Part shown: one piece after another, positions 1 to 64,000 of the stretch
Layout of the letters: each line of letters begins with the position of its first letter
How positions within the stretch are numbered: position 1 is the stretch's first letter
DNA from: Podarcis cretensis
Taxonomy: Eukaryota
Direction: 5' to 3'
NCBI GenBank assembly: GCA_951804945.1
Contig: OX638154.1
Coordinates: 38,936,001-39,000,000 of the forward strand
Length of the DNA stretch: 64,000 bases
Made by a program: the position numbers and the translations under genes
The notes under the pieces: model-generated
Database searches by the model: none
Told to the model about the DNA's origin: nothing
The model's input: the letters and a program-made list of their open reading frames with translations, nothing else

Positions 1-397
1 GGCATTTTCACTGGAGCAGATATGACATACTGTGTTGATGGATCATCACTTGACAATAAATTATTACTACTGTGCTGTATCCAATTTTTGCATCCCCCCC
101 CCCCTGCAAAAGTTGCCTCTTTACGAGTGGTGGCAAAAAAAAATCCATAGTAACATTGCTACACTCCACTCTTTCACAGATTTTTTTCACATCTATTTGT
201 CTCTACTTCTGTTTCTCCTCTTTTTAAATTTGAAAGCTTCTTCACTGTGTGATTTCAGTCAATCAAATGTCATGTCATACATACATACATACTTTGGGGA
301 TTGGAAGCTGGTTCCAAAGTACTAAACTAATTTTGGATGTCAAGGCTGAAATATTGGAATTCTCCGGAGATCATAAGCTTTGGTGAATACAGATGTA

Positions 398-639
398 CAG
401 TGGTACCTCTAGTTACAAACTTAATTTGTTCTGGAGGTCCGTTCTTAACCTGAAACTGTTCTTAACTAGAGGCGTGCTTTCGCCAATGGGGCCTCTTGCT
501 GCCGCTGCACCTCTGGCACACGATTTCCATTCATCATCCTGGGGCAAAGTTCTCAACTCGAGGTAACTCTTCCAGGTTAGCGGAGTTTGTAACATGAAGT
601 GTTTGTAACCTGAGGCATTTTTAACTCGAGGTACCACTG
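398..639. mobile_element. Tc1/mariner-type MITE
   Basis: TIRs CAGTGGTACCTC / GAGGTACCACTG flanked by TA on both sides; same family in opposite orientation at 43127-43319. Confidence 0.8.
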
Positions 640-3112
640 TACAAGGTTTGAATCATCGTTCAACTTCTAATATCAGTGAAACCAAAGCAAGCTGCGTTTT
701 AAAATTATTATTTACACCATTACCTCTTTGAATGGGTTGGGGCCAAACACTACATTAATAAGCAGTAGGGACTCTGGTTTCCTACCATTCATCACTGCCC
801 CGCACCAGTTAGCTAGCTTGAAGTCACATAAGTAGTACAAATTCCTGTAGACGACTTGTTCCTCAAACATTTTGACCCCAAATATGCAGGTGTTGAAACA
901 AATTATGTCTAAAGTGCTGTCTTCTAAAAACTAGGTTTCTAGCCCCAAATGGTACAAATATGAACAATGCAGAATGAGGTTTCAGGTGCCAGATGGGTGG
1001 GTGGGAAAGAGCGGAACTACTAGGGACTAGAGGGTGGGGGTTCAATGCCCTGTGTTGTCTTTGAAGAAATTATGGAAATTGAGCATGCATGTATATAGAA
1101 TTCAAATGATCAATGCAGAGTTTTGGACCAGAAGCATCCTTGGAAAAGAAGTTGTAGCAGCAACGTCAGACTACCCATGAAGAATGACATGTAGAATGAA
1201 AAATCCACATGGATTTTACAGGAAAGCTCCACAGACAGAAACTGGGGCCCTGCTCACTTGGCATCATAGTCCTTTCCTGAAAAATATGTATCAGTTCTAC
1301 CCTTCAGTCTAAGAGGTGCATTTCTCTCTGGATCTGTGTAGGGGGGGGGGGTATTCCCTTTGAACTGATCTTCTTAACCCAGCATTTAAGACCTCAGCTG
1401 CCAGTGTTAACATGTGAAAGCAAGAATTAAAAACCAGCAGTTGTTTGTGAGTCTCTGTTTGCAAAGGAGACCATGATGTGCTGGTAGTCTCCCTAATTAT
1501 GCTCCCTGGAGATCACATTCTCTAGGCCCAAAAGCATGAAGTTGGCAGGCTGGCTGAACACTCGATGGAAGGGTACTTTTCTTATCACTTAAATCAAGCA
1601 TGGAATTGGGCCAGCCACTTGTCACCCCAGAGTGCTGGAAGAGAGGTCAGACTTATTTTCCCATATTTGTTTGAAAGTCATCACGACCTCATAACTCTTT
1701 TTTCATAGCTTCCTTGCTGGACACTCTCCATGCAGAGTGTTTTAACTAATCCCCAGTGGACTGGCCAGATTCAAAAGAGGAAAAGGCTCTTGTGCCTTTA
1801 GAAGCTGCACGACATGCTACAACTGCTAAAATCCTTCTTCTACATAACCATTAAAGGTGCAGGAATCCTGAGTTTCCATTTGAAAATCTCATGTCAGTAA
1901 AGAAGGAAACATTTACTTTAAAAACATACAGCTATCAATGGCATTTCAGCCATGGGCACAGCATTTCACATTATTAAACAGGTTTTCTTGCTCCACTGGA
2001 AGAGTCATGTCAGAGCTACAAAATCCAGTTGAAATGGAACTTCTGCCATTTCAGAATCACAAGCTTTACAGTGCAGTCCTATGCATCTTTACTCAGAAGT
2101 GCACCTCATCATGTTTTGTGAACCTTACTCCCTAGTAGCACAACCTGACTCCTTCATCTGCCCCAGCTGCAACAAAACATGTCTCTCCCTTATTAGTCAC
2201 TACAGCCATGGCAGGTGCTGCAACCTTCCAACAGTTTGACTTCACCCCCAGAGGCACACTTCTCCATCGTCTTCAGAGACAGATGGATGCCCACAACTCC
2301 CTAGTAAGTGTATTTAGGATTGCAGTCTTAAATGTTTCAAAATATATTTGTAGTGTTTTCTGTTGCTCTCCTTATTTGAAATCCATTGTCCTCTGTCTTC
2401 CTTGTCTGTCAGGCAGATGGGCAGGGGACCAACATGGGCTCATTTTAGGGTGATTAGGGGGAAGTGAAGTGCCCCCACATCCCATAAAAGCAAACACACC
2501 CTTAAACTTAAAGTCGGTTTGGGTGGTGTGTGAATGCTTGGGACTCTGAATCAACTTCCACCAACATGTGGGCTGTGCAGCCAGAACAGATGGGATCAGT
2601 AACTTACATTTTTTGAAATATCTGCCTTGTTTTTAATTTACTGTGTGCTGTGTCTGTGGCTGGGATTGCAACATGCCTTTTAGGGCATGGGACTCTTTGA
2701 GAGCTGCAAAGCTAACTGAACTCCAATCTTGCTCCTGACTTTATTTGAGGAAGGCAATTGCAATTTTATCCTGGGTGAAGTTTGTTCTCATTTGTATGCT
2801 AGCTGCTAGGGAATGCAATTATCTTGGATCTTGACTGCCTGAGGAAATGAGCACTGAAAGACTTGGTGGGAACAAAGTACTTTCTCAAATGGAACTGTTG
2901 GCTGACATCCTAAGATTTCCCAGGACAGGGAAACTTGTGTGGGTTTTGTCATTACAGGAGCAGAACATATCACATAGCATTTATTCTTTTTTTGCAATAA
3001 AGGGTTTTTTTGTGGGATGATAATACCCATTTCCATTTGGTTTTTATTTTTTATACTGAAGTCTTGTGCGAGGGTGATATTTTCCTGATTAAGGATTGCC
3101 TAAGAGTGATAA

Positions 3113-3472
3113 CAGGGACGTGGGTGGCGCTGTGGGTTAAACCACAGAGCCTAGGACTTGCCGATCAGAAAGTCAGCGGTTCAAATCCCTGCGACGGGGT
3201 GAGCTCCCGTTGCTCAGTCCCAGCTCCTGCCAACCTAGCAGTTCAAAAGCATGTCAAAGTGCAAGTAGATAAATAGGTACCGCTCTGGCAGGAAGGTAAA
3301 CAACATTTCCGTGCACTGCTCTGGTTCACCAGAAGCTGCTTAGTCATGCTGGCCACATGACCCAGAAGCTGTATGCCGGCTCCCTTGGCCAATAAAGCAA
3401 GATGAGCGCCACAACCCCAGAGTTGGTCACGACTTGACCTAATGGTCAGGGGTCCCTTTACCCTTTACCTTT
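3113..3472 (+). mobile_element. Sauria-type SINE
   Basis: GGGACG..GGTGGCGCTGTGGGTTAAA tRNA-like head, (ACCTTT)n tail, TSD TAAGAGTGATAA (3101-3112, 3473-3484). Confidence 0.9.
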
Positions 3473-4785
3473 TAAGAGTGATAAAGAGGTGTTGTGAGAA
3501 ATCTCTGAACTAATTTTTTTTAAAAGTCTGATATATGTGATTACGGCAGAACAACTACTCCAAACAGGGTTGCTGAAATTTGAGCATGCCTTTTAGCTTA
3601 CGGCAATTGGTGGAAATAGTCATAGACTTACAATATTGGTTGCTGGAAACAAAATGGTTAGGTTGTGCTCTGGTAAGGAAGAAATGAGAGCGGTGATAAT
3701 GACCACACATATGACAACTTGCCTATCCCAAATAATGCACTAATCACCTTCCACATTGACTGGAGATGTAGAACAGGCTATGTTTACTGATCAAATCTCC
3801 CATGGTAAGAAAATACTCTGGATTAAATTTAAACTGAAGTACGGGTTGGCATTTTGATGGCAACAAGGTTGTGTGGAGGCTTTTCTTAATCAGCAGCTAT
3901 GATTCCGCAACACATTCTCACCAAGTAGGAGCTCTCTATTGGAAAATAAAAGACAGGTCCCTTGGTTGCGCCTCCTGTGTCAGAAAAAAGACTCACCACT
4001 GCCTCCCAGTGCTACTTCACATTATCCCCACTTCTCACCCAACCCTGAGCCATAGGCAGTACAGTACTCCCCTCCCCAATCAATCATTTCCTAGGGCATT
4101 ATAAGGTTATTGTTGTTGCTGCTTTAAAAGGAGAAAACAGAGCCTCTCCCTCTCTAACCTCTTGGCTTCTCCAGACACCTGTAGTGATAAGATTCAGCCT
4201 ATGGCACCCAAAACTAAACCACACCTCTCAATTCTTTGCACTACAGCGTAGCTGCTTGTGGAAACTCCATCATGGCTTTTTGTTGTTGTTTAGTCGTGTT
4301 CGACTAAAGAACTGTAAAGGACAACTTGACCCCAAAGGGAGCAGTGAACCAGAAATATGCTATTCGTTTCAGCTGAACAAACAGGTTCTTTATACACACT
4401 CCTTTTCATACACAGGTGGGTAACCTGCAGCCTGAAGGCAGCAGCTTCCAGCCTAATTTATGTGACTTCCAGAACCACCTGAAGCTGCTCCATTCTTCCA
4501 TCCCCTGGAGAGCTCCTTCATTCCTCTTCATTTCTTCTTTATTTACCCTAGCTTTTAAAAGAGCCCCTCGCCCCCACTTACCCGTGCTTCCTTTCTATGC
4601 ATTTTTCAGAACTGGAAGGGGCAGTATTTTATTTTACAAATAAAATAAAATAAATAAAATAAAAAGAAGATAAGTTTTTCAAAAAACTCATTCCTTTTCC
4701 CTTTCTTGGTTGTACGGCCTGGGGAAGAGACGTTTCCTCCCCTAGCTGCCTAATAACAAGTTGACAGGTTTAATATGAGTGGAGC

Positions 4786-4907
4786 AGGGCTTTTTTTCCA
4801 GCTGGAACTCACTAGAACCTCCAGCATCTCTCAGGTGGGCACCGTTGCCATTCTAAGAGAACAAGAGAGGCATTCATGGCACCTCTTTTTCTAGAAAAAT
4901 AGCACTG
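4786..4907. mobile_element. hAT-like MITE
   Basis: CAGGGCTTTTTTT...AAAAATAGCACTG imperfect TIRs; related fragment near 34937. Confidence 0.55.
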
Positions 4908-5674
4908 GTGTGTAGCATGCATTAGTACACAGCATTCATCTTTTAACTTGGTGTGGTATGATGTGTTTATATGTTATTGCAAACTGGATACTTTTAGTTA
5001 AGAATATTGTAAATCTTTTGATGTATTGCAATTTAGTATTCTTTTTTAAAAATTGTAAATTGCTTTGAGATGTTTTTGTAGGGACAACTATCTCATAGTA
5101 ACAATAGTAACTACTGTTATAGTAAAGTCAGAAAGTAGTTACAGTAGCTATATTCGTTGTACTAAAAATAAAATAAATCCTCTGTGTACACATTTGAGAG
5201 TAATCCCATCAGTGGGGTTTACTTCTGATAGAATTCCTAGTCCTATTCAGGACTGTCTGAGAACTGAAACAGGGTTGTTTTCAACTAATTGATGTAGACC
5301 ATCATTTGATCTGCCTCTACCCACCATTGGTATACACCCCTTCCTTGATGGAGTATCCCCAAATGAATGTGGTTCTCAGCAGGAAAAAGTGGCCCATCAC
5401 TGTTTAAATACTATAGTAGCATCATGACCTGTGGCTTGATTAATTCTGTAAAATCTGTTCATTGACAAAGTGGGCTCTTAACTATCCTCTGAGAACACCA
5501 GCTATTACATTTCACTGGGCACAGAGAGGCTGTAGAAATCCCAAAACTTGTTTGTGTATGTGACAGTATTCACTGGTAGAAAATACCAGCACCACTTTTT
5601 TGCTACCCATGGCAGCCATTTTTTACTGGCACCGATGGCACGTTTATCAGTGTATGAGTACTGACACCTCATTT

Positions 5675-5995
5675 ATAATAATAATAATAATAATTTAATG
5701 ATAATAATAATTTATTATTTCTACCCCACCCATCTGCCTGGGTTTCCCAAGCCACTCTGGGCAGCTTTCAATGGAACATTAAAAACAGAATAAAACCTCA
5801 AGCATGAAAAACTTCTCTAAACAGGGCTACCTTCAGGTATCTTCTAAAAGTCAGATAGTTATTTCCTTGACATCTGATGGGTGGGCATTCCACAGTGTGG
5901 GCACCACTACCAAGAAGGCCCTCTGCCTGGTTCCCTGTAACCTCACTTCTCACAGTGAGGGAACTGCCAGAAGGCCCTCGAAGCTGGACCTCAGT
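5675..5995 (-). mobile_element. L2 LINE 3' fragment with (TAT)n tail
   Basis: Minus strand reads ..RQRAFLVVVPTLWNAHPSDV..FRRYLKVALFREVF (L2 ORF2 C-terminus), then 3'UTR and TAT-repeat tail; second copy at 23181-23330. Confidence 0.8.
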
Positions 5996-5996
5996 A

Positions 5997-6329
5997 TTCT
6001 TTTTTTGGTGGAGGGGAAGACAAACTTTATTGGAAGGACACAGGGTGGATTACCTCTCTCTGACCAAGCTGTACAAACATGTCACATAGGGGAGTTTTGA
6101 CCCCATTGGGCTAAAATCAGCAGCGGGCCTCAGAACAACCAGTGGGCCTCACGTTCAGACTCCAGAAGTGTGAGCACATCCCCTTCTCAGACTGGAATAT
6201 GGAATATGGATGATCAAAAGGCTGATGTCATCCTTGAATTCCACACAGACCTGGATGGACTGTGCCTGCGAGTTAGTCCGGTCCAGCACTTTGGTGACTC
6301 AGGCCAACTTGATGGGTCCATGGCAGAAG
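5997..6329 (-). pseudogene. RPS28: Processed pseudogene of 40S ribosomal protein S28
   Basis: Minus strand from ATG at 6321: MD-(16-nt deletion)-PIKLA*VTKVLDRTNSQAQSIQVCVEFKDDIS..II..PV*EGDVLTLLESEREAHWLF* (stop 6132-6130), matching RPS28; intronless, with 3'UTR, AATAAA (6031-6026) and A-tail remnant (6006-5997). Confidence 0.93.
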
Positions 6330-7318
6330 TGACACCTCATTTCTTACAAACAAACAACCCACCCCAAAAACCAACCCATTGGAAATTCGTAAACCTGGAT
6401 GAATCTAATTATTAAATTATACTTGACCTAATTATCTATTATGTTTCCTCTATTTTCTGATGGAGTGTAGTCAAATCAGTAAGTTAACTATAATGTAACC
6501 ATGTAAAGAGTATTATCAATATAAGGCAGCACCGTGACTGCGGAAGTATACTCCAGAAGATCCCTTTGTAGCAAGCTACGTGCTAAAGCCAAAAGATGAC
6601 AAAGCACAGAGCAAAGAGGAACTGCCTAATGAAGTTTCCAGGCTGGGGAAGGCACAGATAATCTATTGAATTTGAAACACCAAATCAACTGACAAATATT
6701 TCATGATTTTTAAACATTGTATTAATTGTTTCAATTTTTAAAAATTGGCAAAATGTGTGGGTTTTTGGAAACAGAACCAGGAAGTGTTCTTTTTTGGGTG
6801 ATTTCCCCCAAAATGCTCAACAACTTCCCCAAGAAAAGCTCAACTTTTTGCATCTGGATTTCTACTTTTTGAAATATGGCAACCCTAGGCTATAAGGACA
6901 TCTCCCTTTTCCCCTCCTGATATATTCAGGTTCCCTAGTTTAGGGATGGAAAACATGTGCTTCCCCCCACCATATATTGCTAGGCCAGCTGGGCTTATGA
7001 GAGTTTGATGCCCTATGGAAGGCCCCAAATTCCCCATTTTTGTTGTAGTATTCAGTTCCTAAATTACCAGCCAAATATTCCTGTATTCTGATGAAAGGTT
7101 TCAGAATTCAGACACTTACCCAAACATATTTCTCATTGCTTCAGTAGCAGTGGACACCATTTCCCCCCTCAGTAAAGAGTGCTCAGGAACACAGACCAAT
7201 TGCCCCAACCCTAAGTGTACTTTCATAAAACTAAGTTCTACAAAAACCAGAAAATGATGATGAAAGATCCCCCACCAATGCAAGATGACCAAAGCCAATA
7301 GTGTCAGGTATAAAATAG

Positions 7319-7324
7319 TTTATT
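7319..7324 (-). terminator. Probable G0S2 polyadenylation signal AATAAA
   Basis: TTTATT on plus strand about 335 bp downstream of the G0S2 stop, in AT-rich 3'UTR-like sequence. Confidence 0.6.
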
Positions 7325-7657
7325 TAAAATGAAAATGTATGTAAATTGTATGCATAGTTATCATAATAACAATAATATAAAAACAACCACCCCACACAAA
7401 GGTGGGTACAAGATGCTACAAGCTTCACATATCCATACCTAAAGAACAGGTACGTAGATTGAAATGGCTGTGTAGTTAAAACTGCTGCATGGCAGCAAAA
7501 TAAAACTGTCTTGGTTTTAGGTATAGAGTCCATTTGCATCTCGCATACAAGTCACAGTTCTCTTGCCTTCTGGAAACTACACTGTCAAGAAGGAATGGGG
7601 CAAGGAATGTCCTGTGCATTTCACGTCACCATGTTCTTGCAGGCGCCGGATGTGCTC

Positions 7658-7978
7658 TTATGATGCATGCTGCCGGTTCACCAAATTTCTCACTGCTAGC
7701 ACCTGCTTGCTTTTTTCCATTGTTACACCCTCCTGTTTCTGAGGCACAACCTCCTCTTTCCTCAGGGGGGTGGCAGGTCTCTCCGCTTCCTTCTCCCTCT
7801 CCTCCTCCTCTTGCCTCTCCTCGGAGGCGAAAGGGCTGCAGACCGTCTCCACCAGGCCAATGACCACACCAAAGAACGTCAGCACGCTGCCCAGCATGTA
7901 CAGCTTGACCATCTTCCCGTTGGGTTTCTGGCTGAGCATCTCTTTGGCAAAGGGAATCAGCTCCTGCATCGTCTCCAT
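7658..7978 (-). CDS. G0S2: G0/G1 switch protein 2 (ATGL inhibitor), 106 aa, CDS in a single exon
   Basis: METMQELIPFAKEMLSQKPNGKMVKLYMLGSVLTFFGVVIGLVETVCSPF...NRQHAS matches vertebrate G0S2 N-terminus, hydrophobic domain and C-terminal RQHAS; exon 2 acceptor at 8016/8017; neighbour of LAMB3 as in mammals. Confidence 0.98.
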   Translation of the reverse strand: METMQELIPFAKEMLSQKPNGKMVKLYMLGSVLTFFGVVIGLVETVCSPFASEERQEEEEREKEAERPATPLRKEEVVPQKQEGVTMEKSKQVLAVRNLVNRQHAS

Positions 7979-8433
7979 CGTTAGCTAAGGGAGTAGACAC
8001 AGCGAGTCACAGAGACCTGCAGAGCAAAACGGAAAAGAGAAAGGACATCAGTTGCAGTTCAAAGGATGTCTCCCCCTCGCCAAAAAAAATCCCACAAGCT
8101 GATCTTTGAAGAAACCGACAGCACTTACAGAAGTGCAGCTTACAATGGCCACGTTATCTCTGCAATTACAGTGCAGTTCAGATTATCTACCTGTCTCACT
8201 GCAGGGCGCATGCATAAGGCTTACCAATGCAAAAAGCATGCGAGCTCGGAGACCCCCCCCCATGCAGCCTCACGCTTGGAAACCTTTAATTCAAGGAATT
8301 CGAATCGCGCTCTGCACAACCTCACCCCAAACTGGCTCTAGGTGAACTGAGCCGCCAGCTATCGACCTATCTCAGCGCCTGTCGTTTAACATCCTGGTTT
8401 TGCTTTCAGAAAACAGAAACCCGCCGTACTCAC

Positions 8434-8550
8434 CAGAACCACAGAGCTGTCAATCTTTGCCTCGAGAGATCTCTTGTTTAAGCAACAGCGGTGCTTTTTC
8501 TGTCTGCTCTTTAGATCCGACCAGGCACTCGGCGCTGCTCAGCTGTTGCC
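8434..8550 (-). other. G0S2: G0S2 non-coding exon 1 (TSS approximate)
   Basis: Donor CTG|GTGAGT at 8434/8433; intron 8017-8433 ends in pyrimidine tract + CAG; no ATG in the exon; TATA box about 30 bp upstream of the inferred start. Confidence 0.75.
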
Positions 8551-8559
8551 TTTGCAAGC

Positions 8560-9000
8560 GCGCAGCCCGGGCCTTTATATTCCCCACACTGGGCGAAGCC
8601 CCGCCCCTGGCCCCAGTCAGCTTGCAAGAGGTCGCCCAGGCAGGCGGAGGGCCAAGGGGGCTGTCCATGCGCCGAGCACGCCGCGAACACACGGAGGGCT
8701 TAGGGGGCCGGACCCTCCCGGGACGGCTAGCTGGCAGGGCGCAGGGCCGGGGTGGGCGCCAGCTGCCAGTGACCCGGGCAAGGAGACGGGAAGGGGGAGG
8801 CCCGTCTCCTGCGCCAGGAGAGAGGGGTGTAGTTGTGTGTCACGTAGCAAGCGGCGGGTCCTCAGACGGGATCTTTACTTTTCTTTTTGCAAAGGTCGGG
8901 GGGGGGGGGTAAGCCCATTTTGCGCAGCCAGGGAATAAGCAGGCGGAGACGTGCGCGGGTGCCAGTGTTAGGATGACCTTCACTCCCCCCACTCTAATAA
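8560..9000 (-). promoter_or_regulatory. G0S2 promoter / CpG-rich region
   Basis: TATAAA (8579-8574), GC box GGGGCGGGG (8607-8599), TACGTG (8846-8841), high CpG density. Confidence 0.75.
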
Positions 9001-9259
9001 AACAGCCTTGCGCTAAAGGGCACGAAAGCTTTGCAAGGAGGCTTAACCGGTGACTTGGCTTATATGCCTCTTCGTTTGCTTTGTTTCGCTCAGTTGAGTG
9101 ATTGGGGTTATTAACCGGCCCCCAAGCGCAATGGTTTAAGAGCAGGGAACACACGCTGCATCCAACAGCAACCAAGTGCCCCCCAGTTGTTGCTGGGCTG
9201 CACCTCCCATCAGCCCCAGTCAATGCACTGGGATAGTGGCTCCTCTAATGACCCTGGGG

Positions 9260-9406
9260 CAGTGGCGTAGCGTGGGGGGTGCAGGGGGGGCCGGCTGTAC
9301 CGGGCGCAACATCTGGGGGTTAGGGTTAGGGGGCGCAAATCCACGGGTTAGGGGGCACAAATTACTTGCCTTGCCCCGGGTGCTGACAACCCACGCTACG
9401 CCACTG
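9260..9406. mobile_element. hAT MITE containing TTAGGG units
   Basis: Perfect 17-bp TIR CAGTGGCGTAGCGTGGG; 8-bp TSD CCCTGGGG (9252-9259, 9407-9414). Confidence 0.85.
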
Positions 9407-9603
9407 CCCTGGGGTAGCTTTGTGGATAGGCAAAGCTTTAAACCCTGGTTTTCCTGCGCCAAACTGAGTCTGTAGACTCTGCCATACTTTAGATACCCGG
9501 TTTCCATATATCATAGAATTGTAGAGTTTTAAGGGACCTATATATGGGAGGGTATGTTTCTCTTGTACCCCACCTTTCACTCAAGGAGTTCCACTGCCCC
9601 CAC

Positions 9604-9705
9604 TTTTTATCTTCACGGCAACCCTGTGAGGTATGTTAGGCTGAGAGAGAGTAACTGGCCCAAGTTCACCCAGTGAGCTTCATGGCTGAGCGGGGATTTG
9701 AACCT
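9604..9705 (-). mobile_element. Old MIR/CORE-like SINE fragment
   Basis: CAACCCTGTGAGGTA..AGGCTGAGAG..GGCCCAAG..GGGATTTGAACC; similar copies near 44600-44730 and 45860-46000. Confidence 0.55.
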
Positions 9706-11824
9706 GTGCCTCTGTGCATGCGCAGAAGTGCCGAATCGCAACCCATGCATGTGCAGACGTGGGTTGCAAACGCTGCAGGTTGCGGACGTGCATCCCGCAT
9801 GGATCACGTTCACAACCCGAGCTTCCACTGTGCATTTAAAGCAGTATTATACCACTTTAAATAGTCATGGCTCCCATCCCGCAAGAATCTTGGGAACTGG
9901 AGTTTGTTAAGGATGCTGAGAGTGGTTAGGAGACCTCTATTTTCCTCACAGAGCTACAACTCTTGAGTCGTTTCACAACCACTCCCTGTATTCTGGGAGC
10001 TGTAGGTCTCTGTGGGGAATAGGGGTCTCTTAACAACTCTCAGTACCCTTAATAAGCTACAGTTCCCAGGATTCTTTGGGAGAGTGGTATAACATTGTCT
10101 TCTTTGTGTGGTGCAGATGGGACTAAAACTTGTCACACTAACCACTACACCACACTGGCTGTATGTAGGTTCTGTTTGTTAAGGCCCAGCAACTACCTTC
10201 AGAATCCAGCAGTGGGGACCAGCCACCTCTGAGCAGATCCTTCCAGCCCCTTCCTCCAGTGCCTGACTCATTTTTTTTTTTTAAGGGGAAAGGCAAGCAA
10301 CCCATGTTAGCATCATTTCTGTTCTTGCCAGCTTTGAGAATGGTTTGGAGAAATTGCTCTTCTGGTACACAGGGCATGGTTTTCGGCCTTTTGGGATCTG
10401 TGTTCTATTTCTGTCCCTAAAGCCGCTGGGCACTCTTGCGTAAGCCTTTATGCCTCCCTCTCACCTCTCACCCACTAGCTGTGTTGTCTTATTTGGATAA
10501 TAAGGGGTTGCGAATGCATGCAGTCTGTTGCAAAAGTGTCTCTCATTGCAGCAGAGACCTTGTTGCTTTATCCAGATAAGGAAGGGTTGAAAAATGAATC
10601 AGGGAAGGGTAGAGCTTGGTTTAGGCTTTCCAAATGAAAGTGTAGAGGACAGCCGATATCATGGTCGTGCCCACAGCCCCCAACTTCCATGCATTGTATG
10701 CCTGGAAGGGTCGTCACATCAGCTGGCGTGATCAGATTTAATGTTTTTAGAAATATGCTGAGGTCTACCAACTGGTGCCAGGTGCAACACAATATCTCTT
10801 TTTTTGGTGTGTGGAGTTGTGGAATCAGGTGCAAAATAGTGTTTAGGTGATAAACCCATTTATTTATTGTACCCCATGAGCTATACACTGGTATTTTCTG
10901 TATTTACAGGTACAAATCTATATCTGAGCTAATACAAATCAAGGTTTGAGCAGCAAAACGTCACCGACCTTTTGGATCTGTTAAACTGTTGGGAGTTAAA
11001 AACCCTTGCCAATCCAGTGCAAGTCATCCAGCAATGTACCTGCAGATCCCAATTTACCTTCTGCCCATTGTGGATGGCCGGTGTTCTCAAATAATTTAGA
11101 CAGAATAGTGATTCACAAATGATTCTGGAAGTTGTTAACAATTTGCAGGCAAAGATTCACTTCTAAAATGAGATTAGGGGAATCAGGCTACAGTTTATGA
11201 TCTGAGAATCCTACTTCTTCAACCCCACATGTGTGGCAGCAGTTGGCTGGGCTTCCTCAGTGGTGGAAGTAAAATCGCTATTCTCATGTCCAGAAGCCAT
11301 GTTTTATTATTCCACATATTCTAGGGATGAGCTCTGGCACTGAAAGCAAATTTTCAAGTGACAAGCCGTGGTGAGTTCTAATTCTGGTTCAAGCTAAACC
11401 TTGGGTGTTGTAGGACTGGTGGTTATGGTCTTTCCATACTGGAAAGTGATTAAAGGAAGGATCACTTCCATGTCAAACAATTAAACCCATTTTCCCCCTG
11501 GGAATTGTAGCTATGTGAGGCAGTTAACTGCAGTTCTCAGAATTCTTTGGGTGACCCACATGCTTCAAATATGCTTTAAATGTACAGTGTGGATGTGCCC
11601 CATGATCCTATTGTACCACTTCCTGTTCCATCATTTTGTGTGGCCATAAGACCCACTGAGGAGCAAGTGTGAACACTCAATGTACAAGAGGGAAAGATTT
11701 TGTATAGTGGCTGAAACACAATAAGAATTCTAATATATTATTACAAGCCCAGACACCTTTTTTAGCCAATCCATAGAATTGGGTTGCCTAACCATATTTC
11801 CATTTTATTGGTTTTTGTCGATAT

Positions 11825-11943
11825 CTTTAATTGTAGAGTTGGAAGGAACCACAAGGCTCATCTAGTGCAACCCCTGGCAATGCAGGGATCTTTTTCCCAA
11901 TGTGAGGCTCAGACCCACGACCCTGAGATTAAGAGACCCATGC
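11825..11943 (-). mobile_element. tRNA-derived SINE with CR1-type tail
   Basis: Reverse complement resembles the copy at 38588-38730. Confidence 0.6.
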
Positions 11944-12346
11944 TGCTGTGAAGTTTCAAACAATATTACTCTGTCTGATGTCCTCTCTTTCTTGCATCTC
12001 TTTTTCTTCATGTTTTGGAGAGATCAGACTGAAGTGTTTAGTTATTCCTTTTCTCCAGAAGCATTCTAAAAATTCTTGTTCCCAAGCAGATTGAGTTTGA
12101 TCAGTTGGAGATGTAGAGGGAGAGGTGTTTTAAATCTGAATACAGACATAGGTACAGACCCACATTTATAAAATATCCCCTCCCGGCAAAACTACTATAT
12201 CTGAAAAAGAACACAGCAGTGAAACTGTTAACAGGGATTTAAACTAAAATTATGCTGCATGCAACTATTTCCTTTCCCCTTTCTACAAAACTTTCCTTAT
12301 GCAATGGGCTTCCCTTCTCTAATAAGGAAACTATGCAGAAACCAAC

Positions 12347-13233
12347 TGTCCCCAGCAGCGAGTCAGAATGACCACTCCCCACATTAAATGGGGGGGCGAC
12401 CTTTGCGTGGTCGCACACAGCCCCCTGGACCCTATGAGGCACCATTAGCACAGGCTTGGCTTGGCCTTCCTCAGGTGAGATACCTGGAGGTCTCCGCCTA
12501 CCTCAACCAGTTGCCCAATCCCGCCTGGGGAGGCGTTGCCAAGGTGATCAGGTAGGGGGAGGGACCACCCTGCCCACACAATAGGGGGAGAATCTTACCT
12601 GGGAATCCTCTGTTGGCTCCAGAGCTTCTCCCGCCCTACACACCCTCAGTTAAGACTTCTTTTGCAGGTTAACCTTTTATTCACAGGTATGTGGGTGCTG
12701 CTATGTCAGGGTCACTGTTGAAGGGCTGGACAGGAATTCTACTGCATTGGCAGGTTTTCCCTCCCCGTAGCAAACCGTCACAACTTTGGCGGTATCAGGC
12801 CTTGGGCGGAATCCTTTATCTTCCCTAAATAGGGGTGGGCATGTAGCAGTGACCCACGCCCCACCTCTTTGCGGCGGCGATTCCAGGGTTCCCCGTTAAA
12901 GGGGTTGTTTTGAGGGGAGGCTTTGGCCGTATGCCTAGAGGTTGTCATTGCTCTCCCCTGCAAAGGCGACGTGATGGGGGTGGGCTCTCTCTGCTTGAAC
13001 ATATGTTCTCCAGAGCCACCCCATCCCCTCCACACACTCTGGATAAACCTCATGTTTCCCAGATCCCCGGCAGGATAAACCTGGGAAGGATAAATGCCCA
13101 ATGCCTGAGCCAAGGTCTACTCACACCTGAAACTTAATAAAGTTGTGGCCAATTTTAACTCCATAGCACATTGTCTTGAGTTGTTATTCCACACGGGGCC
13201 GCCCAGGTTTGGGGCACTCTGCCTGTCCACGCA
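12347..13233 (+). mobile_element. Unclassified LTR-like or tyrosine-recombinase retroelement remnant
   Basis: TG...CA ends, CpG retained, AATAAAGTTGTGGCC near the 3' end shared exactly with the element at 32953-33759; no clear TSD. Confidence 0.5.
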
Positions 13234-14419
13234 AATGGAAGGGATGCACATTCTGTGAAGGTGATAGTGAATCTCTCCCTGCCACTTTCACACTTCTTCA
13301 CCTCCATCTCCAAATGAGCATTGCATCAGCAGCATAAAGCAGGTTACATAAACTTTGGTAATACATTCTCTAACCTCAAGCTGCTATTAACCCATTTCAC
13401 ATAAATAGTAAATACGTTCTATATTTTGAAAGGCTGTGTTTCTGGAGGATGGGAAAGATGCACAATCAACTCCAGTGCTGACACAAGGCATTTTCTCACA
13501 ATTCCCCCCCCCCCCCCGATGTGACTGTCAGCATTTGTTTTAAGGGCCAAACTGGGCAAGATGCAGTTAGCGTTGTGTGCATGGCTTTAAAAAACTAAAT
13601 AGCAAGTGTAGGAGGAAGCACTGAATCCCTTTGATCACTGTCTCAAATAGCCAATCCACTTCTAACCCAAATGCAGCAGCTAGGTAAAAAGTGAGCACAC
13701 TTCCCAGCATTCAATGTGCCCTGGTCTTGTGCTTGCCCTTTGCCCTCAACGGCTTGCACTGTTTTCAGTTGTGCTTATACACCCAGACATTTTTCCTGCG
13801 GTTGAGACAAGGATCTGATTTCAAAACAAAATTTCCTTGCTAGCATCACAGGACTTAGCTGGGCACTCTGCCTCTTATCAGTGTGCTTGGGATGTCTAAC
13901 TTTACTAATAGGGAGAGTGTTTCTACCTTGCTATTCTCAGACAGCAAAGCATTGGGGTACCTAAGGAACAGGTATATATAGAAAAATCCTTTCTCCTTGA
14001 ACAGACCTTCTTAAAGAATTAGCATGGGCTTTGCCACATCAGATGGGTTACATCTCTAAACCACCTGTCTGACACTAATTATATTGTCCTCAAACTTTCC
14101 CTACTTAATTTCCTATCCCTGGAAGTTATCTTCTGTGCTAATGCTCACTTTTCAGTCCACAAAGAGGAAAATATACTTTAAACATGTTAATCGGCAGTAA
14201 CCATTGGTGTCAAATTGGAGCCCAAGATAAGAGTTTGGTTTTTTTAATCAAGCAGTCAGACCAGAAAGCTGTTTACATGCTGCAGAATGTTTCAGCTGTG
14301 TCTGGGAACCAATGTAACCAACCTGGAATTTAAAGCATTGATTGCAGCCTGTTCTATCTTAGGAGGAGTTCTCTGATTCAGACATTATCCAGCAGCAAGG
14401 GTAGGGAACCAAAGCCAGT

Positions 14420-14672
14420 CCTGGCCACCAGTTGCATGCACTGGAGGAGGAAGAGGAAGCGGGGGGAGCACCCCGCCCCTGGCAGCGCGATCCCGGCAGG
14501 GTGCCATCGTGGCCGCCCCTTGACCATGCTGGGTGCCATGCCCCTGCAGGTGGCGCATCCTGCCTCAGGACGTGCGCCCTGCCCCTGCAGGCAGCACACC
14601 CTGCCCCCAGGATGCGCTGCCACCCCCACCTGCTCTCCGCCCCCCGGTGCTGGAGCATGAAGCTCCACCACT
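14420..14672. mobile_element. GC-rich DNA-transposon MITE fragment
   Basis: Ends in GAAGCTCCACCACTG, a TIR related to CAGTGGCGGAGC at 34549; explains several spurious ORFs. Confidence 0.5.
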
Positions 14673-16406
14673 GGTTGCATGTACCTGCGTTGCACATCTT
14701 GTAAAACATATGCTTATTGCATCCGTATTCCAACTTTTTGCATGCACATTTTAAATACTTGAATGTGAGAAATAGCCATTGGTTTCACACCATTTCCACC
14801 TGAAGGTCCCAGGAGTGGGGAACTGATTTGGATGGTCCACCCCTAGAGACTAATGGAATATGGTAGATGCTCTGGGGAATTTCCGGATGCTCTGGGGAAT
14901 TTCCCAGGAGACAGACCAGGTGCTCCATGTTTTACTGTAAAATGGCTCCCAAGGGTTCTCTTCATTGCTGCAGAGCCCACATTGCTGCTTGTTCTACTGA
15001 GGAGCTGCAGACAGTGAAGCATGCTAGAGTGCAGGTAGTGGAAAACTCACTCTGAAGGTTACATATGTTAGGTTACATATTTTTGTTTACCAATTGACAG
15101 TGAAAGCTTCAAAGGCACTTCATTGCCATTGCTGGGTCATACCAAAAGTGGTGGATGGGCCCCTGGAGCATGAAATCTCCCAGCTCCGTAGTGTGTTGGA
15201 TGTTCCAGAACTGTAACTCCAGTCAAAGGCATCCAATGCAGCACCTTCTCACATTTTATGTTATTGAGCTCAGTTTATGAGGCCTGATGATTATGGCCAG
15301 CACTGTTGAGATAATGTGGCCAGCTTCCTTGACGCCCCTCCAACCCAGCTGGTAATAGCCAGTTGGATGGTCAGGGGTCTTGCTCAAGTGCGTCCAGACA
15401 AGTGCATCTCTATGTGATGGATTTGTGTCTCCTGCAACAAGAATTCAAAAACGTTCTTGTATAACCAGGCATTTGTGGGTGAGATGTTTTCAGTGTCCCT
15501 CCCTTTTAGTTTCAATGTATCTGTGTGGGTTCTCTGTCTGTTTCTATGTTGCTGTGGAGTGCCTTGGGCAAGATAGGACCAACAAATGTAATAAATAATA
15601 ATAAATAAACAGCAAATTGCTTCCCCTTTGTGATCAACAAAATCTGCTGCCTTGCTCTGCCTTATCCTAGGGTCAGCTTTGGAGCTGGTATAACACCCTT
15701 ACTCTTCAGAAGACTCATTTTAAGAAAAACAGAAACATTTGGGGATCTTTGGACATATTTTCTACATCTTATCTAGGTTGGTCCTCAAGTGTCTCATAGA
15801 ATATGAGTGACTCTTTATGCCCGTTTCTGTATTATATACCTGCACATGAAATCCCTTCATGTTTAGGAGGCACCTGAGTACATGAGATTTCCTGATCATA
15901 GAATCATAGAATTGTAGAGTTGGAAGAGGCCCTGTTGAGTCATGATGCTTTTTTTCTCTTCCCTTATATGGATTTTTAATATGGATAGTTAATAGGAATA
16001 AGCATTAAAGAGACACTTTGCATTGGTATCAAATACTGTACCAAATTCTAACCTAGCTAGATACAGCCAACCATTTGAGTCGCAGAGTTCAGGACATAAC
16101 CTGAACAACTTGCAAGGTTTAGAGAACCATTTCTGCCAGGCTACTACAATAACTGGTGGCTGGGCAGGGTTCTAACCTCCTCCTGTGTATTTGCACCAAC
16201 CATAGGGGTGTGCTTATCAGAGGATAAGGAAACTGATGGTGGCCAGATGGCTGCTATTGTAATTGCCCACAATGTCCTGGAATGACACAGCACCTCTTTG
16301 GAGCATTGTAGGCAGTTGCCGTGGCAACCACATGGCACTCAGAACTGTGGAACAGAGAATCAGAAGAATCTTTCTTTGCATCAGCCACTAGCCACTTGCT
16401 ATAGCA

Positions 16407-16491
16407 ATAAAATAAAATAAAATAAAATAAAATAAAATAAAATAAAATAATAAAATAAAATAAAATAAAATAAAATAAAATAAAATAAAAT
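16407..16491. repeat. (AAAAT)n microsatellite
   Basis: Direct reading. Confidence 0.95.
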
Positions 16492-16779
16492 GTACTGAAG
16501 ATAGAGGTAAAAATGTAACTATACAAAATACATTCTGGAGGTTTACATCAATAATTAAATAATAGATCTTAGTCTAATTGCTCCTGCTAATTTTTTTTTT
16601 TGCAGTTTTTGCTGCCTCTTCTGGCATACAATATCAGGCCTGCTGGAGAATGCTTGTAATGTTCCAGTGTGTACTATCAGGCCTAATGAATGGATGCAAT
16701 ATTATTGTTCACTCGATATCATGGGTAAAATAATGAGGTCAACCAAACAACATATTTTTTGGAAAACTTACCAGACTAG

Positions 16780-18100
16780 CCTCCAGTATCTATAACTGAG
16801 GTCAATAACCTTATTTCACAGTTAAAAAATAATAAAGTACCAGGCATAGACTATCTGCCCCCAGAACTATTGAAATCTAACATCGATTGCTGGGCCTCCC
16901 TGCAATATTCTTATTTATCGATTCATCCGGGTTATTTCCTGAAGTTTGGACCACAGCGGTAGTCACCCTTTATTCAAAAAGGGCCTTACATCTGATTCGG
17001 CTCGTTATAGACCAATTAGTTTTCTACCTGTAATTATCAAATTAAATGTAAAGCATCTTTACAACAAGCTAGTTGATTGGATAACTAATGAAGCTATTCT
17101 TGCCAAAGAGCAAGCAGGATTTAGACAAGGCAGATCCACTATAGACCATTGCTTTGTACTAGCCCATTTTATAGATAAGTATGTTAAGAAACCAGGCGGT
17201 ATGCTATACGGAGCTTTCATTGACCTGAAAGCTGCATTCAGTTCAATCTCTCGAGTAAGACTGTGGGATAAGTTGAACTCTTCAAGTATAGATAAAAGAT
17301 TATCATTCTTGATTAAATCTCTATATAAAAACACTGCTGAAAGTGTGTTGCTCTACAAATGGGCAGCTCACAGGATCTGTACCAGCCACAAAGGGAGTTA
17401 AGCAAGGTTGTATCCTAGCTCCAAAGCTGTTTAATTTATATATGAATGATATTTTCCAGGGTTTAACATCCCCAGAGTATCATGCCCCTAAACTGACCAC
17501 AAAAGCCAATAATATAGAGATCTATATTATTATACTCAGATGATGCGGTACTTCTATCTCAAAACAAAAGTGGGCCTAAAAAGATAGATGAGGGCATTCT
17601 TAGGATACTGCCAAAGAGAACAGCTGGCTGTGAATTACAAGAAACTAAACTAAAGTTATGGTGTTTTAAAGAAACTATTAGGGCCCATATGGATAATCAG
17701 TTGATAAAACAATTTAAAGTCTTTAAATACCTCCGTCTCTGCCCCCCCCCAGTCAACAAGGTCATGGGGATCACATCAGAAATATGCAAAAGGGAAAAGC
17801 GCCTCAAAGCACCAAGATTCTGACACACTTTTTTCCATATAAAAGGTGGCAATCACATACCATCAGCACCTGAAGTGTTTAAAGCTAAACCCCCAGCACA
17901 GTTATTGTATGGGGCTCAGATTTGGACAGAAACTGTTCAGTCTACAGCATTTTTTTTCTGTTCCATCCTGTGTTCCAAATGCTTCATTGCACTTGGAGGC
18001 TAATCCCCCCTTTATTGAATTACAGATTTGGTGCAGGATATTTAATTATTGGCTTCAGCTAAATTTAAACCCCACTGGTCTACTACCCTTAGTATCGCAA
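16780..18100 (+). mobile_element. Degenerate non-LTR retrotransposon reverse transcriptase (RTE-like)
   Basis: Motifs PGIDYLPPELLK, YRPISFL, EQAGFRQGRSTIDH, FIDLKAAF, GVKQGCILAPKLFNLY, YSDD across frameshifts and stops. Confidence 0.85.
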
Positions 18101-21100
18101 GAGTCATGAGTGCACTTGCTCTAAAATTGTCAACTGTGGAACAGGTGGCTGAAGGCTGTGGTGTCAGCAGCACAGTGCCCTTGGCACCTGCCTGTGGATT
18201 GCCACTTGCTGTAGCTCCAGCCCTGCTTTCTGCATTAATGTGCTTTGCCAGGGAACTCCTGGGCATATCCGACTTTGTGGTTTGTTGTAGGGTGCACATA
18301 AAACCCCACCCGATTCCTTGGATCTCATCATTGCCTAATATGCACCAAGCATACTTACAGGAACACCACATTGCAGGGGAAGTAAGTATCAAGTTGCCTT
18401 TCAGGGGAAAGTTGCCTGCCACCACTAACATTTCTTACTGAGCAAGTCTCAGGCTTCTTTGAAACACAGCCTGACTGCTGTGAGGATAAGATGCTGAAGA
18501 ATTCAAGGGAGCTCATACGTAGAGTTTGTAGTTAGTTATTGGAAGTGATTTCTCTACACTCAGCCTGTTGAGTAATGCCCAGTCCTAGAAGTAACTTGTG
18601 TCAAAGCACACATGTCTGTGAGGAAGTGGGAACTCCTTTTGCTACGTGCAGTTTGGGTGCACAGGGTATGAATGACTCAGAATTTAGCAATAATTGGGAG
18701 GGTGGCTTTAAGTCATGAGAAAGATAAGACACTGGTCTTACAAAGTTTACCATGTGAAATCCTTAAAACTGCCCTGTGTGCACAGTGAAAACCCTTCTTT
18801 GCTCAACTATTACATATAGTATTCACAGAGTAGTAAACGTGTGTTTTTCATACATAGTGATCTAAATGCACTTACTGTACTTTTCTCTCTGAAACTGCTT
18901 TCTGTTTAGAAAATATTTTTTGTTAAGAGAACCTCTGAGCAAAGTAATAAAAATGAATAGCAAGTTATTTGGTAATGTTACCTTACTTGTAGTGTTCAAA
19001 ATCAAATGTGTATTCTAAATCTGGTTAGGCATGCTGATGTAGGCTTGGAGGAGATGTGGGAAACCTGTGGGTGATGTGTACCCTTTGAAGGTTTACGGTG
19101 TGACCCACTGTGGATGCTCAAGCCACCCAGCCTTACAGAATTCCGTTGTGTTGGGGGAGTATGATGGTTGGGGGGAAGGTGTACACGGAAGGATAGCTCT
19201 GCATGCCTTTCTCCGTAACAAAACTGTTCTCTCCTTTTCCCTCCAAACAGCTGTAGGTGCATTTGGTCTTGGCTCTGGCCTATTCACTGCCTCATGTGGC
19301 CCTTGGGTGTCCGAGTGTAGAGTCTGCTTTCAACACCCATGATCTTACATTCAAGCTAAAGTTAGAAGGAAACATAATATGAACGTTCATTATCCAGTGG
19401 TGGGGAGGGTGGAAATCCAAAACCTCATGCAGTGCACTAGTGCAAGAAGCATAATGGATTCTGAATAGGGTTGCCAGGTCAGGAGCATCCCAGACCCTTA
19501 TGAAGGCTCCCAGTGATGTCATAGGGTGGGCCCTGGAGATGGAGGTTAATTGGGAGAAGGGAGAAGAAAAGGGCAGACCCCTCAGAACATCTATGTTATC
19601 ATTTGTCACCAGCTGTTGCTGGGCTGAAGCTTGCAAGCTACATGCACATTCGTCTTCTTTTTCTGCTTCAATACTTTATTATGAAGTTAAAACAATCCAG
19701 TAAGAAATATGAAATAAAATAAAGAAAAAAAGAGAGGAAAGTACAAACCCTTGACCATAAAAAATCAAGGTTCACAGCCAGTACATCATAAAACAAGGTA
19801 CATTCTCAAGAGACTGCACATTGAATTACATGTTACAACATAAACCAATCTGATACAGGAAGAGTACAAAGGGATTTCTGCCCAAGTAATTTGAGACTGA
19901 AGTGTTCAGTCATGAACACTCAGGTTGACAGACTGTGCCTTAGTAATGAACAGGACCCCCATCATCAAACTGCCATGAAGCCCCCCTGAAGGACTGATGC
20001 ATTACCCAGTTATTCTTATTTATCAAGGGTTAAGGGCTGCACCAATTTGGGTTAATTGCCCCCTAGATTCTGTCTCACCAATTGGCATTTGCAAGATTAC
20101 ACCAGCATGCAGGAAAATATTTTAAGAATAAGAGAGTCCCTCAGGCTTTGTTAACAGCTTGTAGAGCATGGAATCAGCTAGGAACCTCTCATGAATATTA
20201 TTAGGTTTTTCTTTTCTTTTCTTGCAGAGCTAAAAAAAGTTGGAAGGCAAGGAAGCTACGGGGAGCAAGGGGTCACCAACGTGGCACCCATGAGCACCCA
20301 TGTGTCTGCAGATGCCTCCACAGCCCCCCCCCCCCATGGAAATTTGAAAGAAGAGTTATTGAAAGAAGAGTTCTGTTGTATCCAATAGAACAGGTGGCAG
20401 TGTGGGCTTGGTGGTGGTACATGTGGGAGTGCCCACCATGGGTTTTTTTTGATAAATCTTGGTTGTGTTATTCAGATCTGTTGCTTTCTGATTCATTACT
20501 TTCAGTGATGATACCTTTATTCTCTTCCAGTAGACTTCCTCAATTGCAGTCCTAGTTGAGGGGCTGTACATAGTTAAAGAAGGGCATCTGACAAAGGGCA
20601 TTTCAAACATAGGTTGAACACAGGGCTGAATGAAGCTGAGATGACATATTAAACGTATTTATTTGGGAGCAAGTTCCATTGAATCCAGTGGGCCTTACAT
20701 AGCATCACACTGTCATCATGCTGTTAAGTAGGGCAAGCGATTCTCAAGTGGGGGGTGACACACAAGAGGGAAAGAAATGTGCTTGTTGAAACATGAAACA
20801 ACCACGATTTATGTCTGTTGGAAAGGAGATCCCATTGATTTCCCCTTTTCCAGAAGTGGCTTACCTGGTAAAGTGGAGCATGCAGTGCATGTTCCTGGCA
20901 GGTGAGTTGCTGCTGCTTACTGGGAATGACCAGGCAGTGGGTATGTTGCCATGGCACAGGTGCACCAGTGGAAGTGCCGGATTGACTCCACTGGTGCACC
21001 AATACTATGGCATCCTCTCTCTTCCTTTGCCCATCTTTTTCCAGAAGCTAGTGTTGCGGCTCTGCCTCATTAGGCAAGCCACTTCTGCCTTTCTCTTAGC

Positions 21101-22626
21101 CCATGATATCAGAGCAAAGACTAATAAGGAAGCATTTGGATTCTTGATGCAGCCCACATTGTGGCTGATAGGTGTAGAGAATCTTCATTATTGCCCAGAA
21201 AGCCCAGTCCCATTTCTGGGTGTTTGCTTACTAGAGAAAAGGGTGAGTGGAGTGCTAAGAGATTTTGATTGTGTTGTAAGGCCCGATCATTCTTCTGATA
21301 TATTGTATAGCTGTTCTTCTGTGTATAAGACTTGTGAGCAGGACTCAAACAAGGTAGCGAGGTGAAAAGGAGGGTGGAGGTCATGTATCATTTTTGTAGT
21401 TGAAGGGGCAATTGATTCACTCAAGTGCAAATCAAGAGCTCAAGGATAGCCAATCAAATGCAAAAAGCAATTGCAAAAGAAGTCTGAAAAATCCTGGGAT
21501 AAAGGGGCAGAAGAAGTGAAACAACTACATATTGGTGAGTGTGTGATGATCATGACTCATGAGCAGCAAGAAGCAGTGATACTGCAAAACAACTACCCAA
21601 CTGAACAAAAAACCCTAATGTGGATCAGGCACTGCTGAAATTCCCTCTCTTACACAACTTTGTAAGGTACGTGACCTCTGTCCTCCTTTTCCCTGGGATG
21701 CTCAAAATCCAACTGAGTGTATCCCAAGCTTGGAAAACACAGCAGTAAATGTTCAATAAAACTGGAGTCCATTCTTGTTGCATTCACTCTTAGTTTTCAA
21801 TCAGTCATAGTCTACTCTCTCATTAACTTTTGTAGCAAAGTCCTTCCCAACTTTACTATCTGCACTTCCATTTTATTGAACTGCCATTGTAGCTCTCTGA
21901 AAAGAAGAGCTACAATGTTTTTTTTAGGGCATTCTACCCAATTATTTGTGCTGAGGAGAACAGAAGTAGTGGAGGGAGAACCATGACCATTGCCACTAGT
22001 AGCCATCAGTAGCCCTCTCCCTCCATGAATTTGTCTAATCTTCTCTTGAAGTCACCCAAGTGGTGGTCTTCACTGCATCCTGTGGCATCAAGTTCCATAG
22101 TTTGTGTGTGGAAAAGTGCTTTCCCCCCTCTCCATTCTGAATTTTCCAATGTTCAGCTTCATTGGATTGCCTTGAGTTTTAATATTATGAGAGAATCTGA
22201 GAAAATGAATGATGGCGTCATGCATATTAGAAAAGCTTTCTGAGACGGAACAGCAAGCCAGTAAAAGATTGTGCCTCTGTGTTTTTTCTTGAAGTCTGTT
22301 CGTTCCATTGTCTCTGGGTAAATGCTTGAGTGCAGAAAGAAAAGAGAGTACAAAATATGAGTCTCAGAGGTTCAGGATCTCAGGATAATACTTGCCAGAA
22401 GAACATTGTCTTCTTCAATGCAGTGAACACCGAGTCACAAAAATAATCACCTGCACTGCTATCCTAAACATATTTGCATTGTTTGCAAACAGGACTGTCA
22501 TAGTAAGGTCTGCTTCTGTGCTTAGTTGTTCTGGTGTGGTGCAGTATTGCTGCAACCAACTAATGCCTGCCTTCATTCCTGCAGCTGGATCCTATGTAAG
22601 TTTACTTGGAAGTATTTCCCACTCAG

Positions 22627-22988
22627 GGACGCAGGTGGCGCTGTGGGTTAAAGCCTCAGCGCCTAGGGCTTGCCGATCGAAAGGTCGGCGGTTCGAATCC
22701 CTGCGGCGGGGTGCGCTCCCGCTGCTCGGTCCCAGCGCCTGCCAACCTAGCAGTTCGAAAGCACCTCCGGGTGCAAGTAGATAAATAGGGACCGCTTACC
22801 AGCGGGAAGGTAAACGGCGTTTCCGTGTGCGGCTCTGGCTCGCCAGAGCAGCGATGTCACGCTGGCCACGTGACCCGGAAGTGTCTCCGGACAGCGCTGG
22901 CCCCTGGCCTCTTAAGTGAGATGGGCGCACAACCCCAGAGTCTGTCAAGACTGGCCCGTACGGGCAGGGGTACCTTTACCTTTACCTT
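22627..22988 (+). mobile_element. Young Sauria-type SINE
   Basis: Full length, CpGs intact, TSD TATTTCCCACTCAG (22613-22626, 22989-23002). Confidence 0.92.
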
Positions 22989-23180
22989 TATTTCCCACTC
23001 AGTTCAGTGTAGGTAAGATTGCTGCTTTACTTAGATAAACATCATTGTGAGGTTGCTGCAAGAAACAGGTAAATAAATTTGGCTCACCAAGGCTGGCATA
23101 TTTTCTCACCTTAAGAGCACAGATTAAGACAGGGTTCTCATCCCAGTTTTTGGCTGCAACCACAAGGGTGGTCACTGGGC

Positions 23181-23222
<42 letters not shown>

Positions 23223-23330
23223 CCCACCCATCTGGTTGGGTTTCCCTAGCCGCTCTGGGTGGCTTCCAGCACATATGAAAATGTAATAAACATCAAACAT
23301 TCAAAACTTCCCTGATACAGGGCTGCCTTT
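23181..23330 (-). mobile_element. L2 3' end with (TAT)n tail
   Basis: Homologous to 5675-5830; (TAA)n at 23181-23220. Confidence 0.7.
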
Positions 23331-24575
23331 AGAATATGCGTACTAGCTGCAGATGCAGTCACAATGAAAAATATTATACAAGTCATCAAAACAAAATGAT
23401 TCAGTGTTTGTGTTTAAAGTAGTTTATGATCAGGTTTGAGCAACTGTGGCTACAATGTTGGTGAGGTGGGCAAACTTCTTTTTGTTTGGTTGATTATATT
23501 TTTCATGTGGTCACAAGATACAGAAAACTCCCTTATACTGAGTCAGACAGTTCAGTGCATCTGGCTCAATAGTTGTCCATTCAGCTAGCAGACACTCCAG
23601 AGTTTCAGGGAGGGGTCTCCTAATCTGGAGAAGCCAGGAATTGAACCAGGTGCCTTCTGCATATCTTTCTAAAGAAGCTAGATGAAGGGTCAACAACATA
23701 CTGCCTTCCAGAAGTTGCCCCTCACAGTGGCCTCCCATCATCCCTGACCATCCCTGGAGTCCAAAGACATTTTCGCAGTGCAGATGAACAATTGGCTCAC
23801 TCTTTGAGGACCACTTTTGATTTCAAACCACAGGATGAGGGAAGCAACATAACAAGCCAGTATTTTATCACTGGAAATAAACCATGGAAAAATCCACACC
23901 CTATTTAGCCTTCATATTTATCAGATGGTTTACATCTCCATGAAAGCCAGTATATATATACCAATCAAAACCTGATTGTGTTGAGTACTCAGGTGGCTCA
24001 GTTTAGTGCTGGACCAGCGGTATAATGCAGGTGACAGCTGAATTTAGGGAGCTGCTCAATAGAAGGTCCTGCCTTCCCAGCTGCATCCTCTTTCTGATGT
24101 GCGCATGGGCTGGTTGTTTGGAAGAGGCTTGTCTCATTGCTGAGCACAAGTTCCCAGGACTGGGATAAATGGCACAGCTCCTTATCAGCCACCTTTGCGA
24201 ACAAAGGCCCGTGGTGAGGAAAGTGTCCTTCCATAATCTTTATAGCTGCAATAGGACCTGGAGCTGCTCATGTCTGCAGACACATGAGCGGAGAGCGAGC
24301 ACTTAGCTGGCTGCTGATCTGTTGTTTCATTAAGGATTTTGTGTTGTAAAGTTATATGGCCCAGCCGAGCTCCTTACTGATCTTTAGTGTTTGTAAACAT
24401 TCCATAGTCTTTAGTGTAGTCCTGGTGACGTGGGGCATCCTGGTCAGGCCATCAGGCACCTTAAAGAGACATTGACAAGCATATGAGCCATGCCATGCCT
24501 TTGCTTACAGTTACAGTTACACCATGGTATTCAGTTCTCACCAGGAAGGCGTTTTTTAAGGCAGGCTCAGGGGCA

Positions 24576-24932
24576 GACGTGGGTGGCGCTGTGGGTTAAA
24601 CCACAGAGCCTAGGACTTGCTGATCAGAAGGTCGGCGGTTCGAATCCCCGCGACGAGGTGAGCTCCTGTTGCTCGGTCCCTGCTCCTGCCAACCTTGCAG
24701 TTCGAAAGCACTTCAAAGTGCAAGTAGATAAATAGGTACCGCTCCGGCAGGAAGGTAAACGGCGTTTCCGTGTGCTGCTCTGGTTCGCCAGAAGCGGCTT
24801 AGCCATGCTGGCCTCATGACCCGGAAGCTGTACGCCGGCTCCCTCGGCCAATAAAGCGAGATGAGTGCCACAACCCCAGAGTCGGTCACGACTGGACCTA
24901 ACAGTCAGGGGTCCCTTTACCCTTTACCTTTA
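24576..24932 (+). mobile_element. Sauria-type SINE
   Basis: Same subfamily as the copy at 3113; TSD CAGGGGCAGA (24568-24577, 24933-24942). Confidence 0.9.
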
Positions 24933-25708
24933 CAGGGGCAGAAGCCCTGTCAAGCAAGTGCAAGGTTACCTTCAGATGATTGGTTTGGGGTCCATCTATT
25001 CTAGAGGAATCCTTTCCCAGTTTGTGTCAGAGTCCGTAGTCAAATACCCAAGGCTCTGCAGGTGCTCATGCAGGACAGGAGGGAAGCTGTGGACAAAGGA
25101 TTCCAATAGCAAAATGATGGAGTGGGACAACCTAGGAGTATTGGTCAGGAATGTGGAAAGAATTGCAGTGAGCAGAAGTCACAAAAAGCTGTTGTTTCTC
25201 TTGGCCAGATTGAAGTAGGAATTTCAGTAGGGAAAATTCCTCAAAAACAATTACCGTATTTATGGAGGCTGCAAAAGAATAGGGAACATGAAGGGCAGAA
25301 TTTCCTATCTTGTCAGTGCAAGGATTTCTGTTTGTTCAGGGGGAGTTTCTCTTCTACCACTATGCATGCAACCTCCCCAAATCTGCTCCAAGAGGGATGG
25401 GGGAACCTCTAGAACAGCTTTGGGGGGATGTTCAGGGGGAGGATATCCCATTCTGCAGGCAGAAATCCTTGCGCTCTTAGTGCTACATTGGATACATTCT
25501 ATGCATGCATAGAAATCAAGAATGCAGTGCTTTTTTTTGCCGAGCCTCAGAATATTTCCTTGTGGGATTTTCAAAGGGGAGAGCCATGGCTCAGTGGCAG
25601 AACATACATTTTGCATGCAAAAGATCCATTATTGGCATCTCCAAGTATAGCTGGGAGAGTCACCCATCTGAAATCCTGATGTGTCACTGCTGATCAGTGT
25701 AGACAATA

Positions 25709-25968
25709 CAGTGGTACCTCGGGATGCGAACGGGATCCATTGTGGAGCCCCGTTCGCATCCTGAACACAACGTGAGCCGCAACGGCACATCTGTGTGTGC
25801 GTGGGTCGTGTTTTGCCGCTTCCGCACATGTGCATGGCGTCATTTTGAGCATCTGCACATGCGCAAACATCGAATCCCGGAAGTAATGCACTCCGTTACT
25901 TCCGGGTTGCCACGGAGCGCAACTCGAACGCACACAACCCGAAGCACATTCAACCCGAGATATGACTG
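25709..25968. mobile_element. Tc1/mariner-type MITE
   Basis: TA-CAGTGGTACCTCGGG ... CCCGAGATATGACTG-TA. Confidence 0.8.
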
Positions 25969-25984
25969 TACTGAGCTGGATGGA

Positions 25985-26941
25985 TCTCCCCAACCCCCCA
26001 TAACATTTTATTAATTTTTCAACAATAGCAAAAATACTGTAAAAGAAACAACAATAACAAATCAAAACAGTTTGACTTCCCCCTATTCCCTTTCTTGGTT
26101 TCATTGTATATCAACGTGCTGCATGTCCATTGTGAAATTTTAACCATTTGAATTACTTATTATCCATTCATAATAATCTTAAAGTAATCTTAAAACCCTG
26201 CTAATGTATTAACCTGTGTACATTGCTTCTGTATATATTCAATAAAGTCCTTCATTCTTCCTTAAATTCGTTGTCTCTTCCTCTTAATTTCATTGTCAAT
26301 TTTGCCATTTCAGCATATTCTGTTAATTTTACTTGCCAATCTTCTGTAGCTTGGGACACTTTCTTTTTTCCAATGTTGTGCTAATAATGTTCATATGGCT
26401 GTAGTTGCATACATAAACAAATCATTTTGTGATCTTGGTAAATCCACTCCTCTAATGCCTAGTAGGAAAGCTTCTGGTTTTTTTTAACAAAGGTTATTTT
26501 AAACATCTTTTTCATTTCATTATAAATCATTTCCCAATATTTCTTAACAATTTTACAGTCTCACCACATATGAAAAAATGTCATTTCTGTTGCTTTACAT
26601 TTCCAACACTTGCTTTCTTTAGTTTTGTACATTTTTGCTAATTTGACAGGAGTTAGATACCATCTGTACATCATTTTCATATAATTTTCTTTAATTGCCA
26701 CAGATGCATGAATTTCATCTCATTCTTCCATAGTTTTTCCCATTCCTCCATCTGGATATTGTGTCACACACCTTCTGCCCATTTAATCATGACTGATTTA
26801 ACCTGTTCATCTTTCGCTTCCCACTCCAGCAACAGATTGTACATTTTCGATATTAGTTTCTTATCTTTTCTATTATTTCTCTCTGAAAGCTTGAAATTTC
26901 ATATTGAAATCCCAACTTTTTATCATTTTTAAGTATTACGT
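25985..26941 (-). mobile_element. 5'-truncated L1-clade LINE
   Basis: Minus strand IKENYMKMMYRWYLTPVKLAKMY..KCWKC..TFFHMW (L1 ORF2 Cys-rich C-terminus); TSD TGAGCTGGATGGA (25972-25984, 26942-26954). Confidence 0.85.
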
Positions 26942-27356
26942 TGAGCTGGATGGAGCAGTGGTCCAACTCAGTATAAGGCAGCTTCCAGTGTCTTCAGATA
27001 TGCTTGGTGCCATTCCTGTGCATCTTGGAAGATCACATTTTTGGGGGCACACATTGTGTCTAGCAGCTCTTTCAGCCAGACAGCAACACTTTCCAAATAT
27101 TGCACAGTGTTATTTTTACCCTTGTCTATTGACAAGGCACAAGAGACCATTGCCACATCTCCCAGTTCCACATGGTTTCAGTATGGGCAAAGGTCAGCAG
27201 TACGTGGACTTTGGTTCCTGAAGGATAATGACTTGCTGGTTACTAGCATGGAACAGAGATTACATAACACAGGTGGCTGATGCTGCATACAAAAAATGAC
27301 TGCGTTCAGAGGAGACGGGAAAAGAAAAGGACTCTGGTTATTCTGATGGTTATTGT

Positions 27357-27962
27357 AGGGTTACCAGACATCCTCGGTTCCCGGGGACATTCCCTGGATT
27401 TGCAATCTGCCCCCAGACAAATTCTGTCCCCAGACAAATTCTGTCCCCAGAAAGTCCCCAGATTTGTAAATCTGTCCCCAGGAAACGTGGCAGCGGCAGC
27501 CTCCGCAGCCCGGAGCCAGCCTGGTAGCGCAGTTGGTTTTGGATGGCTTCAGAAGCTGCTTGCTGCCACCGCCACTGCCAAAGGGGAACCAGGGATATGT
27601 GGCGGTACAGATCTCCTGCCCACTTCCCCCTTTGTTTTGACAGATTGGGGGAGGCTTGGGAGTCACGGGTGGGTGGCCGTTGCCCAGGAGGGGTGCAAGG
27701 CGCACAGTTTCTCTGCCGGGCAAGGTGCAAAGCCCTTCTTTCGCACCCTGTGAAACATAAATGCACAGTTTTTTTAAAAAATTGGGCAACAGATGCCCAC
27801 CTGCAACTCCCGAGCCTCCCCCGATCAGTCAAAACAAAGGGGGGAGGGGGGAGGATATTGGGGGAGGCTCGGGAGTCACGGGTGGGTGGTACGCTGTTGC
27901 CGTTTTTTAAAAACTCTGTGCATTTATGTTTCACAGGGTGCAAATGAAGGGCTTTGCACCTT
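27357..27962. mobile_element. hAT-like element remnant with internal tandem and inverted repeats
   Basis: Starts TAGGGTTACCAGA; tandem CCCCAGACAAATTCTGT units; long inverted repeats 27626-27962. Confidence 0.5.
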
Positions 27963-29958
27963 TATATAATATGCATGTGTGCTTGGGCCCAGGGTCTTTT
28001 GCCTCACCATCCCTACTACTGACTCCCTGTTGCTACTCAGCTTAAAAAAAAAAAAAGTGTTCCTGGATTCATTGGAAAAAAACTGGTAATCATAGGTTAT
28101 TGGGAGGGCGGACACTTAGTTCAGGGATTCTGTTTTAACCAGCCAGTGCATGCTGATGCCATTCTTCTGCAATTCTGAGTGTCTCTGCTTACCTATTAGC
28201 TAGCATTTGAAATTCACCAGGTGCCAGGTTCATTTTGCACCTAGCTATCGGCCACTCGTGACCAAGTGAAGATGCCTGGGCACCAGGATGTCGCCCAATG
28301 TCTTCACTATTTGGAGCTGCATACCTGGGGATCCTTGGATCCTGACTCTTTTCACACACTAGCAACACATCCTGTAGAATTCTATCTGTTATATTTTATT
28401 ATCTGAACAATCAGAATGAATTTCAGGAACCCAAAGGTTGTATTGAAAAATACAATTTTCGAGCCATCTGACCCCAAAATGGCAACTAGGCCATTTGGGC
28501 AACTGTAACTCTGGTTTAAGGAGCCATTTGGCACCTAGCTTATATATCTGAGTTTCTAGCTGCATGTGGATCCTGTTAGATATCCAACCATGCTGACTGC
28601 TGGTTCCTTGCTCGCAATCAGCTCCTGCATGTCTTCTTACAGAAATTGAAGATATGGTTGCTTCACAGCTGTTGAACTTCCTTTCTCTAGAAATCTGAAA
28701 GAAGCTGAAAACTAGTGGGTGTGGGGACACTTGCATGCATCTCAACCATCCTTTTTCTTCTGTTGCCCAGTTTTCATTTCTCTCTGAATTCTGTCATCTT
28801 GTTTCCAGTAAATGGAATGTAGTCATTGCAGTAGACATTTAAATTCAGCAATGTCAGCCTTGGCTGTCACTCTGACTGCAATATTGGTCAATAAACCCAA
28901 ACAGGAAACATTCCAGTCCTGTTTGCTTAGGGTAGGGGTTTTTTGTGTGTAAATGTATAGACAAGCTCAGAATGGTGTATCCGTCTAGTCAGATGGGACT
29001 TTAGCCGTGCAGCAATACATTGGTTGTCATGCAGAGTCCCATATTGCTAGACCATGGTCAGCTGATCTCCAGTAGGCAAGACTTGAGGTCAGTTGTCCAG
29101 TCAAGAGGTTCACATTTCCCCCCAGTGCAGATAAGATGAAGTAGCAAGAGAATTTTAAAAGAAAATTGGAACACATGGCAACTTGCAGAAGATCACTGCA
29201 TATCCATTGTAAAAATGCGTTAAGAATTGGCCAAACCCGCCCTCAAGAAAACAGCTATTTTCTGTTTTCTGTTTTTGTTTTTAATATTGATTGTGAATTG
29301 CATGGAAATTGCTGAAGGCTAAGGCACACATTTTACAAGCAAACAAACAAATAGTTCTACATTGTTGTAGCCCGGCTTCAGCTGGGGAGGGCGGGATATA
29401 AATAAAATTTATTATTATTATTATTATAACAAATGAATAAATCTCTATTGCTCAGTTCAGAAGTTTTGCTTCATGATTATCTCCACCAATAATCAAACAG
29501 TTCAGGGCAGAGGAGCCAATGAAACATCTATGATTTCCTCAAGTAGAGATGCCGCCACAAGAGAAAAGGGGTGGGGTGCCTTTAGAGGTTCTCTGCCTTC
29601 TGCATAGAGAGACCTGCATAGAATTGGACTGTTAGCAATTCAGTATATCTACAAAGAACCTGATCATACTGAAGTAGCAGTAGCAGTAGCAGTAGTTATT
29701 GTTATTATGATTATGATTATGATTATGAATATGATTTATTTATTTATTTACTAAGTTGTAGAACTGTCTCTTCCCTCCTTACACAGCTTTAAGCAAATGC
29801 TGAAGATGAAGCCCCTTACCCTGGTTTTTGCCATTTAAGATGTACATTTTAAGGACCTGCCTTAGTCCTGTGATTGTAAGTTGTTTAAAACTCTTTTTAA
29901 TATTGTCTTTTTAATGTTGTGACCCACCTTGGGACCTTAAGGAGAAGGGTGGATTACT

Positions 29959-29998
<40 letters not shown>
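29959..29998. repeat. (AAC)n microsatellite (LINE-tail-like)
   Basis: Direct reading. Confidence 0.9.
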
Positions 29999-30105
29999 CT
30001 TTCCAAGATAGCATTTGCATCCTCTTATATCTTGTACTGAAGAGGCTATATAGATGTTTTGCTCCTAAATAACATTTTAAAAATCATGTTATTATCTTAG
30101 GTACA

Positions 30106-30330
30106 TTCGAAAGCACGTCAAAGTGCAAGTAGATAAATAGGTACCACTCTGGTGGGAAGGTAAACAGCGTTTCTGTGTGCTGCTCTGGTTCGCCAGAAGC
30201 GGCTTAGTCATGCTGGCCACATGATCTGGAAGCTGTACGCCGGCTCCCTCGGCCAATAAAGTGAGATGAGCACCGCAACCCCAGAGTCGTCCGTGACTGG
30301 ACTTGATGGTCAGGGGTCCCTTTACCTTTA
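30106..30330 (+). mobile_element. 5'-truncated Sauria-type SINE
   Basis: Matches the 3' two-thirds of 24576-24932. Confidence 0.85.
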
Positions 30331-32952
30331 CATAAGGGATTCTCTTTTCTTCATGTTATATTAATCAACTGAAATGTGTTTTGCCATTTTAAGCTGCACA
30401 AATACATTTTTAAAAAAGAAACAACTCAAGCCTGCTGTGTATTATTTAACAGGCTTGTTCTGTGAATAATTGTATCAAAAGCTATGAACTTAAATAATAT
30501 TGTTATGTAACTGTCTTTCTTGGTTGCTCCTTTGGGGAGGGGATTATTTCATATTCATCACCAACTGCTGGCTTTTATTACTGAAATCTGCATCCAGGGT
30601 CAGGAATATATATATTTTTAAAAAACACTACACTATTGAATTAGTCCCAGAACAATTTATTTTTGAGGAGGAGGGGAGGTTTGGCTCAATAAAGCTTTCA
30701 AATTATTTCATGGGAAAGACTGTGGAGATGATGATGATGATGATTTTCTATACTACTTTATATTTTAAAGAAGAAAAAAACTACAAGAAAACAAGCCAGA
30801 ATCAAACAGTGTGAAGGAGATGAAGTGCAGAATGCACATTTAATGCAGCAAAGTTAACCCAAAAAGAAAATTAGCTATGCCTTTCAAAAGAAAACATTAC
30901 TAAAGGAAGTAAAATATAAAATGCACATTTAAAATAGCATAATTGGCAAGAGAATAGAAAATTATGATGTTGGCATCCGTATGTCTCAGGAGACAATGAA
31001 AGAGTGAACGTTCAGGGGCAAAGTCAAACCATTGGAGAGTTACAATGCCTGCTGTGACTGGAGAGACAGATAAGGGAGAGACATGATTTATCACAGATGG
31101 GGCAGAGGAAGGCACCGGTTTTTGCAGAAGCATAGAGCATATCTGCTGCTGTTGCTGCCAATCCTGCCAATAGTGGTTCATGGTGGGCAGCAGCGGTAGA
31201 AACTCAGGCTTGATGACCTGGATCTGTGCTAAGATACAGCCCAGATGGTCTCTGGCCTCTTCAGCAGCCTCAGCTTTTGTAGCTGGAGTCAGTCCTGACT
31301 CTTCCCTCCCAGGCCACGTGGGAAAAAGTCTGCAAAGCAGGGAGCAGGTCTTCCCCATAGCCAAGATGGTACAGAATAATGCTACATTCCAGCACAAACC
31401 TAGGATCTATCAAGACTGGTTGACATAGAGCTTTAAGTGATAATAGGAACCAAAGACAAGCCCTGCTGGACCAGGCTAACGACCCATCTAATCTATCTTC
31501 CTTTTCTCACAGTGGCCATCCTGATGCCTGTGGGAAGCTCACAAGCAGGACTTGAGAGCCACAGCACACTCCCCCCGTGGGATTTCCATCAACGGGGGTT
31601 CAGGGCCATGCTGCCTTCCTTGTGAAGGGAAATGGCAGAAGGGAAGGAAGACAAAGTTGAGAATGAACTTTGACCTGCAGGTGAGTGTCTACTTAGTGCC
31701 ACTGAACTGCAACAGGAGATCATTTATAGCAAGTTGGCATTTTCATGTCAGCTTATCATCTTGTGAATCTCCTTAGTGTTTGATGGCTAATTCTCAAAAC
31801 AGGAAGCAATAATTTAAAAGTACTGATTCATACCCAGTGTGATCAGAAACTTGATTTCTCTCAAGGTCTTTGTTTACATGCATTGGGTTATATTTGGAAA
31901 AGTGGATTGCTGCAGGGATAAATGGGTATGATTAGTTTTTCTTAGCTCCTCCAACAGAGTTCTTTTTTTTTAAAAAAGGCAAAACAGTTGCAAACACATG
32001 GATGACAATCTCATACTGCCCAGGTTCTGAGATCTTCTGGAGAGACCCTAGAGCATCCTATTAAATTGCAGCAGCTTAGCCTATGGGAGCTCAGCAAAGC
32101 CATGCCAAGTTTCTAGCCCATTTTGTGAATATGTATGAGATGGTGCTATGGGTTGATATGCAAGTCTGCTGTTTAGTTGCTGCTTCCGCCCTTCAGTTTC
32201 CTGTATGAGTAGGTATTACAGGGAAGAGAGGCATTTTCTTATTTTGCACTGAGTTTTTGCAACTGGTGTTTGTAGATTAGATCTCTTTATTAAAATTCCT
32301 TTTCCACATGTACACCTGATATTCATGCACCAAGTTGAAAGAAAACAAGCTCCCCCCCCTCTCATTTTCTAACTGCTAATCTTTCCTGACAAGTTGAGAG
32401 CTGTTGACTGCAAGGTGGTTTGTTGAATCAAGATTCCACACTAACAAATTTGGCGCCGCAGCATTAGTAATTGGAGTCTGAGCAAGCCCTACAAAAGCAG
32501 GCACACCCAGATTCTCTACCCACTTACCAGCATTCTTGCCACACCCAAGAACAGGAGAAAACTCCCAACCAAGCTTTCAAATCTTGTAGCTTTAGGAGAC
32601 AGTTCACCATCTTCCCTTTTTTTAAACCCTGGAGCTATAGATCTTGATTTTCATTGAAAATGGAGTTAGGTCAGGGTGACAAATCAATAAATGCTTGAGA
32701 AAGCACTCTGGTCCTGTACGTTTTGGAAATGAGAACAGAGAATGGTTCTTATGTGCTGTAAAATGTGGCTCAGATAAAATAATACACCCCAGCATCTGAG
32801 AGTAAAGCACCAGTGTTTGCTAGTTGCTGTAAATGTAAATGTAGCGCTCGGGTTAGGAAATGGTCTCATACCAGGTCAGGCTCCTTGTCCATCTAGCTCA
32901 GTATTGTCAGCTCTGAGGGAAGGCAGCTCAGCTCTCCAGGCTGAGAGTCTTT

Positions 32953-33759
32953 TGCGTGTTTAGACCCAGAGACCTCCCCCCTAAATAAATTCACACAAAT
33001 TTTAGTTTTGGTTTTTGGCAGAATTTAGGCCACAACTTTATTGATTACAGAAGGTGAGTGGTTGCACAGGCTCTGGTTCGACTAGCTCCCTGCACCCTTG
33101 CAGGCAGCGCTGACCCAGGGCACCAGCATAGGTCAACCAATGGTGAACACCTGTGTAGGCGAAAAGCTGGGAACAGACTATGTTCACCACCCAGATGCTC
33201 CCCTGGACCCAGGCATGGGCACAACCCCCTCTTGAGGGTTGACCAAACCAGTTGAGTCCCTGGATTCCTTTAATGGAATATCCTTCACATAGGGATGGCA
33301 AGAGCGCTCTCCCATCCCCTATCACCAGAACCAGTGCCTATCCACAACCTTACAAGTTGTGACGATTTGCTACACTGCAGGCAAAACCTAAATGGCAACA
33401 GCCAATCAGCCAAGTGGCGAAATTCCTGCTGTGCTCCTGTCCCAGCGACAGACGACACATGACGGCATAGCAAGGTCAGTTGCACAATGCCCTAAAATTA
33501 GGGAGAGGTAGGTGGGTGTTCTGAATGCATGAGCTGAAAGAGGAAGCTCTGGGTCACATGCATGGGTATATATAGGTCCCTCAATCCATTTAGACTGTGA
33601 CCCATTGGCCAGATTGAACCCAACATCAAGGGACCTTCCAATCGGGTGTTGTGGCTAACCCATCCAACCCACCCACAACACAGGAGGTCCGTCTCCAGGT
33701 CTCACCACAACACGTGCCGTCTTTTAGGGAGGACACGATCTGCCTCAGAGGTGGGAACA
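32953..33759 (-). mobile_element. Unclassified LTR-like or tyrosine-recombinase retroelement remnant
   Basis: Minus strand starts TGTTCCCA, contains AATAAAGTTGTGGCC (33042-33028) and ends CACGCA like 12347-13233. Confidence 0.5.
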
Positions 33760-34548
33760 TTTACTTTATTTCTTTTATTAGAACACCAAGATACACAAGC
33801 TAAAACTGTATGCAAAAGACATCCACTTAGAATTAACAGGGTGCCTCTGAGCACATTCTGAGCCTAGAAATTTGTTTTCAGTGCCAGACCTGAATTGAAC
33901 TCACAGTCTGAATTGAACATACTACTTCTTTATATATCCCCAGAGAACTAGAGGGCCGTTTGATAACCTATTTGAAGCTATCCATGTTCTATTCCAACTG
34001 CTCATATATGGGAGGCCCTGAATTTTTTCAGAGTAGAGGTTGTTGTTGTTTGCTGGTTCTCCTCCTGTGCCTTTTTCTGTTCTGATGTGACACCCAGAAA
34101 CCTAAGCAAGTACAGCTGTTTCCAGCACAAGATGGAGGAGTGGGAAAGGTTATCTTCCTATGCTTAGTTTTTGCATATCCAGCAGATGCTTAAAGGCAAA
34201 GGAGCAGCGACAGTAAGAAGTCGTCAACCCTATTTGAAAGCAGAAAAATGAACTGAAATGCGGGGCTTTTCCAGACGCTGGCTTTTCAGAGGGTGGAGTG
34301 GGGAAAGGCCACACAGTCATCAGTAATCCCTCAGTTATCCTACCTGATGACCTAATAGGTGCAGCTGTTATGAGGAAATCAGAATATCCCAGCAATCGGA
34401 CTACAGGATGGCAGAGCGCAATGTTTTATAGGGAGAAGTCCCTGGTTTAATACCTGACACCTCGCTGCATGTACAAATGCTCTGACTGGGTATAGGTACC
34501 TTCCTAGGTTCCACAAAATGTAAATGTAATTGTTACAAAACAGCTGAC

Positions 34549-34880
34549 CAGTGGCGGAGCAAGCTGATTGGGCGCCTGGGGTGGCGCGTGTGCCCTGTGC
34601 CTGCGGGGCTGGGGCCAGCCCCCAGTGGGGTATGCCTCTGAGAAGTCTGCCTGTCTCCTCCCACTCAGCAGCCTTACAGCTGAGGGGGAGGTGGTGGGCG
34701 GACCGTTTGGGGCAGCGTGGAGCCTGCAGACACCCAAGCCACTGTGTCACTCCCAGGAGAGACGCGTGGCTTGGGCGTGCTGCAGACCCGTGGTGAGTGC
34801 CGCCCAGCGTTTTGTCACCCCCTCAGTGGTGACACCCGCGGCAGACTGCCCCCACCGCCCCCTTCCTCCACCCCTCCAGC
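34549..34880. mobile_element. GC-rich MITE
   Basis: Begins CAGTGGCGGAGC; abrupt GC/CpG-rich block. Confidence 0.45.
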
Positions 34881-36135
34881 TGACCCCCTTTTTGCACAAC
34901 TGTCCTCCATCCACCCAAAAATGCTTTTGGGTTATACAGTGCTATTTTTCTAGAAAAAGAGATGCCAGAACTCACCATATTTCTCCACAGGAGAAATAAA
35001 TGCACGCTGGACACAATAGTGCAATCTGACCAACTGAATATGCAGTAAGAGGCAGAGCTTCTTTTTCAAAGAGTTGTGTGCCATTATGGTTAGGGTTATT
35101 CAAATGACCTGTGTAATTCAAATGAATAAGAAATGAAATTCAGTCTAATGAATACTGAGTAAGTCACCTAAAGAAATGCACCTTTTTATTTTCACCATAT
35201 CCTTTGCTCTTTTCCTTGAATGAACTGGACATTTGAATGAGATTGCCAGAAAAAATGTGACTATATATTTTATGAGCGCTGTTCACATGAAATATTACTC
35301 CTAAATATTACTTCTATGATTCTATGATTCTATGATTCTAAATAAGTGAAATGTGACCCATCTCTCATTTTGGATCAAGAGTTACTTGACTCAGAGTAAC
35401 CTTGTTGAGACTAAACTCCTGAGGACATAATTCCTTTTCATTTATTTCATTTTGGACCTTTCACTCAAAGGAAGAGCCTTGGATAGGGATGCATAAATCT
35501 GTCAGTTTTCTTTTCTTTCACTTTCCCATCTTTCCAGTCTTAGATTCAGTTTTCCACATTTCTACCTAAGCTTGTGATTTTATTTTATTTTATTGAAAAC
35601 GTCCCCCATCCTGAAAATTCACCAGCCTTTTTGTTCAAATTTCTCCTGTTTATACAAGCAGTTCCCCCTAATATAATGCATGTTAAATGTGGTTTTTCAC
35701 TAATATGTGCAATTTATTGTACATCTTCCCCTAACAGACACATTTTTGTATAAGTTACTTGTTTGAAGAACTGCATTTTGAGAAGTCTGACTTTAGAAGG
35801 AAAGCTGTGCCTTTGCCTGCATTCTGGAAAGTGTGAATTAATCCTAACCACACCAAATTCCTCCATCTCTTGGGTGGTTTTAGAAAACCAATATTCTTTT
35901 GAAAAGATTTACTTTGGAGTTATGGATTCACTTACTTATGGGTACAACAAAGCAAAACCAAACTGCTCTCTTCCTGCTGTTTTAAAAGTTACTGTGACAT
36001 ATTTTCTTGAATTTATGTCCCTTTCTTAGTGGATTAAAAAATCCATAGTTCACATTGGTGAATAAACATGTGCTCATTGTCTAGGAGGTACAATGAGTTA
36101 TATTGTAAATGGGTGTGTCTGTCTGAAGAGATCAT

Positions 36136-36292
36136 TGAATCACTCCTTGTATCATTATTACTACACCCACAAGAGCTTACTTCCCCAGGTGAGGCGTGTT
36201 TAAAATCAGAGATTGAAAGCACAAGAGACCAGGTGCGGGATTCATGTTGACCCCGGCAAGCAAGAGGAGGAAAAATCCCAGGGAAGAAGCAG
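36136..36292 (+). promoter_or_regulatory. LAMB3: Candidate LAMB3 promoter and non-coding exon 1
   Basis: TGAATCA (36136), CACCC, CAGGTG x2 (36186, 36230), TTTAAAA (36199-36205), donor CAG|GTAGGT at 36292/36293, 1.5 kb upstream of exon 2. Confidence 0.45.
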
Positions 36293-37469
36293 GTAGGTTC
36301 TACAGAGTGTGGGACTGGGAACTGTACATTATCCCACTTGGCACAGCTTCTGTGGCACAACGGAATTCTGTATTTTAGTTGAGAAACTGCTATTGTGCTT
36401 CTAGCAGGCTGTCGATTCGTGATTGTGGGGATTTGGTTACAAAGTTTGCATTGTTAGTCAAGTTTTGAATCAGTTATTCTAGGATGCTTGCAACATTTCC
36501 AGAAGGGTAAGGGGGATTTTGCTATCCAGAATGAAGTAGACAAAAATAAAAATAAAATAAAATAAAGATAAATGCTGGGAACAATAGCACATGCTGCAGG
36601 TAAAAGTTTAGAAAGTAGCTTGCTTGCTGTGTCGATTGACATTTAAGAGTTATCTGTTTGCCCTGTGTTTGTAGACTGATTTGTAAAAGAGAGATTCAGA
36701 GGCAGCAAATTCGTCAGCCTCTGAAAAATATGGTTCTCTAAAGTCCATGTGGAAATTTAGGGGTTTTTTGTTCCCCAGAGAGAATAGAATGAAAGAACTC
36801 AGCTGTAGTTGATTAGTGCTATGGAGAGAGTCTTACCTTTTATGTATTCAAAGAGGTTTTATGCAAATGCAAATAGGCAAAAGGTGAACTGAGAAGAAGC
36901 TATTATGTCCCTAAGCTAAAGAGGGCACCTTTGAAATAGCCACATTTTAGAATCAGTCTCTCACACAAGCAAGCTGGGCAGTGAATATTAGGCTATGCAT
37001 AACTTTGGCCTAGTTTTGCATAGGGTGCACAGAAATGCAGATGTGAGCCATATGAATTGCACTGTCAGTCTTATATTAGATGTATGTCAAAGTGCAACTG
37101 AATGCACAGTCAGCACTACAGAAAATTTTATTACTGATCCTATTGTTCCATTTGCATCTTCAGCATTAGGAATGAGCTGTGTCCCATAAATCATTGTTTC
37201 TGATTTTAAAGGGGGTTAATGCTGATATGTTTCCAGGCAGCTGACAGTTTTTCCATGACTGCATTTCCCCATTCACTGCCATGAATAAGGCATTTGTGTT
37301 ATATATATATATGTTTGTCTGTCTATCTGTCTATCAAGTGCTTTTTTCTGAAAAAATGTTTAGGGGTACTCTCATTTTCCTACTCATATTGAAATACTGC
37401 CCCCCAATGAGGCCAAACTTAGACCCACAAGATGTTTAGGGGTATACGCCCCACCCCAGAAAAAAGCAC

Positions 37470-37470
<1 letters not shown>

Positions 37471-37503
<33 letters not shown>
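37471..37503. repeat. (CTAT)n microsatellite next to a hAT-like MITE (about 37337-37470)
   Basis: Direct reading; related MITE near 63255-63410. Confidence 0.8.
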
Positions 37504-37505
<2 letters not shown>

Positions 37506-37806
37506 GCACATAGCTGTCTCCACCACTGAAAGGACTAGATAGCGGTCTTGGCTAGAGGAGGCCTGTGTGACAATGTGCATTTTATCCCTTCCATCTGCTT
37601 CCTTCTGCATTGGGTTTGCACTTCTTTACATTGCAGAAGCAACCACAGTGAAATGGCATAATTGCAAACCAGTGGTGCAAAGCTGGTAATCAGAGATAAG
37701 TTAATGGGCTGAGGGATTGTCCTTTTCTGTGTCCTCATCTGTGCCACTGAATTTATGCTTTACATTCATTTCAGGTGAATTTTTAGCGTTGCGAAATCTC
37801 AGCATC

Positions 37807-37831
37807 ATGTGGATATTTCTTTTTTTTCTGG
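37807..37831 (+). CDS. LAMB3: Laminin beta-3, first coding exon (exon 2, 37775-37831); signal peptide start MWIFLFFL
   Basis: Acceptor TTTCAG at 37774, ATC-ATG, phase-1 donor G|GTAAGT joining the next exon in frame. Confidence 0.8.
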
Positions 37832-38179
37832 GTAAGTGTTGGCATTCTAAGCATGCATCTACTGAAAAGAAAATGAAGTCTTTGAGATTTGTTTTTCGTG
37901 AAAAGCACAGAGGTGAAATCAGTTGTCCAAGATGGTTGGATATAATCTCTAACTGAAACTGGTTAAAAATTGTATGCATTCTACTAAAGACCACTCACAA
38001 TAAGTACTTGGTGTTAAGATAGGGACAACCTCATCTTTGGTATCTGCCAAAATCAAAATATGCTACTGAGTAGTAGGCTGGGGCAGAAATTATAGATGTA
38101 CTGCAGTAGCAGACTGTGTAGCAGGGCAGAGGCGCTTTCCTGATCTCCTGGCAGGTGAGTCGCTGCTGCTTACCGGGAG

Positions 38180-38522
38180 GGGGACGCGGGTGGTGCTGTG
38201 GTCTAAACTACTGAGCCTCTTCAGCTCCTATTGCTCTGTCCTAGCTCCTGCCAACCTAGCAGTTTGAAAGCACGCCAGTGCAAGTAGATAAATAGGTACT
38301 GCCGCGGCGGGAAGGTAAACTGTGTTTCCGTGCGTTCTGGTTTCCACCACAGTGTTCTGTTGTGCCAGAAGCGGTTTAGTCATGCTGGCCACATGACCCG
38401 GAAAGCTGTCTGTGGACAAACACCGGCTCCCTTGGCCTGAAAGCGAGATGAGCGCTACAACCCCATAGTTGCTTTTGACTGGACTTAACCGTCCAGTGGT
38501 CCTTTACTCTTTACCTTTTTTT
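38180..38522 (+). mobile_element. Sauria-type SINE (older subfamily, internal deletion)
   Basis: GGGACGCGGGTGG head, shared core, ACCTTT-like tail. Confidence 0.85.
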
Positions 38523-38587
38523 ACCAGGAAGGGGAAGGGGGCTGTGAGCTTGCTGTGGTGAAAACACACAAGAGAACACGCAGTCTT

Positions 38588-38730
38588 AGCGGAGGAATAG
38601 CTCAGTCGGTAGAGCATGAGACTATTAATCTCAGGGCCATGGATTCAAGTGAAATATTCCTGCATTGCAGGGGTTGGACTAGATGAACCTGAGGGTCCCT
38701 TCCAATGCTACAATTCTATGAATCTATGAA
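38588..38730 (+). mobile_element. tRNA(Lys)-like SINE with CR1-type tail
   Basis: TAGCTCAGTCGGTAGAGCATGAGACT..TAATCTCAGGG head; GGTCCCTTCCAA..ATTCTATGA tail; no intact cloverleaf. Confidence 0.7.
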
Positions 38731-39193
38731 TGATCAGCATATTATTTGTATCAGTTAAAAAGATGGGTGGCTGTTTGACATAATAGCATAAATACTGCTT
38801 TTGAATATTTAAGGTAGATACATTATCTCAGTAATCCTTACCACAACCCTTTAAGGTGGGTCAGTATTGAAGAGACCTGCACATATTGCAGATTAGGGGC
38901 AAATGTGTGCAGTCCTGTACATTTCTACTCAGAAGTAAGCCCTGTTTAGTCAACTGGGGCTTACTCCCGGGATGGGCGTCTGAGTGACCACCTTGATGCC
39001 ATTGAGTCCACAGCAGGAAGTGAGATTTCACATAATTGCTTCTAATTTTAAGTTAATTCACAACCATACTACACCAGCTGTTACGTTATCTCTGACGGCT
39101 TCTGGGAAACCAGCAGGTTTTACGTTGCTATGATGCTTTTTAAAATCTCCTTTTGTCTTTATTAACTGAAATTTGGTTCTTGTTTCATTCTAG

Positions 39194-39348
39194 CTTCACC
39201 ACACCTCTTGGCTGCCCAGTCTACCTGCTCACATGGGGCTTGTTACCCACCTGTGCAAGACCTTCTTGTAGGAAGAATCCATCACTTGAAAGCCTCTTCT
39301 ACCTGTGGACTTGTCCAGCCTGAAACTTACTGCACTCCATATGGGGAA
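39194..39348 (+). CDS. LAMB3: Laminin beta-3 exon 3 (LN domain start)
   Basis: (A)[51 protein letters not shown]; AG/GT boundaries; 155 nt. Confidence 0.95.
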
Positions 39349-40312
39349 GTACGTATGGCATAAGTATCTTCTATTCACACAGGAAAGGTACATTGTTTAG
39401 CAGCACTGGCTGTCGTTTTGTGTTCTCCACTGAACAGAAATGGCAGTATTTAAACACTAAGGGGCCTCCTCAACTTCCCAGAATAAGCAATGCCTGGTTG
39501 CAGAGAAGTATCAGAATTTTAATCAGGCTTAAAGGCAAGGAGTAAAAACCTTAGATATTTCCCATAGGCTTCAGTTCTCCTCCATAACACATCCGACAGG
39601 GGCCAAGTTACAAGTTGCAACAAGCAATAATGTTCTGTATGCCTTTTCTGCTTTGATTGGTGCCCTTATTTGGTCAGTCCCTATGTGCCTCAGCATCAGG
39701 GGAAATTTAGGCTTCTCATGTTAACTGTATTCATATCTTTTTGTTTGTTTGTTTTGGCCTTGCTCATTGAATGTCAGAGACATTCAGTTTTTACCTGTAG
39801 GAGTTTCTTGATTTAGGGCCTATGAGCACAGAGGTGGTTTTTCTTTTTTCTTTTAAAAAAATAATAATTACGTAATTTATATCCTGTACATTCCAAATAA
39901 ATTTATGTTCTCAGGATACCCAACAGAGTTGTAATTTAAAAATAAATAAATAATGTGTGCAAACAGATTCAGCAAATGGAAACTAAAATGGCTCATTCAA
40001 GGAGATAGTATCAAGCAGGTCTGAGTTAAAGAATGCTTACATTAGCAGTTCTGGAAAGCCTGGGAAATTAGAAATGTTTTCCCATGGCACTTGAATGATA
40101 GCAGTGAGGTCTTTAGGTGGACCTTCTTTGAAAAGGGCGTTATAATAGCACTCTCTCTGGTCACCACAAACAAAAATTCAGATGGCAGGTGATGGTCTCA
40201 TCAAGACATAGGATTTCTGCTAGGAAAAAAAAATGGCAACCCATCAGTATCTTTATTGATGCCTTGCTGTGTCAATTTTAGCAGTTAAAAGAGCTAATCC
40301 ATTAAACATTGG

Positions 40313-40515
40313 NNNNNNNNNNNNNNNNNNNNNNNNNNNNNNNNNNNNNNNNNNNNNNNNNNNNNNNNNNNNNNNNNNNNNNNNNNNNNNNNNNNNNNNN
40401 NNNNNNNNNNNNNNNNNNNNNNNNNNNNNNNNNNNNNNNNNNNNNNNNNNNNNNNNNNNNNNNNNNNNNNNNNNNNNNNNNNNNNNNNNNNNNNNNNNNN
40501 NNNNNNNNNNNNNNN
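40313..40515. other. Assembly gap (N run)
   Basis: 203 Ns. Confidence 1.
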
Positions 40516-41482
40516 TCTATCTCTTCCCTTTTCCTGAGGTGGGTGGAGCTGGAGCTATAGGAGTCTTGGTGTCTCACTTTCTAAGCAGCCAGTTTCTGTT
40601 GATTTCCTATTAATCTGCCACTGAATAAGTCTGTGTGTGCATTCTTAAGAGTCCAACAGATCATCATGTGTGGATCACACAGGGCTGGTTCACATGTGAC
40701 AGCTATGAAGTGAGACATTGGAAGGTACCTTGAAATCATACAATGACTCACAGTTAATGAGAACCCAAGCCTCTGTAAGTCTCTACATGTGCAGGGGGTC
40801 GTGCATAATCCACTCCCTACCATTTTTATGGTGGGTGGGCCTCATGAAAAGGAACTAATTACATTGTTGTTTCTCAAAAAAAGCCCCAGTTTTCATTAAA
40901 TGCTACAGTATGGTAGGGTAAAACTTGTAAGTCCAAAGCTTGCTCCTGTGCCCCATGGCATGGATAAATTATGTACTACGGCCCTATGTAAACAAGGCCA
41001 TGCACTTGTGGAGTCTTGCACCTTGAGAAAATCAGATGATCTCACCAAGGCTATAAAACCTTTACCTGTGTTTTGGGGCTGTCCATTATATTCCCCTGCC
41101 ACCACTGTTATTCCATGTCACCACTGCAAACCCAATAATTCTCTTACCTTTTATTTTGATTAAGTGCCAAACAAGTGGACAAAATGTTATTGGTGGAAAA
41201 TGAAACACTGTTGATAGCAACTCTAGTTTTTTCTCTGAGCATGTATTGGCTCACAGGGATATATGGTTAAAAATGGCTACAACAGGAAGGCAGAGTTATG
41301 AGGTGTTTCTAAGGAGGCCTGAATCAAATGTTGTGGTCATGGCACATCTGTGGCTGAGAAGGCAAACTTGTTTTACCTTTGTGCATGAGAAGGCTTTTTG
41401 TGCAGTGGTACCCAGGTGGTTTACAAGGAATTTGATCACCACGGCACAACTGACCTATGTTTCAGCAGTTCAGTATTGCGCT

Positions 41483-43011
41483 TAGGTTTGATGAGGCCCT
41501 AAGCTACTGAAGGTAATGGGGCCCTTTATATGTCCAGCTATCCTTTGTCAACAACAAATTGTCCCTGTTTTTTGTTGTTGAATATATGCTATATGGTACC
41601 CTATATATAGAAATGAGCAAACCAGTGATATTTTAGGGAGCAGGCTAGCAGGCGGGGCCCATTACTTACATCATAGGAGCCTATGAGGCATCTAATCATA
41701 GCCTGCATTTTTACTGAGGCTTGATCAGGGCCTGTATTTTAAAATGAGCTTAAAGATTTTCAAATGTTCATGCTAGGCAGAAGACCAGCTGCCTAAGAAC
41801 CTTGGCAAGATGTTTATTCTCCTGGATAAGGGGGCCCCCTGATTTATAGCAGAAAACAATTCTCAAAGTCAAAGGGAATTACAGGCTGACAGCCAAGGTT
41901 ACACTGACCCTACATATTACAGAAGATAAAAAAGCAGAGAAAAACATAATTAAGAGTGGGTAAATAGTAAAATAAAACTATGTGCCTCCCATTCAACTTG
42001 AGCCATATTTTCCTAAGGTTGAAAGGTCAAGAGCAGTGAAAAAGGCAACTGGCTTGGCTGGAGAAGATAGGTTTTCTTTCTATCTATTTTTGAGGCTGGA
42101 AACTGTTCCTTACTTTGAAAAGGTTTATTCTTCTAAAAAGCTATCTATGTTATGTATTAAATATATTGGCTTAAATGTAATTATGCAAAGGAATTAGAAG
42201 CTAAGAAATGTTAAATCCTTATGCTAGATTCTTATTTCATATAGTTGGAAGAGATCACAGGGGCCATCAGCCACCAGCCCAGCCCCCCCTGCCAAGCAGG
42301 AAACATCATTAGAGCACACATATGGTTGTCAGGCCTTTGTTTAAAAGACCTTCAAGAGAAGGAGATCTTTCAATGCAAGATCCTTGACATCTGTTTAAGA
42401 TAAAAATTTAAGATTAAACCATTTGTTTTGGAGGGCAATAGGGCGAGGTGAGCTGGTAATTAAGGTTCCTTGTTGAGACACATGTAAGATATATTACTAC
42501 TTATTTGTCATTTATAGATAGAAGAATATATAGCTTTTTGATTCCCATAAAAGGGCAAGAGGAAATGGGTGTATCTTTTGTGATTGGTTCTAGCAAATAG
42601 CCAATAGGAATTTCAACCAGGCTGATTGGACAGAGGCAGCCACAGGAGGAGCAAGGGGGCTGGATTAAGGAAATATAAGTGCTGGCCAGAATGGCAGGAG
42701 GCCAGGCCAGAGCTTGGTAACCATATACCACTGTGCCTCATATTTATTTGTCTGACAAATAAATTATTATTTTAATTTCTCTATTGCTGCGTTGAATATT
42801 TCATTCCAGCTAAGCGTTAACCACAAGCAGGGTGCTACACCTACACAACAAAAAACACTGTTGCTGTATGTAGGTTTTATTTTATTTGTTTTTTATCTTT
42901 GATTTTAGAAATGTGCATCCAGTTTTTTCCCCCTTAAAATTTTTTCGGGGCCCCCAAGAGAGTGGGGCTCTAAGCTGTAGCTTGTTTAGTTTATACATAA
43001 TTCTGGCACTG
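41483..43011. mobile_element. hAT-like MITE split by a solo LTR; left TIR missing
   Basis: 8-bp TSD ATTGCGCT (41475-41482, 43012-43019); right end TCTGGCACTG; GGGGCCC..TAAGCT motifs in both halves. Confidence 0.65.
41684..42839 (+). mobile_element. Solo LTR (ERV1/Gypsy-like) with an internal CR1-like fragment (about 42240-42365)
   Basis: TG...CA ends, 4-bp TSD CCTA (41680-41683, 42840-42843), CCAAT boxes, TATAA 42674, AATAAA 42758. Confidence 0.7.
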
Positions 43012-43126
43012 ATTGCGCTCATGTTCAGCACTAAAGATGACTCATAATAGTAACTGTCTGGATGTTACCTTCAAATTTGGTCTCCCAAACACACACACTT
43101 TTCTGTGCTCTCAGTGAAGAAAAGTA

Positions 43127-43319
43127 CAGTGGTACCTTGGGTTACATACGCTTCAGGTTACAGACGCCGCTAACCCAGAAATAGTACCTCGGGTTAAGAA
43201 CTTTCCTTCAGGATGAGAATAGAAATCATTAGCTAAAGTGGTGCTTCAGGTTAAGAACAGTTTCAGGTTAAGAACGGACCTCTGGAATGAATTAAGTACT
43301 TAACCCCGAGGTACCACTG
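43127..43319. mobile_element. Tc1/mariner-type MITE
   Basis: TA-CAGTGGTACCT...GAGGTACCACTG-TA; same family as 398-639. Confidence 0.8.
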
Positions 43320-45279
43320 TAGATCAATAGGAGAGAAGCCACTTTTTCCATGAAATGAAGAAGTCCATCAGGTACATTTCCACTTTGCATGCATTCAGCT
43401 TTTCTGATATGTACCAGGAGCAGCCAATGCAAAAGCATTGGGCGGAAAATGCCCAAATGAGCATGCTTGGTTGGCTTAACCATAGAATTGGAAGCAATTT
43501 GCATAATATTCAAATGCTGCCACCTGGATTTGGGAGGACTGGGACATGGCAACCGTCTTCCGACTTGGCATGCGCCAGCCACTTGCTCTGTATCAGCTCT
43601 GCAGCTTAATAGGTCAGTGCTGTGAAGACAAAGTGGCAACAGTTTCATCATCCATCTGCCCTTCTCCCTTGTTTTGGGCCTCAAGCTTCCTGGTGTACTG
43701 TTAATGAGGCTGTGTATCACGTTCCTCACTTTTGTGCCAAACGGTGGAAAAGTTTTAAAGCCCTTTTTTTTTTTTTTTGCAACCTCTGCACAGGGTATGG
43801 GAGGAGGGGCTGCATTAGCTTGCTTGCTTTCCTCACACTCTGCCCTGCTAGCCAATGTGCACTGTCTGAGTCTGGTGCCAATCAGAGAAGTGTCCCAAAG
43901 TGTGTGTTTTGTGTCCCAGAGTCTTTTGCAATCCTGGTAAGTTCCGTGCTGATGGAAGCACTCCAATCCCGAGCCTCTCGTCTGCTGCCTTTGCTTTGGC
44001 TGTGATTCCTTCTAACCTTTATACTTTGTACCCCCACAGAGGCAGCCTCTCGCCCAGGACTAGGCAAAGTGCAGCCTCCACTTCCACTATTGCAAATTAT
44101 GCAAAAGGGGGCATTAATCCTGATCAGTGATTTGGAGGTGCTTGACCTCAGATTCTGGCTTGTCAAGAGATAAATCTTGGGTCCTATTAGAATCCTACAT
44201 TAGTTTCCATCTCTTTCTCATCCTGGGTCAATAAAAATGGGTTGCCAGGGTTGCCACTGGTTTTCCTGGCAAGGCTGCTATGCATTTAACAGCAATGGGA
44301 CAGGCAGAGGTTTAGCTGGTGATGTTTTTTCTAGCACACAGATGGAGTCATGAGGAAGTGTTCTTCAGTTGAAATTCTGTCTGTTTTGCTCCTTAATTAA
44401 GGAAAAAACCCTTTTAACTGCACTTTTTAACAAAGGTTTTTAAAGCAGTTTCTAATCTTAGAGAGTAGTAAAAACCAGTCAAATATCCAGTTTAAACGGT
44501 AGCTGGCTATAACTTAAAGTGGATTTGTTTTTATTGTGTATTATGTGTTAAATTGTTGTGACTCATCCCAATGCAATAAGGAGTGGGATAAAAATCTCCC
44601 TTATTTTATCTTCACAACAACCCTGTGAGGTAGATTTTAGGCTGAGAAGTAATGGCTGGCACAGGGGCATTCATTGTGGATTGTGGCTGAACAGGGATTT
44701 GAACACAGGTCTCCTCAGTCTCCACTCAGCACTCCAACTACTTAGGGTTAAAGGGACGAGAGCCTTCCCAGAAAAAAAGTGGCAGCTCTGGGGGCAGATT
44801 ATTGAGCTGACTGAAATCATATAATTAACCTCCTTCTGGTACCTGCTGTAATGGTGCCTCTGTAATAGGCATGGGGCCTCTGATTGTCTTTCAAATAGTG
44901 GTGGGAGCATTAAAATATTACAGTATGATACCATTTTGGATAGTTTCAGTGGCAGGGAGGGAAAACAGATGAGAGGCTGGTTGAAATATTCCATTTTCAA
45001 TCTTTATGTGAAGTGCCTTCCACAGTTCCAGCTTTTTATGGTGAGGCAGATAATCTTGGAGGCTTATACATGAACTCGCCAGTCTAACTTTCCTCAGTGT
45101 TTATTATATGAGAGGCCTTGGATATTAAGACTGCTGTTTGCCTTAGGTCAAGGACATCAGACTCTCTCACCATTATCTTGCCTGGCAGTGAGGGGGCTAT
45201 TAATGCATGATAATCACAAAGAGTGAGAAGATGCTTTTATCATCTGAGATATGGCAGGATAAGAAAACTATGTCAGTGT

Positions 45280-45307
45280 ACACACACACACACACACACA
45301 CACACAC
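45280..45307. repeat. (CA)n microsatellite
   Basis: Direct reading. Confidence 0.95.
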
Positions 45308-45366
45308 GGTAAGCCAAGGAAAGTGTCAGGTACTGTCTGTGGGGCCTAACATACTTCAGTTACTGC

Positions 45367-45633
45367 CAAGGGGTCGGTAAGGTTTATCTTGCCTGGGCTG
45401 GATCGGTCTTGCGGAGATCCCTCTGTGGGCTGGATTGTGTGTGTGTGTGCCCACGATTTCCGGCATCTGCACAGACGTGACTTCTGGTGCTGCGGAAGCG
45501 AGTCCCCATTCCACCTTGCGCTGGTTTAGCGCAGCACGTGAGTGGGTGGCTTGGTTTGGGAGCAGCTTGTGGGCCAGTCAAACAACCTCCGTGGGCCGCT
45601 CTCAGCCCATGGACTTTAGGTTGCTGACCCCTG
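45367..45633. mobile_element. hAT MITE
   Basis: CAAGGGGTCGG...GCTGACCCCTG ends; 8-bp TSD GTTACTGC. Confidence 0.75.
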
Positions 45634-46815
45634 GTTACTGCCCTAAGCCTGCTTACTCTGAAACAAGTCCTATGGAACTCAGTGGAACCTACTTCTGAGT
45701 AAACAGGCTGAGGACAAGATTATAAATCATAAAAAAACAGATGAGCTACAGCAAAAGAGTTACAGCAACTTTTCAAGACAGGTAGAGGTGGTACTATACG
45801 TAGCTATTAAGCAACTAATCATACTTGTTCTTCTTCTTCCTTGGCTGTTATCATAAGTCAGAATGGTATAGTGGTTAGATTGTTGGTCTAAGACTGGGAA
45901 GAGCTGGGTTTTGATCCCCACACAGCCATGAAGCTCAGCGGGTAACCCTAGGTCAGCCACTCTTTCTCAGCCTAATCATCTTTCCTGGGTTATTGTGGTA
46001 AAAAAACACAAGGGGGGCATTTGCACTGCCCTAAGATGCTTGAAGTAAGGGCAGAATCTAAAAAAAAAAATGCAATGTCAGAGCTGGGTGAAAGTGACCT
46101 CAATTTCTCCAGCCTCTCCAGAAGCCACAAATTTGTGGGTGTCAATTTTGCTGGATATTATCCAGAGATAACAGACATTTGAAACATTCAAAACACCCAC
46201 TTTTATAAAAAAACAAACAAACCTGTGTCTCATGAAACCTCATAAAGGTTATTAATATTTCCATTTTATGAATATTGAACTGAGGCATGTAGATAGGGAT
46301 ATTCTGAAGGCCTTTTCAAGTTTCACTTGTTTTGTGGGAAAACATGGCTTCAACTGGCATACTCCAGAGCACAGAATTGGGAGCTTCCAGTAACAGCAAC
46401 AAACCTTTCCACTAGGGCATTCCTTGCTTGCATCACCTTTTTACAGGGATGTGCTCTAACCTGTACAGTTCAAATCCTTGCCGGCATTTCCTGGCCTTTC
46501 CGTTTATGCCATCTGTTAAGGCTGTTGGTCTTCTGCAGAAGCCCATAATCTTCATGTGTGTTTCTTTGCAGTGATAAGGAGACAGCACTGTTCAGCCCAG
46601 CATTCACATAAGAATGGCTGGCTGGTGTGTTGTGGTTTCTCCAATCTGTTGCTTGAGCAGTTTCCCCCCAAAAAAACTTCTTATGAAGAAGGGGGAGAAA
46701 GGGCTGAGTGAACAAGTCTCTGAGACAAGCGCTTGCACGTTTGCCAAATAAAATAGGAGTTAGGGTGATTGCTTCATCAGATTCAAGCAGCACCACTCTC
46801 TAGATTTTGATTGCA

Positions 46816-47190
46816 GGTAAAAGGTAAAGGTAAAGGTAAAGGTACCCCTGCCCGTACGGGCCAGTCTTGACAGACTCTGGGGTTGTGCGCCCATCTCACT
46901 TAAGAGGCCAGGGGCCAGCGCTGTCCGGAGACACTTCCGGGTCACGTGGCCAGCGTGACATCGCTGCTCTGGCGAGCCAGAGCCGCACACGGAAACGCCG
47001 TTTACCTTCCCGCTGGTAAGCGGTCCCTATTTATCTACTTGCACCCGGAGGTGCTTTTGAACTGCTAGGTTGGCAGGCGCTGGGACCGAGCAGCGGGAGC
47101 GCACCCCGCCGCAGGGATTCGAACTGCCGACCTTTCGATCGGCAAGTCCTAGGCGCTGAGGCTTTAACCCACAGCGCCACCTGCGTCCCC
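46816..47190 (-). mobile_element. Young Sauria-type SINE
   Basis: TSD ATTTTGATTGCA (46804-46815, 47191-47202); nearly identical to 22627-22988. Confidence 0.93.
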
Positions 47191-47409
47191 ATTTTGATTG
47201 CAACTTGCTACTAATTCTTCAGATTCTGTCCAGTCAGGGGAAATACTAGGGTACACACCAAAAAGCTGCTTTTGGCATTGGGTGGTATTTGCTGATTGGA
47301 CTTACTGTGGTTGGATGTGGATGATGAGGGATTCATTGAATGATTGATTATATATCTATGCTGCTTTTCATTCAAATGAATCCCAAAGAAGCTTACTATG
47401 TGATAGAGC

Positions 47410-47769
47410 GGACGCAGGTGGCGCTGTGGGTTAAAGCCTCAGCGCCTAGGACTTGCCGATTGAAAGGTCGGCGGTTCGAATCCCTGTGGCGGGGTGCGCT
47501 CCCGCTGCTCGGTCCCAGCGCCTGCCAACCTAGCAGTTCGAAAGCACCTCCGGGTGCAAGTAGATAAATAGGGACCGCTTACCAGCGGGAAGGTAAACGG
47601 CGTTTCCGTGTGTGGCTCTGGCTCGCCAGATGCAGCTTTGTCACGCTGGCCACGTGACCCGGAAGTGTCTCCGGACAGCGCTGGCCCCTGGCCTCTTAAG
47701 TGAGATGGGCGCACAACCCCAGAGTCTGTCAAGACTGGCCCGTACGGGCAGGGGTACCTTTACCTTTAC
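47410..47769 (+). mobile_element. Young Sauria-type SINE
   Basis: TSD CTATGTGATAGAGC (47396-47409, 47770-47783). Confidence 0.93.
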
Positions 47770-50700
47770 CTATGTGATAGAGCACATAGGTTGCGAGCGG
47801 GGGGGGGGGCACCAAGTTGGCAGCAGTGGCAGGTGCAGGTGTGCCAGAGAGTGGTCCCAGAGAGTGGCAGCACCACTGCAGCTGGAGGATGGGGCAGCGG
47901 TGATGCCTCACCTCATGCAGCGTGACTGAACCTAAGTTGCAGGGAACCAGGACTGCTACCTTTCTCCTTATTTAAGTCCCATGCTTTGCAGCTGTATGAC
48001 TTATTTTATTTCAGATAATGCCATGCTACCTTTCAGGGCACAGCCCTTCTGAGGTGCCTCACACACCTAGCAAAGTCTTTGGGCTAAGATATGGCTGTTT
48101 TTAAGCCTGATACCAAGCAAATTTACCTTTCAAAGTTCATACGGTGATTCTATATGCATGCACTGTTACAGTATGTACTGTGTGAGTCATTCCACTCTGG
48201 CACATCGATTAGCGGTTTACATACACAAAGTGTGCACTGTTACTAATTTCCTGCTGCCCTCAAATGCTCCTACCTCGTATATGTTTGTTTAAGGCATATG
48301 CTGTTAACTTGATTATTAGATCAGCTGGTAATTCTGACTTTTAATCAGGGGAAAGCAGGAAACTAAATGGTATAATGTTGATTTAAACAGCTTGATTTAT
48401 ACAGTCCATTGCTCTTGAAAGGACGGCGGTCGTGTCCTTGCACGGCATCTCTTAAACATGTCAGCCTATAAATCGCATAACGGGGCCCTCATGGGATTGG
48501 TTCCAGACGGAGCTGAAATCATTACGGCATGCAGAGTTAAGATCAATTCCAGCATTTTTAAAGGTACTTGAGTTAAGATTACAGGCTGTTTCCCCATTCT
48601 CTGTGCAACATACTGGGAATGGGCCAAGCTCATTCTTCTAATTTAAGTGAGGTCTTGTCAACATCACTGTGTTAGAGGCAGTATCTCTAAATGGGCACGC
48701 CAAGGCTGCAAAATAAGTTTTCCACAGGCACTGTGCATGAGCGATATGTTTCAAGGTGGGGCTGAGACAAGACTGTGTGGCTACAGGTATGTGTCAGGGA
48801 GTTTAATTTTTTTGACGGAAGTGGAATAACCAAAAATGCATGGTGTATAGTTGGTGAACAGAAGAATAGCCTGCTGGATCAGGCCAGTGACCCATCTGGT
48901 CCAGCATTTTGTTCCCACAGGGGCCAAGCAGATGCCAGTGGGGCGCCTGAAAGCCGGAGAAAAGCGCCCTGCCCACCTGTGATTCCCAGCTGCTCATATT
49001 CAGAGGCATGGCTGCTCTGATAGTGACAACATGGAACTAGATCTAGAACTAGAGGGCAATAGGGAGCTTGTAGTCCTCCAGTTGTAGCTGGACTACATTT
49101 GTAGACCCCCTACCACCCCTGGCCATTGGCCGTGCTCGCTGGGGCTAAGGGGAGCTGGAGTCCCACAACATCTGGAAGGCCATAGGTTCTCCAAGGTTGG
49201 ATCAGGGGGTCCCTCTGGACTGTTGTTTATTTGCAGGAGTATTCTGCAACATGTCATTGATAGAACACAGCAGTGGTGGAGTGTTTAAGAGGTTCCTGTT
49301 AGAACACTCACTACTTTGTTTTGCAGTTTTGGCTGACAGCAGGTGAACAAAGAAACATGGCTATACATTTTGCACAGCAATAACTGTTTCTCTCATGCTC
49401 CAACCTAAGAACTCCAGCAACTCATGATATTATTTTTTTTTTTGGGGGGGGGGAGGCTTCTGCCATTTGTTATGGTGAGCTTTTAGGAATGCATGCTTAT
49501 CACTGAAAGAATATTTCAAATTACTCAGTATCACTTTATAAGCACCCAGCTATATTCAGGGTTGAGCAGATATTTTAAATTCCTGGGGCTAGTATCAATT
49601 TCCTGGAAATCTTGTGTGTAATTTTCTCTCTTGTCTCTGACCATTTCATACAGTGAGAACTGCTTTTGTTGCCACATGACATTTTTCCTACAGGGATATA
49701 ATTTTCTGTTCAGCGAAAAGTATGTGTGCATGACTGTACACGTGTTTTATAATAAACATGCATGCTGGGAAACTAGTTAGTACATTGACTTTTTTTTTTT
49801 AAAAAAAAAGCAATGGTAGCTATGGGGAAGGAATTAATGGGATAATATAACATCATCTTTGACACCCTGGATGGCGTTCTTGGCCAACACCCAACACTCC
49901 CCTTTGCTCACAGAGATGCAAAGTGTCTGAGAGCTCTATTTTTGGAGCTGTCTTGTATGATGCGACTTGATGCTATATTTTCACCGGACTTAGGCATATA
50001 AAAAGAGCATTGTGTAACCCAGCTTTAATGAATGACCTTGCTCTGAGCTGAAATATAATTCCTCACAGTCCCGATCCTGCCAATTCTTGATAGATCTTTT
50101 CACTCTTTTTTTCCCTGAAAGTCTTAAGTAGCATCCCAGCTCCTCCCTGACACATTGAAGCCAACAGTGAACAGTTCCATTAATAGCACAAATGTAAGGC
50201 CATAGAAATATTCAACTTGAGAAGCTGGTTATTGACAGGCTGGGATTGAGAGATAAGGCCAAATACGTGACCATGAAGTGCCCCAACCAAGCACCAAAGG
50301 TTTATACATAGGCTTTCTCATGCTAGAGGAAGCAGGATGGAAGGGTAGCTTTGCTGAGATGTTGCAGTTCTGCCTTTGGTTTAATGTGCACCCACATGCT
50401 CCATTAACTGGAGAGGCTATACATATATTTACTCACTAAGTCAGCTTAATATTCTCTCCTTGAGGCGAATGACCTTCCTTCAGTTCCAAGGTCACTGGGA
50501 TAAACAATGTGCAAGTTCATCTGAGGAAACAGGCCTCTGTGGAAGTGCACAATGTGGGTGGGGGTGAGTGTTCTTTGCTCAGCTATTTGCCTTGCATTAT
50601 AATGCAAGTGATCAGCTGCAGAGAGGCACATCATGCAAAAAGCACCCAAACAGTCACACATAAAACTGCCATAAGGAGCTTGTATGAACTTTGTACTTGG

Positions 50701-53700
50701 GCTAAAGCTGCTTGCATTCATTCCTCCTCCTGCCTCTCTCCTCACTGCTTGACTGCATGTTTAATTAGGGTTTAATTGGGAAGAGCCCCAGTTTGGTTTG
50801 GGATTCAGCCAAATTGGGGGTACAGCCCTGCTATTTTATCCTGAGTATAGTTCTGCTGCTTCATGTCCGGCTTTCAGGAATTTCAGCTTTTCCTGAAATG
50901 TTCTTACCTTACTGGCTACTCCTTTGCCGAATTTTTACACAGGACGTTTGTTTGTTCTTTAAAATTTGCTTTCCTCTTGGCTGCCTATTTTGCAGTACCA
51001 CAGCAGTTGACTTGCCAGCTAGCCAGAAAAGAACAACAACAGCAACCCTGGCCTAGTCTGTCCCCTCCTGGGCTTTTTGCTGGCATCTGATTTGTAGAAA
51101 ATCAGCCCTGGAGTCTTTTCATAGCATGGAGCTAAATATTATCACAGGCTAAATTGCTGCAGCTCAAATTGCTCTTAAAGGGACAGTGTAAAAACTGGTG
51201 AAACCCCACAGAGCTGTCTTTCACCCCGCCCAATTTGTTTACAGCTGGGCTGCCGGGGGGCACAGTTATATGCCCTACAGAGCCCTCCTTTTGAAAGTTC
51301 TTCTATTTGAAGGGCTGTCCAATCCATGTCCACCTTTCTAGAAAAAGAACCTGAATCCTAGTCAGACCAAAGCACTGGGGGTGAATGGGGCAAAATATGC
51401 AGCCATGCAACTTGCTCAGTGTTGAACTTGCTCTAAGGCTATGTATCTTATGATGCAGTGTTATCTCAATGCAAAAGAAAAAAAATAGGGGCCCAACATT
51501 CAGCTGGAAGACAAAGTAGTGAAATATGAGGGTGGAGCTAGATGAATTCCATGGATCTGTCCATGGTAATCCACTCCTTGCTGCAAGCATGATGATCTAA
51601 CTGTCTTGATGGTTCTGACTCATCACCTCACAGACATTTATCTGCTCAGCTGGACAATACAACCTAGAATTAAGGTACCTGCATGAACAAGAATACTTTT
51701 TCACAGTTTCCCCCCTATTCAGAAGTGAGCTCTGTGTGTGGAATTTATAACCTTCGAAAACCAAGCCTTTTACATCACTTTCAGATCTTTAAAACCTGGT
51801 TGTTGCCCCCCCCCCCCCCGTCCAAATTAGAGCTATGATTTGCAACTGGGGAGGTTTGGTGCCTGGGGGAAAGCCCTCCTTCTCCATGCCATTTCCATCT
51901 CCCATATCTCCCTTCCCCTGATTGCTTTCCCTTGAATTTAGGTTCAACCCTCAAGCCTGCCCTGAAAAAATGGATCTAGAGTGGGTGTGGGGAACCTCAC
52001 CCTCTGGGTGCTGTTGAACTACAACTGGATATACAACCTAGGGTCAAGGTACCTGCATGAGCATGGAGACATTTTCACCCTGGCCATGTTTGCTAGGGCT
52101 GATGGGAGTTGTAGGTCAGCAGCACCTGAAGGACCAAAAGTTCCTCACTTCTAAAAGTAGGCTGGTAGGAGGAAGTTCCTCTCCAAAACTTTGTTACTGC
52201 TAGGTCTATACATTTGCATAGGTGAAACAAATAGCCTGGCATGAGGCTCAAGTGCACTGCACAGTTCTTCTAATCATAGGTTAGACCTGGGATGGAGAAC
52301 CTGTGGACCACAGCTCTTGTCATCCATGGCCACTGGCTGATAGGAGTTGGAGCCCAGTAACATCTGGAGGCTGCCAGGTGCCCCATCTCTGGGTTAGGCA
52401 AATACTTGGAGAGAAAATAGGCAATGTAAAGGACTGAATAGGCAATGAGTGAGATATTATATTGCACCCTCTCCATGGGATCTCTTGGTTCCAACTGGTT
52501 ACCAAAGGCAACAGAATGAAAGAAGTTGACAAATGTTCCCCACTCCTCTTTATCTCCTGGTGATAGGGAAGAGTAGAGGACATTGGTTCAGGAGATCTCC
52601 ACCATTTTCCTCATGAGCAGGCCCTTGCTTCTCTGTTCCTGGCAAGGGGACTAGCCAGCAGCTTCATGTCCTCCCCTTCCTGGATCAGCTGCAAGAAAAA
52701 ACACAACTTCCTGTGGCCTCTGTGGTTAGGCTACTGCGCCCTCCACAGTTTGAGTTGTTTCACCTCCTTGATCCTCTTGCCCTAATGTGGGCTCAATTCC
52801 TGTGTCCCATAGCCTCAGTACAGTGGGAATACTGCTTCCTGAGCCTACCCTTCATATGTCTGTATTCTTGATCATAGAGATTGTGCCCTGTTCATTTAGC
52901 CACAACCACACTTGACCCCAAATAAGTGGTGAGTAAGGGATTTGTGCATTTTTGTCAAATGTCAGCCTTCCCAATTGTGATGTGTCCATTATATCTGGCA
53001 GCCAAAGCACTTGGTAGAGATCTTCCAAAGCAGGGTGACCTTCAGTTTAGCCAAAATAAAATCCATAGTTTTAGTTTCCGGGGCAGGGACTCTATCTTCC
53101 CAGAGGAACTTTGAGACACACACCTCCTCATGAAAGCTGCAGTTTCAACAATGGGCAGAAAATATCCTCCGAAGCAGTGGAAAGGTTACACAGCTTGCTC
53201 AAGAAAGTAAACGTCCCATGCGTCTGCCCCCAGTGTTAATTTTAGCCTCCCCAAAGATTGAAGAAGAGCACAATTTCGACACTGTGGTGGGTTGCCACAT
53301 GAAATGATTATTTCAGGGTCCAAGTGTTTCAGTGTCTGGGCATGAAGGCATCCAAACTTGGTAGGCAGCACATCTGGCATTAGCCTGATCTTGATTTGAG
53401 GGAATGCAAGGTCCTGCTGGAATTCTAGCAAACTTTTTGCACAGTATATTGTGCTAAGCAAAAACGGGCAAGATTTTAAAGAGAGAGCCTGGGAGAAGGA
53501 CAATCCCCTTGGTGTTTCAGTACACACCTTATTCACGTTTCCTTGAGGGAAACTCATACAACAATGGCAGGAGCAGGGATTTAAAACTGTAAGGAGAAAC
53601 CAGTGATGGGAGCAATCTTCAGCTATTGTCCTGCTCCATTTCCTCCAGCCGGTCTGTGTTTCACCTGTGGCCAGGTGAAAGCTGCTGGCACCAGAGGAAG

Positions 53701-55611
53701 AGATGAAGCATTGGAGGCTGTGCTGGATGGTACCTGCACATTTCTGAGCTCATTGCACATCGTGCTGGAATGCTGGAAACAGCATACAAAACCCTGGATA
53801 ACCAAGACCACGTGCAAGCTAAGAGTTGCATCCCAGCATCCTCTGTGACATTATAGGACTGGAATAGACAACATGGTGCCCTCCAGACACTGTAGAATCC
53901 AACTCCCATCAGCTCCAGCCAGCATGGTCAGGGATGGTGGGCTTTGTAGTGTGGCAGCATTTGGACAGTACTATGCTGGCTATCCTTGTTGTAGGGGAAA
54001 TTGGGGTATATCACCCCTAGCTAGCAAGGCCAGAGCTCAGGGATGATGGGAGTTATAGTCCAACAACATCTAGGGACCCACAGGTTGAGAACCGCTGCTC
54101 TAGTGCATAGAATGTGGCAAAAAAATATGTTTATAGCAGATGTCCGTCTTTCCTTACAGGAAACTCCATAGTATTGTGGGACATGTCATGGGTATGGAGA
54201 TCAGAGGGAACTGGGGCAGCTTTGATAGTAAATTAAAATGGATTGGGTTAGATAAGAGTATGCTAGATGAAAGGTTCTTGTCCTAAATATGAACCTTGTA
54301 ACAGGTATTGCTGAGCAATGATGAATGAGCTGAGAGTCCATTATATTGAACCCCTGCACCTGTGTAAAGGCCATGGACTTCTATAACTGCACTCTCCAGG
54401 TGTTTGCCTCAGCCTCCCCTCTAAAAAAGCTCTTTTTAGAGGGGAGGCAGGGCCCACTGTGTGACTTTGGGCCAGTTTCAGTCCCTACCTCACAGGGTTG
54501 CTGTACAAATGAAATGGGTGGAGAACTTGGAGCTCCATGGATGAAAGGTAGGATATAAAAATGTAATAATCAATAAATAGGCATCTGCTAAGTCACCAGA
54601 TAGCCTGGTTTTTGTTTAAAAAAAATTCTTTAAAGAGTCAAGACTTAACCGGATCTGTCATCTTTTAGTATTTGTTTGCCAAGTTGGGACTGAAGTCTCT
54701 CTAAGCCATTTGTGCACAAAACCATTAGGGGATATCCAGGCCTGGCCTGCTTCTTGAATTACTCACTCCAGCTGAGGGATGACATTTGCTCTGCTTGACT
54801 TTCCACCTAGTAACCTTTCACCCACTGAAGCTGCCTAACCTCTGCTTGACTCTTTTTAGGGGGAGAGGGTGTTAAAGGGTCTAGGTTCAAACTATCTTGA
54901 GATTTAGATAAAGGTTCCTTTGTTTGCCCAAATGAAACATCCCACCACAAAAGCCTGACCAACCACTGCAAAGTTGGGTACTTGTGGCTAACCTTCTGCT
55001 GCATGGCAAATATTGTCACAGGGACATTTTTGGCGGTCTGAAGACTTCTCTGATTAAATTGAAGGTGCAAATTTAATCTTGAGTACCAAACAAAGGATAT
55101 AAACCAGTGAGCCAGAATGTACTGTTCTCCTTTGTGTTTAGGGGGATCTGAAGTTGAGCAAATACTAAGTGGCCACATGTGAAACTGGGGGAAAGAAGTC
55201 AATTTTCACCACAGTTGAGCAGTGGGTGTTCACCCCTTGAACTGAAGCCCATTCTTTTTCTACTCTGTCCTTTAAACTAGGCAACTAGTAAAGTGGCTCT
55301 ATAACTTCAAGGCATGTTCTGTTTTTTGTTTTAAAAAATCTGTTTTCTTGACAAGCTTGACATTTCTTGACAAGCTGTCCAAATTTCAGAGTGTAGCAGT
55401 GGTTACAACCCATGTCTTTCTACCCTTTTGCTCATGCCCTTGGACCTCATTCTCCGCATCAGGGATAGGGAGCATGTGACTCCCCTGATGTTGCTGGACT
55501 ACAATTCCCACAGACCTGACTATTGGCCATGCAACCTGGGGCTGATGGGAGTTGAAGTCTAACAACACCGTGAGAGTTGCAGGCTCCCCATCACCGCTTT
55601 ACACTCTAGAG

Positions 55612-55749
55612 CAGCCTTTCTCAACCTGCGGGTCCCCAGATGTTGTTGAACTACAACTCCCATCACCCCTAGCTAGCAAGGCCAGAGCTCAGGGATGATG
55701 GGAGTTGTAGTCCAACAACATCTGGGGACCCACAGGTTGAGAACCGCTG
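55612..55749. mobile_element. Palindromic hAT MITE
   Basis: Whole element is an inverted repeat; TSD CTCTAGAG; partial sibling near 54010-54097. Confidence 0.85.
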
Positions 55750-55790
55750 CTCTAGAGTTTCCTTTATCTCTACTGTACAGTGGGCTATAG

Positions 55791-55926
55791 CAGTGTCTCC
55801 CAACCTTGTGCCTCCAGCTGTTTTTGGACTACAATTCCCATCATCCCTTGCCACTGGTCTTGCTAGTCAGGGATGATGGGAGTTGTAGTTCAAAAACAGC
55901 TGGAGGCACAAGGTTGGGAAACACTG
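55791..55926. mobile_element. Palindromic hAT MITE
   Basis: TIR CAGTGTCTCCCAACC / GGTTGGGAAACACTG; TSD GGCTATAG. Confidence 0.85.
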
Positions 55927-56714
55927 GGCTATAGTATATTTTTGGCCAATAAGTAACAAACCTTAACCCCCAAAGCATCCCATGAAGAAGGATGTCAAAT
56001 CTATCTGGCATAGCTTCAGCTCTTAGATCTACTTAGCATTGTTCTCCTGAATCTAGAGTTCCAGTAACATAATCTCAGAGATATTGAACAACCCAAGAAG
56101 AAGGACATACTGCCTAACTGGAATTGATTTTCATTTTATTTAAAACATCACTATACTGCTCTTTATCAGTCAGGCAAGGATGGTACACAACAAGGCAAAA
56201 CAGTTCCAGGAAACTCGGCTGGTTAAAATGCGTAAAAATACACCAAGCGCTAAGATCTATTAAACTACGCTCTGCTTTTCTTGAGGTTTGAGTGGCATCC
56301 TTACTTGGACTCTTGGGACACCTTTGTTATGTTCAGTTTTAAGCTTTTTTATATGGTTGTGTGCACCTCTCTGTGTGTATGTGGTCCTCAACCTTCTGTC
56401 TACAAAGTTTGGTGAAATTTTGATTTTTATAATGGAAAAAAAATATGAGAGAGAGACATTGCACACACCTTTGTAAATCAAGAAAATCTTTAATAAAAAT
56501 ACATTAAAAAAACAATGGACATGGAAAGAAAAGCTTCCACAGTGCAATAGCAGATTCCACGCTTTGCCTGCATGAAGTTCTAGGTTCAATCACTGGCGTT
56601 CCCACATCAAAACAATATGGGGTATCAGGGCTAGGGAAAAACACTCCTGCTTTGCACCCTTGAGGGTCCTCAGCAGCAACAGGAGACACCACCATCACTA
56701 AGTTTATTTATTCA

Positions 56715-57185
56715 AATTCCCCACAAAAACCAAATGGCAGGTAAAAATGATATAATACATGCAATTGGCAAAAATGACAGGGAGAGTTAGAGGATATTTG
56801 ATGCAGACGTTGAATAAAGAATGGATAGTATTTAAAGAGTACAGTACTTGAAAAATTGTTGTGATAACAAAAATCTCCGGGCAGGCCTCGAGTGACTCTT
56901 GTAATATATTGGTGACAAATAATAGAACTTTTTGTAAATAATTGGAAAAATAAAATAATAACAAGGCACTGTGGGTAAAATAACAAAATAATAAACAGTA
57001 CAATGAGAATAATCGGAAGTATATTTTATTTATTCCATTTTTTGTCTTCTATCTTTTGTTTTCTTCTTTTTCTTCTTTTTTTGGTAAAGTATGTGTATGT
57101 AGGTTGTATGTTTTATATTATTGTGTATTGATGTGTAGGTTGATGTTCATTGTTCAATAAAGATCTATTTAATTATTTTTTAAAA
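56715..57185 (+). mobile_element. L1-clade 3' fragment
   Basis: WQVKMI*YMQLAKMT..EW.VF resembles the end of the 26-kb L1 ORF2; T-rich UTR and AATAAA. Confidence 0.5.
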
Positions 57186-57473
57186 AGTTTATTAATTCAA
57201 AGTGAACATTTTCTTCTTTTCTGGATTATCCAAGGTGCACTGTATGGCCATGCACCTGACTTCTGAATTTACTTAAATTGAAATAAAAGTTCATATGTTT
57301 ATATCCCACATTTGCTGTATCATAGAAGCCCATCACACCTCCCCCCCCCCAAATGTCTTCTATCCAGGCATTGGCCAGACACAGACCTGCTTAGCTTTAG
57401 CAAGGTGTTGGCCTCATGGAAATCCTTTTTCCTAGGCATCCTAATCTGATAGTCACCTTTTGTTCTTTTTTAG

Positions 57474-57588
57474 TGGCAAATGAAATGTTGCCGATGTGAT
57501 TCCAGAAAGCCTCATGCATTCAACAGTCACCGGGTAGAAAATGTCCTCTCTTCTGCAGGAAATATGCACTGGTGGCAATCCAAGAATG
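57474..57588 (+). CDS. LAMB3: Laminin beta-3 exon 4
   Basis: [38 protein letters not shown]; AG/GT; 115 nt. Confidence 0.96.
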
Positions 57589-57848
57589 GTAAGCCTCTGC
57601 CTTGCTTAGTGGGCCTTCAAGAAAACAAACAGTGTGGACGTGCTCTGGACAATGTCTTGGTTGGATAGCATAGAATAGTAATGATAAGTTGAGTGGGGCA
57701 AGGGTTGTGTAGATTCAGCAAACAGGGCTTGGGTTTCAGTGGATTAAATGCAAAGGGGAAATGGATGGCCTGACTAATGGGAAAATCCGATTGCAATTTT
57801 GTTTTCACAACCTGCTGTTCTAAAAACTGCTCTTTTCTGTCTCTTCAG

Positions 57849-57922
57849 ATGTGAATCCTGTCTTTCTCCAACTAGATTTGGATAAAAAGTTTCAACTTGA
57901 TAGCATCCTGATGGATTTCAGG
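57849..57922 (+). CDS. LAMB3: Laminin beta-3 exon 5
   Basis: (D)VNPVFLQLDLDKKFQLDSILMDFR; AG/GT; 74 nt. Confidence 0.95.
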
Positions 57923-58005
57923 GTATGTGAATAATAACTCTTACACTATTTACTGGGGGTATAAACTTGAATTCAGATGGCCTTTGGAAGCTTAGTTACA
58001 TACAC

Positions 58006-58606
58006 CAGTGGTTTTCAACCAGTGTGTCATGGCACTCTGGAGTGCCTTGAATGGTGGTCAGGGGTGCCGCGGGCAACACTGCCCTCAGTCCCTCTTTCCT
58101 TCTCTCTCTCTTCTGACGCCCTCTCGCGTCTCTGCCTCCCAAAGGCTTGTGCAGCTGTTTGTTGCAGCAGCCCTGGCTACAAGCTCCGCAGGTGAATGGT
58201 GCCTCTAGGGCTGGTCAGGGGATGCTGGTTGCCAGGAGCTGAGGCGGCATCAGAGTAAGCAAGCAAGGTGGGCAAGGGAGCCCAGCCAGCCAGTCCACCA
58301 GCCCTTGCTTTTGGGAATGGACAGACAAGTCCTATGCCCCTGTGAGGAGGCACATCTCTTTGGGGCAGGGAGGGATGCAACTCAGAGACCAGGGGCAGCA
58401 GCAGAGGTGCCCATAGCACTCCCAAGGAGAGAGGAGAAGAGGTTGGGGGAACACCTCACAAGGGGACGGTGTTCAAAAAAGCGTGAGAGGCTGCCACCTC
58501 TGTAGGCAAGGAGTGACATAACTGGGTTCCTGAGCCCCATAGGGGCGCCACAGAAAGAATGTAGTTGACCAAGGAGCTGTGGATTCAAAATGGATGAAAA
58601 CCTCTG
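58006..58606. mobile_element. hAT (Charlie-like) non-autonomous element
   Basis: CAGTGGTTTTCAACC ... GGATGAAAACCTCTG; TSD (A/G)CATACAC. Confidence 0.75.
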
Positions 58607-59117
58607 GCATACACTATTATTGTTCTGTTGGCTTAGGCGGCATCCAATTCCAACCCATTGTTTGTTAACGTTTTCAAAAAGAAACAAGGAAAGGAGGAAA
58701 AACCTACATTAAAGAAACTGCAGCTTTTCAAGAAGAAAATCAATTGTTAAGTTCAGACTCAAGTACAACTTTAAGCATTTTTGTTCCATGTACAATTGCA
58801 CCAAGTATATTTTGATGTGTTAATTTTAATTTTATGGGGGAAGAGGCACAATAACACTGAGGGGCATTGGAAAGACCCTTATGTCAGGTCTGAATATTTT
58901 TCCATTGAGCCCATGTCATCTATTTCTTTGGCAGAGATCTTCCCAGTTTTCTTTTATGTGAGCCTTTTTAACCAGAGATGTGAACTAGGGATTTCACTTG
59001 GGATGGTTTGCATGCTCTGCCTTGGAGAAATGGCCTGCTCCTTTGAAGTATATCTTCCTCTGTTTTGGCATGTCCAGTCCAGTCTGCTTTGATACCTCTT
59101 TCCTTCTGTCCCTCCAG

Positions 59118-59300
59118 AGTCCTCTGCCCACTGGCATGGTGATTGAGCACTCTACAGACTTTGGCAAATCCTGGAAGATTTATCAGTACTTGTCCACAGA
59201 TTGTGCCACTTCGTTTCCACGGATCTCTAGAGGTCTCCCTCAGACCTGGCAGGATGTGCGTTGCCAGGACATCCAGACTCAAGCGCAGAACGGGGGGAAG
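59118..59300 (+). CDS. LAMB3: Laminin beta-3 exon 6
   Basis: SPLPTGMVIEHSTDFGKSWKIYQYLSTDCATSFPRISRGLPQTWQDVRCQDIQTQAQNGGK; AG/GT. Confidence 0.96.
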
Positions 59301-60225
59301 GTATAGCAAATGTGATGCTTAATGGATTTCACCAGACTTAAGACTTCTAGGACCTAACTAGTTTGACAACAGCCATCCCCAGAGTGACTTTGCTGCACTG
59401 TGAAGGCACCTGCCTTCCACTCTTCCAGGTGCAGATCAACAAATGCCAGAGGGCCCAGCAAGCCCTTTTTGTGGAGAATTGGTAGCCCTTTCCAATCTAG
59501 CTGCTGTAGGGCACAGAAGGCTTCAGGTCTCTGGGGACGATTTCTTAAGAGACATGCTGGAGTTCAGGAATCCACCCCCTGACTTGGAAAAACTGCCCTC
59601 TGGTGTGTGTGGGGAAGCTGTTGAGTAACATTAATAAGGTGATATTCTTTCCCTCCAACAGCGGTTTCAATGAAAATGTTGGCAGGTGGGTGTGGCAACC
59701 CACTTGTCAATCATTTGATATCATAATAATATCAGGTGATTGTCAGGTAGGTCTTCCCACGTACTTATCAAAGTTGGCCTGCAGGGCAGGGGACAGATCT
59801 GCCTGCCCTGGGGGGGGGGGGGAAGGTTCCCCACCCATGTTCTAAATCATACAGGGAGTCTACCCAGACAAGGCTTCTCACTCCAGAAGTTATTGCATAA
59901 TTCAGCTTGGAGGAGCTGTACAACTTCTTTAAAAGGAAAAAAGTATTGTGGTTTAAATCTGTTTCATGGGATTTTAATTGTTGCTGCCACTTTTTGGCAA
60001 AGAGAGGGAGGGAGGGAGGGAGGAAGTATCACACAACCCTCCTTTGATGGGTGAAGAGACTATAGTCTTCCTTGTAGCAGTAATTCGGTGCAAAATCACC
60101 ATTTTAGTGCTAATGTAAATAAGCATTTGCCTAACTGGGAAGTGCTGTTGATAGTTTTTAGAATGACAGGATAGAAAATCTCATGCTTTGACTGCCATCA
60201 TTTTTTCCTCCTCTGTTCTTCTAAG

Positions 60226-60289
60226 GTTGAGTTCAACCCCATTGGTCTTGCATCTGGGATGAGGACACCTCAAAGTCAAAAAATCAGCA
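60226..60289 (+). CDS. LAMB3: Laminin beta-3 exon 7
   Basis: VEFNPIGLASGMRTPQSQKIS + 1 nt; AG/GT; 64 nt, phases fit the neighbouring exons. Confidence 0.9.
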
Positions 60290-60982
60290 GTATGTACATA
60301 TTATTTTGTGTCTGCTGGGGTGGGGTAGGGAAGCTTTTCAGGGAGCAGAACTTGTTTAGGCACCCAAGTGGATGGTTTATAAAATCCGGTGCCTGAGCTC
60401 ACTTTCCTGCTCCTCCTTCCTCCTTCCCTTTCCCTTGCTTGTATTATTTTTTAGATCTTCAGCCTGAGGGCAGGTCTTAGAAATGAGCTTTGTAAGCTGC
60501 TCTGGGAGCCTTTTAAGCTAAAGAGCAGGGTGAAAATTATTTAAATAAATTTGACTCCTTCATATACCAATGGGGTCAGTGATTTAAGGTTCCTGTGTCT
60601 TTTGTGCTGATCTGCATCTGACTCCAGTCCTGACAGCCTCACTCAGACTTTTGGTGTGCTCCTCAGTGCCAGGTGGCAAGTGGTGTGAGCTTTTTAAAGG
60701 TCCACCTGGCCTGGCAGGTGCCAGTGATCTTTGGTCCTGGGAGGCCCAGGCACTTGCCCAAGGATCACAGTTGCTGATGCTGGGCTCAGTTTGTTAAATG
60801 TGGTTATTGGGACCTAACAGTTATATTGTTTGTACTTCCATGTATTAAGAGGAAAATCACATCCAACGGAGTTTGCATCTCCCTTTCTCACTTGGTCCTT
60901 GTCCCAGGAGCTAAAGGCTTTAGGTCCCATCTCACTGTGTGTGTGTGTTTCCCTTTGTTTCTCTTTCTCTTGTCTCCAAAAG

Positions 60983-61170
60983 ATCTGGGCCAATTCACCA
61001 ACTTGAGAATCAACTTCACCCAGCTGTCGCGTCCTGTGCACCAGGGGTACCGCACGCCCAGTGCCTTCTATGCCTTGAATGAGATGCAAGTGAAAGGGAG
61101 CTGCTTCTGCCACGGACATGCAGACCGCTGTGCTGCCCCGGACACTGCTTCTGCAGGACACAATGTTATG
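60983..61170 (+). CDS. LAMB3: Laminin beta-3 exon 8 (end of LN, start of LE1)
   Basis: (N)LGQFTNLRINFTQLSRPVHQGYRTPSAFYALNEMQVKGSCFCHGHADRCAAPDTASAGHNVM. Confidence 0.96.
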
Positions 61171-62755
61171 GTGAGGGTGAGGACGGGGAAAGGTTGCCAC
61201 AGATCTATGTATATCAGTTCTATTCTTCCCAGTTCTATTCTTAGATTCTCGCAGGCCTGCTCTGCAACCTGACCTCTCTCGACGGTTAAATTACAGGTTT
61301 GTAGTGATACACCAGAAGCCCTCTGTGCTTTTGGAAAGCAGATAGTGTTTCCTTGTATTATGCAGAGTGCAAGTGACCGAGATGATAAAGGTCTTGCCAT
61401 CTTCTCTGCCTTAGCCACAAAAAGAAGGTATTTGGCATAGCACAAAGGCCAACCAGACTGCTTCAAATTGCCTTTCTGACTATCTTTATCTTTAAAAGGT
61501 CAATGACCAGCTGCCCTTGGGCTTAGTAAGGCAGCTACTAGCTTCTTTCTAACTGGGCTCCTGGGGCTGCCCAGAGGGCTGAAAGGGAGGGCAGAACAGA
61601 GAGTGGTGTACATGTTCTCCTTTGCACATCCTTCATTCTGTAGCTCATTTTCCCTCCTCATTGTAGACATCATAGCTCCTCATCATAGCTCTTGGAGAGG
61701 AGAATGGGCAGAAGCAGAGAATGGGGATGGTGGAGAAAACCATTTTGTTCACATCTTGAGGCGAACCTATCCACCATTTCACGCTTCACACCAAATCACA
61801 GCAGAACGCAGCAACCGTTTGAAATGTGCACTTCTCTGAATGTCGCAAAGCTGTTTTCCAATCAAAAACCACCTGCAAAAAGGCACATGCGAGCAGAAAG
61901 TGTGCCTCAGACTTGAACATATTAGTGAAAATAATGTACCAAAGTGCATTCTTATATTAGAGAAAATGCAAGCATGTGCATTATTAGACAAAATGAGGAG
62001 AAATGCACACAAATATGTGCTTTAATTTTTGTGTGGACTTGAAAGGAAAATGCATTGTTGCAGAAATGGGGCAAACTGAGCCTAAGACTGGGAAAAAGAA
62101 AGAGCAACTGAGACAGAATCACCCCTGCCTAGCAAAAAGGACTTGAGAAAGAAAATAATGCTCTGTCTCTGTGGTCCCTTCAGATGGGATATGGCTCCAT
62201 TGGGGCACAGAGGAATGTGTGCAAAGGGCAGATGAGAGGGAGTTTTCTCTTGCTTTTGTGCACAGGAGAGTGCAAATAATATTAGCCAAACAAAGTGACA
62301 GGCTTCTTGCAGGGGGGATAGGGTGCCTCAGCACACCCCCACACCTTGATTTATAGGTGGTTTGCATTTAGATATAAAAGCAACATGGCTTCCTTTATTG
62401 TCTGGCCTGGAGCAGCTTGGACTGAACAGGAGTTTCCAGACAGGAACTTCAGAGTTAAGCCTGAACTGTGAGAGGCAGCACGCACAAAGAAGAGGGATTA
62501 CACAGTATGGTTTTTTAAAATGGCAGCCGTATTCACTCTGATAAGCTTTTCAGCCCTGGGAGTTGCAGGGATCATCAGTATGGTCTTTTCTTTTCTTTTG
62601 CTTCTGATATAAAGTGCTCTGATTTGGCACGAATGCAGAAGAATATGTCCCTCCCCACAATCAGAAGAGACACGATGTGAGAATTCATGGCATACCGTAG
62701 AAGAGCAGGCTGATCTATGATACCCGCAAAGCAAAGCTTTTTTTGCATCTTCTAG

Positions 62756-62876
62756 GTGAATGGACAGTGTGTGTGCCAGCACAACACTGCTGGAACAAAC
62801 TGCGAACAGTGTGCGGCTTTCTACAATGACCATCCATGGAGAGCCGCTCAAGATGGCAACCCCAACGAATGTCACA
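62756..62876 (+). CDS. LAMB3: Laminin beta-3 exon 9 (LE domain)
   Basis: [40 protein letters not shown]; 121 nt. Confidence 0.96.
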
Positions 62877-62968
62877 GTACGTATGCCTCTATCCAACTTC
62901 CTAGGGAAACAGGCCACACTTTAACTGAGCAAAGCTGTCTTGGAAAGATAACTGGAGTTTATAAAATA

Positions 62969-63209
62969 CAGTGGAACCTTGGTTTTCAAACGTAATCCGT
63001 TCCGGAAGTCCGTTTGACTTCTGAAACATCTGAAAACCGAGGATCAAAGGGTTGTCAGCAAGTTCAACGGGGAAAATGGAGAAACACTCCTCGGAAGCCA
63101 TTCAACTTCCAAGGCGCGTTTGAAAACAGAAGCATTCACTTCCAGGTTTTTGATGTTCGGCTTCTGAAATGTTTGGCAGCTGAGACGTTTGAAAACTGAG
63201 GTTTGACTG
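62969..63209. mobile_element. Tc1/mariner-type MITE
   Basis: TA-CAGTGGAACCT...GAGGTTTGACTG-TA. Confidence 0.7.
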
Positions 63210-63896
63210 TACATACTTTGTTCATTGTAGCCACTGGAAATATTGTGGTTTCTCCAATGCTTTTTTTTTATCTGGGGGGGCGGATGCAGGGGTAGACATA
63301 CCCCTAAACAATTTGTGAATCTTTGTACTTTTGTCCATTAACTGTATTTAGTTTTCCCGATTTGAACTGTAAAATGGTGATTTTCTTGAGTCAAAATGAG
63401 AAAAAAAAAGTACTAGGTTTCTGATCAGTTATGGGATCTGCAGATTCCTAAAAGGGTGGAGGTGATCAGGGAAAGGGGAAGCTGAGGTAAGAAGTACAGG
63501 AAGGAGTGTTTAAAAGAATCTACTAGCAAACATTTTTAAAAAGGCTGAGGCAGATGAGAGGAGAGCTGTGATTTCCATTTGCAAAGAAGCTAACTGTTTC
63601 TTGTCAAACATCCTCCATCAGTTTGGAGAAAACAGGCAAGTTTGGGGAAATTGCAGTGTGTGAATAGAACAGTGCTGTTGAATTGATGTTCCCTAAAGTC
63701 CTAAACCTTGCACTCTGGCTGTTTTGCATGTTCTGTGTGGACCCACAATGTGATAAACCTTATGGATTTATACACTTGCTGTAGAACTAACTGAAGAGGG
63801 AGCCCAAGCGCCACCCAGTGGTGAAGTTGAAAAGTATAGGCACTATTGTTTTCCTTGAACTTCGTTTCAGAAATGGCTTTGTCTCTTTTCTCCTAG

Positions 63897-64000
63897 GATG
63901 CAACTGTAACGGTCATTCTAACAAATGTCATTTTGACCCAGCCGTGTACCAAGCCAGTGGGGGTGTGAGTGGGGGCGTTTGTGAAGACTGCCAGCACAAT
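63897..64000 (+). CDS. LAMB3: Laminin beta-3 exon 10 (truncated by window end)
   Basis: (R)[34 protein letters not shown]. Confidence 0.95.

Follow-up and report, generated by a model that had tools for sequence, protein, structure and literature searches.

A dead, intron-free copy of RPS28 and the terminal 325 bases of an L2-type LINE lie tail-to-head within a single 13-bp target-site duplication (TSD) in the window, the 64-kb stretch of DNA analysed here. A template switch is the simplest and the most likely account of everything found inside this one flush TSD. A single L2 target-primed reverse transcription event, in which the template was switched to the poly(A) tail of RPS28 mRNA, would have given a bipartite chimeric retrocopy, a reading to which a probability of about 0.57 is assigned.

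Reading the minus strand over 5400-6600 gave the order TSD, 5'UTR, RPS28 coding sequence, 3'UTR, AATAAA, A7, 0-4 nt, L2 end, (ATT)n and TSD (Table 1). The RPS28 and LINE segments are unrelated to each other and both lie on the minus strand, with the 3' end of the LINE on the 3' side. The anatomy described in the initial annotation, two co-oriented parts with one 13-bp duplication around both, is borne out by this reading and by a repeat with exactly two copies.

Table 1. Features of the RPS28-L2 composite in minus-strand order, with positions in the window
Feature	Positions	Strand	Remarks
5' TSD copy, 13 bp	6330..6342	-	AAATGAGGTGTCA on minus strand
RPS28 5'UTR remnant, 8 nt	6322..6329	-	CTTCTGCC, C + pyrimidine run (TOP-like)
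Decayed RPS28 (eS28) coding sequence	6130..6321	-	ATG 6319-6321, terminal TGA 6130-6132
RPS28 3'UTR	6007..6129	-	AATAAA at 6026-6031
A7 run, remnant of mRNA poly(A) tail	6000..6006	-	19 nt past AATAAA
GAAT, L2-derived or filler	5996..5999	-	L2 family consensus GGAC, two transitions away
End of LINE (L2-type) ORF2, last ~63 codons	5798..5995	-	one in-frame TGA, one frameshift, stop 5798-5800
L2 3'UTR	5722..5797	-	predicted stem-loop
Degenerate (ATT)n/(TAT)n microsatellite tail	5675..5721	-	flush with 3' TSD
3' TSD copy, 13 bp	5662..5674	-	AAATGAGGTGTCA again

The repeat unit, TGACACCTCATTT on the plus strand, has exactly two copies in the 64-kb window, 5662-5674 and 6330-6342, and no third one appears when a mismatch is tolerated. 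As such, direct repeats of this length are no rarity, 15 exact ones of at least 13 bp being found in the window at a spacing of 100-1500 bp. The two copies of this one, however, directly adjoin the final base of the (TAT/ATT)n tail and the first base of the RPS28 5'UTR. By our own arithmetic the chance of a 13-bp repeat lying flush at two fixed positions is about 4^-13 per pair, and its placement at two independently defined boundaries is far beyond chance. Since it adjoins both the mRNA copy and the microsatellite with no gap, the repeat is taken as the target-site duplication of the composite.

The flanks of the L2 part share nothing longer than AAA, though an A-run would hide a short duplication there, and the RPS28 part has no flanking repeat of more than 3 nt either. 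Directly before the 3' TSD stands (ATT)n in place of poly(A), and the A7 run is internal, in both respects unlike an L1-type processed pseudogene. After the L2 tail no A's are left over apart from the AAA native to the target. The consensus nick site of L1 is TT|AAAA. Written in the same notation the nick here is AG|AAAT, of which only the A-rich half fits.

The 5' part had been identified as RPS28, and this is upheld. A 47-aa piece at 6158-6298(-) matches the eS28 chains of solved ribosomes (PDB) with E 4e-5 over residues 14-53 of 69. Against Pfam Ribosomal_S28e the same piece gave E 0.0035, under the gathering score, because only 24 of its in-frame residues match. The remaining reading-frame pieces are MD.., PIKLA* and V*EGDVLTLLESEREAHWLF*, and together the coding pieces form an unbroken series from M1 to the stop, small indels aside, so that a recognisable, intron-free coding sequence with both UTRs is preserved. 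A coding sequence is thus present as claimed, but its decay is greater than the initial annotation implied. There are two stops inside the frame, both CGA>TGA. Five codons after MD are gone with a change of frame, a loss of about 16 nt, and the V14-E52 stretch is 2 nt short, the result of a frame-breaking 7-nt tandem duplication at 6193-6210 (TGGAATA on the plus strand) together with the loss of about 9 nt. Codons are changed at 17 of the roughly 61 alignable positions when the eS28 chain coordinates serve as reference, the last 16 reference residues being taken from established knowledge of eS28. Seven of these 17 are transitions of the CpG type that hit codons for Arg or Ser, both CGA>TGA changes included. 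Contig depth across the RPS28 part is near that of single-copy sequence and the composite is not amplified. The RPS28 copy is old, dead and single, and bears no sign of function.

Both ends of this copy resemble those of a mature mRNA. Ribosomal-protein (TOP) mRNAs start with a C followed by pyrimidines. Since the copy begins in the same way, reverse transcription appears to have got to the 5' end of the mRNA. At the other end the AATAAA, the 19 nt and the A7 form a genuine polyadenylated mRNA 3' end, which lies directly against L2 sequence.

The L2 part covers 5675-5999 in the same orientation as RPS28. Its 32-aa piece at 5854-5949(-) matched six proteins in a library of 1.84 billion, and the names available for the best matches are lacertid (Podarcis, Zootoca), which makes a lacertid lizard the probable source of the window. 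The C-terminus of three Zootoca proteins, P0004, P0007 and P0008, reads ...ERLHPHRSARTLRSS..RAFSVVAPTLWNALP..FRRHLKAALFREAFNV, and the three L2 reading-frame pieces are identical to it at 50 of 63 residues in all three proteins. An RVT_1 domain was confirmed in P0004 only. By these matches the 3' segment is the end of a reverse-transcriptase-encoding element, in keeping with the earlier description of an L2 ORF2 end and 3'UTR with (TAT)n. The L2 label itself comes from the simple-repeat tail and from an ORF2 C-terminal motif, which we take to be that of L2; on these two characters the element is probably L2-type. A literature text search for the motif returned no paper and the ESM Atlas gave no usable match to the 32-aa piece.

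The LINE family is abundant, with thousands of contigs per run. The summed contig depth of 1e5-3e6 is no measure of copy number, and it conflicts with the two copies per 64 kb. The second of these, at 23181-23332 on the minus strand, is the only other copy of this LINE in the window and is partial. It consists of 3'UTR only, 78% identical to that of the composite, is more severely 5'-truncated and has a perfect (ATT)13.7 tail, with no obvious TSD at that locus. Both L2 copies of the window end in (ATT)n and not in poly(A). A hairpin was predicted in the 3'UTR, CUUGGG-AAA-CCCAGG nested in CCCAG...UGGG, with a z of -2.7, a weak result from a comparison of two copies.

The A-tail lies close to the L2 start, as had been noted, but the gap of about 2 nt given in the initial annotation is not firm. 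Between 44 and 66 contigs per run extend past 5995 and their consensus translates to LHPHRSAR, in the same ORF2, so that L2 homology extends to 5995 at least. It plausibly continues up to G5999, where the family consensus GGACAC differs from the GAATAC of this copy by two transitions. The filler between the A7 run and the L2 part is therefore 0-4 nt.

On the minus strand the sequence AAGAA-A-TGAGGT at the 5' TSD (6330-6347) imperfectly resembles AAGAATACTGAGGT at the A-run/L2 junction (5988-6003). Shuffles gave p 0.01-0.05 for this likeness, post hoc, and the L2 half of it is ordinary L2 consensus (CTG AGG TCC = LRS). It may be due to chance or to an effect of microhomology, and fits no model better than chance does. 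An insertion of RPS28 with its own TSD inside an older L2 was rejected on the grounds that the flank likeness is imperfect, is shifted by 4 nt and has an L2 half equal to the L2 consensus. The junction 13-mer AGTATTCTTTTTT (minus strand AAAAAAGAATACT) at 5993-6005 has an exact second copy 958 bp away at 5035-5047; the sequence is AT-rich and the second copy is probably due to chance.

Parts of the stretch are carried by 19 public runs from eight organisms, and contigs of four organisms (G, A, C and F) were placed on the window at a likeness of at least 90%. The RPS28/L2 junction and the 5' TSD junction were present in all four. In each of them the contigs start at about 5953-5969, cross the junction and continue through the whole of RPS28 and the 5' TSD into the flank, as far as about 6882, as one contig in G, A and F and as two in C (5969-6263 and 6280-6882) with a 16-nt gap. 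A second contig per organism covers 5100-5664 (in F from 5270) and runs on for 44-67 letters into the microsatellite. The high repetition of the L2 part makes the contigs break there, and hence no single contig spans the 3' junction. The difference from the window was 0 in G, about 1.4% in A, about 1.2-2% in F and about 2.3% in C. The flanks of the insertion (5588-5648 and 6808-6900) contain other repeated sequence, with a summed depth of 1e2-4e4 against about 8-15 for single copy. Elsewhere in the window 203 N at 40313-40515 mark an assembly gap or masked sequence.

The presence of the chimera in four of four organisms places the insertion before their split, and it is old and fixed. The initial annotation had expected related lizards to show either the complete chimera or an empty site with one copy of the repeat. 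The chimera junctions were found in every case, while neither an empty nor an intermediate site, nor a joint skipping the 668 nt, was found among these four, all of which are close relatives. The result speaks neither for nor against a single event.

The priming end of the composite is an L2 tail, (ATT)n and not poly(A), and the event that made the 3' junction was therefore target-primed reverse transcription of the L2 type. The order of events and the identity of the enzyme, as we infer them, would be as follows. The L2 endonuclease would nick the plus strand of the window at ...CTCATTT|CTTACA, and the 3' end so freed would prime the copying of an L2 RNA from its (AUU)n tail. After about 325 nt had been copied, made up of the tail, the 3'UTR and the final ~63 codons of ORF2, the enzyme would depart from this template and carry on at the poly(A) tail of the very abundant RPS28 mRNA, to or near its capped 5' end. 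Cleavage of the second strand 13 bp away would give one TSD. The product would have been dead on arrival and would have decayed since.

Evidence on both sides of this template switch is found at the junctions. The one flush TSD, the co-orientation of the parts, the mRNA 3' end at the junction, the (ATT)n tail at the priming end, the lack of leftover A's after that tail and the poorness of AG|AAAT as a nick site for L1 all favour it. A fresh A-tail made by L1 is long, and only A7 is left between the two parts. Against it, the 3' TSD starts with AAA, and as the junctions are complete in all four organisms the two parts need not have arrived together.

The main rival, a two-step origin with an RPS28 processed pseudogene of the L1 type and its 13-bp TSD later hit in the A-run by an L2, is rather unlikely. 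The tail would have shrunk to about 7-10 A's, and a 5'-truncated L2 would have inserted in the same orientation no more than 3 nt from the border of the A-run and the TSD. With AAA at the start of the TSD, leftover A's are indistinguishable from target bases, and the same structure would result if L2 had nicked the edge of the short A-run of an older, L1-made retrocopy. The jump from L2 to RPS28 proposed in the initial annotation thus has the anatomy predicted for it, but owing to the AAA two successive insertions give the same picture. Both the length of the TSD and its A-rich start are compatible with L1, and the T-rich nicked strand suits priming on an AU-rich tail. The locus was also drawn from many windows, so that a rare coincidence can surface. 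Doucet et al. (2015) caution that a composite can also arise when the 3' end of one insertion is hit by another (PMC4476161).

At the codon level 17 of 61 positions are changed in RPS28 against 7-13 of 63 in the L2 coding part, a difference that is not significant, and the excess in RPS28 is explained by its CpG-rich Arg codons. Nominally the codon decay may lean slightly to an older RPS28 part, as two insertions would have it. They require, however, that L2 nicked one of about 1-4 specific positions of a single short A-run, and in the correct orientation. No duplication or deletion specific to L2 is visible, the nick site is a poor one for L1, the upstream A's number just 7, and the intermediate was seen in 0 of 4 organisms, all close relatives.

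An improbable alternative is that L2 copied a hybrid RNA, either an RPS28 transcript that ran past its poly(A) site into an L2 fragment close downstream of the parent gene, or that of an older RPS28-L2 composite locus with transcription from its 5' edge. The single TSD and the L2 tail at the priming end fit this equally well, and stringent LINEs mobilise any RNA that bears their 3' end (PMC4476161, PMC3747384). However, the A7 stands exactly at the distance expected for cleavage and polyadenylation, 19 nt past the AATAAA, and only by coincidence would a genomic A7 be followed immediately by a truncated L2. The TOP-like start of the copy and a near single-copy depth over RPS28, with no amplified composite family, also speak against a hybrid RNA. 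A chance or misassembled 13-bp repeat, with two parts that are mere neighbours, is very improbable, since despite the 15 such repeats in the window this one is flush with both independently defined ends, and the RPS28/L2 and 5' junctions recur in independent contigs from each of the four organisms.

According to reviews, LINEs of the CR1/L2 type leave few retrocopies owing to the recognition of their own 3' end (PMC3136929, PMC5470649, PMC3747384), and this requirement is usually invoked to explain why retrocopies are scarce where such LINEs dominate (PMC3136929, PMC5470649, PMC4476161). Doucet et al. (2015) described U6-L2 and U6-Mon-1 chimeras in platypus and three U6-L2 and six U6-AnolisSINE2 chimeras in Anolis carolinensis, and concluded that stringent LINEs make chimeras by template switching only (PMC4476161). 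A literature search for mRNA-L2 chimeras found no paper on them, only the U6 work and general reviews, which is weak evidence of absence. The initial annotation had spoken of a route for mRNA retroposition through L2 in squamates. Its novelty was overstated, as template-switch chimeras with U6 are published for Anolis and platypus (PMC4476161); the locus is a further example of a published process, and its mRNA partner a modest extension.

Like the U6 chimeras of Anolis and platypus, the composite has within a TSD the copy of a cellular RNA, followed in the same orientation by the 3' end of a 5'-truncated L2-type element, and like those of Anolis it has a lizard host. It differs from them in that its partner is not U6 snRNA but a polyadenylated mRNA, apparently of full length and with some of its A-tail, in that the host is probably a lacertid, and in a TSD of 13 bp against 1-9 bp in the platypus chimeras (PMC4476161). 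The bipartite retrogenes of mammalian L1 (U6-L1 and mRNA-L1; Buzdin/Gogvadze, Gilbert and Garcia-Perez, as cited in PMC4476161 and PMC2104539) likewise consist of two co-oriented RNA copies in a single TSD, with the primed RNA at the 3' side and a 5' partner that finishes at its own natural 3' end. In contrast to them, the priming end here is the (ATT)n microsatellite of an L2-type element and the nick is not TT|AAAA. An ordinary ribosomal-protein pseudogene made by L1 is also intron-free, with UTRs, an AATAAA, A's, a TSD of typical length and neutral decay, whereas in the composite the A-run is internal and of 7 nt and the 3' end of the element is an L2 tail. MINE and WEIRD-MGL of Magnaporthe grisea are, like the composite, chimeras formed through template jumps of a LINE other than mammalian L1, but in a fungal host, with a non-coding partner RNA and as an amplified family (PMC2104539), while the locus described here is single-copy.

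Chimeras like RPS28-L2 show a known loophole, in that an elongating enzyme of the L2/CR1 type can switch to any RNA. If the composite arose in a single event, a complete polyadenylated mRNA was copied by L2 in a squamate, which would extend the U6 cases and bear on the acquisition of LINE tails by SINEs. This locus alone, an old single-copy fossil, cannot tell the frequency of switching. A doubtful generalisation is that the stringent L2 reverse transcriptase of lacertids recurrently jumps to abundant mRNAs at their poly(A) tails, to copy them at full length, in which case some processed pseudogenes of squamates would be L2-made. Retrogenes would then potentially be L2-made as well, and not L1-made, and the L2 tail on each copy could permit renewed mobilisation by L2.

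The peptide of the L2 ORF2 C-terminus also turned up at the start of a gene model. P0001, a SAMD12 model of Podarcis muralis in UniRef, begins with LRSS..RAFSVV.P.LWNALP, a hint that an L2 fragment was exonised or that the model is an artefact of annotation. P0013, a second SAMD12 model of P. muralis in UniRef with 207 aa, belongs to the same cluster as P0001.
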